64,000 nt of DNA from Pseudomonadota bacterium (GTDB taxonomy: Bacteria; Pseudomonadota; Gammaproteobacteria; Burkholderiales; Burkholderiaceae_C): positions 10,277-74,276 of the forward strand of contig JAKBBP010000009.1 of the NCBI GenBank assembly GCA_021808445.1, read 5' to 3'. This document shows, piece by piece, positions 1-64,000 of the stretch (positions are counted from its first letter, which is position 1; each line of letters opens with the position of its first letter). A program made the translations under genes and the position numbers. The notes under the pieces are model-generated. The model saw nothing but the letters and a program-made list of their open reading frames with translations, was not told the origin of the DNA and did not search any database.

Positions 1-100
1 CTGGAATGTCGTTACGGAACGTGCCGGCGACATTCCAGGTCAAATCATAAATCTCCGAGGGGATTTCGCCGGACCCGCACCGCCGGTGCGGGCTTGATCC

Positions 101-1933
101 ATGACCTCCATTCGATCCCTCCAACCCCCCATCCCCCCGCGTTCCCCGGCTCGCCTGCGCGCCGGCACGGCGCTGCTCGCACTGGGCAGTGCGGGGCTGC
201 TCAATGCCTGCGGCGGCGGCTCCGCACCGGGCGCCTCGGCGGCGCCGGCGTCCGTGGCGCCGCACAAGGCTCCGCCGGGTCAGAGCGCCTCGCCGGGAAC
301 CTCGCACCATCCCGTGCTTACGCCCGAACAGGCTCCCGAACACGTGCCCGAACAGCCGCCCGAACCAACGCCCGCGCCGGCTCCGGGCTCGAATCCGGCC
401 GCTGCCGCTCCCCCCGGCGGCCCCTTCACGCCGGCCAGCGCTCCGTCGGGTCAGGGCAACGAGCTGCACATCCGGGTGCGCGGACTGCCGGATTCGAGCT
501 CGGTGCGCATCCTGGCCGGAGCGCGTGGTGCGCAGCTGAGAGGCTCCGGGGATTTCGAGCTTCGCCCTGCCTTCCCGGCGGGCAGCGTGCAGCGCCTGCG
601 CGTGGCCCGGCAGCCGCGCGCGGCCCAATGCCGCTTCGATACGGCGCAGGTCACGCTGGGGCGATCTCCGGGAACTCCGGCCCGGGCCGAGCTGCGCTGC
701 CAGGCTTCGCGGCGTGCCTTCGTGCTGCTTTCTGGCGGCTTCGTGCAAAGCTTCGCCGTCGGCCCCGGGGGCAGGCTCAAGGCCCTGTCCGGGCAAGCCC
801 TGGCGGTCGGCGCCCAGGCACGCGCGCTGGCGGTGTCGGCCGACGCGCGCCGGGTGTACGTCGCAGGAGGTGCCCAGGCCAACACCCTGAGCATCGTCGA
901 CGTGCGATCCGACGGAAGTCTGCGCCTGTTGCAGACCCTGGCGCTGCCCAGGCGCGCCACGCCGGTGGCGCTGGCCATGAGCCCCGACGGCAGCACGCTG
1001 TTCGCGGCCTGTTCGTGGGACCGGCGGGTGCTGTCCTTCGCCGTGAACCCGTCCACCGGGGCCCTGAGCGCGCTGGGCGCCGTCAGCACCGCCACGGCGG
1101 ACGGGCGCCTGCCGCGGCGATTCCTGCAAGCGCACCCTGACCAGGCCACGGGCGCGTCGACTCCGCCCGTGGTCGTGGATCCCTCGATGGTGCCGGACCG
1201 TCTGGCCGTCGATCCCCGGGGCCGCTATCTGTACGTGGGCGGACGCGATGGCAGCGTCGAGGCCTTCGGCATCGTGCCCGCCATGACGCGCTCACCCCGG
1301 CCGCCGACGGGTGACCGCCCCTGGGCGCTGCGCTGGCTGACCCGCGGCAAGCCCTTCGGAGCGCGAGGACGCCTGGCGCTGGCCTGCGACTCCGAGGGCA
1401 ATCTGCTGGTGGCCGACAGCGCGGACCCCGCGGTGAAATTCCTGGCCGCGCCCGGCGTGCCCGGCAGCTTGCCCGCCGCGTCCTCCCGAGGCGCTGCCCG
1501 GTACCCATGGAGGTCCGCCAGGGTGGGCACGGTCCTGCGCGGTGCAGCCCAGGGCCTGAGCTTCAACCCCCGCACCCGCAGCCTGTACGTGAGCGTCCTG
1601 GACGCTGCGAACGGCTGGAACAGCGCCATCCAGGTCTTCCGGGAGAGCCCTGGCGAAGGCGGCGAGCTGCAGGCCCTGACGCCCCCCACCACGCCCTGGG
1701 TCCGCCCTTCGGCCCTGGGCGCCATCGCGGTGGCCCCCGGAGGGGCCAGCGTGTACGCCCTCGATGCCGAGGGCCCGGACCTCGCGCAATACCGCGTTGC
1801 GGCGCCGGCGGGGGGGCCCGCGCTGCGCGGGCCCGGCGCCTCGCCCCCGCGGCTGCAGGGCCTGCCGCAGGCGATGTCGCCCGCCTCCGTCCCGACCCTC
1901 GCGGCCCCGGTGGCCATCGCGCTGCAACCCTGA
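101..1933 (+). CDS. Lipoprotein with Pro/Ala linker, Ig-like segment and lactonase-type beta-propeller
   Basis: Lipobox LLNAC, Pro/Ala-rich linker, repeated propeller blades (ALAVSADARRVYV, ALAMSPDGSTLFA, LAVDPRGRYLYV). Confidence 0.7.
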   Translation: MTSIRSLQPPIPPRSPARLRAGTALLALGSAGLLNACGGGSAPGASAAPASVAPHKAPPGQSASPGTSHHPVLTPEQAPEHVPEQPPEPTPAPAPGSNPAAAAPPGGPFTPASAPSGQGNELHIRVRGLPDSSSVRILAGARGAQLRGSGDFELRPAFPAGSVQRLRVARQPRAAQCRFDTAQVTLGRSPGTPARAELRCQASRRAFVLLSGGFVQSFAVGPGGRLKALSGQALAVGAQARALAVSADARRVYVAGGAQANTLSIVDVRSDGSLRLLQTLALPRRATPVALAMSPDGSTLFAACSWDRRVLSFAVNPSTGALSALGAVSTATADGRLPRRFLQAHPDQATGASTPPVVVDPSMVPDRLAVDPRGRYLYVGGRDGSVEAFGIVPAMTRSPRPPTGDRPWALRWLTRGKPFGARGRLALACDSEGNLLVADSADPAVKFLAAPGVPGSLPAASSRGAARYPWRSARVGTVLRGAAQGLSFNPRTRSLYVSVLDAANGWNSAIQVFRESPGEGGELQALTPPTTPWVRPSALGAIAVAPGGASVYALDAEGPDLAQYRVAAPAGGPALRGPGASPPRLQGLPQAMSPASVPTLAAPVAIALQP

Positions 1934-2059
1934 GCGGCAGCATGGCGGGCAGGGGCGGTGCCGAATTTGCGACAATCGTGTTTTCGCACGGTCCCTGCCC
2001 GCGCACCTCGCGTGCCGCGTGGCGGGCCGCCTGCTTTCCCGACGAACCTGCCGATTCCC

Positions 2060-2401
2060 ATGTTGATCGACCTGATTTCCACCGCCCACGCCGCCTCGGC
2101 CGCCCCCCAGGGCAACGCCGAGTCCACCCTGCTGAACGTGCTGCCGCTGGTGGTCATGTTCGTGATCCTGTGGCTGGTCATGATCCGCCCGCAGATGAAG
2201 CGCCAGAAGGAGGCCAGGGCGATGATCGCCGCGCTTTCCAAGGGCGACGAGGTCGTCACCAGCGGCGGCCTGGTGGGACGCGTGACACGCCTGGGCGAGA
2301 ACTACCTGTCCCTGGAAGTGGCCAGCAAGGTCGAAGTCCAGGTGCAGCGCTCGGCGGTCAGCACCGTGCTGCCCAAGGGCACGCTGAAGTTCGAATCCTG
2401 A
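2060..2401 (+). CDS. yajC: Preprotein translocase subunit YajC
   Basis: MIRPQMKRQKE...LSKGDEVVTSGGLVG; first gene of yajC-secD-secF; start moved to ATG 2060. Confidence 0.95.
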   Translation: MLIDLISTAHAASAAPQGNAESTLLNVLPLVVMFVILWLVMIRPQMKRQKEARAMIAALSKGDEVVTSGGLVGRVTRLGENYLSLEVASKVEVQVQRSAVSTVLPKGTLKFES

Positions 2402-2476
2402 TCCACGCGCGGCCCGCGGCCGCGCAACCCTCCGAACAGCACGCGCCGCGGCCCCGCCGGGGCGCCGGCCACCGCC

Positions 2477-4366
2477 ATGAACCGTTACCCGCTGTGGAAG
2501 TACCTCGTGATGGCCGCCGTCGTGGTGGTCGGCATCGTGTATGCGCTGCCGAACCTGTTCGGCGAGGCCCCGGCCGTGCAGATCACCTCGGCGCACGCCG
2601 GGCACGACCAGCCCGACCAGGCGCTGCTGCAGCGCGGTGAGGCCGCGCTGGCCCAGGCCGGCATCCACGCCGACCGCGCAGCCATCGACGGCGCGACCCT
2701 GAACTACAGCTTCTCCGGCACCGACGTGCAGTTGCGCGCGCGCGAGGTGCTGGCGCATGCGCTGAACACCAACCCGCAGTCTCCCTCCTACATCGTCGCG
2801 GTCAACCTGCTCAGCCGCTCGCCCGCCTGGCTGACCGCGCTGCATGCCCACCCCATGTACCTCGGCCTGGACCTGCGCGGCGGCGTGCACTTCCTGCTGC
2901 AGGTGGACATGCAGGCGGCCCTGGAGAAAAAGCTGGATTCGATCGCCGGCGAGCTCAAGTCCTCGCTGCGCGACAAGGACGTGCGCTACAGCGAGCTCAA
3001 GCGCGTCGGCGACGCCGTGCAGATGCAGTTCCACGACCCCGAGATGTTCCAGGCCGCGCTTCCGGTGGTCCGGGCCAACGCGGGCAATGCCCTCATCGAC
3101 GCCGACGCCGCCGCCGGGACCATCGCGCTGCGCCTGAGCCCCGCGACCATCCAGCAGACCGAGGATTACGCGATCAAGCAGAACATCACCACGCTGCACA
3201 ACCGGATCAACGAACTCGGCGTGGCCGAGCCCGTGATCCAGCAGCAGGGCAGGGACCGCGTGGTGGTCGAACTTCCCGGCATCCAGGACACCGCCCGAGC
3301 CAAGGACATCCTCGGACGCACCGCCTCGTTGGAGGTCCGCATGGTGGACGACAGCCCGGCCGCGCTCAGCGCGCTGGCGGGCAAGGGGCCCGCGCCCGAG
3401 GGCGACCAGAAGCTCTACGACCGTTCCGGCAACGCGCTGATGGTCAAGAGCGACGTGCTGCTCACGGGACAGGAACTGACCGATGCGCAGCCGGGCTTCG
3501 ATCCTCAGACCAACCAGCCGGCGGTGTTCCTCACCCTGGATTCGCGTGGTTCGCGCATCTTCGCCGATCTCACGCGCGCCAACGTTGGCAAGCGCATCGC
3601 CATGGTGCTCATCGACCGCCACCAGGCCCAGGTGGTGACCGCCCCGGTGGTACGCAGCGAGATCGACGGCGGCCGCGTGCAGATCTCCGGCAGCATGACC
3701 GTGCCGGAGGCCAATGACATCGCGCTGCTGCTGCGCGCCGGCGCCCTGGCTGCGCCCATGCAGATCATCGAGGAGCGCACCATCGGCCCCAGCCTGGGAC
3801 GCCAGAACATCGCGCAGGGCTTCCACTCGGTGACCTGGGGCTTCCTGGCCATCGTCGCGTTCATGTGCGTGTACTACCTGCTGTTCGGCGCGGTCTCCTC
3901 GATCTCGCTGGCGGTGAACCTGCTGCTGCTGGTGGCGCTGCTGTCGATGCTCCAGGCCACGCTGACCCTGCCCGGCATCGCCGCCATGGCCCTGGCGCTG
4001 GGCATGGCCATCGATTCCAACGTGCTGATCAACGAGCGCATCCGCGAGGAGCTGCGCAACGGCGCCGGCGCGCAGGCGGCGATCGCCGCCGGCTACGCGC
4101 GCGCCTGGGCCACCATCCTGGACTCCAACGTCACCACGCTGATCGCCGGCCTGGCGCTGCTGGTGTTCGGCTCCGGCGCGGTGCGCGGCTTCGCCATCGT
4201 GCACGTCCTGGGCATCCTCACGTCGATGTTCTCGGCGGTGTTCTTCTCGCGTGGACTGGTCAACCTCTGGTACGGCCGACGCCGGCGCCTGCAGTCGGTG
4301 TCCATCGGCCAGGTGTGGAAGCCCGGCGCGACCCCGTCCGACAAGGCGCCCGCGGGCAAGTCCTGA
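2477..4366 (+). CDS. secD: Protein translocase subunit SecD
   Basis: LGLDLRGGVHFLLQVD, RINELGVAEP, IDSNVLINERIREE, TILDSNVTT. Confidence 0.97.
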   Translation: MNRYPLWKYLVMAAVVVVGIVYALPNLFGEAPAVQITSAHAGHDQPDQALLQRGEAALAQAGIHADRAAIDGATLNYSFSGTDVQLRAREVLAHALNTNPQSPSYIVAVNLLSRSPAWLTALHAHPMYLGLDLRGGVHFLLQVDMQAALEKKLDSIAGELKSSLRDKDVRYSELKRVGDAVQMQFHDPEMFQAALPVVRANAGNALIDADAAAGTIALRLSPATIQQTEDYAIKQNITTLHNRINELGVAEPVIQQQGRDRVVVELPGIQDTARAKDILGRTASLEVRMVDDSPAALSALAGKGPAPEGDQKLYDRSGNALMVKSDVLLTGQELTDAQPGFDPQTNQPAVFLTLDSRGSRIFADLTRANVGKRIAMVLIDRHQAQVVTAPVVRSEIDGGRVQISGSMTVPEANDIALLLRAGALAAPMQIIEERTIGPSLGRQNIAQGFHSVTWGFLAIVAFMCVYYLLFGAVSSISLAVNLLLLVALLSMLQATLTLPGIAAMALALGMAIDSNVLINERIREELRNGAGAQAAIAAGYARAWATILDSNVTTLIAGLALLVFGSGAVRGFAIVHVLGILTSMFSAVFFSRGLVNLWYGRRRRLQSVSIGQVWKPGATPSDKAPAGKS

Positions 4367-4403
4367 AGCCCGCGACCGTCCAGCCTTCGACCAGGAGATC
4401 CTG

Positions 4404-5357
4404 ATGGAGTTCTTCCGTATCCGCCGCGACATCCCGTTCATGCGCTATGCGCCGGTGCTGAACGTGATCTCGGCCCTGCTGTTCGTCGCCGCCGTGTTCT
4501 TCCTGTTCACGCGCGGATTGCATCTATCCATCGAATTCACCGGCGGGACGGTCATGGAGGTGCATTACCCCCACGCGGCCGACCTGGATACGGTGCGCGC
4601 GGTGCCCAGGCGCCTGGGCTACGGCGACGTGCAGGTACAGACCTTCGGCAACGCTCGCGACGTGGTGATCCGACTGCCACTGCGGGCCGGCGAGAGCAGC
4701 GTGGCGCAAAGCGACCGCGTGATGAGCGCCTTGAAGTCGGCCGATCCCCAGGCGCAGCTGGCACGCACCGAGTTCGTGGGGCCGCAGGTAGGTTCCGAGC
4801 TGGCCACCGACGGCCTCAAGGCCCTGGCCTTCGTGATCGCCGGCATCATGCTGTACCTGGCGCTGCGCTTCGAGTGGAAGTTTTCCGTGGCGGCCATCGT
4901 GGCCAACCTGCACGACGTGATCATCGTGCTGGGCTTCTTCGCCTTTTTCCAGTGGGAGTTCTCGCTGCCCGTGCTGGCGGCCGTGCTGGCGGTGCTGGGC
5001 TACTCGGTGAACGAGTCGGTGGTGATCTTCGACCGGGTGCGGGAGAACTTCCGAAAGTACCGCAAGTACACCACGGTGCACGTGATCGACAGCGCGATCA
5101 CCAACACCATCAGCCGCACCATCATCACCCACGGCGCGACCCTGGCGATGGCCTTCTCGATGTTCCTGTTCGGAGGCCCCGCCCTGCATTATTTCGCGCT
5201 GGCGCTGATCATCGGCATCTCCATGAGCATCTACAGCTCCGTGTTCGTCGCCGCCGCGATCGCCATGTGGCTGCGCGTCAAGCGCGAGGATCTGCTCAAG
5301 TCCGGCCCGGGGCGCCCGAAAAACCCCAACGACCCGAACGCCGGCGCGGTGGTCTGA
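4404..5357 (+). CDS. secF: Protein translocase subunit SecF
   Basis: LSIEFTGGT, VGPQVGSEL, GYSVNESVVIFDRVRE; AGGAG RBS before ATG 4404. Confidence 0.97.
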   Translation: MEFFRIRRDIPFMRYAPVLNVISALLFVAAVFFLFTRGLHLSIEFTGGTVMEVHYPHAADLDTVRAVPRRLGYGDVQVQTFGNARDVVIRLPLRAGESSVAQSDRVMSALKSADPQAQLARTEFVGPQVGSELATDGLKALAFVIAGIMLYLALRFEWKFSVAAIVANLHDVIIVLGFFAFFQWEFSLPVLAAVLAVLGYSVNESVVIFDRVRENFRKYRKYTTVHVIDSAITNTISRTIITHGATLAMAFSMFLFGGPALHYFALALIIGISMSIYSSVFVAAAIAMWLRVKREDLLKSGPGRPKNPNDPNAGAVV

Positions 5358-5367
5358 GCCCGCCCCC

Positions 5368-5389
5368 GCCCGCGGCCTGCGCCGCGGGC
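5368..5389 (+). terminator. GC-rich hairpin after secF (no U tract)
   Basis: GCCCGCGGC-ctgc-GCCGCGGGC just after the secF stop. Confidence 0.35.
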
Positions 5390-5401
5390 ACGGCGTGACC
5401 A

Positions 5402-5419
5402 CGTCACGCCGCCGTCACG
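5402..5419 (+). promoter_or_regulatory. 11-bp-period direct repeat, Pho-box/OmpR-family-like
   Basis: GTCACG at 5403 and 5414, followed by TTGACA at 5423. Confidence 0.4.
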
Positions 5420-5477
5420 AGATTGACACCTTTGCGTGCGAGCCTCGCGTCTTCCTTCCAGGACGCGAGCACCGCAC

Positions 5478-6191
5478 ATGCTTCCCACCGATCCTGCGCC
5501 CGGCCCTGCGGGCGCCGGCGAGCCGACCACCAAGCACTCCGTGCTCTATGTCGGCTTCGGCCACTCGGCCGCACGTCCGCTGGACAACTCGCAGGAAGCC
5601 CAGCCTGAAGCCGCCCTGCGGCAACTCGTCGACGGGAGTTCCTGGGCAGTCGTGCTGCGCTGCGCCGAACAGGCGCGCGCCGCCACCGACTGGATCATGC
5701 GCGTACGCCACCACCCCGCGTCCTCGCAGGCGGTGGTGCTGGCGCTGGTCGAGGATCCCGGCGGCCCGCTGGCCCTGCAGGCGCTGCGCGCCGGCGCCGA
5801 CGCCGTCGTCGGCCTGCGCTGCATGCCGGCGCTGCTGCAGGCCCAGCTGGCGCGGCTTCGCCAGCGCGTGGCGCATGAACCCGCGGGCCAGCTGAACGTG
5901 GCCCCCGACACCACGCTGGACGCGCCCACGCGGGAGTTGCGCTGCGGCGACGAATGCCAGGCCCTGCAACCCCAGCTGTTCCGCCTCCTGTGGGCGCTGT
6001 GCGAGCGGCCCGGGCGCGTGCTCAGCCCCGCCAGCCTGCGCGTGGCGCTGGACATCCCGGCACGCGCCGACGCCCAGGCGCTGCATACCGCGGTCGGGCG
6101 ACTGCGCCGGCTGCTGCGCCAGCACGGCCTGGACGCGCATCTGCAGACCCTGCACGGAAGCGGCTACCGCTGGACCGGCACGCCCGACTGA
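5478..6191 (+). CDS. Atypical OmpR-type regulator (degenerate receiver plus winged helix)
   Basis: C-terminal FRLLWALCERPGRVLS...LHTAVGRLRRLL...LQTLHGSGYR; receiver-like ALRAGADAVV without the acidic pocket; start 5478 or 5436. Confidence 0.75.
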   Translation: MLPTDPAPGPAGAGEPTTKHSVLYVGFGHSAARPLDNSQEAQPEAALRQLVDGSSWAVVLRCAEQARAATDWIMRVRHHPASSQAVVLALVEDPGGPLALQALRAGADAVVGLRCMPALLQAQLARLRQRVAHEPAGQLNVAPDTTLDAPTRELRCGDECQALQPQLFRLLWALCERPGRVLSPASLRVALDIPARADAQALHTAVGRLRRLLRQHGLDAHLQTLHGSGYRWTGTPD

Positions 6192-6258
6192 ACTCCCCGG
6201 GGTGCATTTCGCCGGGAAACATTCCCGAACAACTCCGACAGGCCCGGTGAGATTTCGG

Positions 6259-6277
6259 ACAGGTTGACGCAACCTGT
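6259..6277. promoter_or_regulatory. Perfect palindrome upstream of the TonB-dependent receptor
   Basis: ACAGGTTG-acg-CAACCTGT. Confidence 0.5.
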
Positions 6278-6385
6278 TCATCACGAGCGGCCGTTGCAAT
6301 AGCGTCCAAGGTTGCGAGCGTGAATGCGCGCATCGACGACCAGGGCCTGAGAGCCCCCCGAATTCCAACGCCATCCGGAGCTGTC

Positions 6386-8758
6386 ATGAATCACCGCACC
6401 CCACCGCCGGCCCTGCGCCGCAATCTGCTGTCCCACGCCGTGCTGCTGGCGCTGTGCGCCGCACCGGGCGTCGCCTGCGCACAGGCGGCAAGCACCGATC
6501 TGGGCACGGTGCAGGCCGGCGCACAGGCCGCCGGCGGCACCACGGCTGCGAAGACCAGCCAGGAACGAAAGATCAGCAAGAAGCAGGTGTTCAAGTCGGG
6601 GGTGTCCACCACCGTGCTGGACCGCCAGCAGATCCAGACCGCGGGCGCCTTCGGCGGTGCCGCGCAGGCGCTGCAGGTGGCGCCCGGCGTGGCCGTCAGC
6701 GGCTACGGCTCCACCGGCAGCACCAAGAACCAGATCAGCGTCAACGGCATCAAGCAGGGCTGGGGCGGATTCAGCGGCTCGCAGATCGACAACGGCTCGA
6801 TTTCCATGACCTTCGACGGGGTGCCCATGGCCAACCCCTCGACCGGTCTGTGGCAAAGCGACCTGGTGCCGCAGCTGGGCATGATCCAGGGCATCGGCGT
6901 GACCTACGGCCCCGGCGAACCCGCGGATCGCTGGTTCAACAACGTGGGCGGCCAGATCGCCTTCGTTCCGGTGCAGCCCACCGACAAGTTCGGCGGCACG
7001 GTCGGGGTGAGCGTGGGCAGCGACAGCGCGCGCAACCTCGACTTCGTGCTCAACACCGGCAGACACGACGGCTGGTCCACCGTGGTCGCCGGCGGCACCG
7101 GCTCGGCCGACAGCTACCGCACGGCCAGCGACGGCTTCAACAGCCACGGCAGCAACGAGGCCTTTTTCCTGAAGACCCGCAAGGACTTCCAGAACGGCAA
7201 TTTCTCGCTCGGCCTGTACAACGCGCGCAGCACCGCCTACCGGCCCTTCGCCGTGCCCACGCAGACCGTGCCCGGCCTGACCCTGGACGGCACCGCGGGC
7301 ACGCCCCTGTACAGCCAGCAGGCCTCGGGCTTCTACAGCACGATTCCCGGCTCGGTGTGGAACAAGAACGACACCAACGAGCTGCGCATCCTCTACGGCA
7401 AGCTCAACGTCGGGCTGGACGACAACGCGCGCCTGCACAACCTGATGTGGTACGAGCTGGAGAAGCGCATCCACGACCACTACAACAACTACGGCCTGAG
7501 CAATCCGGGCAACCTGTACGAGCACAACAACCCGCGCACCAGCAGCTACGGCGACAAGCTGTGGGTGGACGTGGCGCTGCCGCACAACCTGGTGTCGGTG
7601 GGCGGCTTCGTGCTCAAGAGCACCTACAACACACGCAACGCCTTCTACAACCCGGCCGACCTGGTGGGCACCTCGACCACGGTGTACGGCAGCCAGACCA
7701 CGCCCAACGCGCACTACCGCAGCGACTACTTCGACCAGACCGACCTGGCGCTGTTCGCGCAGGACAAGATCAGCCCGATCCGGCGCCTGGACATCACCCC
7801 GGGCATCCGTTTCATCAACTACGACACCGTGTACTCGCCGGCCGGGGCCTCGGACTTCCCGATCTCCTACCAGTACGCCCCCGGCAATGATCAGGGCAGT
7901 CAGCCCGGCTCGACCGCCAGCCATCACAAGATCGAGACCTCGATCAGCGCCAACTACCGCGCCCTGCCCTGGCTGGCCCTGTTCGGCAACTTCGCCCAGG
8001 CCTACAAGGAACCCCAGGTCGGCGGCGGCGGCGGCCTGTTCCAGAGCACCGCGCCCATCTACAACCTGGAAAAGAGCACGGACTACACCCTGGGCTTCAA
8101 GATGCACGTGCGTCGCGCCCAGTACCTGCACGACTTCCTGTTGTCGGTCTCGTACTACCACCTGCACTTCCAGAACCAGTACATCCCGCTGAGCGACGCC
8201 AACGGCAATTACATCGGCGACGCCAACGGGGATTCGACCTACCACGGCCTGAACCTGTCGCTGTCCGACGAGGTCGCCTACAACCTGGACGTGTTTGCCA
8301 ACGCCAACTTCGAGAAGGCGGTGTTCGACAACTACGTCACCGGGGGGACCAGCTACGCCGGCCTGCCGGTGTCGAACGTACCCGACAAGACCTTCACGGT
8401 CGGCGCCAACTACAAGGTCTACGGCGGTGGCGTGCTGTGGGTGCCCGGCATCAACTACCAGTACACCGGCGCGCAGTACATGTGGAGCGACCAGAGCAAC
8501 TCGCCCACCAACCAGAAGGCCCCCGCCTACGGGCTGTGGAACCTCACGCTGGACGGCACGGTGCCCATGCACGACGCCACCATCACCGACCTGAAGTTCC
8601 ACCTCGGGGTGCTCAACGCGACCGACAAGCAATACAACAACAGCGAGTTCATCAGCTTCCCCGGCGACTGGCTGGGCGGGAACACCACCGGCACCTATGT
8701 CCTGGGCATGCCGGGTGCCCCGCGCACCTTCTACGCCGGACTGAGCGCCGACTTCTAA
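6386..8758 (+). CDS. TonB-dependent outer-membrane receptor
   Basis: Signal peptide, plug region (AAQALQVAPGV...DGVPM), beta-barrel ending PGAPRTFYAGLSADF; adjacent exbBD-tonB; GGAG RBS before ATG 6386. Confidence 0.92.
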   Translation: MNHRTPPPALRRNLLSHAVLLALCAAPGVACAQAASTDLGTVQAGAQAAGGTTAAKTSQERKISKKQVFKSGVSTTVLDRQQIQTAGAFGGAAQALQVAPGVAVSGYGSTGSTKNQISVNGIKQGWGGFSGSQIDNGSISMTFDGVPMANPSTGLWQSDLVPQLGMIQGIGVTYGPGEPADRWFNNVGGQIAFVPVQPTDKFGGTVGVSVGSDSARNLDFVLNTGRHDGWSTVVAGGTGSADSYRTASDGFNSHGSNEAFFLKTRKDFQNGNFSLGLYNARSTAYRPFAVPTQTVPGLTLDGTAGTPLYSQQASGFYSTIPGSVWNKNDTNELRILYGKLNVGLDDNARLHNLMWYELEKRIHDHYNNYGLSNPGNLYEHNNPRTSSYGDKLWVDVALPHNLVSVGGFVLKSTYNTRNAFYNPADLVGTSTTVYGSQTTPNAHYRSDYFDQTDLALFAQDKISPIRRLDITPGIRFINYDTVYSPAGASDFPISYQYAPGNDQGSQPGSTASHHKIETSISANYRALPWLALFGNFAQAYKEPQVGGGGGLFQSTAPIYNLEKSTDYTLGFKMHVRRAQYLHDFLLSVSYYHLHFQNQYIPLSDANGNYIGDANGDSTYHGLNLSLSDEVAYNLDVFANANFEKAVFDNYVTGGTSYAGLPVSNVPDKTFTVGANYKVYGGGVLWVPGINYQYTGAQYMWSDQSNSPTNQKAPAYGLWNLTLDGTVPMHDATITDLKFHLGVLNATDKQYNNSEFISFPGDWLGGNTTGTYVLGMPGAPRTFYAGLSADF

Positions 8759-8840
8759 GCGCCCATGGGGCCGCGCGGCGGGCCGGTTGCGGCCCCGCTG
8801 GCGCGGCCCGAGTCCTTGAGAGCCCACAGGAGCACCGCTC

Positions 8841-9560
8841 ATGATCTCCCTTCAGACCATCACCGATGCCGCGCAGAAATCCGGCGGCATCCTCTACATC
8901 ATGGCGCTGCTGCTGCTGGTGGCGCTGGCCGTGGCCATCGAGCGCTTCTGGGCGCTCGGCCGCATGCAGTCCCAGTGCCTGCGCTGGGTGCGCGAACTCA
9001 AGGCCCACGGCCATGTGGACACCAGCCTGCTGCACGAGCGCCTGCAGGGAGATGCGAAATCTCCCGCCGCGCAAGTCGTGGCCGTGGCCTTGAGCCACGA
9101 CCTGGGAGACACGCTGGACCATTTCAGCGATCGCCTGGAGGAGGCGGTGATGGACCAGGCGCCCCAGGTCGACCGCGGCCTGTGGATGCTCGACACCATC
9201 GTCACCCTGGCGCCGCTGCTGGGCCTGCTGGGAACCATCGTGGGCATGTTCAACACCTTCCAGGCGCTGTCCCACCCGGCCGCCGCCACCCAGGCGGTCA
9301 CGGGCGGGGTGGGCGAGGCCCTGCTGGCCACCGCAGCGGGCCTGTTCATCGCGGTGCTGGGCCTGGTCGCGTTCAACGCCCTGCACCAACGCGTGCGCCT
9401 GGTCATGCACCAGCTCGAGCGCATCAAGCTGATGCTGTCCAACCGCATGTATCCCCATTACCGTGGCTCGCAGCAGGCCGCGCGGGAGGCGCGCGACGCG
9501 GCCATGCGCCGCGCCGGCGCATCCGCCCCGCCTCCCGTCGCCTCGCCGCTGCTGCAGTAA
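8841..9560 (+). CDS. exbB: ExbB/MotA/TolQ proton channel
   Basis: LDTIVTLAPLLGLLGTIVGM...GVGEALLATAAGL. Confidence 0.92.
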   Translation: MISLQTITDAAQKSGGILYIMALLLLVALAVAIERFWALGRMQSQCLRWVRELKAHGHVDTSLLHERLQGDAKSPAAQVVAVALSHDLGDTLDHFSDRLEEAVMDQAPQVDRGLWMLDTIVTLAPLLGLLGTIVGMFNTFQALSHPAAATQAVTGGVGEALLATAAGLFIAVLGLVAFNALHQRVRLVMHQLERIKLMLSNRMYPHYRGSQQAAREARDAAMRRAGASAPPPVASPLLQ

Positions 9561-9611
9561 TCGCCCCGTAACGGACATCGTGAACGCGGGCAGCTCCGGC
9601 CGCCCGCTTGC

Positions 9612-9641
9612 GCCACGGCCTCGCTGTGGCATCCTTTTTTT
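9612..9641 (+). terminator. Intrinsic terminator-like hairpin between exbB and exbD
   Basis: GCCACGG-cctcg-CTGTGGC then ATCC and T7. Confidence 0.45.
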
Positions 9642-9652
9642 CCGACTCACCC

Positions 9653-10054
9653 ATGCGCTACTTCGAAACCCGCAAGGCCCGCATCGAGATCATTCCCATG
9701 ATCGACATCATGTTCTTTCTGCTGGTGTTCTTCATCATGGTGACCCTGCGCATGATCCCCGCCGACGGCATCGCCTCGCGACTGCCGACCAGCTCCACCG
9801 CCAAGACGCTGGCGCCCCCGCAGGTGACGGTGGTGGTCGACCGCGCGGGCGTGATCCACGTGGGCGCCCTGCAGCTCGATGAACAGCAGCTCACGAGACT
9901 GCTGGAGAACAAGCAGGACCCTTCGCATCTGCAAGTCGTGCTCGCCGGGGACCGTCACACGCCGCTGCAGTTGCTCATGCGCGTGATGGACGCATGCCGG
10001 CGCGCCGGCGTCACCCGCATCGGGCTGGCCGCGCAGCAGGCGAGCGGATCGTGA
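9653..10054 (+). CDS. exbD: ExbD/TolR biopolymer transport protein
   Basis: IEIIPMIDIMFFLLVFFIM; start ATG 9653. Confidence 0.93.
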   Translation: MRYFETRKARIEIIPMIDIMFFLLVFFIMVTLRMIPADGIASRLPTSSTAKTLAPPQVTVVVDRAGVIHVGALQLDEQQLTRLLENKQDPSHLQVVLAGDRHTPLQLLMRVMDACRRAGVTRIGLAAQQASGS

Positions 10055-10803
10055 GCGCCTTGGCGAGGCCCGGCGCAGGGGCTCGGGACATGGCCCTGCC
10101 CGACGACTCCTGGGAGGAGCCTGGCGGCCGCGGCCGCTGGCCCGTGGCGCTCGCGCTGGCCGTGTTGATCGAGGCCACGCTGCTGGCTGCGCTGGCCTGG
10201 CTGGGCACCCACCAGGCGGCTCCGCCTCCGCCGCCAGTGGAAATCACGCTGAGCCAGCCCAAGCCCCTGCCCAAGCCCCTGCCTAAACCGCTCACGCCCA
10301 AGCCGCCACCGCCCAAGCCCAAACCCCAACCCAAGCCCCAGCCCAAGCCGAAGCCTCGTCCGCTGCACCCGCTTCCCAGGCCGCTGCCCCCGCCGCCTCA
10401 ACCGCGCGCGCTCATCCCGCCGCCGTCGCCCCAGCCTGCCGCCAGGCCGGCGATGCCGGTGGCGCCGCCGCCTCCGCCACCTCCGGCACCGCGGCCGCAC
10501 CCCGATCTGGCGGCCACGCGCCTGAGTTTCGAGGGCGCGCTGCGCGAGGCCATCCAGGCGGCAGTGCGTTTCCCCGAGGCCGCGCGCCTCATGCATGTGG
10601 GCGGGCGCGTGCTGGTCAGCTTCGGGTTTCTCGACGGCAAGGTCAGCCAGGTACGGGTCGCCCAGTCCAGCTCGGTGCCCATGCTCGATGCCGCGGCCCT
10701 GGCCGCGGTGCGCGAGGCACCCTACCCACCCACGCCGGCCGCGCTGGCCTCCCAGCCCATGCGTTTTCGCATCTGGGTCCGTTTCCATCTCGAAGACCGC
10801 TGA
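10051..10803 (+). CDS. tonB: Energy transducer TonB
   Basis: N-terminal TM, Pro-Lys repeats, C-terminal domain (FPEAAR...SSSVPMLDAAAL); GTG overlaps exbD stop, ATG 10090 is the alternative. Confidence 0.88.
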   Translation: MSALARPGAGARDMALPDDSWEEPGGRGRWPVALALAVLIEATLLAALAWLGTHQAAPPPPPVEITLSQPKPLPKPLPKPLTPKPPPPKPKPQPKPQPKPKPRPLHPLPRPLPPPPQPRALIPPPSPQPAARPAMPVAPPPPPPPAPRPHPDLAATRLSFEGALREAIQAAVRFPEAARLMHVGGRVLVSFGFLDGKVSQVRVAQSSSVPMLDAAALAAVREAPYPPTPAALASQPMRFRIWVRFHLEDR

Positions 10804-11795
10804 TGATCCGACTCGCCTTCGTCCTTCTGCTCTGCGCGCTGTCCCTGGCCACGGCCCGGGCGCGCCCCCTGACGGTGTATGCCGCCTTCGGCTACGACCG
10901 TGCCGTGGCACAGGCCTTCACCCGCAGCACTGGCATCGCCGTCGACCTGGTCCACCTGAGCACCGGCCCCCTGCAGGCACGCGTGCAGGCCGAAGGCGCC
11001 AGGCCGCAGTGGGACGTGCTGTGGTTCGATGGGGACATGGCCATGCGCGACATGGCCGCTCGGCATCTGCTGGCCTGCGGCTGGCTCCCCGCGCTGGACT
11101 ATGACGCGCAGGGACGCGCCCTGCTGCCCGCCGATCGCTGCTATCTGCCGGTGGGCCTGACCTACGCGGGAGCCCTGCTGGTGAACACGCGGCGCCTGCA
11201 CCCGGTTCCTCGCAACTGGGCGGACCTGCTGGCGCCGAGCCTGCGCGGCAAGGTGGGCATGAACAATCCGGCCATCTCCGGCCCCACCTTCCCCTTCGTG
11301 GCAGGCATCCTGCAACACGATGGCATGCGCGCCGGCCAGGCCTGGTTCGAGCAACTGAAGGCCCATGGACTGAAGGTGTATCCGACCAACAGCGTGACCC
11401 TGCGTGCCCTGCAGTACGGTCAGATCGACGTGGCCGTGGTGCAGAGCTCGGCCGCGCTGGGCTTCGCACAACGCCAGCCGGGGCTGCGCATCGTCACCCC
11501 GCATCCCGTGGCCGAGCTGCCGTCGGACATCGCCATCGGGGCCCAGGTGCGCGGGCCCGAGCTGCAGCAGGCCCGGCGCTTTGTCGAATTCGTGTTGTCA
11601 GCGGCGGGCCAGCGTGCGATGCAGCATGGCGACCCCAGCGCGGATTCGAACTACCAGCCGCTGCTGCGCGGCGTCGCGCCACTGCCGGCGGTGGCGAGCC
11701 TGAAGCCGCGCGATGCCCAGCGCCTGGATCCGGGCCTCTGGGGCGCGCGCGAGGCCGCCGTGGACCTGTGGTTCAGCCAGCACGTACTGCATTGA
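10803..11795 (+). CDS. ABC substrate-binding protein (AfuA/PhnS/FbpA-like cluster)
   Basis: Signal peptide; LSTGPLQARVQAEGARPQWDV, MNNPAISG. Confidence 0.85.
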   Translation: MIRLAFVLLLCALSLATARARPLTVYAAFGYDRAVAQAFTRSTGIAVDLVHLSTGPLQARVQAEGARPQWDVLWFDGDMAMRDMAARHLLACGWLPALDYDAQGRALLPADRCYLPVGLTYAGALLVNTRRLHPVPRNWADLLAPSLRGKVGMNNPAISGPTFPFVAGILQHDGMRAGQAWFEQLKAHGLKVYPTNSVTLRALQYGQIDVAVVQSSAALGFAQRQPGLRIVTPHPVAELPSDIAIGAQVRGPELQQARRFVEFVLSAAGQRAMQHGDPSADSNYQPLLRGVAPLPAVASLKPRDAQRLDPGLWGAREAAVDLWFSQHVLH

Positions 11796-13549
11796 GCGCT
11801 CCCAGGACCTGGCTGCCCCTTGCACGGCGCGAGTTCGCGACCGAGGGCGCAGGCCTTGCAACCCCGGGCTCGGGGCGTGGCGCCGCCTTGCGGCGCATGC
11901 TCCGGCGCAGCTGCCAGCGTAGCGGCGGCGCGCTGGGCCCCGCGCTGCTCGCGCTGGCCGCGCTGGCCCTGTGGGGCTGGCCGCTCGGCGGATTCCTGGG
12001 CCAGGCCCTGCTGCCCGGCTTGTTGCGTGGCGGCCTGCATCCGAGCCTGGCCGCCTTCGGTCAGGCCTGGGCCGACGGCGGCGCCGGGGCGCTGCGCAAC
12101 AGCTGGCTGATCTCCATGCTGGCGAGTCTGCTCGCGCTGCCGCTGGGGGCCTGGCTGGCCTGGCTGCGCGAGCGCAGCCTGCTGGCGTGGCGGGGCTGGA
12201 TCGAAGCCGGCGTATGGCTGCTGCTCGTGCTCCCCGGCTATTTCGTCGCCTCGGGATGGATGTTGCTGGCCGCGCCGGTGGGCCCCCTGGCGCACTGGCC
12301 CTGGCTGCTGGCTCGCGCACAGGATCTGCTGGGGCCGCCAGGCATCGTCATCAGCCTGGCCTTCAAGGCGCTGCCCTACACCTTCCTGGCCCTGCAACTC
12401 AGCCTGCGCGCCATGTCGGCGGCGCCGCAGGAAGCCGCGCGCGTGCTCGGCCTGGGAAGGATGCATCGCCTGCGCCTGGCCCTGCAGGCACTGCTGCCGG
12501 CCCTGGCCGCCGGCTTCGCCGCCGCCTTCGCCGAATCGGCCAGTGACTTCGCCGTCGCCGCCACCCTGGGCGCGGGCAGCGGCACGATGATGGCCACCTA
12601 TGCCATCCAGCAGTCGGTGGCGGCGATGCCGGTGAACTTTCCGGCCGCGGCGGCCGGCTCCTGGATGCTGCTGGGCCTGGTGGCGCCCGCCTTGTGGCTG
12701 CAGGCGCAGGCGCGCCGCCGCTCGGTCGCCGCGCGCAGCGTGGGCTCGCGCCACCGCCCCGCGACACCCCGAGCGCTGAGCCCCGGACAGACCCTGGCCC
12801 ATGGCTGCGGCGCGGCCCTGCTGGGCCTGCTCGCGCTGGGGGTGCCCTTGTTCAGCGCCACCAGCCTGGCCTTGGGAGGCATCGGCCACGGGCACAGCTT
12901 CACGCGAGCCGCCGCGCAGGTGCTTCCGGCCTTCGGCTACTCGCTGCGCATGGCCCTGCTGGCCGCCAGCGCCGCCACCGCGCTGGCGTGGCCGATCGCT
13001 CGGGCGCTGGCCGCCGGCAGCCGCCTCGGGCGCTTCGTCGACCTCGGGCTCACGGCGGCCATGGCGCTGCCCGGCATCGTGCTGGCGGCCGCCTATGTGC
13101 AGATGTACAACCTGTCGGTCACGCCCTGGTATGGCGGCAGCGGGCTGCTGGCCATGGCCTACGTCGCGCTGGCGCTGCCGGCCGCGACCCGCCTGCTGCA
13201 GGGACCGGTGGCACAACTGCACGGCAGCCTGGGCGAGGCCGCACGCGTGCACGGCCTGTCGCGCCTGCAGGCGCTGCTGCGCGTGGAATGGCCGCTGCTC
13301 GCTCCGGCCCTGGGCGCCGCCTGGTTGATGGCCGCGCTGCATGTGGCCTTCGAACTTCCCGCATCGCAGCTGCTGTATCCGGCAGGGCATGCGCCGCTGG
13401 CGGTGGCCTTGCTGAACGCCGCCTCGGGCTTTCAGCTGCGCCTGCAGGCGCGACTGCAATTGCTGGGCATCGCGCTGCTGCTCGGCTTCGCGGCGCTGGC
13501 GCGCTGGACCTTCGCACGCGCGGCCCGGCGCCTGGGAGCCCCGCGATGA
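11792..13549 (+). CDS. ABC permease, duplicated domain (FbpB/AfuB type)
   Basis: Two EAA loops (EAARVLGLG, EAARVHGLS), about 12 TM; start uncertain (TTG 11792 overlapping SBP stop, or ATG 11897). Confidence 0.85.
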   Translation: MSAPRTWLPLARREFATEGAGLATPGSGRGAALRRMLRRSCQRSGGALGPALLALAALALWGWPLGGFLGQALLPGLLRGGLHPSLAAFGQAWADGGAGALRNSWLISMLASLLALPLGAWLAWLRERSLLAWRGWIEAGVWLLLVLPGYFVASGWMLLAAPVGPLAHWPWLLARAQDLLGPPGIVISLAFKALPYTFLALQLSLRAMSAAPQEAARVLGLGRMHRLRLALQALLPALAAGFAAAFAESASDFAVAATLGAGSGTMMATYAIQQSVAAMPVNFPAAAAGSWMLLGLVAPALWLQAQARRRSVAARSVGSRHRPATPRALSPGQTLAHGCGAALLGLLALGVPLFSATSLALGGIGHGHSFTRAAAQVLPAFGYSLRMALLAASAATALAWPIARALAAGSRLGRFVDLGLTAAMALPGIVLAAAYVQMYNLSVTPWYGGSGLLAMAYVALALPAATRLLQGPVAQLHGSLGEAARVHGLSRLQALLRVEWPLLAPALGAAWLMAALHVAFELPASQLLYPAGHAPLAVALLNAASGFQLRLQARLQLLGIALLLGFAALARWTFARAARRLGAPR

Positions 13550-14643
13550 ATGCCCTCGAACTGATCGGCGTGCGCAAACACTTCGGCGGGCATGCGGCCT
13601 TGAGCGGCCTGGATCTGCAGGTCGAGGCCGGGCGCATCGTATGCCTGCTCGGCGCATCCGGCTCGGGCAAGACCACCTTGCTGCGCATTGTCGCCGGGCT
13701 GGAAAGCCCCGACGACGGCACCGTGCGCATCGCCGGGTTGACGGTGGCAGCTCCAGGACAGGCGCCGCTGGCCCCGGAGCGCAGGGGACTGGGCATGGTG
13801 TTCCAGGACTACGCGCTGTGGCCGCACCTCAGTGCGCTGGACAACGTGGCGCTGCCGCTGCGGGCCCGGAGCCAGCCGCGGGCTGCGGAACAGGCGCTGG
13901 ACATGCTGCGCCGCGTGGGCCTCGAAGCCCAGCGCGACCGGCGCCCGCACGAACTCTCCGGCGGGCAGCAGCAGCGCGTGGCCCTCGCGCGGGCGCTGGC
14001 GGTGCGCCCGCGCCTGCTCCTGTGCGACGAGCCCCTGTCCAACCTGGACGCCGGCTTGCGCGAGGAACTGCGCGACCTGATCGGCGGCGTGGTGCGCGAG
14101 CATGGACTGTCGGCTCTGTACATTACCCACGACCATCGTGAGGCCTTTGCGCTCGGTGACCAGGTCGGTATCCTGGACGCTGGCGTGTTGCGCCAGATCG
14201 ATGCGCCTCGCCGCCTGCTGGCGAGCCCCTGCGACGAGCAGGTCGCGCGCTTCGTGCACGCGCCGGGGCCCTGGACGCTGCGCCGCGCGCATGCCACGCT
14301 GCGGGCCCCGTGGGGGCCCTTGCCTCCCGAGTCCGCAGGCCGGGGCGGCGACGGCGCACGGCTGTACCTGCCCGGCGCGGCGCTGCGCGCGGCCGACGGT
14401 CCGGCACGCGAAGGCGAGCGCATGGTGACGGCGCAGGTCTTGCGCTGCGTGGCCACGCCTCGCGGCGCCGAGCTGCAGGTCACGCTGCACGGCGTGGCGC
14501 TGCGGGTGATCAGCCCTGCATGGCATGCGCCGGGCGACCCTGTGGACCTGTACCTGGACCTGCGACAGGCGCTGATCTACGACGACGCACCCGCAGCCCA
14601 GCGGGCCTGCAACGACCAACCCGAAACGGAGAAGCAGATTTGA
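13546..14643 (+). CDS. ABC ATP-binding protein
   Basis: Walker A GASGSGKT, LSGGQQQR, CDEP; ATGA overlap with permease. Confidence 0.93.
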   Translation: MNALELIGVRKHFGGHAALSGLDLQVEAGRIVCLLGASGSGKTTLLRIVAGLESPDDGTVRIAGLTVAAPGQAPLAPERRGLGMVFQDYALWPHLSALDNVALPLRARSQPRAAEQALDMLRRVGLEAQRDRRPHELSGGQQQRVALARALAVRPRLLLCDEPLSNLDAGLREELRDLIGGVVREHGLSALYITHDHREAFALGDQVGILDAGVLRQIDAPRRLLASPCDEQVARFVHAPGPWTLRRAHATLRAPWGPLPPESAGRGGDGARLYLPGAALRAADGPAREGERMVTAQVLRCVATPRGAELQVTLHGVALRVISPAWHAPGDPVDLYLDLRQALIYDDAPAAQRACNDQPETEKQI

Positions 14644-15386
14644 TGAATTGGACACATTGGGGCGCTGCGGGCGCGATTTTCGCGGCCAGCGCCGTGGAAT
14701 GGGTGGAGGCCTTCACGATCGTGCTGGCCGTCGCCCTGAGCATCGGCTGGGCGCGCGCCACCAGCGCGGCGATCAGCGCGCTGGCCGTGGTGAGCCTGCT
14801 CGTGGCCGCGGGAGCCGCCGGACTGCGCTGGATCGACGGCGACATGCAACTCATGCGCGCCGCCATCGGCGTGTTCCTGCTGCTGTTCGGGTTGCGCTGG
14901 TACGTCAAGGCCGTGCGGCGCTACGCCGGACGCACCCGATTGCACGACGAACTCGAGGAATTCCGCGAAACTCGAGAGGCCCTGGATCACGCGGAGCTGC
15001 GCGCGGCCTGGCTGGTGGCTTTCAAGGGCGTGCTGCTCGAAGGCCTGGAAGTGTGGCTGCTGGTCGTGGCCATGGGCCACGGCCTCGACCTGGGCCAGTC
15101 GGCCGCGGCCGCGGTACTGGCGCTGCTGGTGGTGGTGCTGGCAGGCATGGCGCTGCGCGCGCCGCTGAGCGCGGTTCCGGAGAACACCCTGAAATTCCTG
15201 GTGGCCTGCGCCTTGCTGGCCTTCGGCAGTTTCTGGAGCCTGGCCGGCGTGCTGGGCGAAACCGCGGCCTGGCCCCTGGGAGACCTCAGCCTGCCGCTGC
15301 TGTTCCTCATCTACGCGGTCTGCGGCCGCCTGCTGGGCGCGCATCTGCGCCTGCCCGCCGCGACTGCCGTCGGGAGCCAGGCATGA
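14643..15386 (+). CDS. COG4280-like membrane protein
   Basis: Hydrophobic, two acidic motifs AVEWVEAFTIVLA and VLLEGLEV; start overlaps ATPase stop. Confidence 0.7.
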   Translation: MNWTHWGAAGAIFAASAVEWVEAFTIVLAVALSIGWARATSAAISALAVVSLLVAAGAAGLRWIDGDMQLMRAAIGVFLLLFGLRWYVKAVRRYAGRTRLHDELEEFRETREALDHAELRAAWLVAFKGVLLEGLEVWLLVVAMGHGLDLGQSAAAAVLALLVVVLAGMALRAPLSAVPENTLKFLVACALLAFGSFWSLAGVLGETAAWPLGDLSLPLLFLIYAVCGRLLGAHLRLPAATAVGSQA

Positions 15387-15547
15387 AGAAACTGCTGCAA
15401 TTGGTGTTCGGGGACTGGCGCAACGCCGGGGCGGTGGCCGCCTCGGCCCTCGCGGCCTACGGGGCGGCGCGAGCCTGGCCGGGCGTGGGTGCCTGGGTCC
15501 TGGTGCCCGCGCTGCTGCTGGCCGCGTGGTGGCAGGCCTCGGCCTGA
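15383..15547 (+). CDS. 54-aa hydrophobic membrane protein
   Basis: ATGA overlap with upstream gene; MKKLLQLVFGDWRNAG...; two hydrophobic segments. Confidence 0.65.
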   Translation: MKKLLQLVFGDWRNAGAVAASALAAYGAARAWPGVGAWVLVPALLLAAWWQASA

Positions 15548-15603
15548 TTCAGGCCTCGGCCAGCGCGAGTGCCCGATGCAGCGCGGGGCACTCGGCGCCC
15601 GCT

Positions 15604-16029
15604 TCAAGCCACCCGCAATCCTCCGCTGCCCGGCGTGCTCGAACGGCCGGAGGGCTGCCCCTCGGCGTCCAGATCGAGCATGCAGGCCTGCACCGTCTCG
15701 AGGTTGTTGTCGCGCGCGAAGCGCAGCACGAACTGGTAGGCCATGGGCTCGACATCGGCCAGCTCGCGGCTGACCACCACCGCCCGCACCCCATCGACCA
15801 GCGTGGGCATGCACAGCGGCGAGTAGCACAGATGGTCTTCGGCGTGGCCCGCCCCTACCGGGCGAAAGCGCGACATCACGCCGGCCAGGCGTTCCGCCCA
15901 GTCGCTGGGACGGAAGGCTCGTCCTTCGTGCGTGCGCCCCAGCACCAGGATTTCTCCAGGCTGGAGGTCACGGTTCAAGGCCCGTTGCACGGCGCGTTGT
16001 ACGGCCGCCGGATCGGTGGGATCAAGCAT
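15604..16029 (-). CDS. DUF3579-like protein
   Basis: GRTHEGRAFRPSDWAERLAGVM; start ATG 16029. Confidence 0.75.
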   Translation of the reverse strand: MLDPTDPAAVQRAVQRALNRDLQPGEILVLGRTHEGRAFRPSDWAERLAGVMSRFRPVGAGHAEDHLCYSPLCMPTLVDGVRAVVVSRELADVEPMAYQFVLRFARDNNLETVQACMLDLDAEGQPSGRSSTPGSGGLRVA

Positions 16030-16224
16030 CGGAGAAGCCTGCACGAAGGATGGTGTCCAGAACGTATTCTGCGCCTCACCAGCCCCCCTGGCAAACCCTG
16101 AGGCCCGTGGAACCCTCCCTGTCCGCCGCTGCGCAGGGGGACGGGCGCCGTGCGGGGCTACCATCCGTTGCATGCATACGTCGTTTTCCGGCTTTGCTGC
16201 CCGGCCCGCAAGCTCCCGCCGCGC

Positions 16225-16680
16225 ATGAGGGACACACTGAACCAGGGACGCCTGTGGGTGCTGGCCCAGTTCACCCTGGTCGCGCTGATGCTGGCGTGGC
16301 CGGCGCACTGGCGCCTTCCCGCGGCTGCGCTGGGCCTGGGCCTGGCTGCGCTGGCTCTGGGCCTCTGGGTGCTGGCGTGGAACCGCCCCGGCAATTTCAA
16401 CATCCACCCGCAACCCCGGCAGGCCGGGCGCCTGGTCACCGGCGGGCCCTACCGACGCATGCGCCATCCCATGTATACGTCGCTGCTGCTGCTGATGGCC
16501 GCGGTGGCCGTGGCCGCCGCCGACCTGCCCCGGCTGGCGGCCTGGGTGGCGCTGCTGCTGGTGCTGCAGGGCAAGTCGACCATGGAGGAGCGGCTGCTGC
16601 TGCAGCGCTGGCCCGAATACGCCGCCTACCGGGCGCGCACCTGGAAATTCATCCCTCGGCCAGGCCGGCTGGACCCCTGA
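16225..16680 (+). CDS. Isoprenylcysteine carboxyl methyltransferase (ICMT/PEMT) family membrane protein
   Basis: LVTGGPYRRMRHPMY, EERLL...Y..YR. Confidence 0.85.
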   Translation: MRDTLNQGRLWVLAQFTLVALMLAWPAHWRLPAAALGLGLAALALGLWVLAWNRPGNFNIHPQPRQAGRLVTGGPYRRMRHPMYTSLLLLMAAVAVAAADLPRLAAWVALLLVLQGKSTMEERLLLQRWPEYAAYRARTWKFIPRPGRLDP

Positions 16681-17509
16681 GCGCCATGCGCCGCACCCAG
16701 GCGGCGCCTGCGCCCAGCAGGAGCAGCACGCCCCAGCACGCCCCGGGCGCGGGACTTCCCAGCAGGGCCTGCAGCAGCAGGGCCGCACAGGCCGCCAGGG
16801 ACAGGCGCGCCGGCAAGGAGCCCTGAGGCGGCCTGCCGCGCGGAGCGATCCACAGCAGGGAAAGCGCGAGCACGCAGCATCCGACCTGCGCGGCCAGCGC
16901 CCACCACGCGCTGCCCGCCGGGCTGACCAGCCAGTTCTCGCCCGCCACCACGGAGGCGACGGGCAGGATCACGGCGGCGCCGATGAGCTGGTAGAACACG
17001 AACTGCTCGCCCGCGCACTGGTCCAGGCGCGGGTCGCGCAACAGGCGCTGCTGGGCCACCCAGGCCAGTGCCGCGCAGGCGGCCAGGGCCATGCCGGCCA
17101 GCGGCAAGGTGCCAGCCAGCACCAGCATCGCCAGCATGCCGGCCAGCGTCGCCGGCCACGCGCGCAGTCCACCGCGCAGCGCGGCCTGCAGCAACAGCGC
17201 GCCGGCGCTGAACTCCACCGCGGCGGCGGCGCCGATCCGGGGAACGGCCAGGTACAGCAAGGCCATGCGGGCGCTGAACAGAAGGCCCAGGCCCATGCCC
17301 GGGGTCAGCGTGGCGTCCTGGGCGAACACCGCGATGGGGCGCCAGCGGGTCCACAGCCACATCAGGAACAGCGAGGCCGTGCTGCTCAGCGTGGCCTGCA
17401 GCAAAGGTGGCACCCAGGGCAGCGCGACCGCCACCGCGACCAGCTGCACGCCCCACAGCATGGCCCCGGCGGCTTCGCCGCGTCCCGCCTCGAGCGAACT
17501 CGCGTCCAT
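16649..17509 (-). CDS. Divergent EamA/DMT family transporter
   Basis: About 9-10 hydrophobic segments; MLWGVQLVAV...PPLLQA, QFVFYQL; downstream of trpE. Confidence 0.6.
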   Translation of the reverse strand: MDASSLEAGRGEAAGAMLWGVQLVAVAVALPWVPPLLQATLSSTASLFLMWLWTRWRPIAVFAQDATLTPGMGLGLLFSARMALLYLAVPRIGAAAAVEFSAGALLLQAALRGGLRAWPATLAGMLAMLVLAGTLPLAGMALAACAALAWVAQQRLLRDPRLDQCAGEQFVFYQLIGAAVILPVASVVAGENWLVSPAGSAWWALAAQVGCCVLALSLLWIAPRGRPPQGSLPARLSLAACAALLLQALLGSPAPGACWGVLLLLGAGAAWVRRMALRGPAGLAEG

Positions 17510-17549
17510 GGGCCCGGGCGGTGTGCGGCGCGCGATGGCGTGCGCGTGC

Positions 17550-19046
17550 TCAGGCGTCCAGGCCCTGCTGCACCTGCTCGGCGGCGCGCAACACCGCGCG
17601 CGCCTTGGCCTCGGTCTCGCGCCATTCCATCTCGGGCACCGAGTCGGCCACCACCCCCGCGGCCGCCTGCACGTACAGCCAGCCTTCCTTGACGATGCCG
17701 GTGCGAATGGCGATGGCCAGGTCCATGTCCCCGGCGAAGCTCCAGTAGCCCACGGCTCCGCCGTACAGGCCGCGGCGCGTGGGCTCGAGCTCATCGATCA
17801 CTTCCATCGCGCGGATTTTCGGCGCCCCCGACAAGGTGCCTGCCGGGAAGGTGGCACGCATCACGTCCAGCGCGCCCAGACCGGGTTGCAGCAAGCCCTC
17901 CACGTTGCTGACGATGTGCATGACGTGGGAATAGCGTTCGATGGCGAAGGCCTCGGTCACCTGCACGGTGCCGATGCGGGCGATGCGCCCGAGGTCGTTG
18001 CGCGCCAGGTCGATGAGCATCAGGTGCTCGGCGCGCTCCTTGGGGTCGGCCAGCAGTTCGCGCTCATTGGCCAGGTCCCGCTCCTGGGTGTCTGCGCGCG
18101 GACGCGTGCCGGCCAGCGGGCGGATGGTGACCTTCTGGCCCTCGGGCGTGGCTTCCTGGCGCACCAGGATCTCCGGCGAGGAGCCGACCACCTGGAAATC
18201 GCCGAAGTTGTACAGGTACATGTACGGCGAGGGATTCAGGGTACGCAGCGCGCGGTACAGGGACAGGGGTGACTGCTCGAAACGCTTGCGCAGTCGCTGC
18301 CCCACCTGCACCTGCATGAAGTCGCCCGCGGCGATCAGTTCCTTGGCTCGCACGACCGCACGCAGATAGTCGGCATGCTCGAACTCATGCTCCACCGGCG
18401 TGACCTCGGCGGGCGGCATCGCGGGCGCCTTCACGCTGGCACGCAGCAGCTGGCGCAACTCGAGCAGGCGGGCCTGCGCGCGCGCATGCGCATCGGGCTG
18501 TGTCGGATCCGCGTAGACGATGAAGCTCAGGCGCCCCGACAGGTTGTCGATCACCGCCAGCTCCTCGCATTGCAGCAGCAGGATGTCGGGCAGGTCCAGG
18601 GGGTCCGGGCGCGGGTTGCGCCGCGCCGAGGCCTGCAGGCGAGGCTCGATGTAGCGCGCCGCGTCGTAGCCGAAGTAGCCCGCCAGCCCACCGCAAAAGC
18701 GCGGCATTCCCTGCGGCAGCGCCACCTTGTGGCGGGCGCGGAACGCCTCGATGAACGCCAGTGGGGGCTGCTCGGAACGCTCCACCTCGACTCCGCCGCG
18801 CAGCACGCGGGTGATGCCGCCTTTGACGCGCAGCTCGGTGCCCGCGGCCAGGCCGATGAAGGAATAGCGCCCGAAACGTTCTCCGCCCACCACGGATTCG
18901 AGCAGGAAGGTGTTGCGCGCGGCCCCGCCCTCGGTCAGCTTGAGGTACAGCGACAGCGGAGTCTCGAGGTCGGCGAAGGCCTGCGAAACCATCGCGATAC
19001 GGTTGTAGCCGGCGTCGGCCAGGGCCTGGAATTCGGATTCAGTCAT
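17550..19046 (-). CDS. trpE: Anthranilate synthase component I
   Basis: FLLESVVGGERFGRYSFIG, SPYMY, IRPLAGTRPR, EHLMLIDLARND, YVQAAAGVVADS. Confidence 0.97.
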   Translation of the reverse strand: MTESEFQALADAGYNRIAMVSQAFADLETPLSLYLKLTEGGAARNTFLLESVVGGERFGRYSFIGLAAGTELRVKGGITRVLRGGVEVERSEQPPLAFIEAFRARHKVALPQGMPRFCGGLAGYFGYDAARYIEPRLQASARRNPRPDPLDLPDILLLQCEELAVIDNLSGRLSFIVYADPTQPDAHARAQARLLELRQLLRASVKAPAMPPAEVTPVEHEFEHADYLRAVVRAKELIAAGDFMQVQVGQRLRKRFEQSPLSLYRALRTLNPSPYMYLYNFGDFQVVGSSPEILVRQEATPEGQKVTIRPLAGTRPRADTQERDLANERELLADPKERAEHLMLIDLARNDLGRIARIGTVQVTEAFAIERYSHVMHIVSNVEGLLQPGLGALDVMRATFPAGTLSGAPKIRAMEVIDELEPTRRGLYGGAVGYWSFAGDMDLAIAIRTGIVKEGWLYVQAAAGVVADSVPEMEWRETEAKARAVLRAAEQVQQGLDA

Positions 19047-19136
19047 GCTTGTCTCGCTGGCGGCCATGCGGCCACCGGATGGTCAGGTGCCGCCCGCGAC
19101 GGGCGGTCTCGGATGCGCGGCGCAGCGCGCCGCCAA

Positions 19137-19226
19137 TCACGCCGCGCAGCGGCGCAAGCAGCAGCGGCGCCAGGGCCAGGCTCCCCGGTCCACCGAACCC
19201 AATGCGTGCTTGCGAGAGACGAACAT
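19137..19226 (-). CDS. Putative trp leader peptide (29 aa, Trp-Pro-Trp)
   Basis: MFVSRKHALGSVDRGAWPWRRCCLRRCAA with TGG CCC TGG; ends about 90 nt before trpE; not in ORF track. Confidence 0.6.
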   Translation of the reverse strand: MFVSRKHALGSVDRGAWPWRRCCLRRCAA

Positions 19227-19260
19227 CGACGAGTACCCAGAAAGGGCGTGCAGGAGTCGG

Positions 19261-19290
19261 ACAATACCCAAGCTGCGCGAACTTTAGCAA
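19261..19290 (-). promoter_or_regulatory. Candidate sigma70 promoter for leader-trpE
   Basis: Minus strand TTGCTA-N18-TATTGT. Confidence 0.45.
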
Positions 19291-19379
19291 ATCCCCGCGC
19301 AGGCCTGCCCTTGTGGTTCGGCCGATTGCCAAGGCGCCGCGATGCAGGCACACTGCCGCCCCATGCGAACGATCGTTCG

Positions 19380-19411
19380 CTTTTCCGTCCACGAGCTTTT
19401 CCGTCCACGAG
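19380..19411. repeat. Perfect 16-bp tandem duplication
   Basis: CTTTTCCGTCCACGAG x2, running into the RBS of the next gene. Confidence 0.9.
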
Positions 19412-19419
19412 GAGCCCTG

Positions 19420-20112
19420 ATGCGCCTGCCCCGCCCATCCAGCCTTGCGCGCCGCGCCGCGCTGCCCCTGCTGCTGCCCCTGCTGCTGTCCCTGCCCATG
19501 TGCCTGGCGCTGCCGCGCGTGGCCTGCGCCGCGCAGGCCAGCCCGGCGCTGGCCGCGTCGCCCCCCAGCGCCGCGGGGGCGACTCCCCTGAAACTTCACG
19601 GCGTGGTCGTGCCTCCCGGCGCGCAGGTGGGCAGCAGCCCGTTGCGACTCAATGGTGCCGGGACGCGCTATTTCCTGATTTTCAAGGTCTATGTCGCGGA
19701 GCTGTACCTGCCGCGCACCACCCACAGCGCCAAGACGGCGCTGGGCATGGCCGGGCCCAAGCTGATGCGCCTGGTCATGCTGCGCGACGTCAGCGGCAAG
19801 GAGCTGGGCGACAAGCTCACCGAGGACATCAAGAACAACGTGCCCGCGGCCGACTTCGCCACCATGATCACGGGCCTGGCGCGCATGGGCGGCCTGTTTG
19901 CCGATCGCCACGAACTGCGCGAGGGCGATGTGGTCGAGCTGACCGACGTGCCCGGCAAGGGCATGCAGATCAGCATCAACGGACAGGTCGAGGGGGCGCC
20001 CTACGCCGACGCGAACTTTTTCGACAACCTTCTGCGCGTGTGGCTGGGGCCGCGGCCGGCCTCGCAGCGACTCAAGAAGGCCCTGCTGGGCCATTCCGAC
20101 GACTCGAACTGA
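19420..20112 (+). CDS. Chalcone-isomerase-like exported protein
   Basis: Signal peptide; LNGAGTRYFLIFKVYVAELYL, FDNLLRVWLG..P. Confidence 0.85.
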   Translation: MRLPRPSSLARRAALPLLLPLLLSLPMCLALPRVACAAQASPALAASPPSAAGATPLKLHGVVVPPGAQVGSSPLRLNGAGTRYFLIFKVYVAELYLPRTTHSAKTALGMAGPKLMRLVMLRDVSGKELGDKLTEDIKNNVPAADFATMITGLARMGGLFADRHELREGDVVELTDVPGKGMQISINGQVEGAPYADANFFDNLLRVWLGPRPASQRLKKALLGHSDDSN

Positions 20113-20122
20113 GCTGCGACGC

Positions 20123-20833
20123 TCAGGCCGGCTGCAGGGGCAGCAGGTCCAGGCGGTCGAAATAGGCCAGCGCGGGCGTGGCGCGGATGGGCTCGCCGTG
20201 GTTGTAGCCGTAGGTGGCGAGCACCGCGGGACAACCGGCCGCCGCGGCGGCGGCCGCGTCGTTCTGGGAGTCCCCTACCATCAAGGTGCGCTCGGGCGGC
20301 TGGCCCAGGCGCTCGCAGGTGCGCAGCAGCGGCAGCGGATCGGGCTTCTTGCGCTCGAAGGCGTCGCCACCGACGACTTCGGAGAAGAACTCCAGCAGGC
20401 CCTTGCGCTCGAGCAGTTCGCGCGCATGCACACCCGGTTTGTTGGTCACGCATGCCAGCGTCAGGCCCGCGCCGCGCAGGCGCTGCAGCCCCTCGACGAC
20501 CCCGGGAAACAGCTCGGAGTGACGGCCATTGGCCAGCGTGTAGTGCCGCTGGTACACGCGCAGCGCCTGCTCCTGCAGCGCGTCGGCCTGCTGCGCCGGC
20601 AGGTGCAGGCGCAGCACCTGGGCCACCAGGTGCTCGGAGCCCTTGCCCACACGCTGGGCGACCTGCTCGGGCGTGACGTCGCCCAGGCCGAGTTCGCGCA
20701 GCATGCCCCCCAGCGCCACCAGGAAGTCCCCCAGGGTATCGACCATCGTGCCATCGAGGTCGACGAGGGCCGCGCGCACCGCAACGCCGGCCACCAGGGG
20801 AGCGGCCCCTTGCGATCCTGGCACGGCCCTCAT
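20123..20833 (-). CDS. gph: Phosphoglycolate phosphatase (HAD)
   Basis: [29 protein letters not shown]; coupled to rpe. Confidence 0.92.
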
Positions 20834-21528
20834 GCCACCCGAGCCAGTTCGGCGCGCATCGAGTCGATGACGGCGCGGTAATCCTTCTGCCCGAAGATCG
20901 CACTGCCGGCCACGAAGGTGTCGGCCCCGGCCGCCGCGACCGCCGCGATGTTCTCGGCCTTGATGCCCCCATCGACCTCCAGCAGCACCTCGCGCCCGCT
21001 TTGCGCACGGTAGGCGTCCAGGCGCTGGCGCACCATGGCCGTCTTTCGCAGCGCCTCGGGGATGAAGCTCTGCCCGCCGAAACCGGGGTTGACGCTCATG
21101 ATCAGCACCAGGTCGACCTTGTCCATGACGTGGTCGAGGACGTCCAGGCCGGACGCGGGATTGAACACCAGCCCGGCGCGGCATCCCGCGTCGCGGATCA
21201 GCTGCAGGGTGCGATCGACATGGCGGCTGGCCTCGGGGTGGAAGCTGATGATGTCGGCCCCCGCCTTGGCGAACATCTGCGCCAGCGCGTCGACGGGCTC
21301 GACCATGAGGTGCACGTCCAGCGGGACCGGCGTGCCATCGGAGCGCTTGCAATACGGCTTGACGGCCTGCGCCACCAGCGGGCCCACCGTCAGGTTGGGC
21401 ACGTAGTGGTTGTCCATCACGTCGAAGTGGATGAAGTCGGCGCCGGCGTCGATGACGCTGCGGACCTCGTCGCCCAGACGGGCGAAATCGGCCGACAGGA
21501 TGCTGGGAGCGATGCGGTAGGTCGTCAT
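20830..21528 (-). CDS. rpe: Ribulose-phosphate 3-epimerase
   Basis: [37 protein letters not shown]. Confidence 0.97.
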
Positions 21529-21593
21529 GGTGAGCGCATTCTAGGAGGCGCCCCCTATCCCCGGAACGCGCCGTGTCTACAATCGACGCCACC

Positions 21594-21971
21594 ATGGATG
21601 CCTATCAATTCTCGGTGGCGGTGGAGCCGGCGTTCCTGCCCGAAGAGTCCGATGTCCAGCAGGGCATGTGGGCCTACAGCTACACCGTGCGCATCCGCAA
21701 CAGCGGCAGCCGCGCTGCCCAGCTGATTGCCCGGCATTGGGTGATCACCGACGAGTCGGGGCGTACCGAGGAGGTGCGCGGCCTCGGCGTGGTGGGCCAG
21801 CAGCCCCTGCTGCGCCCCGGCGAGGTGTTCGAGTACACCAGCTGGACGCGCCTGCGCACGCCCAGCGGCACCATGCGCGGCAGCTACCTGTGCGTGGCCG
21901 AGGACGGATCGCAGTTCGACGCGACCATCCCGGAATTCGCGCTGATCCCGCCGGGCGTGACCCTGCATTGA
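21594..21971 (+). CDS. apaG: ApaG Co2+/Mg2+ efflux-associated protein
   Basis: QLIARHWVITD, VRGLGVVGQQP, FEYTSW..L.TPSGTMRGSY. Confidence 0.95.
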   Translation: MDAYQFSVAVEPAFLPEESDVQQGMWAYSYTVRIRNSGSRAAQLIARHWVITDESGRTEEVRGLGVVGQQPLLRPGEVFEYTSWTRLRTPSGTMRGSYLCVAEDGSQFDATIPEFALIPPGVTLH

Positions 21972-21985
21972 AGCCTCGGCGGCGC

Positions 21986-23299
21986 ATGACCTGGCCTGCG
22001 CTGTCTTCGAGTGTCTCGCGCCGCGCGCGGCGCGTGGCCTGGCTGGCCGGCCTGTTGCCGAGCCTGCTGGGCGCTGGATTGCTGCTGGGATCCTGCGCGA
22101 CGGCGCCCGGGCCCGGCACGGGCCCGGCCCCAGTCAGCGCCGGCTCGGCGGCTTCAGTGGCTTCCGCGGCCGCGCCGGCCGCCTCCGCGGCCTCCGCCGC
22201 GCAGGTCCTGCCTCCCGCCGCGGTCGCCCCCGCCACGGCGCTGCCCCTGCGCGCGACCAGCTTCGCGCAGCTCCCAGGCTGGGATGCGGACGACTTCCAG
22301 GGGCTGTGGCAGGCCTGGCGCCGCGACTGCGGCGCCCGCGTGCCGCTGCTGGCGCGCGCCTGCGCGGCCTCGGCGGCGATCGGCGACTCCGATGTGGGGG
22401 CGCAGCGCGCCTTCTTCGAACAATGGTTCCAGCCCTGGCAGCTGCTGGCGCCCGACGGAGGCGACCACGGCCTGGTCACCGGCTATTACGAACCGGTGTT
22501 CGCCGGCTCGACCACCCGGGGCTGGCCCTACGTGGTGCCGCTCTGGGGCCTTCCCGACGACCTCGTGGATCTGCCGGCCAGCGCCGGCGGCCAGGTACGG
22601 CGCGGCCGCCGCGTGGACGACGGCGACGGGCAGGTGCACGTGGAGCCTTTCTGGAGCCGCGCCCAGATCCAGGCCGACGCCCAGGCGCGCCGACAGCTCG
22701 GGCGTCATGTGGTTGCCTGGCTGAGCAACCCGGTGGATGCGCTGTTCCTGCAGGTCCAGGGCTCCGGACTCCTGCGTCTGCCGGACGGATCCATGTTGCG
22801 CCTGAGCTACGCCGGCGACAACGGCTGGCCCTACAAGTCGGTGGGCCGCTGGCTGCTCGACCAGGGTGACCTGCGCGGCACCGTGACCATGCAGACCATC
22901 CGTGCCTGGGCGCAGCTGCACCCGGATCGGGTGCAGCAGATGCTGGACGCCAACCCGCGCGTGGTGTTCTTCCACGCCGCGCCCCTGCAGCAGCCGCAGC
23001 GCGGCCCTCTGGGCGCCCTGGGCGTTCCGCTGACCGCCCTTCGCAGCGTCGCCGTGGACCGGAAACTGCTGGCGCTGGGCATGCCCCTGTGGCTGAGCAC
23101 GCGCGTGGCCGGCCAGCCGCTGCGACGCCTGGTGTTCGCCCAGGACGTGGGGGGCGCCATCCAGGGCCCGATGCGCGCCGACCTGTTCTTCGGCACGGGC
23201 GACGCCGCCGGGGACGCTGCCGGACGCATGCAGTCGCCGGGCCGCATGTGGATCCTGCTGCCCCGCGCGCAGCCCGACACGACTGCCGCCGCACCCTGA
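21986..23299 (+). CDS. mltA: Membrane-bound lytic murein transglycosylase A
   Basis: Lipobox LLGSC; TGYYEP, LQVQGSG, NPRVVFF, 3D domain AQDVGGAIQG..RADLFFG. Confidence 0.93.
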   Translation: MTWPALSSSVSRRARRVAWLAGLLPSLLGAGLLLGSCATAPGPGTGPAPVSAGSAASVASAAAPAASAASAAQVLPPAAVAPATALPLRATSFAQLPGWDADDFQGLWQAWRRDCGARVPLLARACAASAAIGDSDVGAQRAFFEQWFQPWQLLAPDGGDHGLVTGYYEPVFAGSTTRGWPYVVPLWGLPDDLVDLPASAGGQVRRGRRVDDGDGQVHVEPFWSRAQIQADAQARRQLGRHVVAWLSNPVDALFLQVQGSGLLRLPDGSMLRLSYAGDNGWPYKSVGRWLLDQGDLRGTVTMQTIRAWAQLHPDRVQQMLDANPRVVFFHAAPLQQPQRGPLGALGVPLTALRSVAVDRKLLALGMPLWLSTRVAGQPLRRLVFAQDVGGAIQGPMRADLFFGTGDAAGDAAGRMQSPGRMWILLPRAQPDTTAAAP

Positions 23300-23345
23300 A
23301 CGTTCTGGTGTAATGCAGCCATCCGCCGCCAAGGAGTCCGCTTCG

Positions 23346-24032
23346 ATGCCCGTCTCGACCTCCCACACGAGAAAGCGCGCTGCGCGCAACGCACAGCGGC
23401 ACATTGCGCGCAATGCGCTGGCACTGGCCGCGGTGGCCGCCCTGGGCCTGTTGGGCGGCTGCGAGACCGTCTCGCTCAACGGCCCCGCGCCGGTGGTGGT
23501 GCTGCACCCGGCCTCGGCGCCCGCCCCCGCCGCGGCGGCCAGCGCCGCCAGCGTGCCCGCCCAGCCGGCGGCGCAGGCGCAGGGCCTGCAGCCCACGCCC
23601 GGCGTGGAGGTGCAGCCGCTGGCACCCGCCAGCGCCGCCAGCCTGCCGGCCCTTCCCGGGGCCTCCGCCCCGGCCGCGAGCTCGGCGCCCTTCGCCGCGT
23701 CGGCTCCGGCGGCACCCTCCGCCCCCGCGCCGGCCTCCGCCCCCTCCCTGCCCGCTTCGGCACCCGCCGCCTCGGCCTCGCAGCCCCAGGTGCTGCCCCC
23801 CGGGGCGACGCGCTACGTGTGCAACGACGGCACGTCCTTCCTGGCCAGTTTCGGCGACGTCAGCGTGACCATGAGCACGGCGCTGGGCGTGCTGCAGCTC
23901 GAACAGACGGTGGCCGCGGATGGCGCGCGCTACGCGAATGGCGAGGTGCAGGTGTGGTTCAAGGGCCGCCAGGCCACCATCACCAACCTGCGCAGCCCGG
24001 GCAGTGCGGTGCTGTGCCTGGAACAACGCTGA
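23346..24032 (+). CDS. Lipoprotein with long Ala/Pro linker and C-terminal MliC/PliC-like domain
   Basis: Lipobox LLGGC; YVCNDG...AADGARY...WFKG...C; AAGGAG RBS before ATG 23346. Confidence 0.75.
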   Translation: MPVSTSHTRKRAARNAQRHIARNALALAAVAALGLLGGCETVSLNGPAPVVVLHPASAPAPAAAASAASVPAQPAAQAQGLQPTPGVEVQPLAPASAASLPALPGASAPAASSAPFAASAPAAPSAPAPASAPSLPASAPAASASQPQVLPPGATRYVCNDGTSFLASFGDVSVTMSTALGVLQLEQTVAADGARYANGEVQVWFKGRQATITNLRSPGSAVLCLEQR

Positions 24033-24295
24033 GCGAACGTCCGGTTGCGCTGCTCCCGGGCAGGACCCCCGGCAGCACGACGTAGCACGACGGGGCTCCG
24101 GGTAGCCCTCCGGTTGGCAAGCGCCGGGCACCCGACTACGATGGCCGGCTGAGAGACGACCGCAGGGCAGGCCCACGAAGCCTGCCCCGTGGCGGGCCCG
24201 GCGCCACCCTGCCGAGCCAGTCGCGAACCAGCTGCCACCACCGTGGCGGCGGACGGCCGTTGCGCATCGAGTCGCACACTGAGGAGATAGGCGCC

Positions 24296-27200
24296 ATGAA
24301 CGCAGCGCTGCCCGAATCCGTCCGCCGGGCCCTGGAGACGATCCGTCTCGACGACAAATACACCCTGGAATCCGGCCGCGCCTTCATGAGCGGCATCCAC
24401 GCACTGGTTCGCCTGCCGCTGCTGCAGCGCAAGCGCGACCAGCTCGCGGGCCTGCACACCGCGGGCTTCATCAGCGGCTATCGCGGCTCGCCCCTGGGAG
24501 GCTATGACCAGGCGCTGTGGAAAGCGCGCAAGCTGCTGGCCGAGCACGACATCGTGTTCCAGCCCGGGGTCAACGAAGAGCTGGCCGCCACCGCGCTGTG
24601 GGGCAGCCAGCAGCTGGACCTGTATCCCCAGAGCAAGCGCTTCGACGGCGTGTTCGGCATCTGGTACGGCAAGGGGCCGGGCGTGGACCGGTGCGGCGAT
24701 GTGTTCAAGCACGCCAACATGGCCGGCACCGCGCGCCACGGCGGGGTCATCGCGGTGGCCGGCGACGATCACGTCGCCAAGAGCTCGACCGCGGCGCACC
24801 AGAGCGACCACGTGTTCAAGGCCGTGGGCTTCCCGGTGTTCTTTCCCAGCAACGTGCAGGACATCCTGGACCTGGGCCTGCATGCGCTGGCGATGAGCCG
24901 CTACAGCGGCCTGTGGGCCGGCATGAAGACCATCCAGGAAGTCGTGGAGTCCTCGGCCTCGGTCGACGTATCGGCCGAGCGGGTGCGCATCATCCTGCCC
25001 GAGGATTTCCCCATGCCCGAAGGCGGGGTGCACATCCGCTGGCCGGACGATGCTCTGAGCCAGGAAGCGCGCCTGATGGACGTGAAGTGGTATGCGGCGC
25101 TGGCCTACGTGCGTGCGAACCGCCTGAACCACACGGTGATCGACAGCCCGAACGCGCGACTGGGACTCATGGCCTCGGGCAAGGCCTACAACGACACCCG
25201 CCAGGCGCTGGCCGACCTCGGGCTGGACGAAGGCGCCTGCGCCCAGCTGGGCCTGCGCGTGCACAAGGTGGCGGTGGTGTGGCCCCTGGAAGCGCACATC
25301 ACGCGTGAATTCGCCACAGGGTTGCAGGAAATCCTGGTCATCGAAGAAAAGCGTCAGATCATCGAATATCAGCTCAAGGAGGAGCTGTACAACTGGCGGG
25401 AAGACGTTCGCCCGAACGTGATCGGCAAGTTCCAGGAAACCCCAGGCGACCGCAGTGGTGGAGAGTGGAGCCAGGCCAACCCCGGCGACAACTGGCTGCT
25501 TCCCGCCAAGGCCGACCTGAACCCCGCGGTGATCGCGCGTGCCATCGCCTCGCGCCTGGAGCGCCTGGGCCTGCTGGACCAGGCGCCGCGGGACCTGCAG
25601 CGCCGGGTGCGCGAACGCGTGGCGCTGATCGAGGCCAAGGAGCGCGCGCTGGCGGATGCGCCGCCCAGCGAGAAGCGCCCGCCATGGTTCTGCTCGGGCT
25701 GCCCCCACAACACCAGCACCCGCGTGCCGGAAGGCTCGCGCGCGATGGCCGGCATCGGCTGCCACTACATGGTGGTGTGGATGGACCGCTCCACCTCCAC
25801 CTTCAGCCAGATGGGAGGCGAAGGCGCCGCCTGGGTAGGCCAGGCCCCTTTCACCACCGACAAGCACGTGTTCGCCAATCTCGGCGACGGCACCTACTAC
25901 CACTCCGGGCTGCTGGCCATCCGCCAGGCCATCGCCAGCGGCGCGAACATCACCTACAAGATCCTCTACAACGGCGCCGTGGCGATGACCGGGGGCCAGC
26001 CCGTGGAGGGGCAGCTCAGCGTGGGGCAGATCAGCCGCGAACTGCACGCCGAGGGCGTGCGCGAGATCGTCGTGCTCAGCGACGAGCCCGGAAAGTACCG
26101 CGAGGTGCGCGACCTTGCCCCCGGCGTGAGCGTGCAGCACCGCGACGAGCTCGACCATGTGCAACGCCGGCTGCGGGAGGTCGCCGGCACCACGGTGCTG
26201 ATCTTCGACCAGACCTGCGCCACCGAGAAGCGCCGCCGGCGCAAGCGCGGAACCCTGGCCGAGCCCGACCGGCGCGTGGCCATCCACCCGCTGGTATGCG
26301 AGGGTTGCGGAGATTGCTCCGAGCAGAGCAACTGCCTGTCGGTCGAACCGCTGGAAACCGAGTTCGGGCGCAAGCGCACGATCAACCAGAGCAGTTGCAA
26401 CAAGGACTTTTCCTGCCTGAAGGGGTTCTGCCCGAGTTTCGTGTCCCTGGAGGGAGCCAAGCCTCGCAAGGCCGCCGCGGCCGCCGCGCCCAGCCTGGAG
26501 GCGCTGCCGCCGCTGGACGAGCCGCAGGTGCCGGACCCGGTGAAAGCCGACCGCGCCGGCGGTGGCAACTACGGCATCCTGGTGGCCGGCATCGGCGGCA
26601 CGGGGGTCATCACCATCGGACAGCTGCTGGGCGTGGCCGCGCACATCGAGGGCAAGGGCATCGTCACGCAGGACGCCGCAGGCCTGGCGCAAAAGGGCGG
26701 CGCGACCTGGAGCCACGTGCTCATCGCCGACGATCCCGCGCAGATCCACACCACGCGCATCGCGATGGCCGAGGCGGAGCTGGTGCTGGGTTGCGACCCC
26801 ATCGTCGCCGCCGACCGCGAGACCCTGGCGAGGGTGCGCAAGGACCGCACCTTCGTCGCGCTCAACACCCACGGCGCGCCCACCGCGGCGCTGGTGCATC
26901 AGCCGCAGTGGCAATTCCCGGAAGCCGCCTGCCACCAGGCGCTGGAACAGGCCGTGGGCGCGCAGCAGGTGGCCGGCTTCGATGCCGATGCGCTGGCACG
27001 GCGCGTGCTGGGAGACAGCATCTATGCCAACCCGATGATGCTGGGCTTCGCCTGGCAGAAGGGCTGGATCCCGCTGCGCCGCGAGTCGCTGCTCCGGGCC
27101 ATCGAGCTCAACGAGGTCGCAGTGGCGCAGAACAAGGCGGCCTTCGAGTGGGGCCGCCAGGCCGCGGCGCATCCGCAGCAACTGGCCGCGCTGGGTGCCA

Positions 27201-27916
27201 CCGAGCAGGTCATCGCCTTCGCGCGCCGCCCCGGGCTCGAGGAACTGGTGCGTACGCGCAGCGAATTCCTCGTCGGCTACCAGAACGCCGCCTATGCCAG
27301 CAGCTACCAGGATCTGGTCAGCCGCGTGGCCCAGGCCGAATCGGCGCTGGGCAGCAAGCGCCTGAGCGAGGCCGTCGCTCGCACCCTGTTCAAACTCATG
27401 GCCTACAAGGACGAATACGAGGTGGCGCGCCTGCACAGCGACCCCTCCTTCGCCAAGGCGCTGCGCGAACAGTTCGACGGCGATTTCAAGCTGCGCTATC
27501 ACATGGCGCCCCCGCTGTTCAGCCGGCCGGGACCCGACGGGCGCCCGCGCAAGATCGAGTTCGGCCCCTGGATGGGCTCCGTCATGCGCCTGCTGCGCCA
27601 CGGCAAGGTCTTGCGCGGCAGCGCCTTCGATCCCTTCGGGCGCAGCGAGGAGCGCCGCGCCGAACGCGCGCTGATCCAGCGCTACCGCGACACCATCGAG
27701 CAACTGCTGGGCCAGCTGCGCGCGGACAACCTGGACCTGGCCGTGCGCGTGGCCGAGCTGCCCTCGCGCATCGCCGGCTACGGGCCGGTGAAGCAGCGCA
27801 GCATGGAGCAGGTGCTGCCCCAGTGGGAGGCCTTGCTGCAGGAGTGGCGCGCCACCGCCCAGGGCGCGCCCGCCTCGCGGCCGGCCGCCCTGGGCGCGAC
27901 CATCGCGCAGGGATGA
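24296..27916 (+). CDS. Fused indolepyruvate ferredoxin oxidoreductase family protein
   Basis: SGYRGSPLG, FCSGCPHN, GDGTYYHSG, ferredoxin CEGCGDC, GIGGTGV, AYKDEYEVARL; GAGGAG RBS. Confidence 0.93.
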   Translation: MNAALPESVRRALETIRLDDKYTLESGRAFMSGIHALVRLPLLQRKRDQLAGLHTAGFISGYRGSPLGGYDQALWKARKLLAEHDIVFQPGVNEELAATALWGSQQLDLYPQSKRFDGVFGIWYGKGPGVDRCGDVFKHANMAGTARHGGVIAVAGDDHVAKSSTAAHQSDHVFKAVGFPVFFPSNVQDILDLGLHALAMSRYSGLWAGMKTIQEVVESSASVDVSAERVRIILPEDFPMPEGGVHIRWPDDALSQEARLMDVKWYAALAYVRANRLNHTVIDSPNARLGLMASGKAYNDTRQALADLGLDEGACAQLGLRVHKVAVVWPLEAHITREFATGLQEILVIEEKRQIIEYQLKEELYNWREDVRPNVIGKFQETPGDRSGGEWSQANPGDNWLLPAKADLNPAVIARAIASRLERLGLLDQAPRDLQRRVRERVALIEAKERALADAPPSEKRPPWFCSGCPHNTSTRVPEGSRAMAGIGCHYMVVWMDRSTSTFSQMGGEGAAWVGQAPFTTDKHVFANLGDGTYYHSGLLAIRQAIASGANITYKILYNGAVAMTGGQPVEGQLSVGQISRELHAEGVREIVVLSDEPGKYREVRDLAPGVSVQHRDELDHVQRRLREVAGTTVLIFDQTCATEKRRRRKRGTLAEPDRRVAIHPLVCEGCGDCSEQSNCLSVEPLETEFGRKRTINQSSCNKDFSCLKGFCPSFVSLEGAKPRKAAAAAAPSLEALPPLDEPQVPDPVKADRAGGGNYGILVAGIGGTGVITIGQLLGVAAHIEGKGIVTQDAAGLAQKGGATWSHVLIADDPAQIHTTRIAMAEAELVLGCDPIVAADRETLARVRKDRTFVALNTHGAPTAALVHQPQWQFPEAACHQALEQAVGAQQVAGFDADALARRVLGDSIYANPMMLGFAWQKGWIPLRRESLLRAIELNEVAVAQNKAAFEWGRQAAAHPQQLAALGATEQVIAFARRPGLEELVRTRSEFLVGYQNAAYASSYQDLVSRVAQAESALGSKRLSEAVARTLFKLMAYKDEYEVARLHSDPSFAKALREQFDGDFKLRYHMAPPLFSRPGPDGRPRKIEFGPWMGSVMRLLRHGKVLRGSAFDPFGRSEERRAERALIQRYRDTIEQLLGQLRADNLDLAVRVAELPSRIAGYGPVKQRSMEQVLPQWEALLQEWRATAQGAPASRPAALGATIAQG

Positions 27917-27996
27917 GGGGAAGCATGACGGGCGGCTCTGCGCTCGTCTGAGGGAGGCAGGCCCCGGGGCGACGCCGCGCCGGGCGTCGCGGAGGC

Positions 27997-30363
27997 TCAG
28001 AATTCAGTGGGGTCGACGTCGATCGCCCAACGCACGCCGCCCCGCAGTGCGTGCAAGGCCTCGCGCCAGCGCGCCAGGAAGGCGTGCAGCACCGCGCGGC
28101 GCGGGGCCTCCACGAGCAGTTGCAGGCGGTGGACACCCGCCAGCCGGGCCAGGCTGGCAGGCACCGGGGGATACACCGTGGGCGTGGGCGATCCCTCGGC
28201 TGCGAGCTCCGCAGCCAGCGCGGCCGCCTGCTCCGCGAACTCCTGCACGCGCTGCTCGCGCGCATGCTCGGCGCGCAGCAGGGCCTGGAAACTGAAGGGC
28301 GGCATTGCGGCACGCTTGCGTTCCAGCAGTTCGCGTTGCGCGAACCCCGCGTAGTCGTCCCGCTGCAGCGCCTGATACAGGGGATGCTCCGGATAGGCCG
28401 TCTGCACCAGCATCTCCGGCGCCAGCGTGGAGCCGGCTGCGCGCCCGGCGCGCCCGGCCGCCTGGACGAGTTGCGCGAACAGGCGCTCGGGCGCCCGCGG
28501 ATCGTGGCTGAACAGGCCGGCATCGGGGTTGAGCGCTGCAACCAGGCTGACGCGCTGGAAGTCATGGCCCTTGGTCACCATCTGGGTGCCCACCAGAATG
28601 TCCACTTCGCCGGCATGGACCTGCGCGAAGCCTGCTTCCGCCTGGCCCTTGCGCGAGGCGGTGTCGGCGTCGATGCGTGCGATGCGAGCCTGCGGGAACA
28701 GCGCCGCCAGCGCCTCCTGCACGCGCTGGGTCCCGCGGCCCAGGGGTTGCAGATCGAGACTGCCGCAATCGGGACAGGCGCGCGGCACGGCTTCGCGGTG
28801 TCCGCAGTGATGGCAGCGCAGGCTGCGGTCATTGCGGTGGTAGACCAGATGTGCATCGCAATGCGGGCAGTCGGACTTCCACCCGCAGTCGGGGCAGCAC
28901 ATCACCGGGGCGTAGCCGCGGCGGTTGAGAAACAGCAGGCTCTGCTCGCCCTGCTGCAGGCGCTGCGTGATGGCCTCGAACAGGATCTGCCCGATCGGCC
29001 CGCCGGCGCGCAGAAGAGGGTCATGGTGGCTGGGCAGCAGGCGTACGCGGGGCAGCACGCCGCTGGCGCGCTGCTGCATGCGCAACAGGCCGTAGCGCCC
29101 CTGGGCCGCGGCGTGCCAGGACTCCAGCGAAGGCGTGGCCGATCCCAGCAGCACGGGCACCCCGCTCTGGCGCGCACGCCAGACCGCGAGGTCGCGCGCG
29201 GAATACCGAGCCCCCTCCTGCTGCTTGTAGGAGGGGTCGTGCTCCTCGTCGACCACCACCAGCGCCAGTCCCGGCAGACTGGCCAGCACCGCCAGGCGGG
29301 TGCCCAGGACGATGCGGGCGCGCCCGTGGTGGGCGGCGGCCCAGTGGTCGAAGCGCTCGGCCTCGGCCAGGCCGCTGTGCAACAGGGCCAGACGCTCGCC
29401 GGGGAAGCGCTCGGCGAAGCGCCGCAGCAACTGGGGGGTCAGGTTGATTTCCGGCGTGAGGACCAGGGCCTGGGCGCGGGGGTCGCGCTCGAGCACGCGC
29501 TGCACCGCGCGCAGGTAGACCTCGGTCTTGCCGCTCCCCGTCACCCCGAACAGCAGCTGCGCGCCGAAACCCTGCTGCTGCGCCAGCACGCGCAGGGCCT
29601 GCTCCTGCTCGGCGTGCAGGCTGAGGGCCGCGCCGGCGGACTCGGCCGGGGAGGCCTGGGGGAGCCGTTCGACCAGCCAGCCCTTCAGCGCCCATTCGCG
29701 CAGCAAGGTCGCGCCGCGTGGATGCAGGCGACGCGCCCCGGCCTCGTCGAGCATGCGCACCCCAGGCTCTGGGCTCTCGGACTGCGCTTGCCCCTCGGCA
29801 CTGCCGGGAGCCTGCCCGGGCGATGGCCCCACCTCGCCCCTCGGCGCGGGCAGCCCCAGCGCCTCGGCCAGGCGCCACAGCGCCGTGCTGCGCCGGCCCA
29901 GGCTGCGCGGCAACTGCTCCCGGCCCGCGGTGCTCAGCGCATAGCGCAGGCCCGCCCGGCTCGCGGCCTGCAGTCGGCGCTGCACGGCCTGGGCACCCTG
30001 TTCGCGCAACCAGCCTGGCAGCGCCGCGGCCATCAGTTCACCCAGCGGGCGCTGGTAGTAATCGGCGGCAAAACGCAGGAGCTCCCGCCAGTCCGCACCG
30101 AGCGGGGCCAGCGCATCGCAGGCCTCCCGCACGAGCTTCAAGCCGGCGGCATCTCCGGCGGCCAGGGGCTGCGCCTGAAGCACGATGCCGCAGACCAGCT
30201 GGCGCCCCAGGGGCACGCGGACCACGGTGCCGGGTGCGAGTTCGCGTTCCGACGCATAGTCCAGCGCGCCCCAGATCGGGGCATCGACCGCGACCTGCAC
30301 GCGCCAGGCGGCGGCCCCCTGCGGCGACTCCGGGAGAAGCCCCGCCGCCTGCGGGTTTACCAC
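27997..30363 (-). CDS. priA: Primosomal protein N' (replication restart helicase)
   Basis: GVTGSGKT, DEEHD, SATPS, Zn-binding CxxC pairs, GTQMVTKG, WAIDVDP; start uncertain (GTG 30363). Confidence 0.95.
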   Translation of the reverse strand: MVNPQAAGLLPESPQGAAAWRVQVAVDAPIWGALDYASERELAPGTVVRVPLGRQLVCGIVLQAQPLAAGDAAGLKLVREACDALAPLGADWRELLRFAADYYQRPLGELMAAALPGWLREQGAQAVQRRLQAASRAGLRYALSTAGREQLPRSLGRRSTALWRLAEALGLPAPRGEVGPSPGQAPGSAEGQAQSESPEPGVRMLDEAGARRLHPRGATLLREWALKGWLVERLPQASPAESAGAALSLHAEQEQALRVLAQQQGFGAQLLFGVTGSGKTEVYLRAVQRVLERDPRAQALVLTPEINLTPQLLRRFAERFPGERLALLHSGLAEAERFDHWAAAHHGRARIVLGTRLAVLASLPGLALVVVDEEHDPSYKQQEGARYSARDLAVWRARQSGVPVLLGSATPSLESWHAAAQGRYGLLRMQQRASGVLPRVRLLPSHHDPLLRAGGPIGQILFEAITQRLQQGEQSLLFLNRRGYAPVMCCPDCGWKSDCPHCDAHLVYHRNDRSLRCHHCGHREAVPRACPDCGSLDLQPLGRGTQRVQEALAALFPQARIARIDADTASRKGQAEAGFAQVHAGEVDILVGTQMVTKGHDFQRVSLVAALNPDAGLFSHDPRAPERLFAQLVQAAGRAGRAAGSTLAPEMLVQTAYPEHPLYQALQRDDYAGFAQRELLERKRAAMPPFSFQALLRAEHAREQRVQEFAEQAAALAAELAAEGSPTPTVYPPVPASLARLAGVHRLQLLVEAPRRAVLHAFLARWREALHALRGGVRWAIDVDPTEF

Positions 30364-30463
30364 GAGGAGCGCCCCGCTCCGACGGCCCCATGTGAGTGGC
30401 GACTCGCCTTGCAGGAGGCTTCGCAGCGTGCGGGCCCTGCGAAGATCAGGGGAATCCCCAATC

Positions 30464-30651
30464 TGTGGATAACTTTGTGCATAGAGCGAAGTCTGATCAT
30501 GTCGAGATCTGTGGATAACCGCAGGCACACATCATGTCGCTCCGCACAAATGAAGGAAAAATCCTTCTTGATCAATAAGTTGAATGACCCATCCTGAAGT
30601 AAGGTCTGGAATCTGGCGTCTATGTCCTAAAAACGGGCACGGTGTGTATAA
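30464..30651. promoter_or_regulatory. DnaA-box cluster with IHF-like site
   Basis: TGTGGATAA at 30464 and 30510, TGTGTATAA at 30643, near-match TGTGCATAG at 30476, ATCAAtaagTTG at 30571. Confidence 0.7.
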
Positions 30652-30715
30652 ATCGGTGCCTCAGGCTTGACAACAGGGCCAATTTGGGTCGCTACCGTCG
30701 CCTTCGCGCGTCGAT

Positions 30716-31813
30716 TCACGCTCCGGCCCGGTGCAGGCCGCGACTGTGCGAGTGCACGGTCTCCACGAGCACGCCCACATGCTCGGGCGGGGTGAACTGC
30801 GAAATGCCGTGCCCGAGGTTGAACACATGCCCGGCCGATTCGCCCGACGCGATCGGGCCGAAACTGTCCAGGACCGCGCGCACCTCGCGTTCGATGCGCT
30901 GCGGCGGCGCGAACAAGACCGCCGGGTCCAGATTGCCCTGCAGCGCCACGCGCTGGCCCACCAGCTCACGCGCCCGGGCCAGGTTGACGGTCCAGTCCAC
31001 CCCCAGCGCATCCGCGCCCGACTCGCTCATCTCCCGCAGCCAGGCTCCTCCCCCCTTGGTGAACAGGATCGCGGGGACACGGCTTCCCTCGTGCTCACGC
31101 CGCAGGGCGGCCAGCACCTGCCGGCTGTACTGCAACGAGAATTCCTGGAACGCGCCGTCCGCCAGGGCACCCCCCCAGGAATCGAACACCATCACGGCCT
31201 GCGCGCCGGCCTCGATCTGGGCGTTCAGATAGGCGGCCACCGCCTGCGCATTGATCCGCAGGATGTGGTGCATCAGGTCCGGGCGGGAGTACATCAGGGT
31301 CTTGGTCTGGCGCCAGTCGTCGCTGCCCTGGCCCTCCACCATGTAGCAGGCCAGGGTCCACGGGCTGCCGGCAAAGCCGATCAGGGGGACTCGCTGCACG
31401 CCGTCGCTCGTGAGTGCGCGGCGAATCTGCGCAACGGCGTCGAACACATAACGCAGGCGCTCGAGATCAGGCACCTGCAGGGCCCGGATCTGGGCCTCGG
31501 TGCGCAGCGCATGTTCGAAGCGCGGGCCTTCGCCGGCGGCGAAGCGCAGCCCAAGTCCCATCGCGTCGGGCACGGTGAGAATGTCGGAGAACAGGATCGC
31601 CGCATCCAGGCCCCAGCGCTCCAGGGGCTGCAGGGTCACCTCGGTGGCCAGCTCCGGGCTGGTGGCCAGCCCCAGGAAACTGCCGGCGCGAGAGCGTGTG
31701 GCGTTGTATTCGGGCAGGTAGCGCCCGGCCTGGCGCATCAACCATACAGGGGTGAATTCGGTGGGCTGGCGCAGCAGCGCCCGCAGGAAGGTGTCGTTCG
31801 CGATCGAGCTCAT
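30716..31813 (-). CDS. hemE: Uroporphyrinogen decarboxylase
   Basis: [32 protein letters not shown]. Confidence 0.97.
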
Positions 31814-31858
31814 GGGGGTATTGTCGCAAAGCCCGCGTCTGGCGCGACCGCGACACTT

Positions 31859-31877
31859 TATGCAATCGGCTTGCATT
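31859..31877. promoter_or_regulatory. Zur-box-like palindrome
   Basis: tATGCAA-tcggc-TTGCATt abutting TATGAT (-10) upstream of metal ABC genes. Confidence 0.55.
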
Positions 31878-31948
31878 ATGATCGACGCTCCGCGCCCCGA
31901 AGCATCCCGAAGCGTCCCCACGCGCCCCCGACACCCCGCTCGCCCCGC

Positions 31949-32983
31949 ATGGCCGCCGCGCCTGCCCTCGATCCCGAAGCCGTTCCAGCCGTGCTGGCCC
32001 GGAGCCTGCATCTTGCGCGTGGGGCGCGCGAGGTGCTGTCCGGGCTCGAGTTGCGCATCGCGCCAGGCCAGGTGGTGGGCCTGTTCGGCAGCAACGGCGC
32101 GGGCAAGACGTCCCTGCTGCAGGCACTGGCCGGGCTGCTGCCCGTGCGCCACGGAGATCTGCGGCTGTTCGGCGGCACGCCGGCGCAGGCGCGGCGCAGC
32201 ATCGCTTACGTGGCGCAGGGTGTTCCCGACGGCGCCTACTCGCGCCTGCGGGCCTGCGATTTCGTGGCCAGCGCCTGGCAAGGCGAACGCTGGGGCCTGA
32301 GCCTGTCGCCCGCCCTGCGCGCGAGGCGCGCGAACGCGGTGTCCAGGGCCCTGGATGCGACGGCCGCCGCGCACCTGGCAGGGCGTGGCATGGACGAGCT
32401 CTCGGGCGGTGAGCGCCAGCGGGTATGCATCGCCCAGGCCCTGGTGAACCCGGTGCGCATGCTGCTGCTCGACGAGCCGCTGGCCAATCTCGACCCGCGA
32501 TCCCAGCGCAGCGTGCTCGACCTGGTGCGCGAGCTGCGCGACCGGCAGGGCCTGACCGTGCTGCTCAGCGCGCACGACGTCAACCCCCTGCTGGGCGTGA
32601 TGGACCGCGTGCTCTACCTGGCGGGCGGACGCGGGCGCCTGGGCAGCGTGGACGAAGTCATCGAACCCGTCGCGCTCAGTGCCCTGTACGGCCTTCCCAT
32701 GCGGGTGGCGCGCCACGACGGCTACCTGTTCATCCACCCGGCGCGCGGCTTCATGGCGGAGGAAGGGGGACATTGCCACCACGGCGACACCGGCACCGGG
32801 GACCCGCAGGGCCACGGCCACGAGCATCGCCACGAGCACCCGCACGAGCACCCGCACGAGCACCCGCACCAGCACTCGCCGGAGCCCCCGTCCGAACACC
32901 CGTCCGAGCACCGGCCCGAGCAGGAGTGCGAACACCTGCCCGCGCCATCGCAGCCGGGGCGCTCCAAGGGGAATGCGCCTTGA
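31949..32983 (+). CDS. Zn/Mn-type ABC ATPase with His-rich tail (ZnuC-like)
   Basis: [26 protein letters not shown]-terminal HCHH...[12 protein letters not shown]. Confidence 0.85.
32819..32878 (+). repeat. Five 12-bp tandem units encoding HEHP-like repeats
   Basis: CACGAGCACCCG x3 perfect plus two degenerate flanking units. Confidence 0.9.
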
Positions 32984-33789
32984 TCCTCGGGCTCGACTAT
33001 GCCTTCATGCGCCAGGCCCTGCTGGCCTCCGGCAGCATCGGCGCGGCGGCGGCCGCCGTGGGCTATTTCGTCACGCTGCGGCGCCAGACCTTCGCCGCCC
33101 ACGCGCTGTCGCATATCGGCTTCGCCGGCGCCGCCGGTGCCATCGTGCTCGGCCTGAGTCCCTACCTGGGCTTGTTCAGCTTCACGCTGGCGGCCGGCGT
33201 GGCGCTGGCCCTGGCCGGCAGGCGCCTGCGCCAGCGCGACGTGGGCATCGGCATGGTGCTGATGTTCGCGCTGGGCCTGGGGGTGCTGTTCCTCAGCCTG
33301 TATACGCGCAACGCGCAATCGGCCATGAGCATTCTCTTTGGCAGCATCGTGGGCATCAGCTCCGGCCAGGCGCGCCTGTCCCTGCTGGTGGCGGCCGGGG
33401 CGCTGCTCGGCCTGGCGCTGGTGTACCGGCCCCTGTGCCTGGCCAGCCTGAACCCCGACATGGCGCGCACCCGCGGCGTGCCGGTGAACCTGCTCGACCT
33501 GCTGTTCGCGCTGCTGCTGGCGGCCACCGTGGCGGTGGCCGTGCCGGTGATCGGCGCGCTGCTGATCTTCGCCTTCCTGGTCGGACCGCCCGCCGCGGCC
33601 CAGGCGTTGACCCGCCGGCTGGGCGCCGGCGTGCTGCTGTCCATGCTGCTCGGCCTGGGCATCGCCTGGACGGGCCTGGAAGCCTCCTACGCCATCGGCT
33701 GGCCCGCCAGCACATGGATCGCCGCGCTCAGCTTCGCGCTGTACCTGGGGGCGCAGGCCTGGCGCGCATGGCGCGAGAACGCCCGTTGA
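32980..33789 (+). CDS. Zn/Mn-type ABC permease (ZnuB-like)
   Basis: [36 protein letters not shown] overlaps ATPase stop. Confidence 0.88.
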
Positions 33790-33968
33790 TGCGACGCAGC
33801 ATGCCCAGCGCGTTCCCGATGCTGCATGCGCAGTCTGGTGTCTAATATCGGACTGGAACGTTCCGTGGCGGGACTACCGTCGACCCGACACGGCGGCGCC
33901 GCGCCGGCGCCCCTTGGGACACGATCTGTCCCGACCATACCTAAGAGATCGAAACCCTGGAGATTCGC

Positions 33969-35555
33969 ATGCAGCACCCCCAACTGCCGGCGGGCGTGAC
34001 CATCACGGCACCGCACAACCCTGAATTCGATTCCGTGCTCAGCGCCGAGGCGCTGGGCTTCGTCGCCACGCTGCACCGAACATTCGAGGCTCGGCGCCAG
34101 CAACTGCTGGCCGCGCGCGTCGAGCGCGCCAAGCGACTGGACGCCGGCGAGCGCCCCGACTTCCTGGCCGAGACCCGCTCGGTGCGCGAAGGCGACTGGC
34201 GCATCGCGCCGGTGCCGCCCGCGCTGCAGACCCGCCGCGTGGAAATCACCGGCCCGGTCGACCGCAAGATGATCATCAACGCCTTCAACTCCGGGGCCGA
34301 CAGCTACATGGCGGACTTCGAGGACGCCAACACCCCGAACTGGGACAACCAGGTCCGCGGCCAGCTCAACCTGTCGCAGGCCGTGCGCCGCGAGATCTCG
34401 CTGGAGCAGAACGGCAAGACCTACCGTCTGGCCGACAAGATCGCCGTGCTGCAGGTGCGCCCACGCGGCTGGCACCTGGACGAGAAGCATGTGCTGGTCG
34501 ACGGCCAGCGCGTCAGCGGCGGCCTGTTCGATTTCGGCCTGTTCCTGTTCCACAACGCCCGCGAACAACTCGCGCGCGGCGCGGGCCCGTACTTCTACCT
34601 GCCCAAGATGGAAAGCCATCTGGAAGCGCGCCTGTGGAACGACGTGTTCGTGGCCGCGCAGGATGCGCTGGGCCTGCCGCGGGGCACCATCAAGGCCACC
34701 GTGCTGGTGGAAACCATCACCGCGGCCTTCGAAATGGACGAGATCCTGTACGAACTGCGCGAGCACAGCGCCGGACTGAACGCCGGGCGCTGGGACTACA
34801 TCTTCAGCGCCATCAAGAAGTTCAAGAGCAATCGCGACTTCTGCCTCGCGGACCGCGCGCTGATCACCATGACCGCGCCGTTCATGCGCGCCTATGCGCT
34901 GCTGCTGCTCAAGACCTGCCACCATCGCGGTGCGCCCGCCATCGGGGGCATGAGCGCGCTGATCCCGATCAAGAACGATCCGGAGAAGAACGCCAAGGCC
35001 ATGGAGGGCATCCGCGCCGACAAGCGCCGCGATGCCACCGACGGCTACGACGGGGGCTGGGTGGCGCACCCGGGGCTGGTGGGCCCGGCCATGGAAGAGT
35101 TCGTCGCCGTGCTGGGCGACAAACCCAACCAGTTCTCCAAGACCCGCGAGGACGTGAAGGTCAGCGCCGCCGACCTGCTGGATTTCCGTCCCGAATCGCC
35201 GATCACCGAAGCGGGCCTGCGCAACAACGTCAACGTGGGCATCCACTATCTTGGCGCCTGGCTCGCCGGCAGCGGCGCGGTGCCCATCCACAACCTGATG
35301 GAAGACGCCGCCACGGCCGAGATCTCGCGCAGCCAGGTCTGGCAATGGATCCACAGCCCCAAGGGCGTGCTGGACGACGGCCGCAAGGTGAGCGCGGACA
35401 TGGTGCGCGCCCTCATCCCCGAGGAACTGGCGAAGGTCAAGGCCACCGGCGCCGAGGGCCACTTCGACAAGGCCGCGCGCATTTTCGAGCACATGGCCAC
35501 GTCGAAGGACTTTGTCGAATTCCTGACCCTTCCGCTGTACGAGGAACTCGGCTGA
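33969..35555 (+). CDS. aceB: Malate synthase A
   Basis: RRVEITGP, YMADFED, VRPRGWH, YFYLPK, LNAGRWDYIFS, MEDAATAEISR. Confidence 0.97.
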   Translation: MQHPQLPAGVTITAPHNPEFDSVLSAEALGFVATLHRTFEARRQQLLAARVERAKRLDAGERPDFLAETRSVREGDWRIAPVPPALQTRRVEITGPVDRKMIINAFNSGADSYMADFEDANTPNWDNQVRGQLNLSQAVRREISLEQNGKTYRLADKIAVLQVRPRGWHLDEKHVLVDGQRVSGGLFDFGLFLFHNAREQLARGAGPYFYLPKMESHLEARLWNDVFVAAQDALGLPRGTIKATVLVETITAAFEMDEILYELREHSAGLNAGRWDYIFSAIKKFKSNRDFCLADRALITMTAPFMRAYALLLLKTCHHRGAPAIGGMSALIPIKNDPEKNAKAMEGIRADKRRDATDGYDGGWVAHPGLVGPAMEEFVAVLGDKPNQFSKTREDVKVSAADLLDFRPESPITEAGLRNNVNVGIHYLGAWLAGSGAVPIHNLMEDAATAEISRSQVWQWIHSPKGVLDDGRKVSADMVRALIPEELAKVKATGAEGHFDKAARIFEHMATSKDFVEFLTLPLYEELG

Positions 35556-35573
35556 TTCGCCGCGCTGCTCGGG

Positions 35574-35599
35574 AAAGCCGCCCGCAGGGCGGCTTTTTT
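35574..35599 (+). terminator. Intrinsic terminator after aceB
   Basis: AAAGCCGCCC-gca-GGGCGGCTTT then TTT. Confidence 0.9.
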
Positions 35600-35735
35600 C
35601 CGCCTCCCGCGCACGCACGGCGGATCCTGCGAAGCGCGTGAGGGCGTCCAGAAGCAGGTCCGTTTCCGGCCAGCCCCCGGGGCCGGCACGCACTACAGTG
35701 CGGCTTCCAACAACGAAGCCGTCCCGATTCGCACC

Positions 35736-36611
35736 ATGGCGCTCCTCGAACTCCTGCTGCTCGCCGCCATCTGGGGTGGCTCCTTCCTGTTCCTGCGCCT
35801 GTGCGCGCCGGTGCTCGGCGCGCTGCCTCTGATCGAGCTTCGCGTGGGCATCGCCGCGCTGGTCCTCCTGCCCGTGCTGCGCAGCCCGCGCAGGCGCGAG
35901 CAACTGCGGCGCCACTGGCGGGCGCTGGCCATCGTGGGCCTGAGCAACTCGGCCCTGCCCTTTTCCTTGTTCGCAGCCGGCGCCGTGCACCTGGGCGCGG
36001 GCTACGAGTCCATCCTCAACGCCACCACCCCCCTGTGGGCAGCCCTGCTGGGAGCGCTGGCCTTCGCGGCTGCCGTGTCGCGCGCGCAAATGCTCGGGCT
36101 GGCGATCGGCCTGGGCGGCGTGGTGCTGCTGGTCGCAGGCCAGGCCGACACGGGTCCCCCGGGCTCCCTGTTCACCGCTGGTTTCGTGTTGCTGGCCCCT
36201 GTGTCCTACGGCTTCGCTGCGCAATACGCCCGGCGCCACCTGAGCCAGGTGGACCCGGTGCTGATCGCCTTCGCCAGCCAGGGCTTCGCCTCGCTGATGC
36301 TGGCCCTGCCCGCGGCGGCGCTGTGGCCCAGCGCTCCCGTGCCGCCAGCCATCTGGATCTACGTGCTGGCGCTGGGCGTGCTGTGCACCGCGGTGGCCTA
36401 TGCCTTGTACTTTCGCCTGCTGGTGCAGGTGGGCGCGGCCTACGCGGCCTCGGTGACCTTCCTCATCCCGGTATTCGGCATGCTGTGGGGCCGTCTGTTC
36501 CTGCATGAAGCGATTACCCTGGCGATGCTGCTGGGCTGCGCCACCATCCTGGCTGGTACCGCGCTGGCGGGCGGCCAGTGGCAGCGCCTGCTGCGGCGCC
36601 GCCCGGCCTGA
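35736..36611 (+). CDS. EamA/DMT family transporter
   Basis: IWGGSFLF, NSALPFSLF, NATTPLW, TFLIPVFG. Confidence 0.9.
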   Translation: MALLELLLLAAIWGGSFLFLRLCAPVLGALPLIELRVGIAALVLLPVLRSPRRREQLRRHWRALAIVGLSNSALPFSLFAAGAVHLGAGYESILNATTPLWAALLGALAFAAAVSRAQMLGLAIGLGGVVLLVAGQADTGPPGSLFTAGFVLLAPVSYGFAAQYARRHLSQVDPVLIAFASQGFASLMLALPAAALWPSAPVPPAIWIYVLALGVLCTAVAYALYFRLLVQVGAAYAASVTFLIPVFGMLWGRLFLHEAITLAMLLGCATILAGTALAGGQWQRLLRRRPA

Positions 36612-36658
36612 TCGCAGTCACGCCGGCGCCGCGCTGCGGCCTGCCGGACGCGCGCCGC

Positions 36659-38008
36659 TCAGCGCAGCAGGCTGGGCCGCCTGGGATCGAAGCGCCAGCC
36701 CGGAATCAGGAACTGCATGGCCGCGGCGTCGTCGCGAACCCCTTCGCCCAGGCGCAGGTAGGCCTCGTGGGCGCCTTGCAGCTCGGTCTCGTCCATCTGC
36801 ACACCCAGCCCCGGTCCCACGGGCACGCGAATGCGACCATCCTCGATGCGCGGGGGCTCGAGGGTCAGGCGCTGTCCGTCCTGCCAGATCCAGTGCGTGT
36901 CGATGGCGGTGACCCGCCCGGGCGCCGCCGCGGCCACGTGGGTGAACATGGCCAGCGAGATGTCGAAATGATTGTTGGAGTGCGAACCCCAGGTGAGCCC
37001 GAACATGTCGCAGAGCTGGGCCACGCGCACCGAGCCCTGCAGGGTCCAGAAATGGGGATCCGCCAGGGGAATGTCCACCGATTGCAACTGGATGGAATGG
37101 GCCATCTGGCGCCAGTCGGTGGCCACCATGTTGGTGGCCGTGGGCAGGCCGGTGGCACGACGGAACTCCGCCATCACCTCGCGCCCCGAGTAGCCGTTCT
37201 CGGCCCCGCAGGGGTCCTCGGCGTAGGCCAGCACCTCCCGGCGGTCGCGGCACAGCCGGACCGCCTGCGCCAGCGACCAGGCTCCGTTGGGATCGAGGGT
37301 GACGCGCGCCTCGGGAAAGCGCTCGTGCAGCGCCACCGCCGCCTCCATCTCGGCGGCGCCGTCGAATACGCCGCCCTTGAGCTTGAAGTCCCGGAACCCG
37401 TAGCGAGCCTGCGCGGCTTCGGCCAGGCGCACCACGGCCTGTGCGTCCAGCGCAGGCTCGTTGCGCAGGCGCAGCCAGTCGTCCTCGGCATCGGGCTCGG
37501 CACGGTAGTCCAGCGGGGTGCGCGCGCGCTCCCCCACGAAGAACAGGTAACCCAGCACGTCCACCGCTTCGCGTTGCTGCCCGTCGCCGAGCAACGCGGC
37601 CACAGGCACCCGCAGGAACTGGCCCAGCAGGTCCAGTAGCGCCGACTCTACCCCCGTGACGGCGTGGATGGCCACGCGCAGGTCGAAGGTCTGTGCTCCC
37701 CTGCCACCATGGTCGCGCCCCGCAAAGGCGACGCGCATGGCCTGCAGCATCGTGGCGTACTCGCCGATCGGTCGCCCCAGCAGGATGGATCGCGCATCCT
37801 CCAGCGTGCGCCGGATGGGCTCCCCACCCGGCACCTCGCCCAGCCCGGTGCGCCCGGAGTCGTCGCGCAGCAGCACCACGTTGCGGGTGAACCATGGAGC
37901 GTGCGCACCGCTGAGATTGAGCAACATGCTGTCGCGTCCCGCGACGGGCACGACCCGCAATTCGGTCAGCACGGGGGTGCGGGAGGGCGTGGCGGATGCA
38001 GCAGGCAT
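36659..38008 (-). CDS. gudD: Glucarate dehydratase
   Basis: [39 protein letters not shown]. Confidence 0.9.
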
Positions 38009-38046
38009 GGCTTCAGGATCGTGGAAAAGCGGGAGGATGGAAGGGC

Positions 38047-39381
38047 TCAGCGCAGCATGGCGGGACGCTTGCGGTCGAAGGTCCAGCCGGGAAGGAGTTG
38101 GCGCATGGCCGCGGCGTCGTCGCGCCCGCCTGCCGGCAGGCTGCGGTACAGCTGGTGGGCCTGCTCGACGCGCTGCATGTCCAGCTCGACGCCCAGGCCC
38201 GGACGCCGCGGCACCTGGATGCGCCCACCCTCGATGCGCAGGGGCTCGCGGGTCAGCGCCTGGCCCTCCTGCCAGATCCAGTGGGTGTCGATGGCCGTGG
38301 GCCGCCCCGGAACCGCGGCGCCCACATGCGTGAACATGGCCAGCGAGACGTCGAAGTGGTTGTTGGAATGGCAGCCCCAGGTCAGGCCCCAATCATCGCA
38401 GAGCTCGGCCACCCGCACGGCACCCGACAAGGTCCAGAAATGGGGATCGGCCAGCGGGATGTCCACCGCGTCGAGCATCGAGGCGTGGCGCAGCTCGCGC
38501 CAGTTGGTGGCCACCATGTTGGTGGCCACCGGCAGGCCGGTGGCGCGACGGAACTCGGCCATCACCTCCCGACCGCTGTAGCCTTCCTCGGCGCCGCAGG
38601 GGTCTTCCGCATAGGCGAGCACGCCGCGCAAGGGTCGGCAAAGCTCCACGGCCTCGCGCAGCGACCATGCGCCGTTGGGGTCGATGGTCACGCGGGCCTC
38701 GGGAAAACGCCGCGCCAGCTCGGCCACCGCGGCGATTTCCTCGGGTCCGGCCAGCACGCCGCCCTTGAGCTTGAAATCCCGGAACCCATACAGGTCCTGA
38801 GCGGCTTCGGCCAGTCGCAGCACCGAGCGGCCGTCCATGGCCGGCTCGCGACGCAGGCGGTACCAGTCATGCCCCTGGCTCGCAGCGCCTTCGTAGGGCA
38901 GGTCGGTGCGCCGCGCATCGCCGACGAAGAACAGGTAGCCCAGCACCGTCACGTGCTCGCGCTGCTGCCCCGGGCCGAGCAACTCGGCCACCGGCACGCC
39001 CAGGCACTGCCCGAGCAGGTCGAGCAGTGCGGCCTCCAGCGCCGCCACCGCATTGACCCGCAGCTCGAAGGTCCAGGCGCCGCGGCCGAAGGATTCGAAG
39101 TCCGCAGCCTGATGGTCGGCACGAAACGCCGACACCAGGCTGCGCATGCGCGCGACCGGCTGCCCCAGCACCTGCGCGCCAGCGGCCTCCAGCGCCTGGC
39201 GGATCAGCTCGCCGCCGGGAGCCTCGCCCACGCCCTGGTGCCCGGCATCATCCTCCAGCAGCACCAGGTTGCGGGTGAAGCAGGGCGCATGCGCGCCACC
39301 GATGTTGAGCAGCATGCTGTCGTACCCGGCGACCGGGATGACACGCATGCGCACAAGCAGGGGACCTGAGGAAAGGGACAT
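38047..39381 (-). CDS. gudX: Glucarate dehydratase-related protein
   Basis: [21 protein letters not shown]; paralogue directly upstream of gudD. Confidence 0.8.
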
Positions 39382-39445
39382 GGAACGAGGCTGGACGGGG
39401 ACCGGCGACGCTGCGCTCGCCTGGCGGATGACCTGCCTGCATTCT

Positions 39446-39465
39446 TCGGGAACATCGATTCCCGA
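39446..39465. promoter_or_regulatory. Palindrome upstream of gudX
   Basis: TCGGGAA-catcga-TTCCCGA. Confidence 0.4.
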
Positions 39466-39536
39466 TCAATTCAAAGACTGGTGCCATTCATGCCGTTCAT
39501 GCATGGATGGCCCGCCGTGCCAGCGGAGGCCGTGCC

Positions 39537-39866
39537 TCAGCGCGGCAAGGCGATGGTCACCAGCGCCGAGGCATCCTCGGTGGCGAGCAGGCCGTGCATG
39601 CAATCGCCCTGCAGGTACATCAGCTGCCGCGCGCGCATCGGGTGTTCCCTGCCGTCGGCGCTGACGCTCAGCGCGCCTTCCAGGCAGTGGATGGTGATGT
39701 CGCCAGGAACCTTGTGCGGCGCGAGGCCCTCCCCCTTGCGCAACACCAGCCGGACGACTTCCAGGTCCCGGGCCTTAAACAGCGCCTTGCTGCGCTCGCC
39801 CCGCACATCCTCCCCGAGGGGGCGAACGTCGACGGCTTCGCCGGGACGCGCATGATCGATGGCCAT
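39537..39866 (-). CDS. Small cupin-domain protein
   Basis: PHKVPGDITIHCLEG...HGL; GGAG RBS. Confidence 0.8.
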   Translation of the reverse strand: MAIDHARPGEAVDVRPLGEDVRGERSKALFKARDLEVVRLVLRKGEGLAPHKVPGDITIHCLEGALSVSADGREHPMRARQLMYLQGDCMHGLLATEDASALVTIALPR

Positions 39867-39926
39867 GGAGATCTCCTTGACTGTGAGAGGTGGATGGAAT
39901 GGTCCGGCCAGGTCGGCGGGACTGGC

Positions 39927-41045
39927 TCAATCCGCGCCCGCGCCAAGCCCTTCCCCGGTCAGTAGACGGAAGAGTGGCTCGTTGATGTAGTAATTCGACC
40001 GTCCGATCTTGTGCTTGCGCACGAACCCGCCGGCCACGAGTTGGTCGAGATAGCTGGTCGCGGTGAGGCGGCTGACTCCGAGTTCGTGCTGGATGAATTC
40101 GATCTTCGTATAGGGGTGCGAGAACAGGTTGTTGATCAGGTCCTGGCTGTAGAAACGATACGCATCACGGATGCGGTGCTTGTAGTCCATCACCAGGGCG
40201 CGGATCGCCTTCACAGTCTCGATGGTTTCCATGGCCGTCTGCTCGACCGCCCGCAGCATGTACAGAACCCAGTCTTCCCACAGATCGTCGTCGCGCACCC
40301 CCTGCAGCAGGCGGTAGTAGTCGCCCTTGTTCCGCACGATGGCGCGGCTGAGGTACAGGACCGGGATGTCGAGCAGTCCCTGGCGCACGAGGTAGAGAAC
40401 GTTGATGATGCGGCCGGTGCGGCCGTTGCCGTCGTAGAAGGGGTGGATGGTTTCGAACTGGTGGTGGATCAACGCCATCTTGACCAACGGATCGGCCGGG
40501 TACATCGCGTCGTCGTTGATGAAGCGCTCGAGGTCGCCCATCAGCGCAGGCAGATGCTCCGGCGAAGGCGGCGTATAGACGACCCGACCCGCACCATCCT
40601 GCAAAGCCGTCCCGGTCATCTGGCGCAACCCCGCTCGGTTGCGCTCGAGTGCCTCCTGGATCTGCAGGATGTGGGCCAGGGTCAACAGCCCCCGCTGGCG
40701 TACCGCGTCGAAGCCGACGCGCAGCGCCTGGGCATAGCGCGAGACCTCCTTCGCTGCCTGTCCACCGCCTGCGCCGAAGTGTGCGACTTCGCGAAAGAGT
40801 TCGTCATGGGTCGTGACGATGTTCTCGACTTCGGAACTGTCCTTGGCCTCCTGCAGCACGAGCGTGTTGATCAGGATGCCCTGATTGGGCATGGACATGG
40901 CCACGCCCTTGAGTTCGGCCAATTGGCGATGCGAAGCGACCAGCTGCTTCAGGATCGCGGCAGTCTCGAATCGGGCCGGATCAAGGCCTTGCAACGGCAC
41001 CGGAAGACATGGCATGGAAGCAGGCGTAGGAGCTGCGATGTGCAT
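39927..41045 (-). CDS. Fic family AMPylase with C-terminal HTH
   Basis: HPFYDGNGRTGR; inhibitory motif SSEVEN; C-terminal VSRLTATSYLDQL. Confidence 0.92.
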   Translation of the reverse strand: MHIAAPTPASMPCLPVPLQGLDPARFETAAILKQLVASHRQLAELKGVAMSMPNQGILINTLVLQEAKDSSEVENIVTTHDELFREVAHFGAGGGQAAKEVSRYAQALRVGFDAVRQRGLLTLAHILQIQEALERNRAGLRQMTGTALQDGAGRVVYTPPSPEHLPALMGDLERFINDDAMYPADPLVKMALIHHQFETIHPFYDGNGRTGRIINVLYLVRQGLLDIPVLYLSRAIVRNKGDYYRLLQGVRDDDLWEDWVLYMLRAVEQTAMETIETVKAIRALVMDYKHRIRDAYRFYSQDLINNLFSHPYTKIEFIQHELGVSRLTATSYLDQLVAGGFVRKHKIGRSNYYINEPLFRLLTGEGLGAGAD

Positions 41046-41230
41046 AGAAAACGTGGATTCTTATACACAATCGGGCGATCTGTATAGCACTCGCCTCTTG
41101 TCCATGCAGGTCTCCCGCCGATGCGCTCGACTCTCTCCGACGGCCCACCGCGGCGACGTCTGCGAGGCGTCAGCCGCGATCCACGCGACACCAAATGGAA
41201 AATCGCACCTCTTCTTCCGCTAAAATTGAG

Positions 41231-41313
41231 TCAACTTCGCTAATTTTTCATTCACTTCGCGATGTCGACTGCTATAGTCTCGCCGTCTTCGCTATAGTCT
41301 CATTCACTTCGCG
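41231..41313. repeat. Degenerate AT-rich short repeats
   Basis: CTTCGC at 41235, 41255, 41287, 41307; GCTATAGTCTC x2; CATTCACTTCGCG x2. Confidence 0.7.
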
Positions 41314-41322
41314 TCGGTGACA

Positions 41323-42273
41323 TCAGACCCCGGCTTCGCGCGCCTGAGCATCGGCGTGGTAGCTGGAGCGCACCATCGGGCCGACCGCGGCGTGGCTGAA
41401 CCCCAGGGACTGGGCCTCGCGCTCCAGCGCGGCGAAACCGTCCGGATCCACGTAGCGCAGCACCGGCAGGTGGTGGTTGCTGGGCGCCAGGTACTGGCCG
41501 ACGGTGAGCATGTCCACCTGATGCTCGCGCAAGTCGCGCATGACCTGCACGATCTCCTCGTCGGTCTCGCCCAGGCCGACCATCAATCCGCTCTTGGTGG
41601 GTACCTGGGGGTGGGCCTGCTTGAACTGCTGCAGCAGCTTGAGCGAATGCGCGTAGTCGGCGCCGGGACGGGCCTGGCGATACAGGCGCGGCACGGTCTC
41701 GAGGTTGTGGTTCATCACGTCGGGCGGCGCGGCGTCGAAGACCTCGAGCGCACGTTCCAGGCGCCCGCGGAAGTCCGGCACCAGGACCTCGATCTGCGTG
41801 GCCGGCGAGCGCTCGCGGATGGCGCGGATGCAGTCCACGAAATGCTGCGCGCCGCCGTCCCGCAGGTCATCCCGGTCCACGCTGGTGACCACCACGTAGC
41901 GCAGGCGAAGGCGCGCGATGGTGTCGGCCAGGCGCTGCGGCTCCTGGGCATCCAGCGGATCGGGACGGCCATGACCGACGTCGCAGAAGGGGCAGCGCCG
42001 GGTGCACTTGTCCCCCATGATCATGAAGGTGGCCGTGCCATGGCCGAAGCATTCGCCGATGTTCGGGCAGCTGGCCTCCTCGCACACCGTGACCAGCGAC
42101 TGCTCGCGAAGAATGCCCTTGATCTCGTTGAAGCGCGACGAGGCCGGCGGCGCCTTCACACGGATCCACTGCGGCTTCTTGAGCGCGGGCGTGTCGGAGA
42201 CGACCTTGATGGGAATGCGCGCGGTCTTGGATTCGCCTTTCTGCTTCTGGCGCGGATCGATGGCTTGGCTCAT
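41323..42273 (-). CDS. lipA: Lipoyl synthase
   Basis: [12 protein letters not shown] and [14 protein letters not shown]. Confidence 0.97.
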
Positions 42274-43139
42274 GAGCTTCGGGGTTGGGGGTGGCCGCCG
42301 TGGCATGGGCTCGCGGCCTGCGCGCGCTCGATGTCCTCGGCCAGCATCGCCAGTTCGGTGGCGAAACACATGGCCACCGCGTCGGGCAGCGCGTGCACGC
42401 CCAGCGTGGCGAGGTCGACGCTGTCCAGGCCGCGGTAGCCGCAGGGGTTGATGCCCGCGAAGGGGCGCAGGTCCATGTCGACATTGATCGACACGCCGTG
42501 GTAGGTGCAGCCGTTGCGCACCTTCAGGCCCAGCGCGGAGACCTTCGCGCCGGCGCGCGCATGCGGCGCGCCGACGTAGACGCCGGGCGCGCTCGGGCGA
42601 CGCAAGCCGACCACGCCGTGGCGCGCCAGGGTGCGGATCACCGCCTCTTCCAGGCGCTGCACGGTCTCGCGCACCATCCAGCGGCGGCGCCGAAGATCGA
42701 ACAGGCAGTACACCACCGCCTGCCCGGGCCCGTGGTAGCTGACCTGGCCGCCGCGGTCGGTGGGTACGACGGGAATGGCGCCGGGATCCAGGACATGCGA
42801 GGGATCGGCGGCCTGGCCCAGGGTGTAGACGGGCAGGTGCTCGAGCAGCCAGATCTCGTCGGGGGTGTCCGGGCCGCGCGCATCGGTGAAGGCGCGCATG
42901 GCGCGCCAGGTCGGCAGGTAGGACTGCAGGCCCAGGCTGCGCAGCAGGAAGCCACCGGGCAGGGTCTGCGCCGGCCGGGCCAGCGCGCGCTGCAGCGCCT
43001 GTTCGTCCGCGTGGGCGATGGAGGGAGCGGCATCCCGCGCCAGAAACGCGGCGGACGATGCGCGACCGGGGCCCGGCGCGTCGGCCAGGCTGGCCTTGCC
43101 GTCGATCAGAGGGGAGCCCGGATGGAATGAGGCGACCAT
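42270..43139 (-). CDS. lipB: Octanoyltransferase
   Basis: [40 protein letters not shown]; start uncertain. Confidence 0.93.
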
Positions 43140-43331
43140 GCTCCCCATCCTAGCGCGAGAATCCGGGTTTCCCCGGATTTTTGGCATTGACCATGCACCG
43201 ACTGGGCCAATCGAGCGACCCACCGGCAGCCCCAACGGGCGCCCCGCCTGGAGCTCCATCGGGCAAGCCGGCGGGCGCTGGCCGGGTGTTCATGGCCGGG
43301 GGGCACGGGGTGCGCGCCACGGCATCGACCT

Positions 43332-43859
43332 TCAGGCCTGTCGCTGCACCAGCTGGCCGATCATGGCCTGCAGTTCGCCCATGTTGGGCGGGCCCACGTA
43401 CTGCTTGACGATCCGCCCGGAGCGGTCGATCAGGAAGCTGGTCGGAGTCAGGCGCACGTTGCCGAAGGCCTTGGCGACGTCGCCGGAGCGGTCCATCGCC
43501 ACCGGGAAGGGCAGCCTGCCCACCGGCCCGGATCGCGCGAAATTCTCCACGTACTGCGGGTTGTCGTAGGACATGGACACCGCGACCAGGTCGAAACCCT
43601 TCGGCGCGAAGGTATCGTAGGTGTGCACCATGTTGCGCATGTCGCCGACACAGGTGGTGCAGCTGGTGGCCCAGAATTCGACCAGCACGACCTTGCCGCG
43701 CAGGTCCTGGGAGCTCAGCGTGCTGCCTCCGACCAGGTGGTAGTCCACGCTGGGGGCCTTCGGGTCGCGACCGAAGGCATTCCACGCCAGCACGCCAGCC
43801 GCCGCGACGAGCACGACGCCGGCGATCGCGCCCCACAGACTCTTGTTGGATGCTTGCAT
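43332..43859 (-). CDS. TlpA-like disulfide reductase
   Basis: N-terminal TM; FWATSCTTC; TPTSFLID. Confidence 0.88.
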   Translation of the reverse strand: MQASNKSLWGAIAGVVLVAAAGVLAWNAFGRDPKAPSVDYHLVGGSTLSSQDLRGKVVLVEFWATSCTTCVGDMRNMVHTYDTFAPKGFDLVAVSMSYDNPQYVENFARSGPVGRLPFPVAMDRSGDVAKAFGNVRLTPTSFLIDRSGRIVKQYVGPPNMGELQAMIGQLVQRQA

Positions 43860-44050
43860 CGCAAACCCCTTGCCATTGCTTCGGACCGCTGCGCGGGGAT
43901 CACGGCGCATGCGCCGGGCGCTCGCGGTCCCGGGCCCCAAACAGGCCATCGGTACGCAAAGAGGCCATAGTTTACGCCGCGGCGAGCGCGTGCGGGGCTG
44001 CGGGGTTCGGGCCGTCCGCGCGGCACGAGGCCGCGCGCGACGCGCCAGGC

Positions 44051-44350
44051 TTACTTCAGGTGGGCGTTGATCAGCTTGGTCATCTCGAACATGGTGACCT
44101 GCGCCTTGCCGAAGACCGCGCGCAGCTTGTCGTCGGCGTTGATCATGCGCTTGTTGCTCGCATCCTGCAGCTTGGCCGCCTTGATGTGCTCCCACACCTT
44201 CTTGACCACCTCGGTGCGGGGCAATGGGGAGGCGCCGACCACGGCGGCAAGCTGCGGGCTGGGCGTCAGCGGCTTCATGAACGCCGCGTTGGGCGTCCGG
44301 GCGGGTTTGGCGGCGGCCTTTTTCGCGGGGGCCGGTTTTGCAGTTGCCAT
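44051..44350 (-). CDS. Stand-alone SWIB/MDM2 domain protein
   Basis: Lys/Ala-rich N-terminus; PSPQLAAVVG..PLPRTEVVKKVWEHIK...LQD..NKRMINAD. Confidence 0.9.
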   Translation of the reverse strand: MATAKPAPAKKAAAKPARTPNAAFMKPLTPSPQLAAVVGASPLPRTEVVKKVWEHIKAAKLQDASNKRMINADDKLRAVFGKAQVTMFEMTKLINAHLK

Positions 44351-44585
44351 GTCTTGTACTCCGTGAGATGCCTGAGGTGGTCGCCGCCCTCGCTCCGGAA
44401 TGCGGTCCGGAGGCGCGCGGCGGCCCTGCTCGGCGCCCGCCCGTGAACATTCGCCCGGACGGGCCCCGTGCGCGCATCTTATAGCCCCCCGGGCGCCAGG
44501 CAAGAGTGCAGGTGCCGGGCGGGCGGCTCGCCGGCGGGAAAACGTCGGCCCGCTCCGCTGTCCCGGGACCTGCCCCAGGCCTGTC

Positions 44586-45896
44586 TCAGGCCTGTCTCAG
44601 GCGATCCAGGCGTAAGGGCACGAAGCGCCGGCCGGGCTCACGCCCGGAGCCCCTCCGGCCCCCGATGGGGGCCTGGGTCGCGGCTCCCAGCAGGCCGGCG
44701 AGCCGCGCCACGCAAGGCTCCACGGCCCGCAGGGGCAGGCCGGCGAAACCCAGGCGCAGGGCATTGCGCACCGGCTCCGCGCCCGCGGGATCGTCGGCGA
44801 AGCGGCATTGGGCGCAGTCGCCGAAACTCACGCAGCCTCCGGCGCCGACGTCGAACAGGCGCCCGGGCAGCAGCGGCAGGCCCTCCCTGTCGACCTGCCC
44901 GAGCATCTCGGCGGCATCCAGGCCCTGGGGCAGGTTCAGCCAGACATGCGCGCCTCCCCGCGGCCGGGTCCAGGCGACGCCGTCGGGCATGTGGCGCCGC
45001 AAGGCATCGAGCAGAGCATCGCGGCGCTCGCGATAGCGCTTGCGCAAGCCGGGAAGCTGGCTTTGCACGAAGCCCTCGCGCAACATGTGCAGCAGCACCC
45101 ACTGGCTGAGGCTGCAGGCTTGCGGTTCGGCTGCGCGCTGCGCCTGGGCCAGCCTGGCGATCAGGCGGGGATGCCCGGCCACCCAGCCCAGGCGCAGGCC
45201 GGGGAACACGAGCGCGGAAAAGCTGCCCACGACCACGCCGTGCTCCACCCCCCGCGCCAGCAGGCCCGGCACGGGCGGCGTGTCGAACCAGAACTCGCCG
45301 TAGGTCTGGTCCTCGACCAGCCAGCACTGCGAGGCGGCGAGCTGGCGGGCCAGCTCGCGGGCGCGCGCCTCCCCGATGAGCTGCCCGGTGGGATCGTCGA
45401 AGCGTGGTTGCAGATAGGCCATGCGCGCTCCGGGCAGGGCATTGGCGAAGGCATCGGGCTCGGGGCCCTCCCGGTCGCAGCGCAGGCCGACCAGGCGCGG
45501 GCCGTAGGGGCGCAGCGCACGCAGTGCCCCCAGGCGTGTCGGGCGCTGTACCAGCACCGGGCTGGCGGGGTCGAGCAGCACCTTGCCCAGCAGGTCCAGC
45601 GCGTGGCGGGAGCCGGAGCTGATCAGGACCTGCGGGGGTTCCAGGCGCAGCCCCTGGGCCTCCAGGTGGGCACACACCCATTCGCGCAGGGGCTCGAGGC
45701 CCTCGCAGGGGCCGTATTGCAGGGCCTGGGGCGCGCGGCGCGACAGCACGCGGCGCATGGCCCGGTCCACGGCCGCGACGGGGAGGAGATCGAGGTCGCG
45801 GCCCTCGCCGCAGCCGAAGGGATCGTCCCGGCCTTCGCCGGTCTCGAGCAAGGTCGCGCGCTGCGCCATCGGGGGAAGGGTGGTGTACAGGGACAT
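44586..45896 (-). CDS. Class I aminotransferase-like protein lacking the PLP lysine
   Basis: QYGPCEG, VEDQTYGE, GSFSALVFPGLRLGW, LRLGF; no HTH. Confidence 0.8.
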   Translation of the reverse strand: MSLYTTLPPMAQRATLLETGEGRDDPFGCGEGRDLDLLPVAAVDRAMRRVLSRRAPQALQYGPCEGLEPLREWVCAHLEAQGLRLEPPQVLISSGSRHALDLLGKVLLDPASPVLVQRPTRLGALRALRPYGPRLVGLRCDREGPEPDAFANALPGARMAYLQPRFDDPTGQLIGEARARELARQLAASQCWLVEDQTYGEFWFDTPPVPGLLARGVEHGVVVGSFSALVFPGLRLGWVAGHPRLIARLAQAQRAAEPQACSLSQWVLLHMLREGFVQSQLPGLRKRYRERRDALLDALRRHMPDGVAWTRPRGGAHVWLNLPQGLDAAEMLGQVDREGLPLLPGRLFDVGAGGCVSFGDCAQCRFADDPAGAEPVRNALRLGFAGLPLRAVEPCVARLAGLLGAATQAPIGGRRGSGREPGRRFVPLRLDRLRQA

Positions 45897-46056
45897 GCGT
45901 AGCCTCCGGCTGGTGGCGGCCCCGCCTGCGGCCTGACGGGATACCCCGGGCCGCCGCGTGGTCACAAATTGACACACCTTCAGCCTAGACCGACACTGCC
46001 AGCCCCACCAGCACAGAGGCCGGCCCTTCGCCGTTTGCTGATCTGGTCGTTTCGCC

Positions 46057-47535
46057 ATGTCACACGCACACCCAGCCCCCCGGCCGCGCGAAGCCGAGGC
46101 ACAGGCCCTGCACCTGCGGCTCGCCCAGCGCCTGCGCGAGCAGATCCGCCAGCAAGGCACCCCACCCGGAACCCGGCTGGCCTCGGTGCGCGCATGCGCG
46201 CACGAGCACGGGGTGAACCCGCAGACCGTGGTCGCCGCCTACGATCTGCTGCAGGCCCAGGGCCTGGTCGAGGCCCGGGCGCGCCAGGGGTTTTTCGTGC
46301 GCGGCCCGGCCCACGGCGCCCCGGGAGCCGGGGCGGAGCCCGGCGGCGCGCCTGCAGCCCGCGAGCCGCGTGGCGCGAGGCAGTCGCGTCTCGCGCCGCC
46401 CACCCAGGCCATCGCCATGCTGCGCGCCGGGCTGGCAGGGGCCGAGCAGCCCAGCCCCGCGCGCTCCATGCCCGGCTGCGGGAGCCTGCCCGTCGAGTGG
46501 CTGCAGGCCTCCCCGCTGGCGCAGGCCTTGCGCAGGCTGCTGCGGGAAGGCGGCACCCTGCAGGCGGCGCAGGGCTACGGCTGCCCCGAGGGCGACCCGC
46601 GACTGCGCACGCAACTGGCCCGCCTGCTGGCCGAGCAGGAAATCGCCGTCCCGGCCTCGCAGCTCTTGCTGTGCAACGGCGCCACGCAGGCGCTGGACCT
46701 GGTCGCTCGCAGCCTGCTGCGCCCCGGAGACGCGGTGATGGTCGAACAGCCAGGCCCGCCGCTGGCCTTCCAGCAACTGGCGCGCCAGGGCCTGCGTCTG
46801 CTGCCGGTTGCGCGCGGCCAGCAGGGGCCCGATCTGTCCCGGGTCTCGCAGTGGGCACGCAACCGCAAGCCTCGCCTGATGGTGGTGGCCGCGCGCATGC
46901 ACAACCCCACGGGCGGCGACATCGCCACCGGCTGCGCGCATCAGTTGCTGGAGCTGGCGCGGGAGCACGACTTCCTGATCGCCGAGGACGATGGCTACGC
47001 GGCGCTGTGCGACCGCGGCCCGCCCCTGCTTTCGGCTATGGACGGACTGCGTCGCACGCTGCTGCTGGGAAGCCTGTCGCAGCTGCTGGCCCCCGGCTGG
47101 CGCGTGGGCTTCCTGGCCGCGCCAGCCGCGCTGGTGGAGCGGCTGCTGGAGACCAAGCTGCTCGCCGGCCTGGCCTCGCCGGCGCTCACCGAGCGCGCGC
47201 TTGCGCTGTTGTTCGAGCGAGGCTCGGTGCCGCGCCAGGCGGCCGCATTGCGCGAGCGCCTGGCGCGCGCACGCCGACAGGCGGTGCAGGCGGCGCGGCA
47301 GCGCGGCTGCCGTTTCGAGCTGCCGCCTCGCGGTCTGTTCGGCTGGGTGGACACCGGCGTCGACACCGAGCCTCTGGCCCTGCGCCTGCACGAAAGCGGC
47401 TGGCTGATCGCACCCGGGCGCCTGTTCGACCCGGAGGCCCGCCCCAGCACGCGCATGCGCCTGAACTTCGCCCACGCGCAGGACCCCGCCTTCTGGTGCG
47501 ACTACGCGCGCGCGCTTCGCGCATGCGCCGACTGA
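46057..47535 (+). CDS. MocR/GntR-family regulator lacking the PLP lysine
   Basis: HTH (LASVR..A.EHGVNPQTVVAAYDLLQAQG); HNPTG, EDDGY, GSLSQLLAPGWRVGF. Confidence 0.88.
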   Translation: MSHAHPAPRPREAEAQALHLRLAQRLREQIRQQGTPPGTRLASVRACAHEHGVNPQTVVAAYDLLQAQGLVEARARQGFFVRGPAHGAPGAGAEPGGAPAAREPRGARQSRLAPPTQAIAMLRAGLAGAEQPSPARSMPGCGSLPVEWLQASPLAQALRRLLREGGTLQAAQGYGCPEGDPRLRTQLARLLAEQEIAVPASQLLLCNGATQALDLVARSLLRPGDAVMVEQPGPPLAFQQLARQGLRLLPVARGQQGPDLSRVSQWARNRKPRLMVVAARMHNPTGGDIATGCAHQLLELAREHDFLIAEDDGYAALCDRGPPLLSAMDGLRRTLLLGSLSQLLAPGWRVGFLAAPAALVERLLETKLLAGLASPALTERALALLFERGSVPRQAAALRERLARARRQAVQAARQRGCRFELPPRGLFGWVDTGVDTEPLALRLHESGWLIAPGRLFDPEARPSTRMRLNFAHAQDPAFWCDYARALRACAD

Positions 47536-47637
47536 GCGCCCCTTGCGCGGGGTCAACACCTGGGGAGCCCTGCTTGCCTAGGCTGCTACGGCGACCGGCG
47601 CGATCCCCGCGCCGGCCCTGAATCCAGGAGAAATTCG

Positions 47638-47820
47638 ATGCAATCGGCGTGGACCAGCTTGCTCACCACCGATTACGGGTGGATGACCGTGGCCGTATTC
47701 GTGTTCATGCTCGGCATGGGCGTGTTTTTCGTCCTGTTCTTCCGGCGCAGGATTCGCGACGAGGAAGCGGGAGCGCGCGCCAGGAACTCCGAGGCCTTGA
47801 AACAACACCGCCCGGGCTGA
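47638..47820 (+). CDS. DUF3149-like small membrane protein
   Basis: LLTTDYGWMTVAVFVFMLGMGVFF; AGGAG RBS. Confidence 0.75.
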   Translation: MQSAWTSLLTTDYGWMTVAVFVFMLGMGVFFVLFFRRRIRDEEAGARARNSEALKQHRPG

Positions 47821-47867
47821 GCCGGGCGGCGAGAATCGGACGGCGAGAATCGGGCGGTCGGGGGAAC

Positions 47868-48143
47868 TCAGGCCGCTCGAGGGCCCTGCGAGGAGGCTTC
47901 GGCCACCCAGCGCTCGCCCATGACCGAGCCCAGGTAGTCGACCAGCAGCGGATGCTGCTGCATGGGCACGTCGGTCTCGACCGCGTAGATGGCGATGCCG
48001 TACTCGCCATGCCGGCGTGCATGCTCGCTGCGCGCCAGGCCCTGCACGGACTCCAGGCTGCCCACGGCGACCACGTAACTGTGACGCTCGGGTTCCCCAT
48101 GCTCGAAGGCCTGGGCCAGGTAGAGATCTCGCGTCGCGTTCAT
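47868..48143 (-). CDS. Hypothetical protein (91 aa)
   Basis: GGAG RBS; balanced amino-acid composition unlike shadow ORFs. Confidence 0.6.
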   Translation of the reverse strand: MNATRDLYLAQAFEHGEPERHSYVVAVGSLESVQGLARSEHARRHGEYGIAIYAVETDVPMQQHPLLVDYLGSVMGERWVAEASSQGPRAA

Positions 48144-48171
48144 GTCGCTCTCCAGGGTCGGGGCACGCAGC

Positions 48172-48199
48172 CCGCTCGCGGGCCGCGGCCCGCGAGCGG
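48172..48199. terminator. Long GC hairpin after cyc2-like gene
   Basis: CCGCTCGCGGGCC-gc-GGCCCGCGAGCGG. Confidence 0.5.
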
Positions 48200-48215
48200 C
48201 TTCAGATGACCGTCT

Positions 48216-49706
48216 TCAGATGGCCGTCCACAGGTACACGTACAGACTGTTGTTGGCACTGGCCCCTTGCGCGGAACCGGCGAACTTGTTGTAGGTCGTG
48301 TACTGCACCCCCACGCGAAGGTTCTTCTCCGGATCCACCCAGCTCTTGCCGAAGGGGTTCCAGTCCAGCTCCCAGGTCACGCCCGAAGTCTGCGGGCTGG
48401 AGGCGGGGTTGTAAAGGTAGGGGTCGTTGCTTCCCGTGGTGTTGAAGAACTGGATGGTCGCGCCATAGGTGTTCTGGTACCAGTAGGCCGCGTTCACGTT
48501 CATCGCGTTGAGCGTGTCACTGGAGTTCGACGTCGCCCCGGTCAGGTAGCTCTGCGTGAAACTCTGGCGCTCGTGGATGTACAGGCCGTTGACCGACCAG
48601 ATCCCGTTTTCACCAAAGTACTGGTAGCTGGCGTCCAGACCGATGTCGCGGTAGGTCTCGTCGGGCCCGTTGCCGGCCAGGGTGGGATCGAGGTTGTCGG
48701 CCACCTGGGAGTTCGGGTTCTGCGGGTTCAGCTTGGTCTGCATTCCCAGCACGCCGAACTCATAGTTGTTCGCGCCGATGGTGTTGGAGTAATTGAAGCG
48801 CAAGTAAGGGGCATAGCCCGAGACCACCCCGCCGCCGGCGCTCAGATCCGCGTTGGCCCCACCGGCGCTGTTGATCGGGTCGGCCGGGCCGCCAGCGTGC
48901 AGCTGGTTACCCCACCAGTTGGACATCTGGTGATACAGACCCAGCTCTGCGTACCAGTGGTTGTCCACCAGGGTGTAGAAGGATGCGCCGATCACGTGTT
49001 CGCCCAGGTCCTCGATGACCGGGGTCTGGCCATAGCCCGAGCCGAAGGGGCTGGTCATGAAGCCGAACTGCCAGGCCGGCACGGTGTTCCATACGTCGGA
49101 CACGGTCGGGTTGTTGTTCAGCGACACCCCGAAGATGCCGGTGGTGGACCCGATCTTGTAGGTGTTGGCGAAACGCAGGTCGGAGTTGTCCCAGGCGAGG
49201 TTCTGCGAACCCGGATCCGAGTAGGTGGCCTGGGCCAGTACGCCCACATGGTCGCTCAGGCGGCCCGCCAGGAACACGGAGGCCTGTTGCAGCGCGGTGA
49301 CGTTGTCGTTGGCGTTGAAGCCGACCGGCGGGGCGCTGTTGTCGCCGGTGGTGTGGGTGTAGGAAGCCACCAGCATCGCCGACAGGGGAATGTCATGCTT
49401 GGCGCTGCCGCCCTTCAGGGTGTAGCCCCCGAGCTTGAAGGCCCGGCCGAAGGGCGTGAGCTGCGGGCCGAAGCCCCCGACGTGGCAGGCCACGCAATCC
49501 TGTCCGGTCTGGCGTGCGAAGGCGGGGACCGCATGGGCTGGCGAGGCCGTCAGGCCGATGAAGGCCAGGACGCCCAGCCCCTGCAGCAGGCCGCGCGCGC
49601 GGGCCAGTGAGCGGGCCAGCGGGCGAGCGCAAGAGCGATGGTCGGATGGGTCGAGCGGTCCGCCGTTCGACGGCCGCCGGAAGGCAGGTGCGAGTCTGTT
49701 TGTCAT
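48216..49706 (-). CDS. cyc2: Cyc2-like cytochrome c-porin fusion
   Basis: Signal peptide then VPAFARQTGQDCVACH...PQLTPFGRAFKLGGY; single CxxCH; beta-barrel C-terminus LYVYLWTAI. Confidence 0.85.
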   Translation of the reverse strand: MTNRLAPAFRRPSNGGPLDPSDHRSCARPLARSLARARGLLQGLGVLAFIGLTASPAHAVPAFARQTGQDCVACHVGGFGPQLTPFGRAFKLGGYTLKGGSAKHDIPLSAMLVASYTHTTGDNSAPPVGFNANDNVTALQQASVFLAGRLSDHVGVLAQATYSDPGSQNLAWDNSDLRFANTYKIGSTTGIFGVSLNNNPTVSDVWNTVPAWQFGFMTSPFGSGYGQTPVIEDLGEHVIGASFYTLVDNHWYAELGLYHQMSNWWGNQLHAGGPADPINSAGGANADLSAGGGVVSGYAPYLRFNYSNTIGANNYEFGVLGMQTKLNPQNPNSQVADNLDPTLAGNGPDETYRDIGLDASYQYFGENGIWSVNGLYIHERQSFTQSYLTGATSNSSDTLNAMNVNAAYWYQNTYGATIQFFNTTGSNDPYLYNPASSPQTSGVTWELDWNPFGKSWVDPEKNLRVGVQYTTYNKFAGSAQGASANNSLYVYLWTAI

Positions 49707-49753
49707 GATGGCCCCCTCTGGGCACGAGCTGGGGAAAACCCCCTTTGCAACTC

Positions 49754-49796
49754 ATGCTAGGGAACCACCTGGGGTCCGGCGCTTGACCGACATCAA
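49754..49796 (-). promoter_or_regulatory. FNR-type class II promoter of cyc2-like gene
   Basis: Minus strand TTGAT-gtcg-GTCAA (49796-49783) and -10 TAGCAT (49759-49754). Confidence 0.65.
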
Positions 49797-49820
49797 AGGA
49801 TGCCAATACGCCAGCGACGC

Positions 49821-50237
49821 TTACAAGCCGGCCCAGCGCGTGATCTCTCGTGCGGGCACCACGCCGCTATGACGCCGGATTTCCTGTCCGTTGCGAAAAA
49901 GCAGCAAGGTGGGGATGCTGCGGATCCGGTGGCGCACCGAAGCCTGGGGGTTGTCGTCCGAATTCACCTTGGCCAGCACGGCGCGGCCCTGCAGCTGTTG
50001 CGCAGCCTGCTCGAACTGCGGCGCCATCATGCGGCAGGGCCCGCACCACGGAGCCCAGAAATCGACCAGCAGGGGCAAGTCGCTGCGCGCGACGAAGCGT
50101 TCGAAGTCGGCGTCGCCCAGTTGCAGGGGCGCGGGGCCGAACAGGGCCTGGTGGCAGCTTCCGCATTGCGGATGCTGCTGCAGGCGTTCCTCGGGCACAC
50201 GGTTGATGGCCGAGCAATGAGGGCAGACGACATGCAT
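49821..50237 (-). CDS. trxC: Thioredoxin 2
   Basis: Zn-binding CPHC/CGSC plus WCGPC. Confidence 0.95.
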   Translation of the reverse strand: MHVVCPHCSAINRVPEERLQQHPQCGSCHQALFGPAPLQLGDADFERFVARSDLPLLVDFWAPWCGPCRMMAPQFEQAAQQLQGRAVLAKVNSDDNPQASVRHRIRSIPTLLLFRNGQEIRRHSGVVPAREITRWAGL

Positions 50238-50411
50238 GGTGACTCCCGCTGGGCGAGGACGCCGGCCCCCAGGGCCGGCCAACAATACTCCGCTACGTAT
50301 ATGGGCGCCGCGAGGCCGGCTTCAAGACCTGGCGCTCAAGTCGTCGCTCCTTGCCGGCTACGCTACGCTGCGGGCGCAAGCCTTCCCCCCTCGCCAGGAG
50401 ACTCGACCACC

Positions 50412-50957
50412 ATGCCCCGCATCGCCTATCTGCCCTCCGACCTTGCCGAACCCGCCGAACTGGTGGCGGCGATCCGCAGGCGGCGGGGAGGGGAGCTGCT
50501 CAAGCTCGACCGCATGCTGCTGCACAGTCCGGAATTCGCGGCAGGCTGGAACGCCTTGCTGGGAGCCGTACGCGCACGACTGCACCTGGACCCCCGGCTG
50601 CGCGAGCTGGCGATCTGCGCGGTGGCGCGGCTCAATGACGCTGCCTACGAGTTCGAACAACATGCCCCCGAGTTTCTCGCCGCCGGCGGCACGCAGGAAC
50701 AGCTCGACGCGCTCGACGACGTGGATGCCGCCAGCCGCGACGAGGCCCGCTTCGACCCGCGCGAACGCGCTGCCCTGCGCCTGACCCGCGGCATGACCCG
50801 CGACGTACGTCCTTCGGAGCAGGATTTCGAGGCCGCTGCCGCCCTGCTGCCCCGCCAGGAATTGGTGGAACTGGTCGGCGTCGTGGCCTGCTACAACATG
50901 GTGTCGCGCTTCCTGGTCGCGCTGGGCGTGCACAGCGAGATCGACGAGGCCGGCTGA
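50412..50957 (+). CDS. Carboxymuconolactone decarboxylase/AhpD-like protein
   Basis: RMLLHSP, LRELAICAVA......YEFEQH, YNMVSRFL. Confidence 0.85.
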   Translation: MPRIAYLPSDLAEPAELVAAIRRRRGGELLKLDRMLLHSPEFAAGWNALLGAVRARLHLDPRLRELAICAVARLNDAAYEFEQHAPEFLAAGGTQEQLDALDDVDAASRDEARFDPRERAALRLTRGMTRDVRPSEQDFEAAAALLPRQELVELVGVVACYNMVSRFLVALGVHSEIDEAG

Positions 50958-50979
50958 GCCGCGACCCGCAGGCGAGGAT

Positions 50980-51816
50980 TCAGGAAGGGTCGTCCTCGGG
51001 CGCGCGCCGGGGCTTGCGCCCATGCACACCCGCCACGCGATCCCACAGCCAGCGCGGCAGGACGTGCAGCAGCTTGCTGAGCACCGCCATGGGCCAGGGA
51101 ATGGTGGCGTAGGCACGGCCACGATCGATGGCACGCAGCGCACGCCGCGCGAAAGCCGGCGCGTCCAGCAGGAAGGGCATGGGAAAGGGATTGCCGGCCG
51201 TCATGGGCGTGGCGATGAATCCCGGGCTGACGGTGACCACGCGCACCCCGCTGCCGCGCAGCTCGACGCGCAGGCTCTCCATGGAATGGATCAGCGCCGC
51301 CTTGCTGGCGCTGTAGGCCGCGTGGCCCGGCAGGCCGCGCACCCCTGAGACGCTGGCGATGGCCGCCAGGGTGCCGGAGCCGCGCGCTCGCATCGGCGCG
51401 ATGAAGGGAGACAGGGTGCCCAGCGCGGCCAGCCAGTTGCTGTGCATGATCTCGCCGGCCACCTGCAGGTCCGGCCCATGCGAGAGGTCGATACCGTGGC
51501 TGATGCCGGCCGCGGCCACCACCACCTGGGGGCAGCCCCAGTCCTGCAGCAGCCGCACTGCCTGCTCGTACCAGGCCTGGGTGTCGCGCAGATCCACGCT
51601 GATCAGGCGCAGGCGAGCCGGATCCACCACCTGCAGGCCCTGGGCCTGCGCGCAGCTCATCGCGGTCGCGTCCAGCGCGCTGCCACGGCGTCCCACCAGC
51701 ACCACGCGCCAGCCTCGCGCAGCATAGGCCTGGGCCAGCGCCGCGCCGATGCCGCTGGAGGCACCGGTGACCACGGCCACCGAAGCCTCCCCTCGGGCCT
51801 CGGCACCGCTGGTCAC
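50980..51816 (-). CDS. SDR family oxidoreductase
   Basis: TGASSGIG, YSASK; GTG overlaps lptC stop. Confidence 0.9.
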   Translation of the reverse strand: MTSGAEARGEASVAVVTGASSGIGAALAQAYAARGWRVVLVGRRGSALDATAMSCAQAQGLQVVDPARLRLISVDLRDTQAWYEQAVRLLQDWGCPQVVVAAAGISHGIDLSHGPDLQVAGEIMHSNWLAALGTLSPFIAPMRARGSGTLAAIASVSGVRGLPGHAAYSASKAALIHSMESLRVELRGSGVRVVTVSPGFIATPMTAGNPFPMPFLLDAPAFARRALRAIDRGRAYATIPWPMAVLSKLLHVLPRWLWDRVAGVHGRKPRRAPEDDPS

Positions 51817-52457
51817 GAGCCCGCTCCCTGGCGCAGATGGCCGCGTACGGCGCCGTGCATGGTGAAGGTGCCGTCCAGGCCGTTCATCTGCAGATCGTTG
51901 CCCGAGAATTCCGAGTTGCCCTGCTGCACGGTGCTGGGGCGATTGGAACTGATGCGGCGTTCCTGCGGAAACACGTTCAGGAAACTGCTGCGCACGGTGA
52001 TGGTCTGCGCCTTCGGGGCCTCGCGTTGCAGCACGGCCTGGCCATACAACTGCACATTGCTGCCGTCCGCGTTGCTCAGGCCCACGTCGGCACTGGCCAG
52101 GGTCACCGCCCCCTGGGCGTCGTGTACCCGCAGGCGCGGCTGCACGATACGTACCGTCTGGTTGCCGGGAATATGTTCCATCGCGGCCCCGCTGAGTTCC
52201 GCGCTGGATCGCCCGAGGGAGTCGAAATTGCGGGTCTGGAAGTCCCTCAGGAAATAGTCGGGCTTTTGCGGAGCCGCGGCGGAAGTCCCTGCGCGATGGA
52301 TGGCCAGCAGGGCCTCGCGCGCCACCCAGGCGCTGAAACCCGCCAGCATGAGCATGAGCGCCAGCGGCAGCATGGTGGACACGCGGCGCCACCACAGGAA
52401 CAGATTCAGGCGCGGGCGCCCCGCGCCCCGGCGTGCGGCAGGCTGCGGCGGCGTCAT
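51813..52457 (-). CDS. lptC: LPS export protein LptC
   Basis: N-terminal TM, PDYFLRDF, beta-jellyroll; follows kdsD-kdsC. Confidence 0.85.
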   Translation of the reverse strand: MTPPQPAARRGAGRPRLNLFLWWRRVSTMLPLALMLMLAGFSAWVAREALLAIHRAGTSAAAPQKPDYFLRDFQTRNFDSLGRSSAELSGAAMEHIPGNQTVRIVQPRLRVHDAQGAVTLASADVGLSNADGSNVQLYGQAVLQREAPKAQTITVRSSFLNVFPQERRISSNRPSTVQQGNSEFSGNDLQMNGLDGTFTMHGAVRGHLRQGAGS

Positions 52458-52462
52458 GGCGC

Positions 52463-53041
52463 TCACTCCTCGCGCACGGCCTGCTCCAGCAGGGCGGCGT
52501 AGGCGCCCTGCGCGCACAGCAGCAGGTCGCAGAGTTCGCGCACCGCGCCGGCGCCCGCGCCGGCACGGGTGCGGTAATGCACCCGCGCCAGCACCTCGGC
52601 GTGGGATTGCGGCGGGCAGGCCGCCAGGCGCGCGCGCACCAGCAAGGGCAGGTCGGGCCAGTCATCACCGATCACGGCCGCCTGCTCCCACTCCAGGCCC
52701 AGCGCGCGCAGCACGCCCTGGGCGCCCGGCAGCTTGCGGCTGCGCCCGAGCACCGAGTGCTCGAGCAGGCCCAGTTCGCGCAGGCGCGCCCGCAAGGCGG
52801 GGCTGTCGCGCCCGGACACCACCACGGGACGCACCCCGCAGGAGGCCAGCAGCTTGAGGCCGTGGCCGTCCAGGGTGCTGAAACGCTTGAGCTGCTCGCC
52901 CTCGGCGCCCACCAGCAGGTCGCCGGGCGTGAGCACGCCGTCCACGTCGAGCAGGAGCACGCGCACGGGCTGGGCGCGAAGCAGGATTTCGGGATCGAAA
53001 GCGACCCGGGGGGCCATGTCGAACATAGGGGAATCGGTCAC
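52463..53041 (-). CDS. kdsC: KDO 8-phosphate phosphatase
   Basis: DVDGVLT, DGHG, IGDDWPD, GAGAVRELCD. Confidence 0.92.
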   Translation of the reverse strand: MTDSPMFDMAPRVAFDPEILLRAQPVRVLLLDVDGVLTPGDLLVGAEGEQLKRFSTLDGHGLKLLASCGVRPVVVSGRDSPALRARLRELGLLEHSVLGRSRKLPGAQGVLRALGLEWEQAAVIGDDWPDLPLLVRARLAACPPQSHAEVLARVHYRTRAGAGAGAVRELCDLLLCAQGAYAALLEQAVREE

Positions 53042-53049
53042 GCGGGGAA

Positions 53050-54048
53050 TCAGACCACCTTGGCGTCGAACAGGTCGTGCATGTGCAGCGCGCCGATCAC
53101 CTGGCCGTGCTCATCGACCACCAGCATCTGGCTGATGCGATGGCGCTCCATGCGCTGCACCGCCTCCACCGCCAGCGCCTGCGCGTCGATGGTGCGCGGG
53201 TTCGGGTGCATGGCCTCCCCGGCGGTGAGGCTGCGCAGGTCCACGCCGCGCTCGACCAGGCGGCGCAGGTCCCCGTCGGTGATCACGCCGCGCAGGCGCT
53301 GCCCGGCATCGACCACGGCGGTCATGCCCAGGCCCTTGCGGGTCATCTCCAGCAGCGCCTCGGAGAAGGGCACGGTTTCGGCCACCCGGGGGATGCGCTC
53401 GCCGCTGCGCATGACGTCGGCCACGTGGGTCAGCAGCCGCCGCCCCAGCGCGCCGCCGGGGTGGGTGCGCGCGAAATCCTCGGCGCCGAAGCCGCGCGCG
53501 TCCAGCACCGCCACCGCCAGCGCGTCGCCCAGCGCGAGTTGCGCGGTGGTGCTGGTGGTAGGGGCCAGGCGCAGCGGGCAGGCCTCGCGCTCGACGGCAC
53601 AATCGAGATGGATGTCGGCATAGCGCGCCAGGGTGGAATCGGCACGGCCGGTGATGGAAATCAGCTGCGTGCCCATGCGCTTGACCAGGGGCACGATGCG
53701 CGTGAGTTCCTCCACCTCTCCCGAGTTGGACATGGCGATGAACACATCCTGCTCGGTGACCATGCCCAGGTCTCCGTGGCTGGCCTCGGCCGGGTGCACG
53801 AAATACGCGGGCGTTCCGGTGGAAGCGAGCGTGGCAGCCAGCTTGCGCGCAACATGGCCGCTCTTGCCCATGCCGGAGACGACCACGCGCCCCTTGCAGT
53901 CCAGCAAGGTTCGCACGGCCTTCGCGAAAGCCGAGGCCAGGGGCTCGCGTTCCACGCGCTCGGCCAGAGCCTGCACGGCGGCGGCCTCGATCTGCAGGGT
54001 TTCGCGCGCCAGGCGCAGGACCTTGTCAGGGGAAAATTCCGATCTCAT
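53050..54048 (-). CDS. kdsD: Arabinose 5-phosphate isomerase (SIS+CBS)
   Basis: GMGKSGHV, HPAEASHGDLG, HPGGALG, CBS pair. Confidence 0.95.
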   Translation of the reverse strand: MRSEFSPDKVLRLARETLQIEAAAVQALAERVEREPLASAFAKAVRTLLDCKGRVVVSGMGKSGHVARKLAATLASTGTPAYFVHPAEASHGDLGMVTEQDVFIAMSNSGEVEELTRIVPLVKRMGTQLISITGRADSTLARYADIHLDCAVEREACPLRLAPTTSTTAQLALGDALAVAVLDARGFGAEDFARTHPGGALGRRLLTHVADVMRSGERIPRVAETVPFSEALLEMTRKGLGMTAVVDAGQRLRGVITDGDLRRLVERGVDLRSLTAGEAMHPNPRTIDAQALAVEAVQRMERHRISQMLVVDEHGQVIGALHMHDLFDAKVV

Positions 54049-54125
54049 CGGCCGCAGTATAGGCAGCGGGACGGCCAGGGTCCCCCGGCAGGCATCCAGC
54101 CGCCGCCCGGTGCGGGGCAGAGGCG

Positions 54126-55544
54126 TCAGGCAGCCGGCCGCAAAGGCTGGTCACGCTGTTCGACCAGCCGGCGCAGCGCCAGCAGCATCAGCAGGCCGGG
54201 AGCGGCGCTGGCCACGCTGAACAGGTAGAAGCCGGGCCAGCCCAGGTGCTGCGCCAGGTAGCCGCTGAGCGGACCCACGTACACCCGGCCCACCGCCGAC
54301 AGCGCCGACAGCAGCGCGAACTGGGTGGCCGAGTAGCGCGTGTCGCACAGCGCCGACAGGAAGGCGACGAAGGCCGCCGTACCCATGCCCGCCGTGAAAT
54401 TCTCCACCCCGACCGCGCCGGCCATCAGCGGCAGCGAGGCCGGCAGCACCGCCAGGCCCCAGTAGGCCAGGTTGGACAGCCCCTGGGCCAGGCCGAACAG
54501 CATCAGCGAGCGCCACAGTCCCAGGCGCGCCAGCCAGGCCCCGCCCAGCAGCGCGCCGACGATGGTGGCCAGCAGCCCCATGCTTTTGTAGACCAGGCCG
54601 ACCTGCGCGGGGCTGTAGCCGGCGCCACGGATCAGGAAGGTCGTGGACAGGGCCCCCGCGAAGGCATCGCCCAGCTTGTACAGCACGATGGCCACCAGCA
54701 GCGCGACGGCCTGCGGGCGCCCGAAGAACTCCCTCGCCGGCTCCAGCACCGCGGCGCGCAGCGTGGGCGGCGCCGCAAGCCCCGCGGGCGGGCGCGGCGC
54801 CCACAACGTGGCCAGCATGCACAGGGCCATCACGCCCGCCATGGCCGCGTACATGCCGCGCCAGCCCAGCCACTCGGCTGCCAGCCACAGCGCCAGGCCG
54901 CCCGACACCACCATGCCCAGGCGGTAGCCGAGCACGACCACTGCCGCCCCGGCGCCGCGCTGCTGCGGCGGCAGCAGATCGGTGCGGTAGGCGTCGATGA
55001 CCACGTCCTGCGAGGCCGACACGAAAGCCAGCGCCACCGCCAGGATCACCACCGGCAGCAGGCGTGCCTGCGCGGCAGGCATCGCGCCGGTGAATACACC
55101 CAGCCAGGGGGGCAGGGCCCCGGCCTGCGGGATGCCCGACCAGGCCATCGCCCCCAGCAGCAGCGCCAGTCCCGCCTGCAGGGGAAGCAGCCAGGCCCGC
55201 CGGCGACCCAGGCGGGGAGCCAGGCCGGGCAGCTCGATGCGGTCCATCAGCGGCGCCCACAGGAACTTGAACACGTAGGCCTGGCCGATCAGCGTGGCCA
55301 GGCCGATGGCCTCCAGGCTGGCGCCGCGTACCGTCAGCCAGGCCTGCAGGGTGCCGGAACTCAGCGCCAGCGGAAGCCCCGAGGAAAAGCCCAGGAACAG
55401 CATGGAGGCCACGCCCCGATTGGCGAACACCGCGCGCAGCGTGGTCGCGGCTGGGGACGTGGATCGGGAAGTGCTTCGGGACGTGCTTCGGGACGTGCTT
55501 CGGGACGTGCTGCGGGGAGCGGGGGTGGGCGCGGGCATGGGCAT
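54126..55544 (-). CDS. ampG: Muropeptide MFS permease
   Basis: LGFSSGLP, KFLWAPLMD, SASQDVVIDAYR, ATQFALLSAL; start uncertain. Confidence 0.93.
   Translation of the reverse strand: MPMPAPTPAPRSTSRSTSRSTSRSTSRSTSPAATTLRAVFANRGVASMLFLGFSSGLPLALSSGTLQAWLTVRGASLEAIGLATLIGQAYVFKFLWAPLMDRIELPGLAPRLGRRRAWLLPLQAGLALLLGAMAWSGIPQAGALPPWLGVFTGAMPAAQARLLPVVILAVALAFVSASQDVVIDAYRTDLLPPQQRGAGAAVVVLGYRLGMVVSGGLALWLAAEWLGWRGMYAAMAGVMALCMLATLWAPRPPAGLAAPPTLRAAVLEPAREFFGRPQAVALLVAIVLYKLGDAFAGALSTTFLIRGAGYSPAQVGLVYKSMGLLATIVGALLGGAWLARLGLWRSLMLFGLAQGLSNLAYWGLAVLPASLPLMAGAVGVENFTAGMGTAAFVAFLSALCDTRYSATQFALLSALSAVGRVYVGPLSGYLAQHLGWPGFYLFSVASAAPGLLMLLALRRLVEQRDQPLRPAA
55454..55513. repeat. Five 12-bp tandem units encoding STSR repeats at AmpG N-terminus
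   Basis: GGGACGTGCTTC consensus x5. Confidence 0.9.
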
Positions 55545-55689
55545 TTCGGGCAGGCGCCACGGCCTGCCCTCGCCGATGCGCGGGGGTGGCGGGCAGGCCT
55601 TAGCATAGCGGCCTGTCGCGTCGCCGCAGGGGCGTTCGCCTCCAGGAAACGCCGGGCGGTCCGCCCGGTTCGCGCCGTCATTGCCCGCC

Positions 55690-56367
55690 ATGTCCGAACC
55701 CAGCAGCATTGCCCAGGAATTCGTCCGCTTCGCCGTCGACAGTGGAGTCATCCGCTTCGGCTCCTTTGTCACCAAGGCCGGACGCCAGACCCCCTATTTT
55801 TTCAACGCCGGACTGTTCAACGACGGCGAGCGCCTGGGGCGCCTGGCCGGCTTCTACGCCGACGCGCTGCTGGCCAGCGGCATCGAGTTCGACATGCTGT
55901 TCGGTCCCGCCTACAAGGGCATCGCGCTGGCGGCCGCGCTGTCGGTGGAACTGGCGCGCCGCGGCCGCAACGTGGGCTTCGCCTACAACCGCAAGGAGGC
56001 CAAGGACCACGGCGAGGGCGGCCACCTGGTCGGCGCCCCCGTGAAGGGTCGGGTGGTGATCGTCGACGACGTGATCTCCGCCGGTACCGCGGTGGGGGAA
56101 TCCCTGCGCCTGCTGCGCAGCGCCGGCGCCCAGCCCGCGGCCGTGCTGATCGCGCTGGACCGCCAGGAGAAAGCTGCCGTGGCCGGCAGCACCCTGCCCC
56201 ACTCCGCCGTGCAGCATGTGCAGACCGAACATCACCTCCCCGTGGTGGCGATCGCCGACCTGGACGCGCTGCTCGCCGTGCTCGACGCCGCGCAGGACCC
56301 GGAACTCGCCCGCTGGCTGCCCGAGGTGCGCGACTACCGCGCCCGCTACGGCGTCAGCCGCGCCTGA
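55690..56367 (+). CDS. pyrE: Orotate phosphoribosyltransferase
   Basis: PYFFNAG, FGPAYKGI, RKEAKDHGEGG, VDDVISAGT. Confidence 0.97.
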   Translation: MSEPSSIAQEFVRFAVDSGVIRFGSFVTKAGRQTPYFFNAGLFNDGERLGRLAGFYADALLASGIEFDMLFGPAYKGIALAAALSVELARRGRNVGFAYNRKEAKDHGEGGHLVGAPVKGRVVIVDDVISAGTAVGESLRLLRSAGAQPAAVLIALDRQEKAAVAGSTLPHSAVQHVQTEHHLPVVAIADLDALLAVLDAAQDPELARWLPEVRDYRARYGVSRA

Positions 56368-56666
56368 GCCCAGGCCTCCGGGGCGGCAGCCCTCCCTTGT
56401 CGCCAGGGGACGACAGCGTCCGAGCACGGTTTTGCGGGCTTCCAAGAGCAAGCGCGGCGTGGTCTGTCGCCGCCCGGCGACGGCGAGGGGCTGAAATACC
56501 CCGCGAGGCCGTGGGCCTTCGGCTTCGGGGCGGCGCCTGCGTGCGCATTTTTCCCTGCCACACCGGGCACTTGCGCGAAACGCGCGGATCAGGCCCAGGC
56601 GTTAGCACGACAATTGCTCCAGTCCCCGGGAAGGCGCGGCAGGACGCCGCCATCCAGGAGAACGAC

Positions 56667-56870
56667 ATGAGCACGAATTCACGCCCCGGACGCAGCCGCA
56701 GCATCGACCACGACGCGATGTTCGCCCTCGCGCTGCAACGCGCCAGCGACTGCGAGCCGGCCCATGTCGTCCAGGAGCCCTGCGCGGCAAGCGTGCTGCT
56801 GGCCCGAGCCGGGCGCGTGTTCCCCTGCCCCTCGGGGGCGGCCGGTCGCGATCAGGTCCCGCCCACGTAG
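56667..56870 (+). CDS. Possible 67-aa hypothetical protein
   Basis: AGGAG RBS 6 nt before ATG; no recognised family. Confidence 0.4.
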   Translation: MSTNSRPGRSRSIDHDAMFALALQRASDCEPAHVVQEPCAASVLLARAGRVFPCPSGAAGRDQVPPT

Positions 56871-57490
56871 GGATTGCTGCGGCGCTCGACCCCGAATGTC
56901 GACTCCGGCCCGTGGCCGGGAATGAACACGGTCTCGTCGCCCATGGGCCACAGGCGCCCGACGATGCTGTCGATCAGCTGCTGGTGATTGCCGCGCGGAA
57001 AGTCGGTGCGCCCGATGGAACCGGCGAACAGCACGTCACCCACCCAGCAGCGCCGGGCCGGCGCATGGTGGAACACCACGTGCCCGGGCGTGTGCCCCGG
57101 GCAGTGCCGCACCTCGAACTCCAGCTCCCCGAGCCGCAGCTGGTCGCCGTCGACCAGCCAGCGCGCGGGCGTGAAGGCCTGCGCGGGCGGAAAGCCGAAC
57201 ATGCGCGACTGCTGAGGCAGCATGTCGATCCAGAACTGGTCGTCGCGGTGCGGCCCGATGATGGGCACCTCCAGGGTCTGCGCCAGTTCGCCGGCAGCGC
57301 CGGCATGGTCGATATGCGCATGGGTGAGCCAGATCGCACCCACGCGCAGATCTCGGCTACGGGCCTCCTCCACCAGGCGCTCGATCTCCCCCCCGGGATC
57401 CGTGAACACCGCCTCGCCGGTGGCGTCGTCCCAGAGCAGGCAGCAATTCTGGGCGAAGGGTGTGACGGGGAGGATCTGGTAGCGAAGCAT
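56852..57490 (-). CDS. MBL-fold metallo-hydrolase (YcbL/GloC-like)
   Basis: THAHIDH, PGHTPGH, GDVLF.GSIGRTD, PGHG. Confidence 0.92.
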   Translation of the reverse strand: MLRYQILPVTPFAQNCCLLWDDATGEAVFTDPGGEIERLVEEARSRDLRVGAIWLTHAHIDHAGAAGELAQTLEVPIIGPHRDDQFWIDMLPQQSRMFGFPPAQAFTPARWLVDGDQLRLGELEFEVRHCPGHTPGHVVFHHAPARRCWVGDVLFAGSIGRTDFPRGNHQQLIDSIVGRLWPMGDETVFIPGHGPESTFGVERRSNPYVGGT

Positions 57491-57505
57491 GGGGGTGAAA
57501 GGAAT

Positions 57506-57539
57506 CGGACAACAAAGTGCGAAAACGGACAACAAAGTG
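57506..57539. repeat. 14-bp direct repeat, 20-bp period
   Basis: CGGACAACAAAGTG at 57506 and 57526. Confidence 0.9.
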
Positions 57540-57932
57540 TAGAAGTCGACAGGCCGGCGCGCGCGAGGCCTCACGACAGAGTTCAGAAGCGCGTTGATTC
57601 TGCGGAACATTTTGCACGCGGCGCGTGGACTTCGCGACCGGCTGGGCGGCCGCATGCTGCGCAGTGGGCACGACGACTGGCTCGTCCTGCACCGCAATCG
57701 GGCGATAGCGGTGCCTACCGTTGTCAACGCTCCGCCCTCTCAGGCCCGGAGCGCTACTCGGCACGACCCATCCGGAACATGTTGCGGTTGCTGGAGAGCG
57801 GCACCTCGGCCAAAGCGGGCACTGGAATCAGCTAGTGACTGCGACCGCAATGCCACTGGCAGCGGTCGTCGACCTTGCCAGAATCCTTGCCAGCCTGGCC
57901 ATCCGCCCAGCCTGACTCGAGCCTAGCGGGAT

Positions 57933-59234
57933 CTACGGAACGCGAGGCGGTTCGGGCAGATCCACGCGCAGAACCAGACCGCTCCCGCTGTCGGGGCGAT
58001 CATGCAGGGAGATCTCCGCGCCGATTCGTCGCGCCGCCTCGCGTGCGATGGCCAGCCCCAGGCCCGTGCCCTGGCCCCCCCGCTCGTCGATGCGGTGGAA
58101 GGGCTTGAAGGCATCATCGCGCTGCTCCGGAGCAATCCCGGGGCCGCTGTCGACAACCTCGCAGCGTGCGCCTGCGCCAAGCGCTTCGATGCGCAGGGTC
58201 ACCTCGCCGCCGCCAGGCGTGTACTTCAGCGCGTTGTCGATCGCATTGCTCAGGATGGTGCGCAGCAACGCCGAGGAACTTTGCACCCTTACCGCGGCGG
58301 GCGCGTGCATGCCCAAGTCGATTCCCCGACCTTCGGCCACCGGGAAGTACGTCCCCAGCAACTCCCGCCCCAGCGCCACGAGGTCGATGCCATGCCTCGG
58401 CGCATCGGCGCTTTCGATGCGCGCGAGATCCAGCAGCTGCTCGCTCAGCCTGCTCGCGCGCTCGATGCCTTGCTCCAGCGGGAGCAGGCGCTGCCGAGCC
58501 TCCCCCAGGCTCCGCGCATGGCGCACGTTGCGCGCCTGCAGCGCGAGCGCCGTCAACGGCGAGCGCAGTTCGTGGGCGGCATCGGCGACGAAGCGCTGTT
58601 GTTGGTGCATCAGCTCGCGTGTGCGCTGCAGCAGCCCCTCGATGGCGTCGACGAACGGCTGGATCTCTGCCGGCATGGGGCCCAATTCCAGCGCGGGTCC
58701 TTCCAGGGCCGAGCGCGTCTCCAGGTGGCTGGCGGCGCGCGCGACCGGCTCGAACTCCCTGCGCACACCGCGGCCGATCAGCCAGATCAGCAGCGGCACA
58801 AGCAGCAGTGACGGCAGCAGCGCGCGAAGCGCACCGTTCCAGGCCAGTTCGTCCCTGGCGTCCGTGGCCTGGGCAACCACCGCGGTGTAGGGACCACGGG
58901 GTTGCACGAACACCCGCATACGGCCGGTGGGGCCGTCGACCGTGCTCAAGCCAGGGGGCGCCGCCGCGCTCAGCCACGAGGGTGTGGGATCGAGGGGCAG
59001 CATCGCCACGTGGATGCGCGAGTCGTGATCGTCGATGCCCGCACGCCACGGGGCCGCCAGTTCGTGACCAGGGTGCTGCAGCGCAAGCGCGGCCACCTGA
59101 CGCAGCATGTCGTCCTGCGACTCGCGCAGTTCGCGCCAGGCCAGCACGAACTGGGCCGCGGCCGCGAGCAGGCCCAGGCCCACGACGGCGATTCCGAGGT
59201 GCAGCAGAAGGCGTCGTTGGAAGGAGCTTTTCAT
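57933..59234 (-). CDS. Sensor histidine kinase (QseC/BasS-like)
   Basis: FVADAAHELRSP, NAIDNALKY, DSGPGI, GTGLGL; two TM. Confidence 0.93.
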   Translation of the reverse strand: MKSSFQRRLLLHLGIAVVGLGLLAAAAQFVLAWRELRESQDDMLRQVAALALQHPGHELAAPWRAGIDDHDSRIHVAMLPLDPTPSWLSAAAPPGLSTVDGPTGRMRVFVQPRGPYTAVVAQATDARDELAWNGALRALLPSLLLVPLLIWLIGRGVRREFEPVARAASHLETRSALEGPALELGPMPAEIQPFVDAIEGLLQRTRELMHQQQRFVADAAHELRSPLTALALQARNVRHARSLGEARQRLLPLEQGIERASRLSEQLLDLARIESADAPRHGIDLVALGRELLGTYFPVAEGRGIDLGMHAPAAVRVQSSSALLRTILSNAIDNALKYTPGGGEVTLRIEALGAGARCEVVDSGPGIAPEQRDDAFKPFHRIDERGGQGTGLGLAIAREAARRIGAEISLHDRPDSGSGLVLRVDLPEPPRVP

Positions 59235-59893
59235 CGCGCCTTGTCCACCATCCATCCCGCGCCGCGCACGTTCTTGATCATGTCGGCCCCGAGCTTCCTG
59301 CGCACGCCGTGGATCAGGAAGTCGACCGCGCTGCTCTCGACCTCCTCGTTCCAGCCGTACAGCCGGTCCTCGAGTTGGGCGCGGGTGAGAATGGTGCCCG
59401 GGCGCAGCAGCAGCGCATGCAGCAGCGCGAACTCGCGCGCGGTCAGCACTACGCGCACATCGCCGCGCCGTGCCTCGCGCGTCGCCGGATCGAGGCCCAC
59501 GTCGCCGTTGCCCAGCTCGGTGGCCGCCTGGCCGCCGTGGCGGCGCACTACGGCGCGCATGCGCGCCAGCAGTTCGTCCATGTCGAACGGTTTGACCACG
59601 TAGTCGTCGGCTCCGAGGTCGAGCCCGCGTACCCGGTCGGCGGCCGCGTCGCGGGCGGTGATCAGCAGCACCGGCACGCGGTCGCCCCGCTCGCGCAGGC
59701 GCTGCAGCACACTGAGGCCGTCGCGCCCGGGAAGCCCTATGTCGAGCAGCACGATCTGATGCTGGCCGTCGCGCAGCACGCGGTCGGCGGCTTCGCCGTC
59801 GCGCACGATGTCGACCGCGTAGGCGGCGTCGCGCAGCGCGACCTCAATCGCCGCCGCGATCATCGGGTCGTCCTCGATCAGCAGCGCGCGCAT
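59231..59893 (-). CDS. OmpR-family response regulator
   Basis: LLIEDD, LLDIGLP, GADDYVVKPF, NVRGAGW. Confidence 0.95.
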   Translation of the reverse strand: MRALLIEDDPMIAAAIEVALRDAAYAVDIVRDGEAADRVLRDGQHQIVLLDIGLPGRDGLSVLQRLRERGDRVPVLLITARDAAADRVRGLDLGADDYVVKPFDMDELLARMRAVVRRHGGQAATELGNGDVGLDPATREARRGDVRVVLTAREFALLHALLLRPGTILTRAQLEDRLYGWNEEVESSAVDFLIHGVRRKLGADMIKNVRGAGWMVDKAR

Positions 59894-59910
59894 CGTCCTT
59901 GCCTCGTGGC

Positions 59911-60672
59911 TCAGTGCGCGACGGCCGCGGCGCGCTGCGGCAGCAGGCGAAGCACGATCACCATGCCTCCGAGCAGAACGGCCGAGGCCGCGAACCGGCT
60001 GAGCTCGAGCCCTCCGGAGGCGATCGGCTTGTCGAGGAAATCCCCCAGTACGGCGCCCAACGGACGGGTCAGGATGAAGGCGGCCCAGAACAGCGCGGTG
60101 CGCGATGCGGCGGTGCGCCAGTACAGCAGCGCGACCACGGCCAGCGCCGAGCCGAACACCACGGCAGCACCCTGGTAGCCAAGCCCCGCCGTGTCGGCGC
60201 TCCAGTCGCCCAGGGCGGTACCCAGGGTCTGCGAAAACATGATGGTCACCCAGTAGAACACTTCGGCCTTGCCTGATTGCACACTGCCCACCGCGACACT
60301 GCCGGTGGAACGCTGCCAGAGCAGCAGCGAGGCGCCCAGCAGAGCCAGCAGCAGGCTCGTACCGCCAGCGTAGCCGATGCCCAGCGAGCGGTCGGCAAAA
60401 TCGGCCAGGGTGGTGCCCACCGTGGTCGTGGCGATGATGGTCGACCAGTACAAAACGGGGTGAAAGCGAATGGCGCGCATTTGCGCGAAAACCAGCGCGG
60501 CGAACAGAGCCGCGAAAATCCCCGTGGCGGCCAGGTAGCCCAGGTGCAGGGACATCGACACGGCGTCCCCGGCCGTCTCTCCGAGGGTCGTCGCGGCGAT
60601 CTTGAGCAGCCAGAAACCCAAAGTGGCTTCGGGGACCTTGGCAAGGACGGATTCAACGCTTGTGGTTGTCAT
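59911..60672 (-). CDS. COG4705-like membrane protein (internally repeated)
   Basis: KVPEATLGFW.LKI.ATTLGETAGD and repeat FYW.TI..SQTLGTALGD; ILTRPLGA..GD. Confidence 0.8.
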   Translation of the reverse strand: MTTTSVESVLAKVPEATLGFWLLKIAATTLGETAGDAVSMSLHLGYLAATGIFAALFAALVFAQMRAIRFHPVLYWSTIIATTTVGTTLADFADRSLGIGYAGGTSLLLALLGASLLLWQRSTGSVAVGSVQSGKAEVFYWVTIMFSQTLGTALGDWSADTAGLGYQGAAVVFGSALAVVALLYWRTAASRTALFWAAFILTRPLGAVLGDFLDKPIASGGLELSRFAASAVLLGGMVIVLRLLPQRAAAVAH

Positions 60673-60732
60673 GGGTCGGGAGGTGATCGAGGCGAGGGGC
60701 GGGCCCCGGCATCCGCCGGGGCCGCTTCGGGC

Positions 60733-61047
60733 TCAGTCCTTGTTCGCTCCCTCGACGCTGTCCTCGAGCACCTTGCCCGTCCTGGCGTCGACGCCGACTT
60801 CCCGTTCCCCCTGGGGAGTCTTCAGGTCGAAGGAATAGCGCAGTCCGCTACCGCCCTTTTCGCGTTCGAGTTCGCGATCGGTGATGGTCGCCCCGGGAAC
60901 GGCCTCGAGGGCGATCTGCGAAGCCTGCTCCATGGTGATGGCTGCGTCCTTCGCATACTTCTGGCCGTCGTAGGCATGCGCCGCGGTCGCGGCGATCAGG
61001 GCTGCGCCGGCGGCGCCGACGATGGCCAGGGTCTTGTGCAATTTCAT
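60733..61047 (-). CDS. Exported PepSY domain protein
   Basis: Signal peptide; ITMEQASQIAL..VPG...ELERE...YSFD...VDARTGKVL; AGGAG RBS. Confidence 0.9.
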   Translation of the reverse strand: MKLHKTLAIVGAAGAALIAATAAHAYDGQKYAKDAAITMEQASQIALEAVPGATITDRELEREKGGSGLRYSFDLKTPQGEREVGVDARTGKVLEDSVEGANKD

Positions 61048-61135
61048 GGAAACACTCCTGAGGATGATGGGCTCGACGGCCGGTTGGCCGTGGGCAGCGC
61101 CGATGCAGCGCATGAGCAGGAGTGTGCGCAGACAG

Positions 61136-61153
61136 ATTTAGCCCACATTTAGC
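61136..61153 (-). promoter_or_regulatory. 11-bp-period direct repeat upstream of PepSY operon
   Basis: Minus strand GCTAAAT-gtgg-GCTAAAT. Confidence 0.55.
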
Positions 61154-61517
61154 GCGAGGCGCGTCGTCGAGATGCGCCACGGTCAGGCGGTCTCGGTCAG
61201 GTCTGATTCGTAAGCGTATGTCAGCCTCAGGCGATTTGTCGGGGCATGGCGACACTGGAAAGCCGCGCAATTGCGAGGTTTGTCGCTTCAGCGAGCCACT
61301 TTTGTCCCGAATCAGCGACGCTTTCAGGCCCACGGCCCGGAATCGAGAGGACTCGAGGCTCCATCAAGGCCGGGATCCTGCTGATAACTCCTTGAAATCA
61401 AATGGGTATTTTCTTGTGGCACGCCGGTTGCGTTGTGCTCGGCAGGGTCCGACGCCCGGACCCTGCGGCCGCCATCGGCTGTGCCGTCTTGTAGAAACCT
61501 TCAAGAGGAGTTTTTCG

Positions 61518-61670
61518 ATGACTGCTTCCCGTACATTCGCCCGCCTGATCGTCGCCGCCGCCGCACTGTCCGCGCTGGCCAGCCCGCTGCTTGCCAACGC
61601 CGCGACCATGGCCCACCACCATGGCAAAACCGGCGCAGCCGCTCAGCAGTCGAAGGCCGCGAAGAAGTAA
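61518..61670 (+). CDS. 50-aa secreted His/Lys/Ala-rich peptide
   Basis: AAGAGGAG RBS; signal peptide ending ANA; mature ATMAHHHGKTGAAAQQSKAAKK; followed by terminator. Confidence 0.75.
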   Translation: MTASRTFARLIVAAAALSALASPLLANAATMAHHHGKTGAAAQQSKAAKK

Positions 61671-61689
61671 TCGCAGGCGAGCTCCAAGC

Positions 61690-61722
61690 AAGGCCGGTGG
61701 CGTTTGGCGCCCCGGCCTTTTT
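61690..61722 (+). terminator. Intrinsic terminator
   Basis: AAGGCCGG..GGCG/CGCC..CCGGCCTT then TTT. Confidence 0.8.
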
Positions 61723-61801
61723 CATGGCCGCGCGCCGCGCCTGCTATGTCGACGCTAAGAATGGGCGGGGATACTCGGCGAGTCCCATACCCTACTTGAC
61801 G

Positions 61802-62404
61802 ATGTACGCGATCCAGAATCTCAATCACACCTTGTTCCTGCTGCTCAATGCCGGCGCGGCCACGCCACGCTGGTGGATCGACCTGGCGGTCTTCGTCGCC
61901 AACGACCTCGTCTACGGCGTACCCGTGCTGCTGCTCGGACTGTGGCTTGCAGGTGGTACGTCGCGTCGCGGTGCCGCTCTCCTGGCCTTTGCGATCTCCA
62001 TGGTCGCGCTCGGGGCCAATCAGCTCATCGGACTCGCCTGGTACCAGCCTCGTCCCTTCGTGATCGGGCTGGGCCACACCTGGACGTCCCATGTGCCTGA
62101 CGCATCGTTTCCCAGCGACCACCTGACGCTTTTCACCTCCATCGGGCTGGGGCTGCTCCTCGGCGGGCTCAAACGCGTCGGCGCGGCGACCCTCGTCGTC
62201 GGACTGCTCGTCGGCTGGGCGAGGGTCTACGTCGGTTTGCACTTCCCGCTGGACATGGCAGGGTCGTTGATGGTCGCGACCCTGTGCAGCGCCGTCATCG
62301 TGCCGCTGTGGCAGAGCATCGGGGTGGCCTGCACGACTCGCCTCCAGAGCGTCTACAGGATGCTGTTGGCGCGCCCGATTGCCAGGGGCCTGCTGCGCGC
62401 CTGA
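61802..62404 (+). CDS. PAP2 undecaprenyl-diphosphatase (BcrC/YbjG-like)
   Basis: YQPRPF, SFPSDH, RVYVGLHFPLD. Confidence 0.9.
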   Translation: MYAIQNLNHTLFLLLNAGAATPRWWIDLAVFVANDLVYGVPVLLLGLWLAGGTSRRGAALLAFAISMVALGANQLIGLAWYQPRPFVIGLGHTWTSHVPDASFPSDHLTLFTSIGLGLLLGGLKRVGAATLVVGLLVGWARVYVGLHFPLDMAGSLMVATLCSAVIVPLWQSIGVACTTRLQSVYRMLLARPIARGLLRA

Positions 62405-62578
62405 CGAGAACCGATCAGTGCGCTTCGAATCCTCGCGAGCGCCACCCGGCCCGGGGGCAGGCGCAGCAGCCTCAGTCGAGGCTAAGTCGCTCCTGGTAGG
62501 GTCTCGCCGCTTTCATCCCCGCGCGGACCGTCCGTCTCCGTGGCCGTGCGTTGTTCGCCCGCTTGCTCAAGGCTTCGC

Positions 62579-63652
62579 ATGACATCCTCGATCTCCCGTC
62601 TTCTGTCTGGCCTCATCCTCCTGGCATGTGTCGCTGGCATGGTGCAGGCAGCGCCCATTTCCCAGCAAGTTCGTACGATCCACGTGCCCGGCCATTCCTT
62701 GCGGAGTTTCGATATCGGCTACGCACAGGACGGCGTGTACGCCTTCGCCGACCGTTCCAACCACGGTATAGACCTGATCGACACACGTACCTTGCGATTC
62801 CTGGGCCGTGTGCCTGGCTTCGCAGGGCCGAGGAGCGGGGGCGAAGGTGGTCCCAACGGCGTGCTCATCGCGCAGGGAAAGCAAGTCTGGGCAGGTGACG
62901 GTGCCAGCCGGGTTCGCGTGGCGGACATTGCTTCGCGCCGCATCGTCGCCACCATCTCGACCGGCGGCAAAAAGCGCGTGGACGAACTCGCATACGACCC
63001 GCGGGACCATCTGGTGATCGCCGCGAATAACGCGGATCATCCGCCCTTCCTCAGCTTCATCTCCACCCGAGCTCCCTACCGCGTTCGCGCTCGCCTGATG
63101 CTGCCTCAGGCCACCGACGGATTGGAGCAGCCGCTATGGGATGCGCGCAGCGGCATGGTGTACGTGGCCGTTCCGCAATGGAGCGACATTGCGGCCCAAG
63201 GAGGGGTTGCGGTGATCGACCCGCGCAGCGCACGCCTGGTGGGCATGCACGAGCTGAGTCGATGCATGCCCGCGGGACTGGCGCTCGGTCCTGGCGGCAA
63301 GCTGCTGGTCGGCTGCAGCGACGACGCGGTCGCTGCCGGCTTCGAGGCGAAGACCCTTCTGATCGACCCCGCCTCCGGCAAGCTCCTGCGGACCTACGAT
63401 CAAGTCGGCGGGTCCGACGAGGTCTGGTACGACCGGGCGCTTGGCGACTTCCTGCTCGCGGCCGTGGCCAACCCGGGTGGGCCGGTGCTGGGGGTGATCG
63501 ATGCGCGCGATGGGCGCTGGATCGCCAACCTTCCCAGCGGCCGTCATGCCCATTCCGTGGCAGCGGATCCGATCGACGGACGCGCCTTCGTTCCGGTGGC
63601 TGCGGGCGACAGCGCCTGCGCCGACGGTTGCGTGAAAGTGTTCGGGAAGTGA
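62579..63652 (+). CDS. Secreted beta-propeller protein (YncE-like)
   Basis: Signal peptide; SFDIG, GPNGV, RVDELAYD, GSDEVWYD, HAHSVAAD. Confidence 0.7.
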   Translation: MTSSISRLLSGLILLACVAGMVQAAPISQQVRTIHVPGHSLRSFDIGYAQDGVYAFADRSNHGIDLIDTRTLRFLGRVPGFAGPRSGGEGGPNGVLIAQGKQVWAGDGASRVRVADIASRRIVATISTGGKKRVDELAYDPRDHLVIAANNADHPPFLSFISTRAPYRVRARLMLPQATDGLEQPLWDARSGMVYVAVPQWSDIAAQGGVAVIDPRSARLVGMHELSRCMPAGLALGPGGKLLVGCSDDAVAAGFEAKTLLIDPASGKLLRTYDQVGGSDEVWYDRALGDFLLAAVANPGGPVLGVIDARDGRWIANLPSGRHAHSVAADPIDGRAFVPVAAGDSACADGCVKVFGK

Positions 63653-63683
63653 CGTCTCCCTACGCCTGCATCTTGGAATCATC

Positions 63684-64000
63684 GTGAAGCTGTTGCTCGT
63701 GGAAGACGACGAGATGATCGCCGAGGCGGTCAGCACGGCGCTCGGGGATGCGGGCTATGACGTGCAGGTCGCCCGAGACGGCGACAGCGCCAATAGCGCA
63801 CTGCGTGAGCACGCCTACCAGATGGTCCTGCTGGACATCACGCTGCCGCGGGTAGATGGACTGAGTCTGCTGCGCCTGCTGCGCCTTCGAGAAGACTGGG
63901 TCCCGGTGATCCTCATCACGGCACGTCACGAAGTCGTGCACCGGGCCGAGGGCCTGGATCTTGGAGCCGACGACTACGTCGTCAAGCCCTTCGACATCGT
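63684..64000 (+). CDS. Second OmpR-family response regulator, truncated by window end
   Basis: GTG-KLLLVEDDEMIAEAV...LLDITLP...GADDYVVKPFDI; not in ORF track. Confidence 0.9.
   Translation, partial: MKLLLVEDDEMIAEAVSTALGDAGYDVQVARDGDSANSALREHAYQMVLLDITLPRVDGLSLLRLLRLREDWVPVILITARHEVVHRAEGLDLGADDYVVKPFDI

Follow-up and report, generated by a model that had tools for sequence, protein, structure and literature searches.

Does a lone gene for a fused cytochrome and porin encode a genuine Cyc2, and if it does, would its product take up electrons from Fe(II)? The locus that raises this question lies in a 64,000-nucleotide stretch of DNA from a Pseudomonadota MAG, referred to here as the window. 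An earlier note, made from the letters alone, had placed the gene at 48216-49706; this is exactly a minus-strand ATG reading frame in the ORF listing, and both strings quoted in that note occur in its translation (SPAHAVPAFARQTGQDCVACHVGGFGPQLTPFGRAFKLGGY).

The cyc2 reading frame and its product

The cyc2 frame is intact and encodes, ahead of a porin barrel, a signal peptide, a single CXXCH and the motifs AXPXFARQT and PXL. Its features are as follows.

48216..49706, minus strand: cyc2, fused monohaem cytochrome-porin of Cluster 2 type (496-aa ATG ORF; homology and tree placement)
49530..49706, minus strand: predicted signal peptide, residues 1-59 (charged n-region, core LLQGLGVLAFIGLTA, cleavage between AHA and V)
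49506..49532, minus strand: AXPXFARQT motif, A59-T67 (A59-VPAFARQ-T67), the Cyc2-specific consensus of PMC8406198
49482..49496, minus strand: CVACH, the sole c-type haem attachment site, C71-H75
49458..49466, minus strand: PQL, the PXL motif, P81-L83, two residues farther from the haem His than its counterpart in Acidithiobacillus Cyc2
48222..49385, minus strand: 16-stranded beta-barrel porin domain, residues 108-495 (AlphaFold2, Foldseek)

A Shine-Dalgarno sequence, GAGGGGG (49718-49712), stands 6 nt before the ATG and is kept in relatives. A later start was rejected on account of this conservation and because there is no in-frame ATG, GTG or TTG ahead of the hydrophobic core, so the n-region of the signal peptide is unusually long, about 40 residues. 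The RefSeq start of the ortholog in Thiomonas sp. FB-6 (see below) is an internal Met that gives a protein of 459 aa; the window protein has an Arg at that position and must therefore begin at the upstream ATG. Read from the sequence, from an AlphaFold2 helix at residues 29-53 and from the aligned signal peptides of relatives, the leader is a predicted Sec-type signal, and the protein around its cleavage site reads ...LLQGLGVLAFIGLTASPAHA before the cut and VPAFARQTGQDCVACHVGGFGPQLTPFGRAFKLGGY after it. A Tat signal, with an RR pair at residues 10-11, was rejected, since that pair lies about 30 residues ahead of the core and c-type cytochromes mature after Sec export.

The single N-terminal haem motif reported earlier is borne out, there being exactly one CXXCH in the product; it begins 11 residues past the predicted cleavage site. 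Residues A59, P61, Q66 and T67 of the AXPXFARQT motif are invariant in the alignment of relatives, and the gap between this motif and the first Cys of CXXCH is the same in the window protein and in the Acidithiobacillus proteins. The PXL motif is spaced differently: a 30-row subclade that includes the window protein has five residues between the haem His and the Pro; in most other types, the Acidithiobacillus clade among them, there are three.

An AlphaFold2 model built from an alignment of 82 diverse relatives (mean pLDDT 85.4, pTM 0.82) has the signal helix, a small helical domain (residues 62-92) round the haem site and 16 beta strands at residues 108-495, with low confidence in the long barrel loops at residues 274-291 and about 330-349. 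The cytochrome domain, with its one CXXCH and the family motifs, comprises about 45 residues. The best fold matches that Foldseek found in the PDB are the 16-stranded general porins OmpT, OmpF, OmpU and Omp32 (E about 3e-9, target TM 0.54-0.59), and the porin-like barrel described earlier is accordingly seen as 16 confidently modelled strands. Searches of Pfam, NCBIfam and PDB sequences with the product gave no match, because those libraries contain no Cyc2 model or solved structure. OmpF, OmpT and Omp32, as well as OprO/OprP (the template used to model Cyc2 in PMC8406198), share the 16-stranded barrel fold with the window protein, but they have no haem domain, are only 9-14% identical to it and give no PDB match at the sequence level.

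This closeness of the barrel to general diffusion porins, and the position of cyc2 among the housekeeping envelope genes kdsD, kdsC and lptC in the window's lineage, would fit a simple diffusion porin in which the haem domain is a structural plug or an evolutionary relic with no electron-transfer role. We consider this highly improbable: C71, C74 and H75 are invariant in the 82 diverse members and AXPXFARQT is nearly so, a pattern that argues for selection on haem binding.

Family membership and relatives

Keffer et al. 2021 (PMC8406198) recognise a Cyc2 by a signal peptide, one CXXCH, the motif AXPXFAR[Q/K][T/Y] before the haem, a PXL four residues past the CXXCH, a chain of 365 or more residues, a 16-strand porin and a BLASTP E value of at most 1e-5 to a known Cyc2. 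Every one of these features that can be read from sequence or fold was found in the window protein, with a two-residue insertion before PXL, so that its Pro is the sixth rather than the fourth residue past the haem His. By BLASTP the protein matches the FB-6 Cyc2 with E 0 and a 485-aa Acidithiobacillus protein with E 3e-50 (32% identity over the full length), and matches to the Acidithiobacillus/Acidiferrobacter Cyc2 clade as a whole are full-length at 30-32% identity (E 1e-34 to 1e-50). An exhaustive HMMER search returned 2454 cluster representatives at E of 1e-3 or better, so the cyc2 pattern is no chance find.

The Acidithiobacillus anchor was obtained by running the family profile on 400 sampled genomes of the class, which led to a locus (L120) whose Cyc2 was then used in a search for named homologs. 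Its gene order, cyc2-cyc1-cycA-sdrA-petA-petB-petC, is that of an Acidithiobacillus-type locus; its Cyc2 shares 87% identity with a protein that bears the name 'cytochrome C [Acidithiobacillus ferrooxidans]', and the wider clade carries Acidithiobacillus and Acidiferrobacter names. In the 485-aa members of this clade the haem His is at position 47, which is also the position of the haem His of A. ferrooxidans Cyc2 (review PMC13741234); by its source names, its length and His47 the 485-aa protein is presumably the assayed A. ferrooxidans Cyc2.

A tree with this named anchor took the place of the FeGenie HMMs that the earlier note had proposed for assigning a cluster. In it, a 64-row clade (SH-aLRT 99, stem 1.57) unites the Acidithiobacillus clade with a 48-row clade that contains the window protein, and other Cyc2 types fall outside on long branches; the tree is an 89-row IQ-TREE quick search with SH-aLRT support, no bootstrap and a midpoint root, and the meeting of long branches in it is to be kept in mind. 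The Cyc2 assignment made earlier thus holds in sequence, in fold and in the tree, where the protein lies within the Acidithiobacillus-type cluster; in so far as a tree can replace the HMMs, it does not fall outside clusters 1-3, the outcome that the earlier note had taken as refuting. On these comparisons it is a member of the Cyc2 family, in the Cluster 2 position of the literature. This agrees with the grouping of the FB-6 ortholog with A. ferrooxidans, Ferrovum, GJ-E10 and Dechloromonas (PMC8406198 Fig. S7), and with a similarity network in which Acidithiobacillus Cyc2 is tied to a dense cluster of Rhodanobacteraceae and Burkholderiales (PMC10654088).

The A. ferrooxidans Cyc2, a biochemically verified Fe(II) oxidase of Cluster 2, has the architecture, the motif spacing and the major tree clade of the window protein but lacks the two extra residues between haem His and PXL. 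Acidithiobacillus cyc2 lies beside cyc1, cox and rus, or beside cyc1-cycA-sdrA-petABC as at L120, whereas the window cyc2 stands alone; and Acidithiobacillus is an acidophilic autotroph, whereas FB-6, of the window's host genus, grows at about pH 5.5 and the MAG has no RuBisCO. The Cluster 1 proteins of Mariprofundus PV-1, Gallionellaceae and Chlorobium are, like the window protein, fusions of a monohaem cytochrome carrying AXPXFAR with a 16-strand porin. To other recovered Cyc2 types (FARKY...CxxCH and CxxCHFQ...) the window-family profile fits only over the N-terminal ~130 residues (E 1e-11 to 1e-28), and many of these adjoin extra cytochrome c genes.

Proteins of two MAGs show 93% identity to the window protein, and the closest in a cultured strain is WP_018914220.1 of Thiomonas sp. 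FB-6 (GCA_000377645.1; 84-86% identity, 86% over 464 residues), which is in the same GTDB genus. Its N-terminal motif block is identical to that of the window protein and its loop insertions are the same, except that the loop at residues 333-338 is six residues longer in the window protein. FB-6 is one of two Thiomonas isolates for which micro-aerobic Fe(II) oxidation at pH 5.5 and a Cyc2-like gene together with mtoABD are reported (PMC5566968, He et al. 2017); no mtoABD was found in the window MAG. The FB-6 protein is also among the entries in the identity table of PMC8406198 Fig. S7, with 29.6% identity to A. ferrooxidans Cyc2.

The window genome has one copy of cyc2. The gene is present in 25 of the 28 other species of the genus, five of which have two copies, and is seldom present in the family's sister genera (one of eight); across the class, 64 of the 400 genomes sampled have a family member. 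Among the carriers known by name are Rhodanobacter, Dyella, Frateuria, Zoogloea, Pelomonas and sphingomonads, and there was no classical iron oxidiser among the best 80 related loci in a search with a 15-sequence alignment. The novelty that the earlier note had implied is lost, the ortholog having been catalogued already (PMC5566968; PMC8406198 Fig. S7), the gene being core to its genus and the stand-alone layout being shared by all close relatives examined for gene context. Because the FB-6 ortholog is published and the gene is nearly universal in the genus, the window cyc2 is real but not new; it is an ordinary added member of a well-described family.

Gene neighbourhood and upstream region

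The absence of adjacent cyc1, rusticyanin and oxidase genes was read correctly from the start: none lies near cyc2 on the contig. There is no linkage of the kind seen in the rus operon, where cyc2 accompanies genes for cyc1, rusticyanin and the aa3 oxidase, and no cytochrome, cupredoxin or oxidase gene was found near cyc2 here or in relatives; the same stand-alone layout was seen in each of five related genomes examined for gene context. Among ORFs on the window's contig, C35, that passed the coding filter, the only others with CXXCH encode TrxC (a zinc ribbon) and, outside the window, a TetR-like protein. The immediate neighbours of cyc2 are trxC, a 91-aa ORF, a DUF3149 gene, a MocR-type regulator and an aminotransferase, and the wider order kdsD-kdsC-lptC-SDR-CMD-trxC-cyc2-91aa-DUF3149-MocR-aminotransferase is the same in FB-6. 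The features that flank cyc2 are these.

49821..50237, minus strand: trxC (thioredoxin 2), upstream neighbour (NCBIfam NF008229, E 1.4e-42; conserved synteny), given for context only, with its own promoter region
49783..49796, minus strand: predicted FNR/Anr-type box TTGATGTCGGTCAA, one mismatch to TTGAT-N4-ATCAA, centre at 49789.5 (sequence match)
49754..49759, minus strand: -10-like hexamer TAGCAT, 23 nt downstream of the FNR-type box (conserved upstream of orthologs)
47868..48143, minus strand: 91-aa ORF that lacks a signal peptide, 72 nt downstream of cyc2 (directly after cyc2 in relatives)
47806..47831, minus strand: terminator-like hairpin, GC-rich and ending in a T-rich tail, past the 91-aa ORF (hairpin scan)

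The start of trxC is placed, provisionally, by its 138-aa homologues; a mechanically called TTG frame would reach 50285 (154 aa).

Both in the window's lineage and in classical Thiomonas species the 91-aa ORF comes directly after cyc2, even when the rest of the neighbourhood is different. It is restricted to this GTDB genus, being present in 18 of 29 genomes (the window's own included) and in none of 32 other genera, and five genomes have extra paralogs elsewhere. It has no Pfam, NCBIfam or significant PDB fold match (the best is RuBisCO small-subunit-like, E 0.1), and its structure model is of moderate quality (pLDDT 74). No hairpin of the terminator type was found in the gap between cyc2 and this ORF, and to judge from the layout the two are probably co-transcribed.

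Upstream of cyc2, a generic sigma-70 scan called no promoter, and the hexamer TAGCAT is invariant in five orthologous upstream regions (proteins 62-93% identical to the window's). The FNR-type box was examined across the family by counting matches with at most one mismatch to TTGAT-N4-ATCAA in the region 100-420 nt upstream of the haem codons of cyc2-like genes. Such boxes are present at 25 of 77 distinct loci, a density of 1.1e-3 per bp compared with 3.8e-5 per bp in the remainder of these loci, or about 29-fold enrichment; they occur in several Thiomonas lineages, Rhodanobacter, Frateuria, Oleiagrimonas, Undibacterium and others, and their sequence is kept in the half-sites but not in the spacers. 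In all of the 3.38-Mb genome there are just 39 sites with at most one mismatch. The genome also encodes an Anr/FNR-like regulator next to the cco genes (C31:19130-19930), with a C-x2-C-x5-C cluster and an ETVSR helix. The putative box suggests that cyc2 is induced at low oxygen, where Fe(II) persists. Counting against this, the box of the FB-6 ortholog has two mismatches, and the genome contains no perfect box, nor was any seen in the vicinity of cco. An iron-oxidation operon under the control of an FNR-family regulator has a precedent in FixK and pioABC (PMC3050613). The titles and abstracts listed for cyc2, FNR and iron oxidation contained no report of an FNR site at cyc2.

Proposed electron route and possible roles

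The account that we favour, with a probability of roughly 0.6, is that the window encodes a genuine Acidithiobacillus-type (Cluster 2) Cyc2, orthologous to that of FB-6, which oxidises Fe2+ at the outer membrane. We infer every step beyond a haem-binding outer-membrane barrel. The protein would be exported, and haem would then be attached by the Ccm system; the barrel would insert in the outer membrane so that the small haem domain lies at its periplasmic mouth or inside it, dissolved Fe2+ would be oxidised at the haem, and a monohaem c-type cytochrome, soluble or anchored, would take up the electron and hand it on to a cbb3 or aa3 oxidase. Low oxygen would induce cyc2 through the FNR/Anr-type box, and the gene would be transcribed together with that of the cytoplasmic 91-aa protein.

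The respiratory genes in the MAG encode CcoO, CcoP, cytochrome c1, an aa3-type CoxA motif, SoxAX and a TsdA-like dihaem cytochrome, as well as cytochrome c', cytochrome c peroxidase and an Otr-family octahaem cytochrome. Candidate periplasmic partners of Cyc2 are three small monohaem cytochromes (G000:C62:19444-20007, C33:91511-91966 and C106:54673-55530). Neither a cyc1-like dihaem c4 nor rusticyanin nor MtoAB was found in the 92%-complete MAG, and the electron path beyond Cyc2 is consequently guesswork. MtoAB/PioAB resembles Cyc2 in giving electrons from extracellular Fe(II) a path across the outer membrane, but it consists of two proteins, a decahaem cytochrome in a barrel of ~26 strands (PMC10654088), while Cyc2 is one fused protein. 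The only ORF in the MAG with at least three CXXCH is that of the Otr-family octahaem cytochrome, and no decahaem MtoA was found; at 92% completeness this does not prove that a complex of the MtoAB/PioAB type is absent.

Uptake of electrons from Fe(II) through a different periplasmic partner, as the earlier note had proposed, is plausible by analogy, because the nearest cultured relative, FB-6, oxidises Fe(II). RuBisCO was not found in the MAG, so any benefit would lie in supplementary energy (mixotrophy) or in detoxifying iron rather than in autotrophic growth. Two findings count against a role as Fe(II) oxidase: the subclade is common in heterotrophs with no known iron oxidation (Rhodanobacter, Dyella, Zoogloea, Pelomonas and sphingomonads), and the two-residue insertion between His and PXL is absent from verified Cyc2 proteins. 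The authors of PMC8406198 caution that a large part of Clusters 2 and 3 lacks verification, and in other iron oxidisers cyc2 expression does not correlate with iron oxidation (PMC12442390).

The same findings could be read as a Cyc2-family protein that acts as an extracellular redox conduit or sensor at low oxygen and not as an energy-yielding Fe(II) oxidase; its possible roles would include electron export to Fe(III) or humics when O2 is absent, sensing of Fe(II), and surface detoxification of Fe(II) or reactive oxygen species. Prevalence of the subclade in organisms that are not known as iron oxidisers, FNR-type boxes upstream of it in many heterotrophs and denitrifiers, the lack of a dedicated periplasmic partner gene beside cyc2 and a MAG with no RuBisCO all point this way, and a sensor role has been proposed for constitutive Cyc2 in Gallionellaceae (PMC12442390). 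We nevertheless regard it as rather unlikely, as the only three Cyc2 proteins that have been assayed all oxidise Fe(II) (PMC8406198), as does FB-6, the nearest isolate. Induction at low O2 is equally compatible with micro-aerobic iron oxidation, and the measured potential of +208 mV for the PV-1 Cyc2 fits the taking of electrons from Fe2+ better than their delivery to ferric minerals.

Oxidation of Fe2+ at the outer membrane thus remains the preferred account of the window protein. For the branch as a whole we put forward, tentatively and as a possibility that is short of probable, that the heterotroph-type part of Cluster 2 (Thiomonas, Rhodanobacteraceae and allies, with the two-residue insertion) belongs to an FNR/Anr low-oxygen regulon and may serve as a general micro-oxic or anoxic electron conduit, perhaps bidirectional, rather than as a dedicated lithotrophic iron oxidase, joined in Thiomonas by the genus-restricted 91-aa protein encoded in the same operon.

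The window adds one more Thiomonas genome with cyc2 and supports Cyc2 as a core trait of the genus. The FNR-type box, conserved across Thiomonas and Rhodanobacteraceae, predicts that cyc2 would be induced at low oxygen. The wider question in the literature is whether the numerous Cluster 2 homologs of heterotrophs oxidise iron; the conserved box and the FB-6 locus make that question more testable, and since FB-6 is culturable and carries the same locus, genetics is feasible there.

Upstream region and start of cyc2

The region preceding cyc2, and the start of its product, contain these features:
49783-49796, FNR/Anr-type palindrome upstream of cyc2
49587-49706, residues 1-40 of Cyc2, an unusually long signal peptide n-region

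The palindrome was compared across the related loci L001-L099; of 77 related loci (Thiomonas, Rhodanobacteraceae and others), 25 carry it 5' of their cyc2-like genes. Its density upstream of these genes is about 29-fold that elsewhere in the same loci, and its spacers vary among them. Between the -10-like hexamer and the cyc2 start codon (49707-49760) lies the block TAGCATGA-TT-CA-GGGG...TT-C-TCC, which is almost invariant, also in relatives with a protein identity of only 62%, and could be a conserved 5' leader.

The Thiomonas sp. FB-6 orthologue begins in RefSeq at an internal methionine, giving a protein of 459 amino acids. The window's Cyc2 has arginine at this position, so both proteins probably begin at the upstream ATG, whose Shine-Dalgarno sequence is conserved.

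The open reading frame downstream of cyc2

Two features follow cyc2:
47868-48143, minus strand, conserved 91-amino-acid open reading frame without a signal peptide, directly downstream of cyc2
47806-47831, terminator-like hairpin

The open reading frame is probably co-transcribed with cyc2. Its product matches no known family or fold, and the family is found exclusively in the window's GTDB genus (18 of 29 genomes, the window's own included). Five genomes carry additional paralogues at other places; one of these has three hits of equal score, each within a 253-amino-acid open frame.

Cytochromes elsewhere in the window's genome and in other genomes

The following lie outside the window:
G000:C79:21001-22968 (the window's own genome), 605-amino-acid octahaem cytochrome of the tetrathionate reductase (Otr) family (TIGR04315, E 5e-163)
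L120 (G453:C2:537000-555000), 3022-9527, minus strand, contiguous cyc2-cyc1-cycA-sdrA-petA-petB-petC cluster
G236:C6:511398-512694, Cyc2-family gene with several stop codons, in a genome of another family of the class

The octahaem protein, which has a membrane helix at its C-terminal end, is the sole multihaem cytochrome of the window's genome. The L120 cluster links the outer-membrane oxidase directly to the "uphill" bc1 genes; the Cyc2 of that genome shares 87% identity with a protein that carries the name of Acidithiobacillus ferrooxidans. The G236 gene is a pseudogene, since several stop codons break it. Five genomes of the Thiomonas genus (G015, G016, G021, G023 and G026) have two cyc2 matches each; in G021 and G026 the profile scores of the pair clearly differ (about 1e-162 to 1e-167 versus 1e-140), a gap that suggests that two Cyc2 lineages coexist within the genus.

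Follow-up and report, generated by a model that had tools for sequence, protein, structure and literature searches.

The segment from position 57,933 to position 64,000 of the window (the whole 64,000-nucleotide stretch of DNA analysed here) is organized as two divergent arms. On the minus strand, the genes for a PepSY protein, a DUF347/COG4705 membrane protein, a response regulator (RR1) and a sensor kinase (HK1) form a tightly spaced four-gene operon; the plus strand carries genes for a His-rich secreted peptide, a PAP2 phosphatase, a secreted seven-bladed propeller and a second regulator (RR2). The original prediction had described this divergent eight-gene layout, and all eight genes were confirmed at the coordinates it gave, together with their domains. 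The features of the locus are as follows:

57933-59255, minus strand: HK1, sensor histidine kinase (Pfam HisKA and HATPase_c)
59231-59893, minus strand: RR1, OmpR/PhoB-family response regulator (Response_reg and Trans_reg_C)
59911-60672, minus strand: DUF347/COG4705 membrane protein (four PF03988 repeats, E 5e-58)
60733-61047, minus strand: PepSY small secreted protein, 104 aa (PF03413, E 1e-11)
61136-61153, strand not assigned: direct repeat ATTTAGC-N4-ATTTAGC, candidate RR1 operator
61518-61670, plus strand: secreted-peptide ORF, 50 codons, with ribosome-binding site and signal peptide
61690-61724, plus strand: terminator-like hairpin with U-run, 3' of the peptide ORF
61802-62404, plus strand: PAP2 lipid-(pyro)phosphate phosphatase (PF01569; YbjG-type NF008813, E 5e-44)
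62579-63652, plus strand: secreted seven-bladed beta-propeller (AlphaFold2 pLDDT 92.3)
63684-64000, plus strand: 5' part of RR2, OmpR-type (N-terminal 105 residues; Response_reg)

The PepSY gene is the first of the operon and encodes a single-domain protein with a signal peptide ending ...AHA/YD, which is 73-95% conserved in the orthologous loci within the genus. The ATG at 61047 is preceded by an AGGAG ribosome-binding site, and a start at 61113 was rejected in its favor. The small secreted single-domain PepSY protein likewise leads the operon in DbfQ-DbfRS of Vibrio cholerae and BqsPQ-BqsRS of Pseudomonas aeruginosa, where it is also followed by an OmpR-type regulator and a periplasmic-sensor kinase, although here PepSY and the regulator are separated by DUF347. 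Binding of a PepSY protein to the kinase sensor domain, with modulation of the kinase, has been demonstrated experimentally, and PepSY-two-component pairs are enriched more than 60-fold across bacteria (PMC12714742). The start of HK1 overlaps the stop of RR1 by 25 nt, and its periplasmic domain of ~105 aa contains the motifs QDDxLRQ.A, DxESR and RDEIA, which are common to DUF347-adjacent kinases. Base rates obtained with our own HMMs indicate that the 3.38-Mb genome encodes one PepSY protein, three PAP2 domains and 36 response regulators; the clustering exceeds that expected by chance, the locus containing the only PepSY gene and two of these PAP2 domains.

HK1 belongs to the QseC/PmrB class, and RR1 and HK1 are of the same families as the PmrAB (BasRS) and QseBC systems of Enterobacteria, which provide their best-scoring curated (NCBIfam) models: PmrA (E 2e-63) and QseB for RR1, QseC and PmrB for HK1. 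All of these matches fall below the equivalog cut-offs, with PmrA/PmrB/QseBC scores of 214 bits against a cut-off of 330 and 119 against 314, so that the earlier designation of the pair as QseBC/PmrAB-like is not carried by any curated model. The operators of these systems are hexamer or heptamer direct repeats with an 11-bp period, the half-site of the PmrA box being CTTAAT. The repeat ATTTAGC-N4-ATTTAGC has the same 11-bp period with a different half-site and is situated 89 bp ahead of the ATG of PepSY. It occurs once in the window, where shuffled sequences give an expectation of 0, and once in the whole genome when up to two mismatches are allowed. Its position is the same in 10 of 10 orthologous loci of the genus, even where PepSY identity is 73-74%, and in relatives with a short intergenic region it lies between the operon and PAP2. 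The direct repeat is likely to be the RR1 binding site.

The DUF347 protein has eight transmembrane helices arranged as four two-helix repeats, each of which contains the motif W...G-x-x-x-G/A-D. This is the sole copy in the locus, and a three-repeat paralogue is encoded on another contig. The conserved aspartates D36, D91, D156 and D211, together with E32 and D94/D159/D214, are found at the ends of the odd helices, and application of the positive-inside rule suggests that these acidic residues face the periplasm. The AlphaFold2 model (pLDDT 92.4, eight helices) matched no fold in the PDB (best E 0.2, TM <0.4); the assignment as a channel or transporter thus rests on motif position and analogy, which suggest that DUF347 may bind or conduct divalent metal cations on the periplasmic side of the inner membrane.

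RR2 is a protein of 219 aa whose gene starts 31 bp past the propeller stop and runs to 64343. It shares 59% identity with RR1, and a kinase, HK2, with 54% identity to HK1 is encoded at window-equivalent positions 70631-71917, 7 kb outside the window. Genes for a TonB-dependent receptor, TonB, ExbB, two ExbD proteins and a TPR protein are located between them. Rather than being a solitary extra of the module, as had been supposed, RR2 opens a split paralogous two-component system whose regulator and kinase genes flank a TonB-dependent uptake set. Downstream of this block are a phospholipid-methyltransferase-like gene (PmtA/OlsG-like lipid N-methyltransferase) and a gene for a P-type ATPase of 1096 aa that carries a PAP2 domain at its C terminus. 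Assignment of this ATPase to the heavy-metal P1B class was rejected: its TM4 contains PQGL, and the models that fit it best are of the H+, Ca and Mg types. In Gallionella the equivalent cluster adjoins a P1B heavy-metal ATPase and an EamA gene.

The best family match of the stand-alone PAP2 protein is to the YbjG-type undecaprenyl-diphosphate phosphatases (NF008813; 150 bits, below the 229-bit cut-off). Its motifs, read from the sequence, are G-x6-RP, PSDH and AR-x5-H-x3-D, the first of them without the canonical lysine. The only solved chain recovered by sequence search was the lipid A phosphatase LpxE (6EBU, E 3e-6), and the YbjG-type model fits far better. Two single-ORF PAP2-DUF347 fusions (P0260 and P0333) were found in independent assemblies and comprise differing subtypes of both domains; they provide new evidence that DUF347 is physically tied to a lipid-phosphate phosphatase, and they strengthen the functional link between COG4705 and PAP2 that had been proposed. 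A comparable arrangement is known from PbrA/PbrB(C) of Cupriavidus metallidurans pMOL30, in which a PAP2 undecaprenyl-pyrophosphate phosphatase stands beside a cation exporter and releases the phosphate that precipitates the metal pumped out (PMC3431237). Here PAP2 is fused to a P-type pump, and elsewhere to DUF347; by analogy, DUF347 may take the exporter role of PbrA. The comparison has limits: the present locus is regulated by a two-component system rather than by the MerR-type PbrR, and the pump encoded here falls outside the P1B heavy-metal class.

The closest named counterpart is the mmf cassette of Tn6048 from C. metallidurans CH34, mmfA-B-C1-D-C2-R-S(-eamA), which is also present on the IncP-1 plasmids pHB44 (the annotation from which we took its layout) and pBS64. 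Five protein types are common to both: PepSY, PAP2/UppP, DUF347, an OmpR-type regulator and a kinase. Pairwise identities are 73% between DUF347 and mmfC2 (35% to mmfC1), 63% between RR1 and mmfR, 37% over the full length between HK1, which is mmfS-like, and mmfS, and 47% between PAP2 and mmfB; pairwise comparison of PepSY with mmfA detected no sequence similarity. The Tn6048 cassette is one co-directional operon, whereas the locus has two divergent arms and lacks mmfC1, mmfD and eamA; no transposase or resolvase genes were seen in its flanks. It carries in addition the peptide, the propeller, the split two-component system with its TonB set, the lipid methyltransferase and the ATPase-PAP2 fusion. 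The mmf cassette is reported to be strongly induced by Zn and Pb, with its role still unassigned (PMC2864759), and DUF347-UppP operons of Frankia are induced by Pb (PMC4531530).

Nine of 28 genomes of the genus carry the set of PepSY, PAP2, DUF347, regulator and kinase, with PepSY-DUF347-RR-HK as the core and a divergent PAP2 as the usual companion, and the set is found in other phyla too. Among 80 DUF347 loci from many phyla, ~24 have a regulator and kinase directly downstream, 18 have PepSY, 17 a second DUF347 and 10 PAP2. An even sample of the phylum (33 loci) gave a two-component system in 12, immediately downstream of DUF347 in seven, PepSY in three and PAP2 in two. PAP2 is a minority partner, adjacent in 6-12% of loci across both samples, in which about half of the DUF347 loci have no partner gene at all and more than half of the DUF347 genes lack a two-component system within 6 kb.

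We consider it moderately probable that the locus is a chromosomal, rearranged envelope module of the mmf ('multiple metal response') type, which is metal-responsive and couples cation handling to phosphate release. HK1 would sense a periplasmic cation or an envelope signal, and the secreted PepSY protein may bind the sensor domain of this kinase and so tune it, in the way that DbfQ acts on DbfS in V. cholerae. Phosphorylated RR1 would bind the box and upregulate transcription of both PAP2 and the operon in which RR1 itself is encoded. DUF347 would handle divalent cations at the periplasmic face of the inner membrane, and at the same face PAP2 would free phosphate from undecaprenyl pyrophosphate, so that the metal would be immobilized as phosphate outside the cytoplasm, following the logic of PbrA/PbrB; the neighboring P-type ATPase-PAP2 fusion may do the same job within one protein.

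A role for COG4705 in handling a lipid carrier, as the original prediction had also allowed, is the less favored alternative. PAP2 would dephosphorylate undecaprenyl pyrophosphate at the periplasmic face and DUF347 would return undecaprenyl phosphate, or present the pyrophosphate, across the membrane in the manner of DedA/UptA or DUF368/PopT, with the two-component system lifting carrier supply under envelope stress. The independent PAP2-DUF347 fusions, the adjacency of the two genes in some loci and the YbjG-type match of PAP2 are consistent with such recycling, and no solved transporter fold contradicts it. We nevertheless regard it as unlikely: the conserved acidic residues at the periplasmic helix ends of DUF347 are better suited to cations than to a phosphate head group, metals are the reported inducers (PMC2864759, PMC4531530), and the fusion of PAP2 to a cation pump in the locus favors a cation partner. 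Most DUF347 genes, moreover, have no PAP2 neighbor, and the family also occurs in eukaryotic algae (PMC9756366). Similarly improbable is that DUF347 is no transporter and acts instead as a co-sensor embedded in the membrane, setting the kinase/phosphatase balance of HK1 together with PepSY, much as LiaF or the BceAB permease act with their kinases, PAP2 and the other genes being outputs. DUF347 is indeed associated most strongly and most widely with the regulator-kinase pair, the adjacent kinases form one sensor-domain family with common motifs, and a PepSY protein is a proven kinase modulator. A pure signaling accessory is, however, hard to square with the PAP2 fusions or with the DUF347 genes that have no two-component system nearby, and a conserved biochemical activity is suggested by the paired C1/C2 paralogues and by identities of 60-70% between phyla.

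Lipopolysaccharide remodeling of the PmrAB/ColRS kind, in which Fe(III), Al(III), Zn or low pH would be sensed and PAP2 would alter surface charge as a lipid A 1-phosphatase or LpxT-like phosphotransferase, seems to us quite unlikely. It would accommodate the PmrA, QseC and PmrB model matches, the recovery of LpxE and the nearby lipid N-methyltransferase, but the scores are far below the cut-offs, arn, eptA and other lipid A modification genes are absent from the locus, PAP2 is much closer to the YbjG type, and DUF347 is left without a role. Least probable of all, and in our view very doubtful, is that the cluster serves TonB-dependent iron or metallophore uptake, a hypothesis published for mmf on Variovorax plasmids (PMC4914505), with the propeller and PepSY here as periplasmic handling proteins. 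The propeller does precede RR2 and the TonB set here, and a Dyella homologue also precedes a TonB-dependent receptor. That receptor, however, shares only 20% identity, the receptor of the locus has a 97% orthologue in just one other genome of the genus, and TonB genes are missing from most mmf-type loci in the 80-locus sample. The closest syntenic relative lacks the whole 8-kb TonB block, yet retains the peptide, PAP2 and the propeller.

The favored reading of a metal-responsive mmf-type module upholds the original interpretation in part. Its expectation of co-occurrence is borne out by Tn6048, the genus and other phyla, its metal-stress role fits the reported Zn and Pb induction, and its PAP2 link is strengthened; the supposed uncharacterized regulon is instead a variant of a named cassette, itself mechanistically unsolved, the PmrAB/QseBC label is not supported, no observation speaks to the acid side of the proposal, and the propeller, peptide and second regulator, counted there as members, are variable add-ons. 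Peptide and propeller are found in just one further genome of the genus. The peptide ORF (AAGAGGAG as ribosome-binding site) lies on an insert of ~530 bp that the other orthologous loci do not have, and encodes a mature form of ~22 aa (ATMAHHHGKTGAAAQQSKAAKK) after cleavage at ANA/A; in the one relative that shares it, L012, it is 92% identical at the amino acid level, with six synonymous and four non-synonymous changes. In the hairpin, UUUUU comes after a GC-rich stem of 13 bp (free energy -25 kcal/mol, z -1.8); the structure is kept in L012, with a remnant in L018. Three elements of the locus are probably lineage-specific additions in a metal-handling neighborhood: the peptide, the propeller, and the second two-component system together with its TonB set. 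The propeller itself best matches the YVTN propeller 1L0Q (E 2e-14), has invariant residues C229/C246, C347-x3-C351 and H325, and is labeled 'YncE family' or 'cd1 nitrite-reductase-like' in the source databases; its homologues elsewhere adjoin RND pumps, P-type ATPases and a TonB receptor.

The divergent gene group at the end of the window is a variant of an already known cassette, mmf of Tn6048 in Cupriavidus metallidurans, rather than a new kind of system, and it is most likely a metal- or cation-responsive envelope module. ORF listing and family scans recovered every gene named by the original prediction. The minus-strand arm is formed by four closely packed genes, with intergenic gaps of 60 nt and 17 nt and one 25-nt overlap. 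The features of the locus are as follows; positions beyond 64000 are window-equivalent.

57933-59255, minus strand: HK1, kinase with a periplasmic sensor domain (residues 40-145)
59231-59893, minus strand: RR1, OmpR-family regulator
59911-60672, minus strand: DUF347/COG4705 protein with four PF03988 repeats
60733-61047, minus strand: secreted, single-domain PepSY protein; the start is an ATG after an AGGAG site
61518-61670, plus strand: secreted-peptide ORF of 50 codons, predicted mature form ATMAHHHGKTGAAAQQSKAAKK; a hairpin and U-run follow
61802-62404, plus strand: PAP2 phosphatase
62579-63652, plus strand: secreted seven-bladed propeller (AlphaFold2 pLDDT 92)
63684-64000, plus strand: RR2, OmpR-type regulator, starting 31 bp after the propeller gene and continuing past the window edge
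72016-72759 (L001 16016-16759), minus strand: lipid N-methyltransferase, PmtA/OlsG-like, after the second kinase, HK2
72796-76086 (C35:83072-86362; L001 16796 onward): P-type ATPase-PAP2 fusion of 1096 aa with E1-E2_ATPase and HAD domains

The trail from the DUF347 literature leads through the Variovorax plasmids pHB44 and pBS64 to Tn6048 of C. metallidurans CH34. The mmf genes have been known since the 2010 genome paper of that strain (PMC2864759), with Zn and Pb as reported inducers, and later papers, naming them for a 'multiple metal' response, offer no mechanism (PMC4914505, PMC12029693). Their order is mmfA (PepSY), mmfB (undecaprenyl-pyrophosphate phosphatase, PAP2), mmfC1 (DUF347), mmfD (secreted), mmfC2 (DUF347), mmfR and mmfS (two-component system) and a short eamA, and annotated pHB44 shows exactly the same arrangement. 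The window shares with pHB44 the placement of DUF347 directly upstream of the regulator and kinase genes. Its DUF347 protein is 73% identical to mmfC2, with no gaps over 250 aa, and 35% identical to mmfC1; RR1 is 63% identical to mmfR, PAP2 47% identical to mmfB, and HK1 37% identical to mmfS over its full length, with sensor motifs common to both kinases. Pairwise comparison of the PepSY protein with mmfA detected no similarity, though the PepSY domain is present in the window protein. The layouts differ in that mmfC1 and mmfD lie between PAP2 and mmfC2 in the cassette, whereas the window locus has neither a second DUF347 gene nor an mmfD-like ORF; likewise, mmf is carried on Tn6048 with tni and resolvase genes, while the window locus has no visible transposase. 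In Frankia, lead up-regulates three paralogous DUF347-UppP operons, and DUF347 was proposed to be a metal exporter (PMC4531530). The label 'metal transporter' that DUF347 bears in the literature reflects guilt by association only.

Within the genus of the source genome, DUF347 orthologues (82-97% identity) are patchily distributed, occurring in 9 of 28 other species genomes, with two copies in one. Synteny mapping placed PepSY, DUF347, RR1 and HK1 together in every orthologous locus, with a divergent PAP2 gene in 5 of the 10. The conserved minimum drawn from this locus and its relatives is PepSY-DUF347-RR-HK, to which PAP2 may or may not be joined. The peptide and propeller genes were found in only one other locus, L012, that of the closest syntenic relative. 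There the propeller gene directly joins the methyltransferase and ATPase-PAP2 genes, and the 8.3-kb block of RR2, HK2 and TonB genes that separates them here is therefore an addition in this genome. The only other DUF347 paralogue of this genome has three repeats (~37% identity) and lies at the extreme end of a contig (C34:27540-28250, minus strand, L022), and in several relatives this three-repeat form is convergent with HK1, directly beside the module. One flank of the window locus is made up of housekeeping genes (a KpsF-like protein, an MFS transporter, a phosphoribosyltransferase-like ORF, named by reading its sequence, and an MBL hydrolase) and the other of transport genes; no transposase-like ORF was seen in either flank in the ORF lists of the window and the contig continuation. 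Comparison of a locus from one relative, G006 (L011, C107:31001-51000), with window positions 56852-62404 revealed the same metallo-beta-lactamase-fold neighbour with the module inverted. Because the module is patchy (about one third of the genus), present twice in one genome and, in one relative, inverted with respect to the MBL flank, these data suggest mobility or recombination without a visible transposase.

The locus and its relatives also yield a precise candidate operator for the regulator. This box, ATTTAGC-N4-ATTTAGC at 61136-61153, consists of two direct heptamer repeats (period 11 bp) and precedes the PepSY start codon by 89 bp. It occurs once in the window, was absent from 100 shuffles and is single in the whole genome with up to 2 mismatches allowed; the genome-wide scan found no second full box. 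Its position is kept in all 10 orthologous loci, including those in which the PepSY protein is only 73-74% identical. Where relatives have a short intergenic region (~250 bp), the box is flanked by the PepSY operon on one side and PAP2 on the other, and one bound regulator dimer could therefore serve both promoters; in the window and L012, an insert of ~530 bp carrying the peptide gene and its terminator parts the box from PAP2. The Tn6048 stretch yielded no exact counterpart of this box. Two GCTAAG elements, one ahead of PAP2 (61753) and one ahead of the propeller gene (62479), agree with the full box at 11 of 20 and 9 of 20 positions, respectively, and were not counted as operators because only one half-site matched; the element at PAP2 could be no more than a -10 region. 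When the pattern is relaxed to TTAGC-N6-TTAGC, the genome has just one further match, at C48:170-190 (GGGCTAAGTCTGGGCTAAGGC). This site precedes a cytochrome b561-like ORF (MNQSAEITVYNPVARALHWS...) by 35 bp, which makes that gene a possible additional target of RR1 or RR2.

The original prediction depended on its genes co-occurring elsewhere, and PepSY, PAP2 and two-component systems do recur beside DUF347. Outside the genus we collected 80 loci of mmfC2-like DUF347 (59-73% identical to the query) from Proteobacteria, Bdellovibrionota, Verrucomicrobiota, Acidobacteriota, Myxococcota and others. A regulator and kinase lie immediately downstream of DUF347 in about 24 of the 80; neighbours include PepSY (18/80), a second DUF347 (17/80), an outer-membrane barrel (12/80), PAP2 (10/80) and a YVTN-type propeller (9/80). 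In an evenly drawn phylum sample, DUF347 was present in 33 of 251 genomes, and within 6 kb of these 33 loci we found a two-component system in 12, PepSY in 3 and PAP2 in 2. Measured against base rates from this single genome, which are a crude control, regulators are enriched ~3-fold, PAP2 5- to 10-fold or more, and PepSY well over 10-fold. Six-frame ORF clustering of the neighbours, polluted by antisense frames of conserved genes, returned only the propeller, the outer-membrane barrel and EamA as extra recurrent neighbours. In MAGs of the iron oxidiser Gallionella (L035/L036, 2319-10725), an mmf-like cluster directly adjoins a pump of the classical Zn/Cd/Pb type; the genes run P1B heavy-metal ATPase, EamA, methyltransferase, PepSY, DUF347, DUF347, RR, HK.

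The DUF347 family is large: a profile search of 1.84 billion representatives returned 5,077 clusters (50% identity) at E 1e-10 or better, ranging from Proteobacteria, Acidobacteriota and Verrucomicrobiota to polar algae. Alignments show that each of the four repeats has an invariant Trp near the start of its first helix and G-x-x-x-(G/A)-D near the end of that helix (GETAGD36, GTTLAD91, GTALGD156 and GAVLGD211), with an invariant TRP motif in addition in repeat 4. The AlphaFold2 model is confident (pLDDT 92.4, pTM 0.89) and has eight helices. Since Lys and Arg number 9 in the N-terminus, even-to-odd loops and C-terminus, versus 3 in the odd-to-even loops, the termini are predicted to be cytoplasmic, and the four Asp, together with E32, D94, D159 and D214, would lie where the odd helices end on the periplasmic side. 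This predicted topology, with four invariant Asp at the periplasmic face, is new from the locus and its relatives; the putative aspartate ring was drawn from the sequence and the helix boundaries. Of the checks proposed with the original prediction, neighbourhood analysis placed PAP2 beside DUF347 in a minority of loci, and the structure search, run with Foldseek against the PDB, returned no solved fold relative (best hit NarK, E 0.2, TM 0.28-0.34). Because no match was significant, no function was borrowed from structure.

Fusion proteins join PAP2 to a cation pump and to DUF347. The pump part of the ATPase-PAP2 fusion beyond the window has PQGL in TM4 and is not of the P1B type, while its last 200 residues form a complete PAP2 domain with K-x6-RP, PSDH and SR-x5-H-x3-D; the stand-alone PAP2 gene directly precedes this fusion gene in three relatives. 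Our own HMMs detect a single PepSY gene in the genome and three PAP2 domains, of which this locus has two. Among 20 unusually long DUF347 members, two are single-ORF PAP2-DUF347 fusions: P0260 (Logan SRR26965289 contig, L154) and P0333 (475 aa; NCBI MAG GCA_038325285.1, L153 3605-5032). They come from independent assemblies and lineages and have differing PAP2 and DUF347 subtypes. Most of the other long members, including a 407-aa candidate in L037 that was rejected as a fusion, have no second Pfam domain. Downstream of P0333 lie two small ORFs, a TehB/MTS-type methyltransferase gene and a convergent RND pump. PgpB/BcrC-type PAP2 enzymes have a cytoplasmic C-terminus and act at the outer face of the membrane, and the fusion order, PAP2 then DUF347, therefore fits the predicted DUF347 topology. 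Our main new argument is drawn from these fusions: the partner of PAP2 is a cation pump in one chain, encoded in this locus, and DUF347 in others, so that DUF347 may fill the role of PAP2's cation partner.

We infer a mechanism in which HK1, tuned by the PepSY protein, would phosphorylate RR1, which would bind the direct repeat and step up transcription both of the operon it belongs to and of PAP2. DUF347 would handle divalent cations at the periplasmic face, where PAP2 would supply phosphate to precipitate them, as in PbrA/PbrB lead resistance (PMC3431237); the pump-phosphatase fusion beyond the window resembles PbrA and PbrB combined in one chain. The signal would be a metal or another cation. 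The model builds on the observed homology, operon layout, conserved box, co-occurrence and fusions and on the fold prediction, whereas the signal, the contact of PepSY with the kinase, the DUF347 activity and phosphate precipitation are its conjectural parts. A putative PepSY-kinase contact has a precedent in Vibrio cholerae: DbfQ, a PepSY protein whose gene lies upstream of dbfRS, binds to the DbfS sensor domain and controls DbfS activity, and pairs of PepSY with two-component genes show more than 60-fold enrichment (PMC12714742). The window has an arrangement of this type, a small secreted PepSY protein being encoded together with a regulator and kinase, and its PepSY protein has the signal peptide and the single domain. 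If confirmed, this would be a widespread metal-tolerance mechanism with a bearing on acid mine drainage organisms and bioremediation. A more far-reaching proposal, which we offer tentatively and hold to be doubtful, is that DUF347/COG4705 would found a membrane-protein class of its own, in which the four 2-TM repeats of one chain make up a pseudo-fourfold 8-helix bundle whose periplasmic mouth is ringed by conserved Asp; such a protein would capture divalent metal cations, or conduct them, in physical contact with PAP2, local phosphate release would immobilise the metal on the outer side of the inner membrane, and the mmf-type two-component system and PepSY would be its dedicated metal switch.

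Other readings of DUF347 and its neighbours turn on lipids. It is improbable that DUF347 is a lipid-carrier translocase. The best family of the stand-alone PAP2 is the YbjG-type undecaprenyl-diphosphate phosphatase NF008813 (E 5e-44; 150.6 bits against a 229-bit cut-off), and the motifs read from its sequence are RP, PSDH and AR-x5-H-x3-D, with catalytic His and Asp kept, for a YbjG/BcrC-type reference of KX6RP, PSGH and SRX5HX3D; the motif-1 Lys is replaced by Gly, as in mmfB. The fusion to a P-type pump points to a cation role for the partner of PAP2. We consider PmrAB-like remodelling of lipid A less probable still. The only solved chain matched by the PAP2 sequence is the lipid A phosphatase LpxE, which speaks for this reading; against it, and against the likeness to QseBC/PmrAB in the original prediction, no NCBIfam equivalog model reached its cut-off (PmrA 214 bits vs 330; PmrB 119 vs 314; QseB 194 vs 345; QseC 180 vs 475).

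That DUF347 is a co-sensor for the kinase seems as improbable as the translocase. Kinases adjoining DUF347 have a common sensor domain with conserved QDDxLRQ.A, DxESR and RDEIA, and the PAP2-DUF347 fusions link the protein to the phosphatase; co-sensing and cation handling are, in any case, not mutually exclusive. We give very little credence to a role as an accessory to TonB uptake. Beyond the window, RR2 is followed by a TonB-dependent receptor, TonB, ExbB, two ExbD, a TPR protein and then HK2, such that the split RR2/HK2 system, the closest paralogue of RR1 (59% identity) and HK1 (54%), brackets the uptake set from 63684 to window-equivalent 71917 (L001 7684-15917). A 97% orthologue of its receptor occurs in only one other genome of the genus. 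Elsewhere in the window, at 6386-8755, lies a receptor paralogue 38-40% identical to that of the block, and it is this copy whose orthologues (39-43% identical to the query) turn up in most genomes of the genus.

Of the remaining products, the methyltransferase best matches phospholipid N-methyltransferase PmtA (E 9e-34) and ornithine-lipid methyltransferase OlsG, both under cut-off. Other methyltransferase genes adjoin mmf-like or propeller genes in Gallionella (L035) and T. arsenitoxydans (L111), and the PAP2-DUF347 fusion in L153. The seven-bladed fold of the propeller is supported by the AlphaFold2 model and by a fold search, which matched generic seven-bladed propellers only (YVTN domain, Lp49, WDR5), confirming the fold and giving no function. 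Several sources label its homologues 'YncE family'; a PDB sequence search (E up to 1) matched no chain named YncE, the returns being limited to 1L0Q, Prp4 and a chaperonin, and the best Pfam matches were under cut-off. The name 'cytochrome c nitrite reductase' on many database records of the family is wrong. Pairing of the propeller with a TonB receptor was rejected as a conserved feature, the Dyella receptor being only 20% identical and the closest relative having no TonB block. Across 36 homologues (51-82% identity), C229 and C246, a C-terminal C347-x3-C351 and H325 are invariant, a pattern that suggests disulfides or a metal/redox site. Propeller homologues adjoin RND efflux pumps in Paraburkholderia, Dyella and Pandoraea, a P-type ATPase in Pandoraea, a membrane-fusion protein in T. 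arsenitoxydans and, in one case, cation-diffusion-facilitator fragments; one homologue contains a weak PepSY match.
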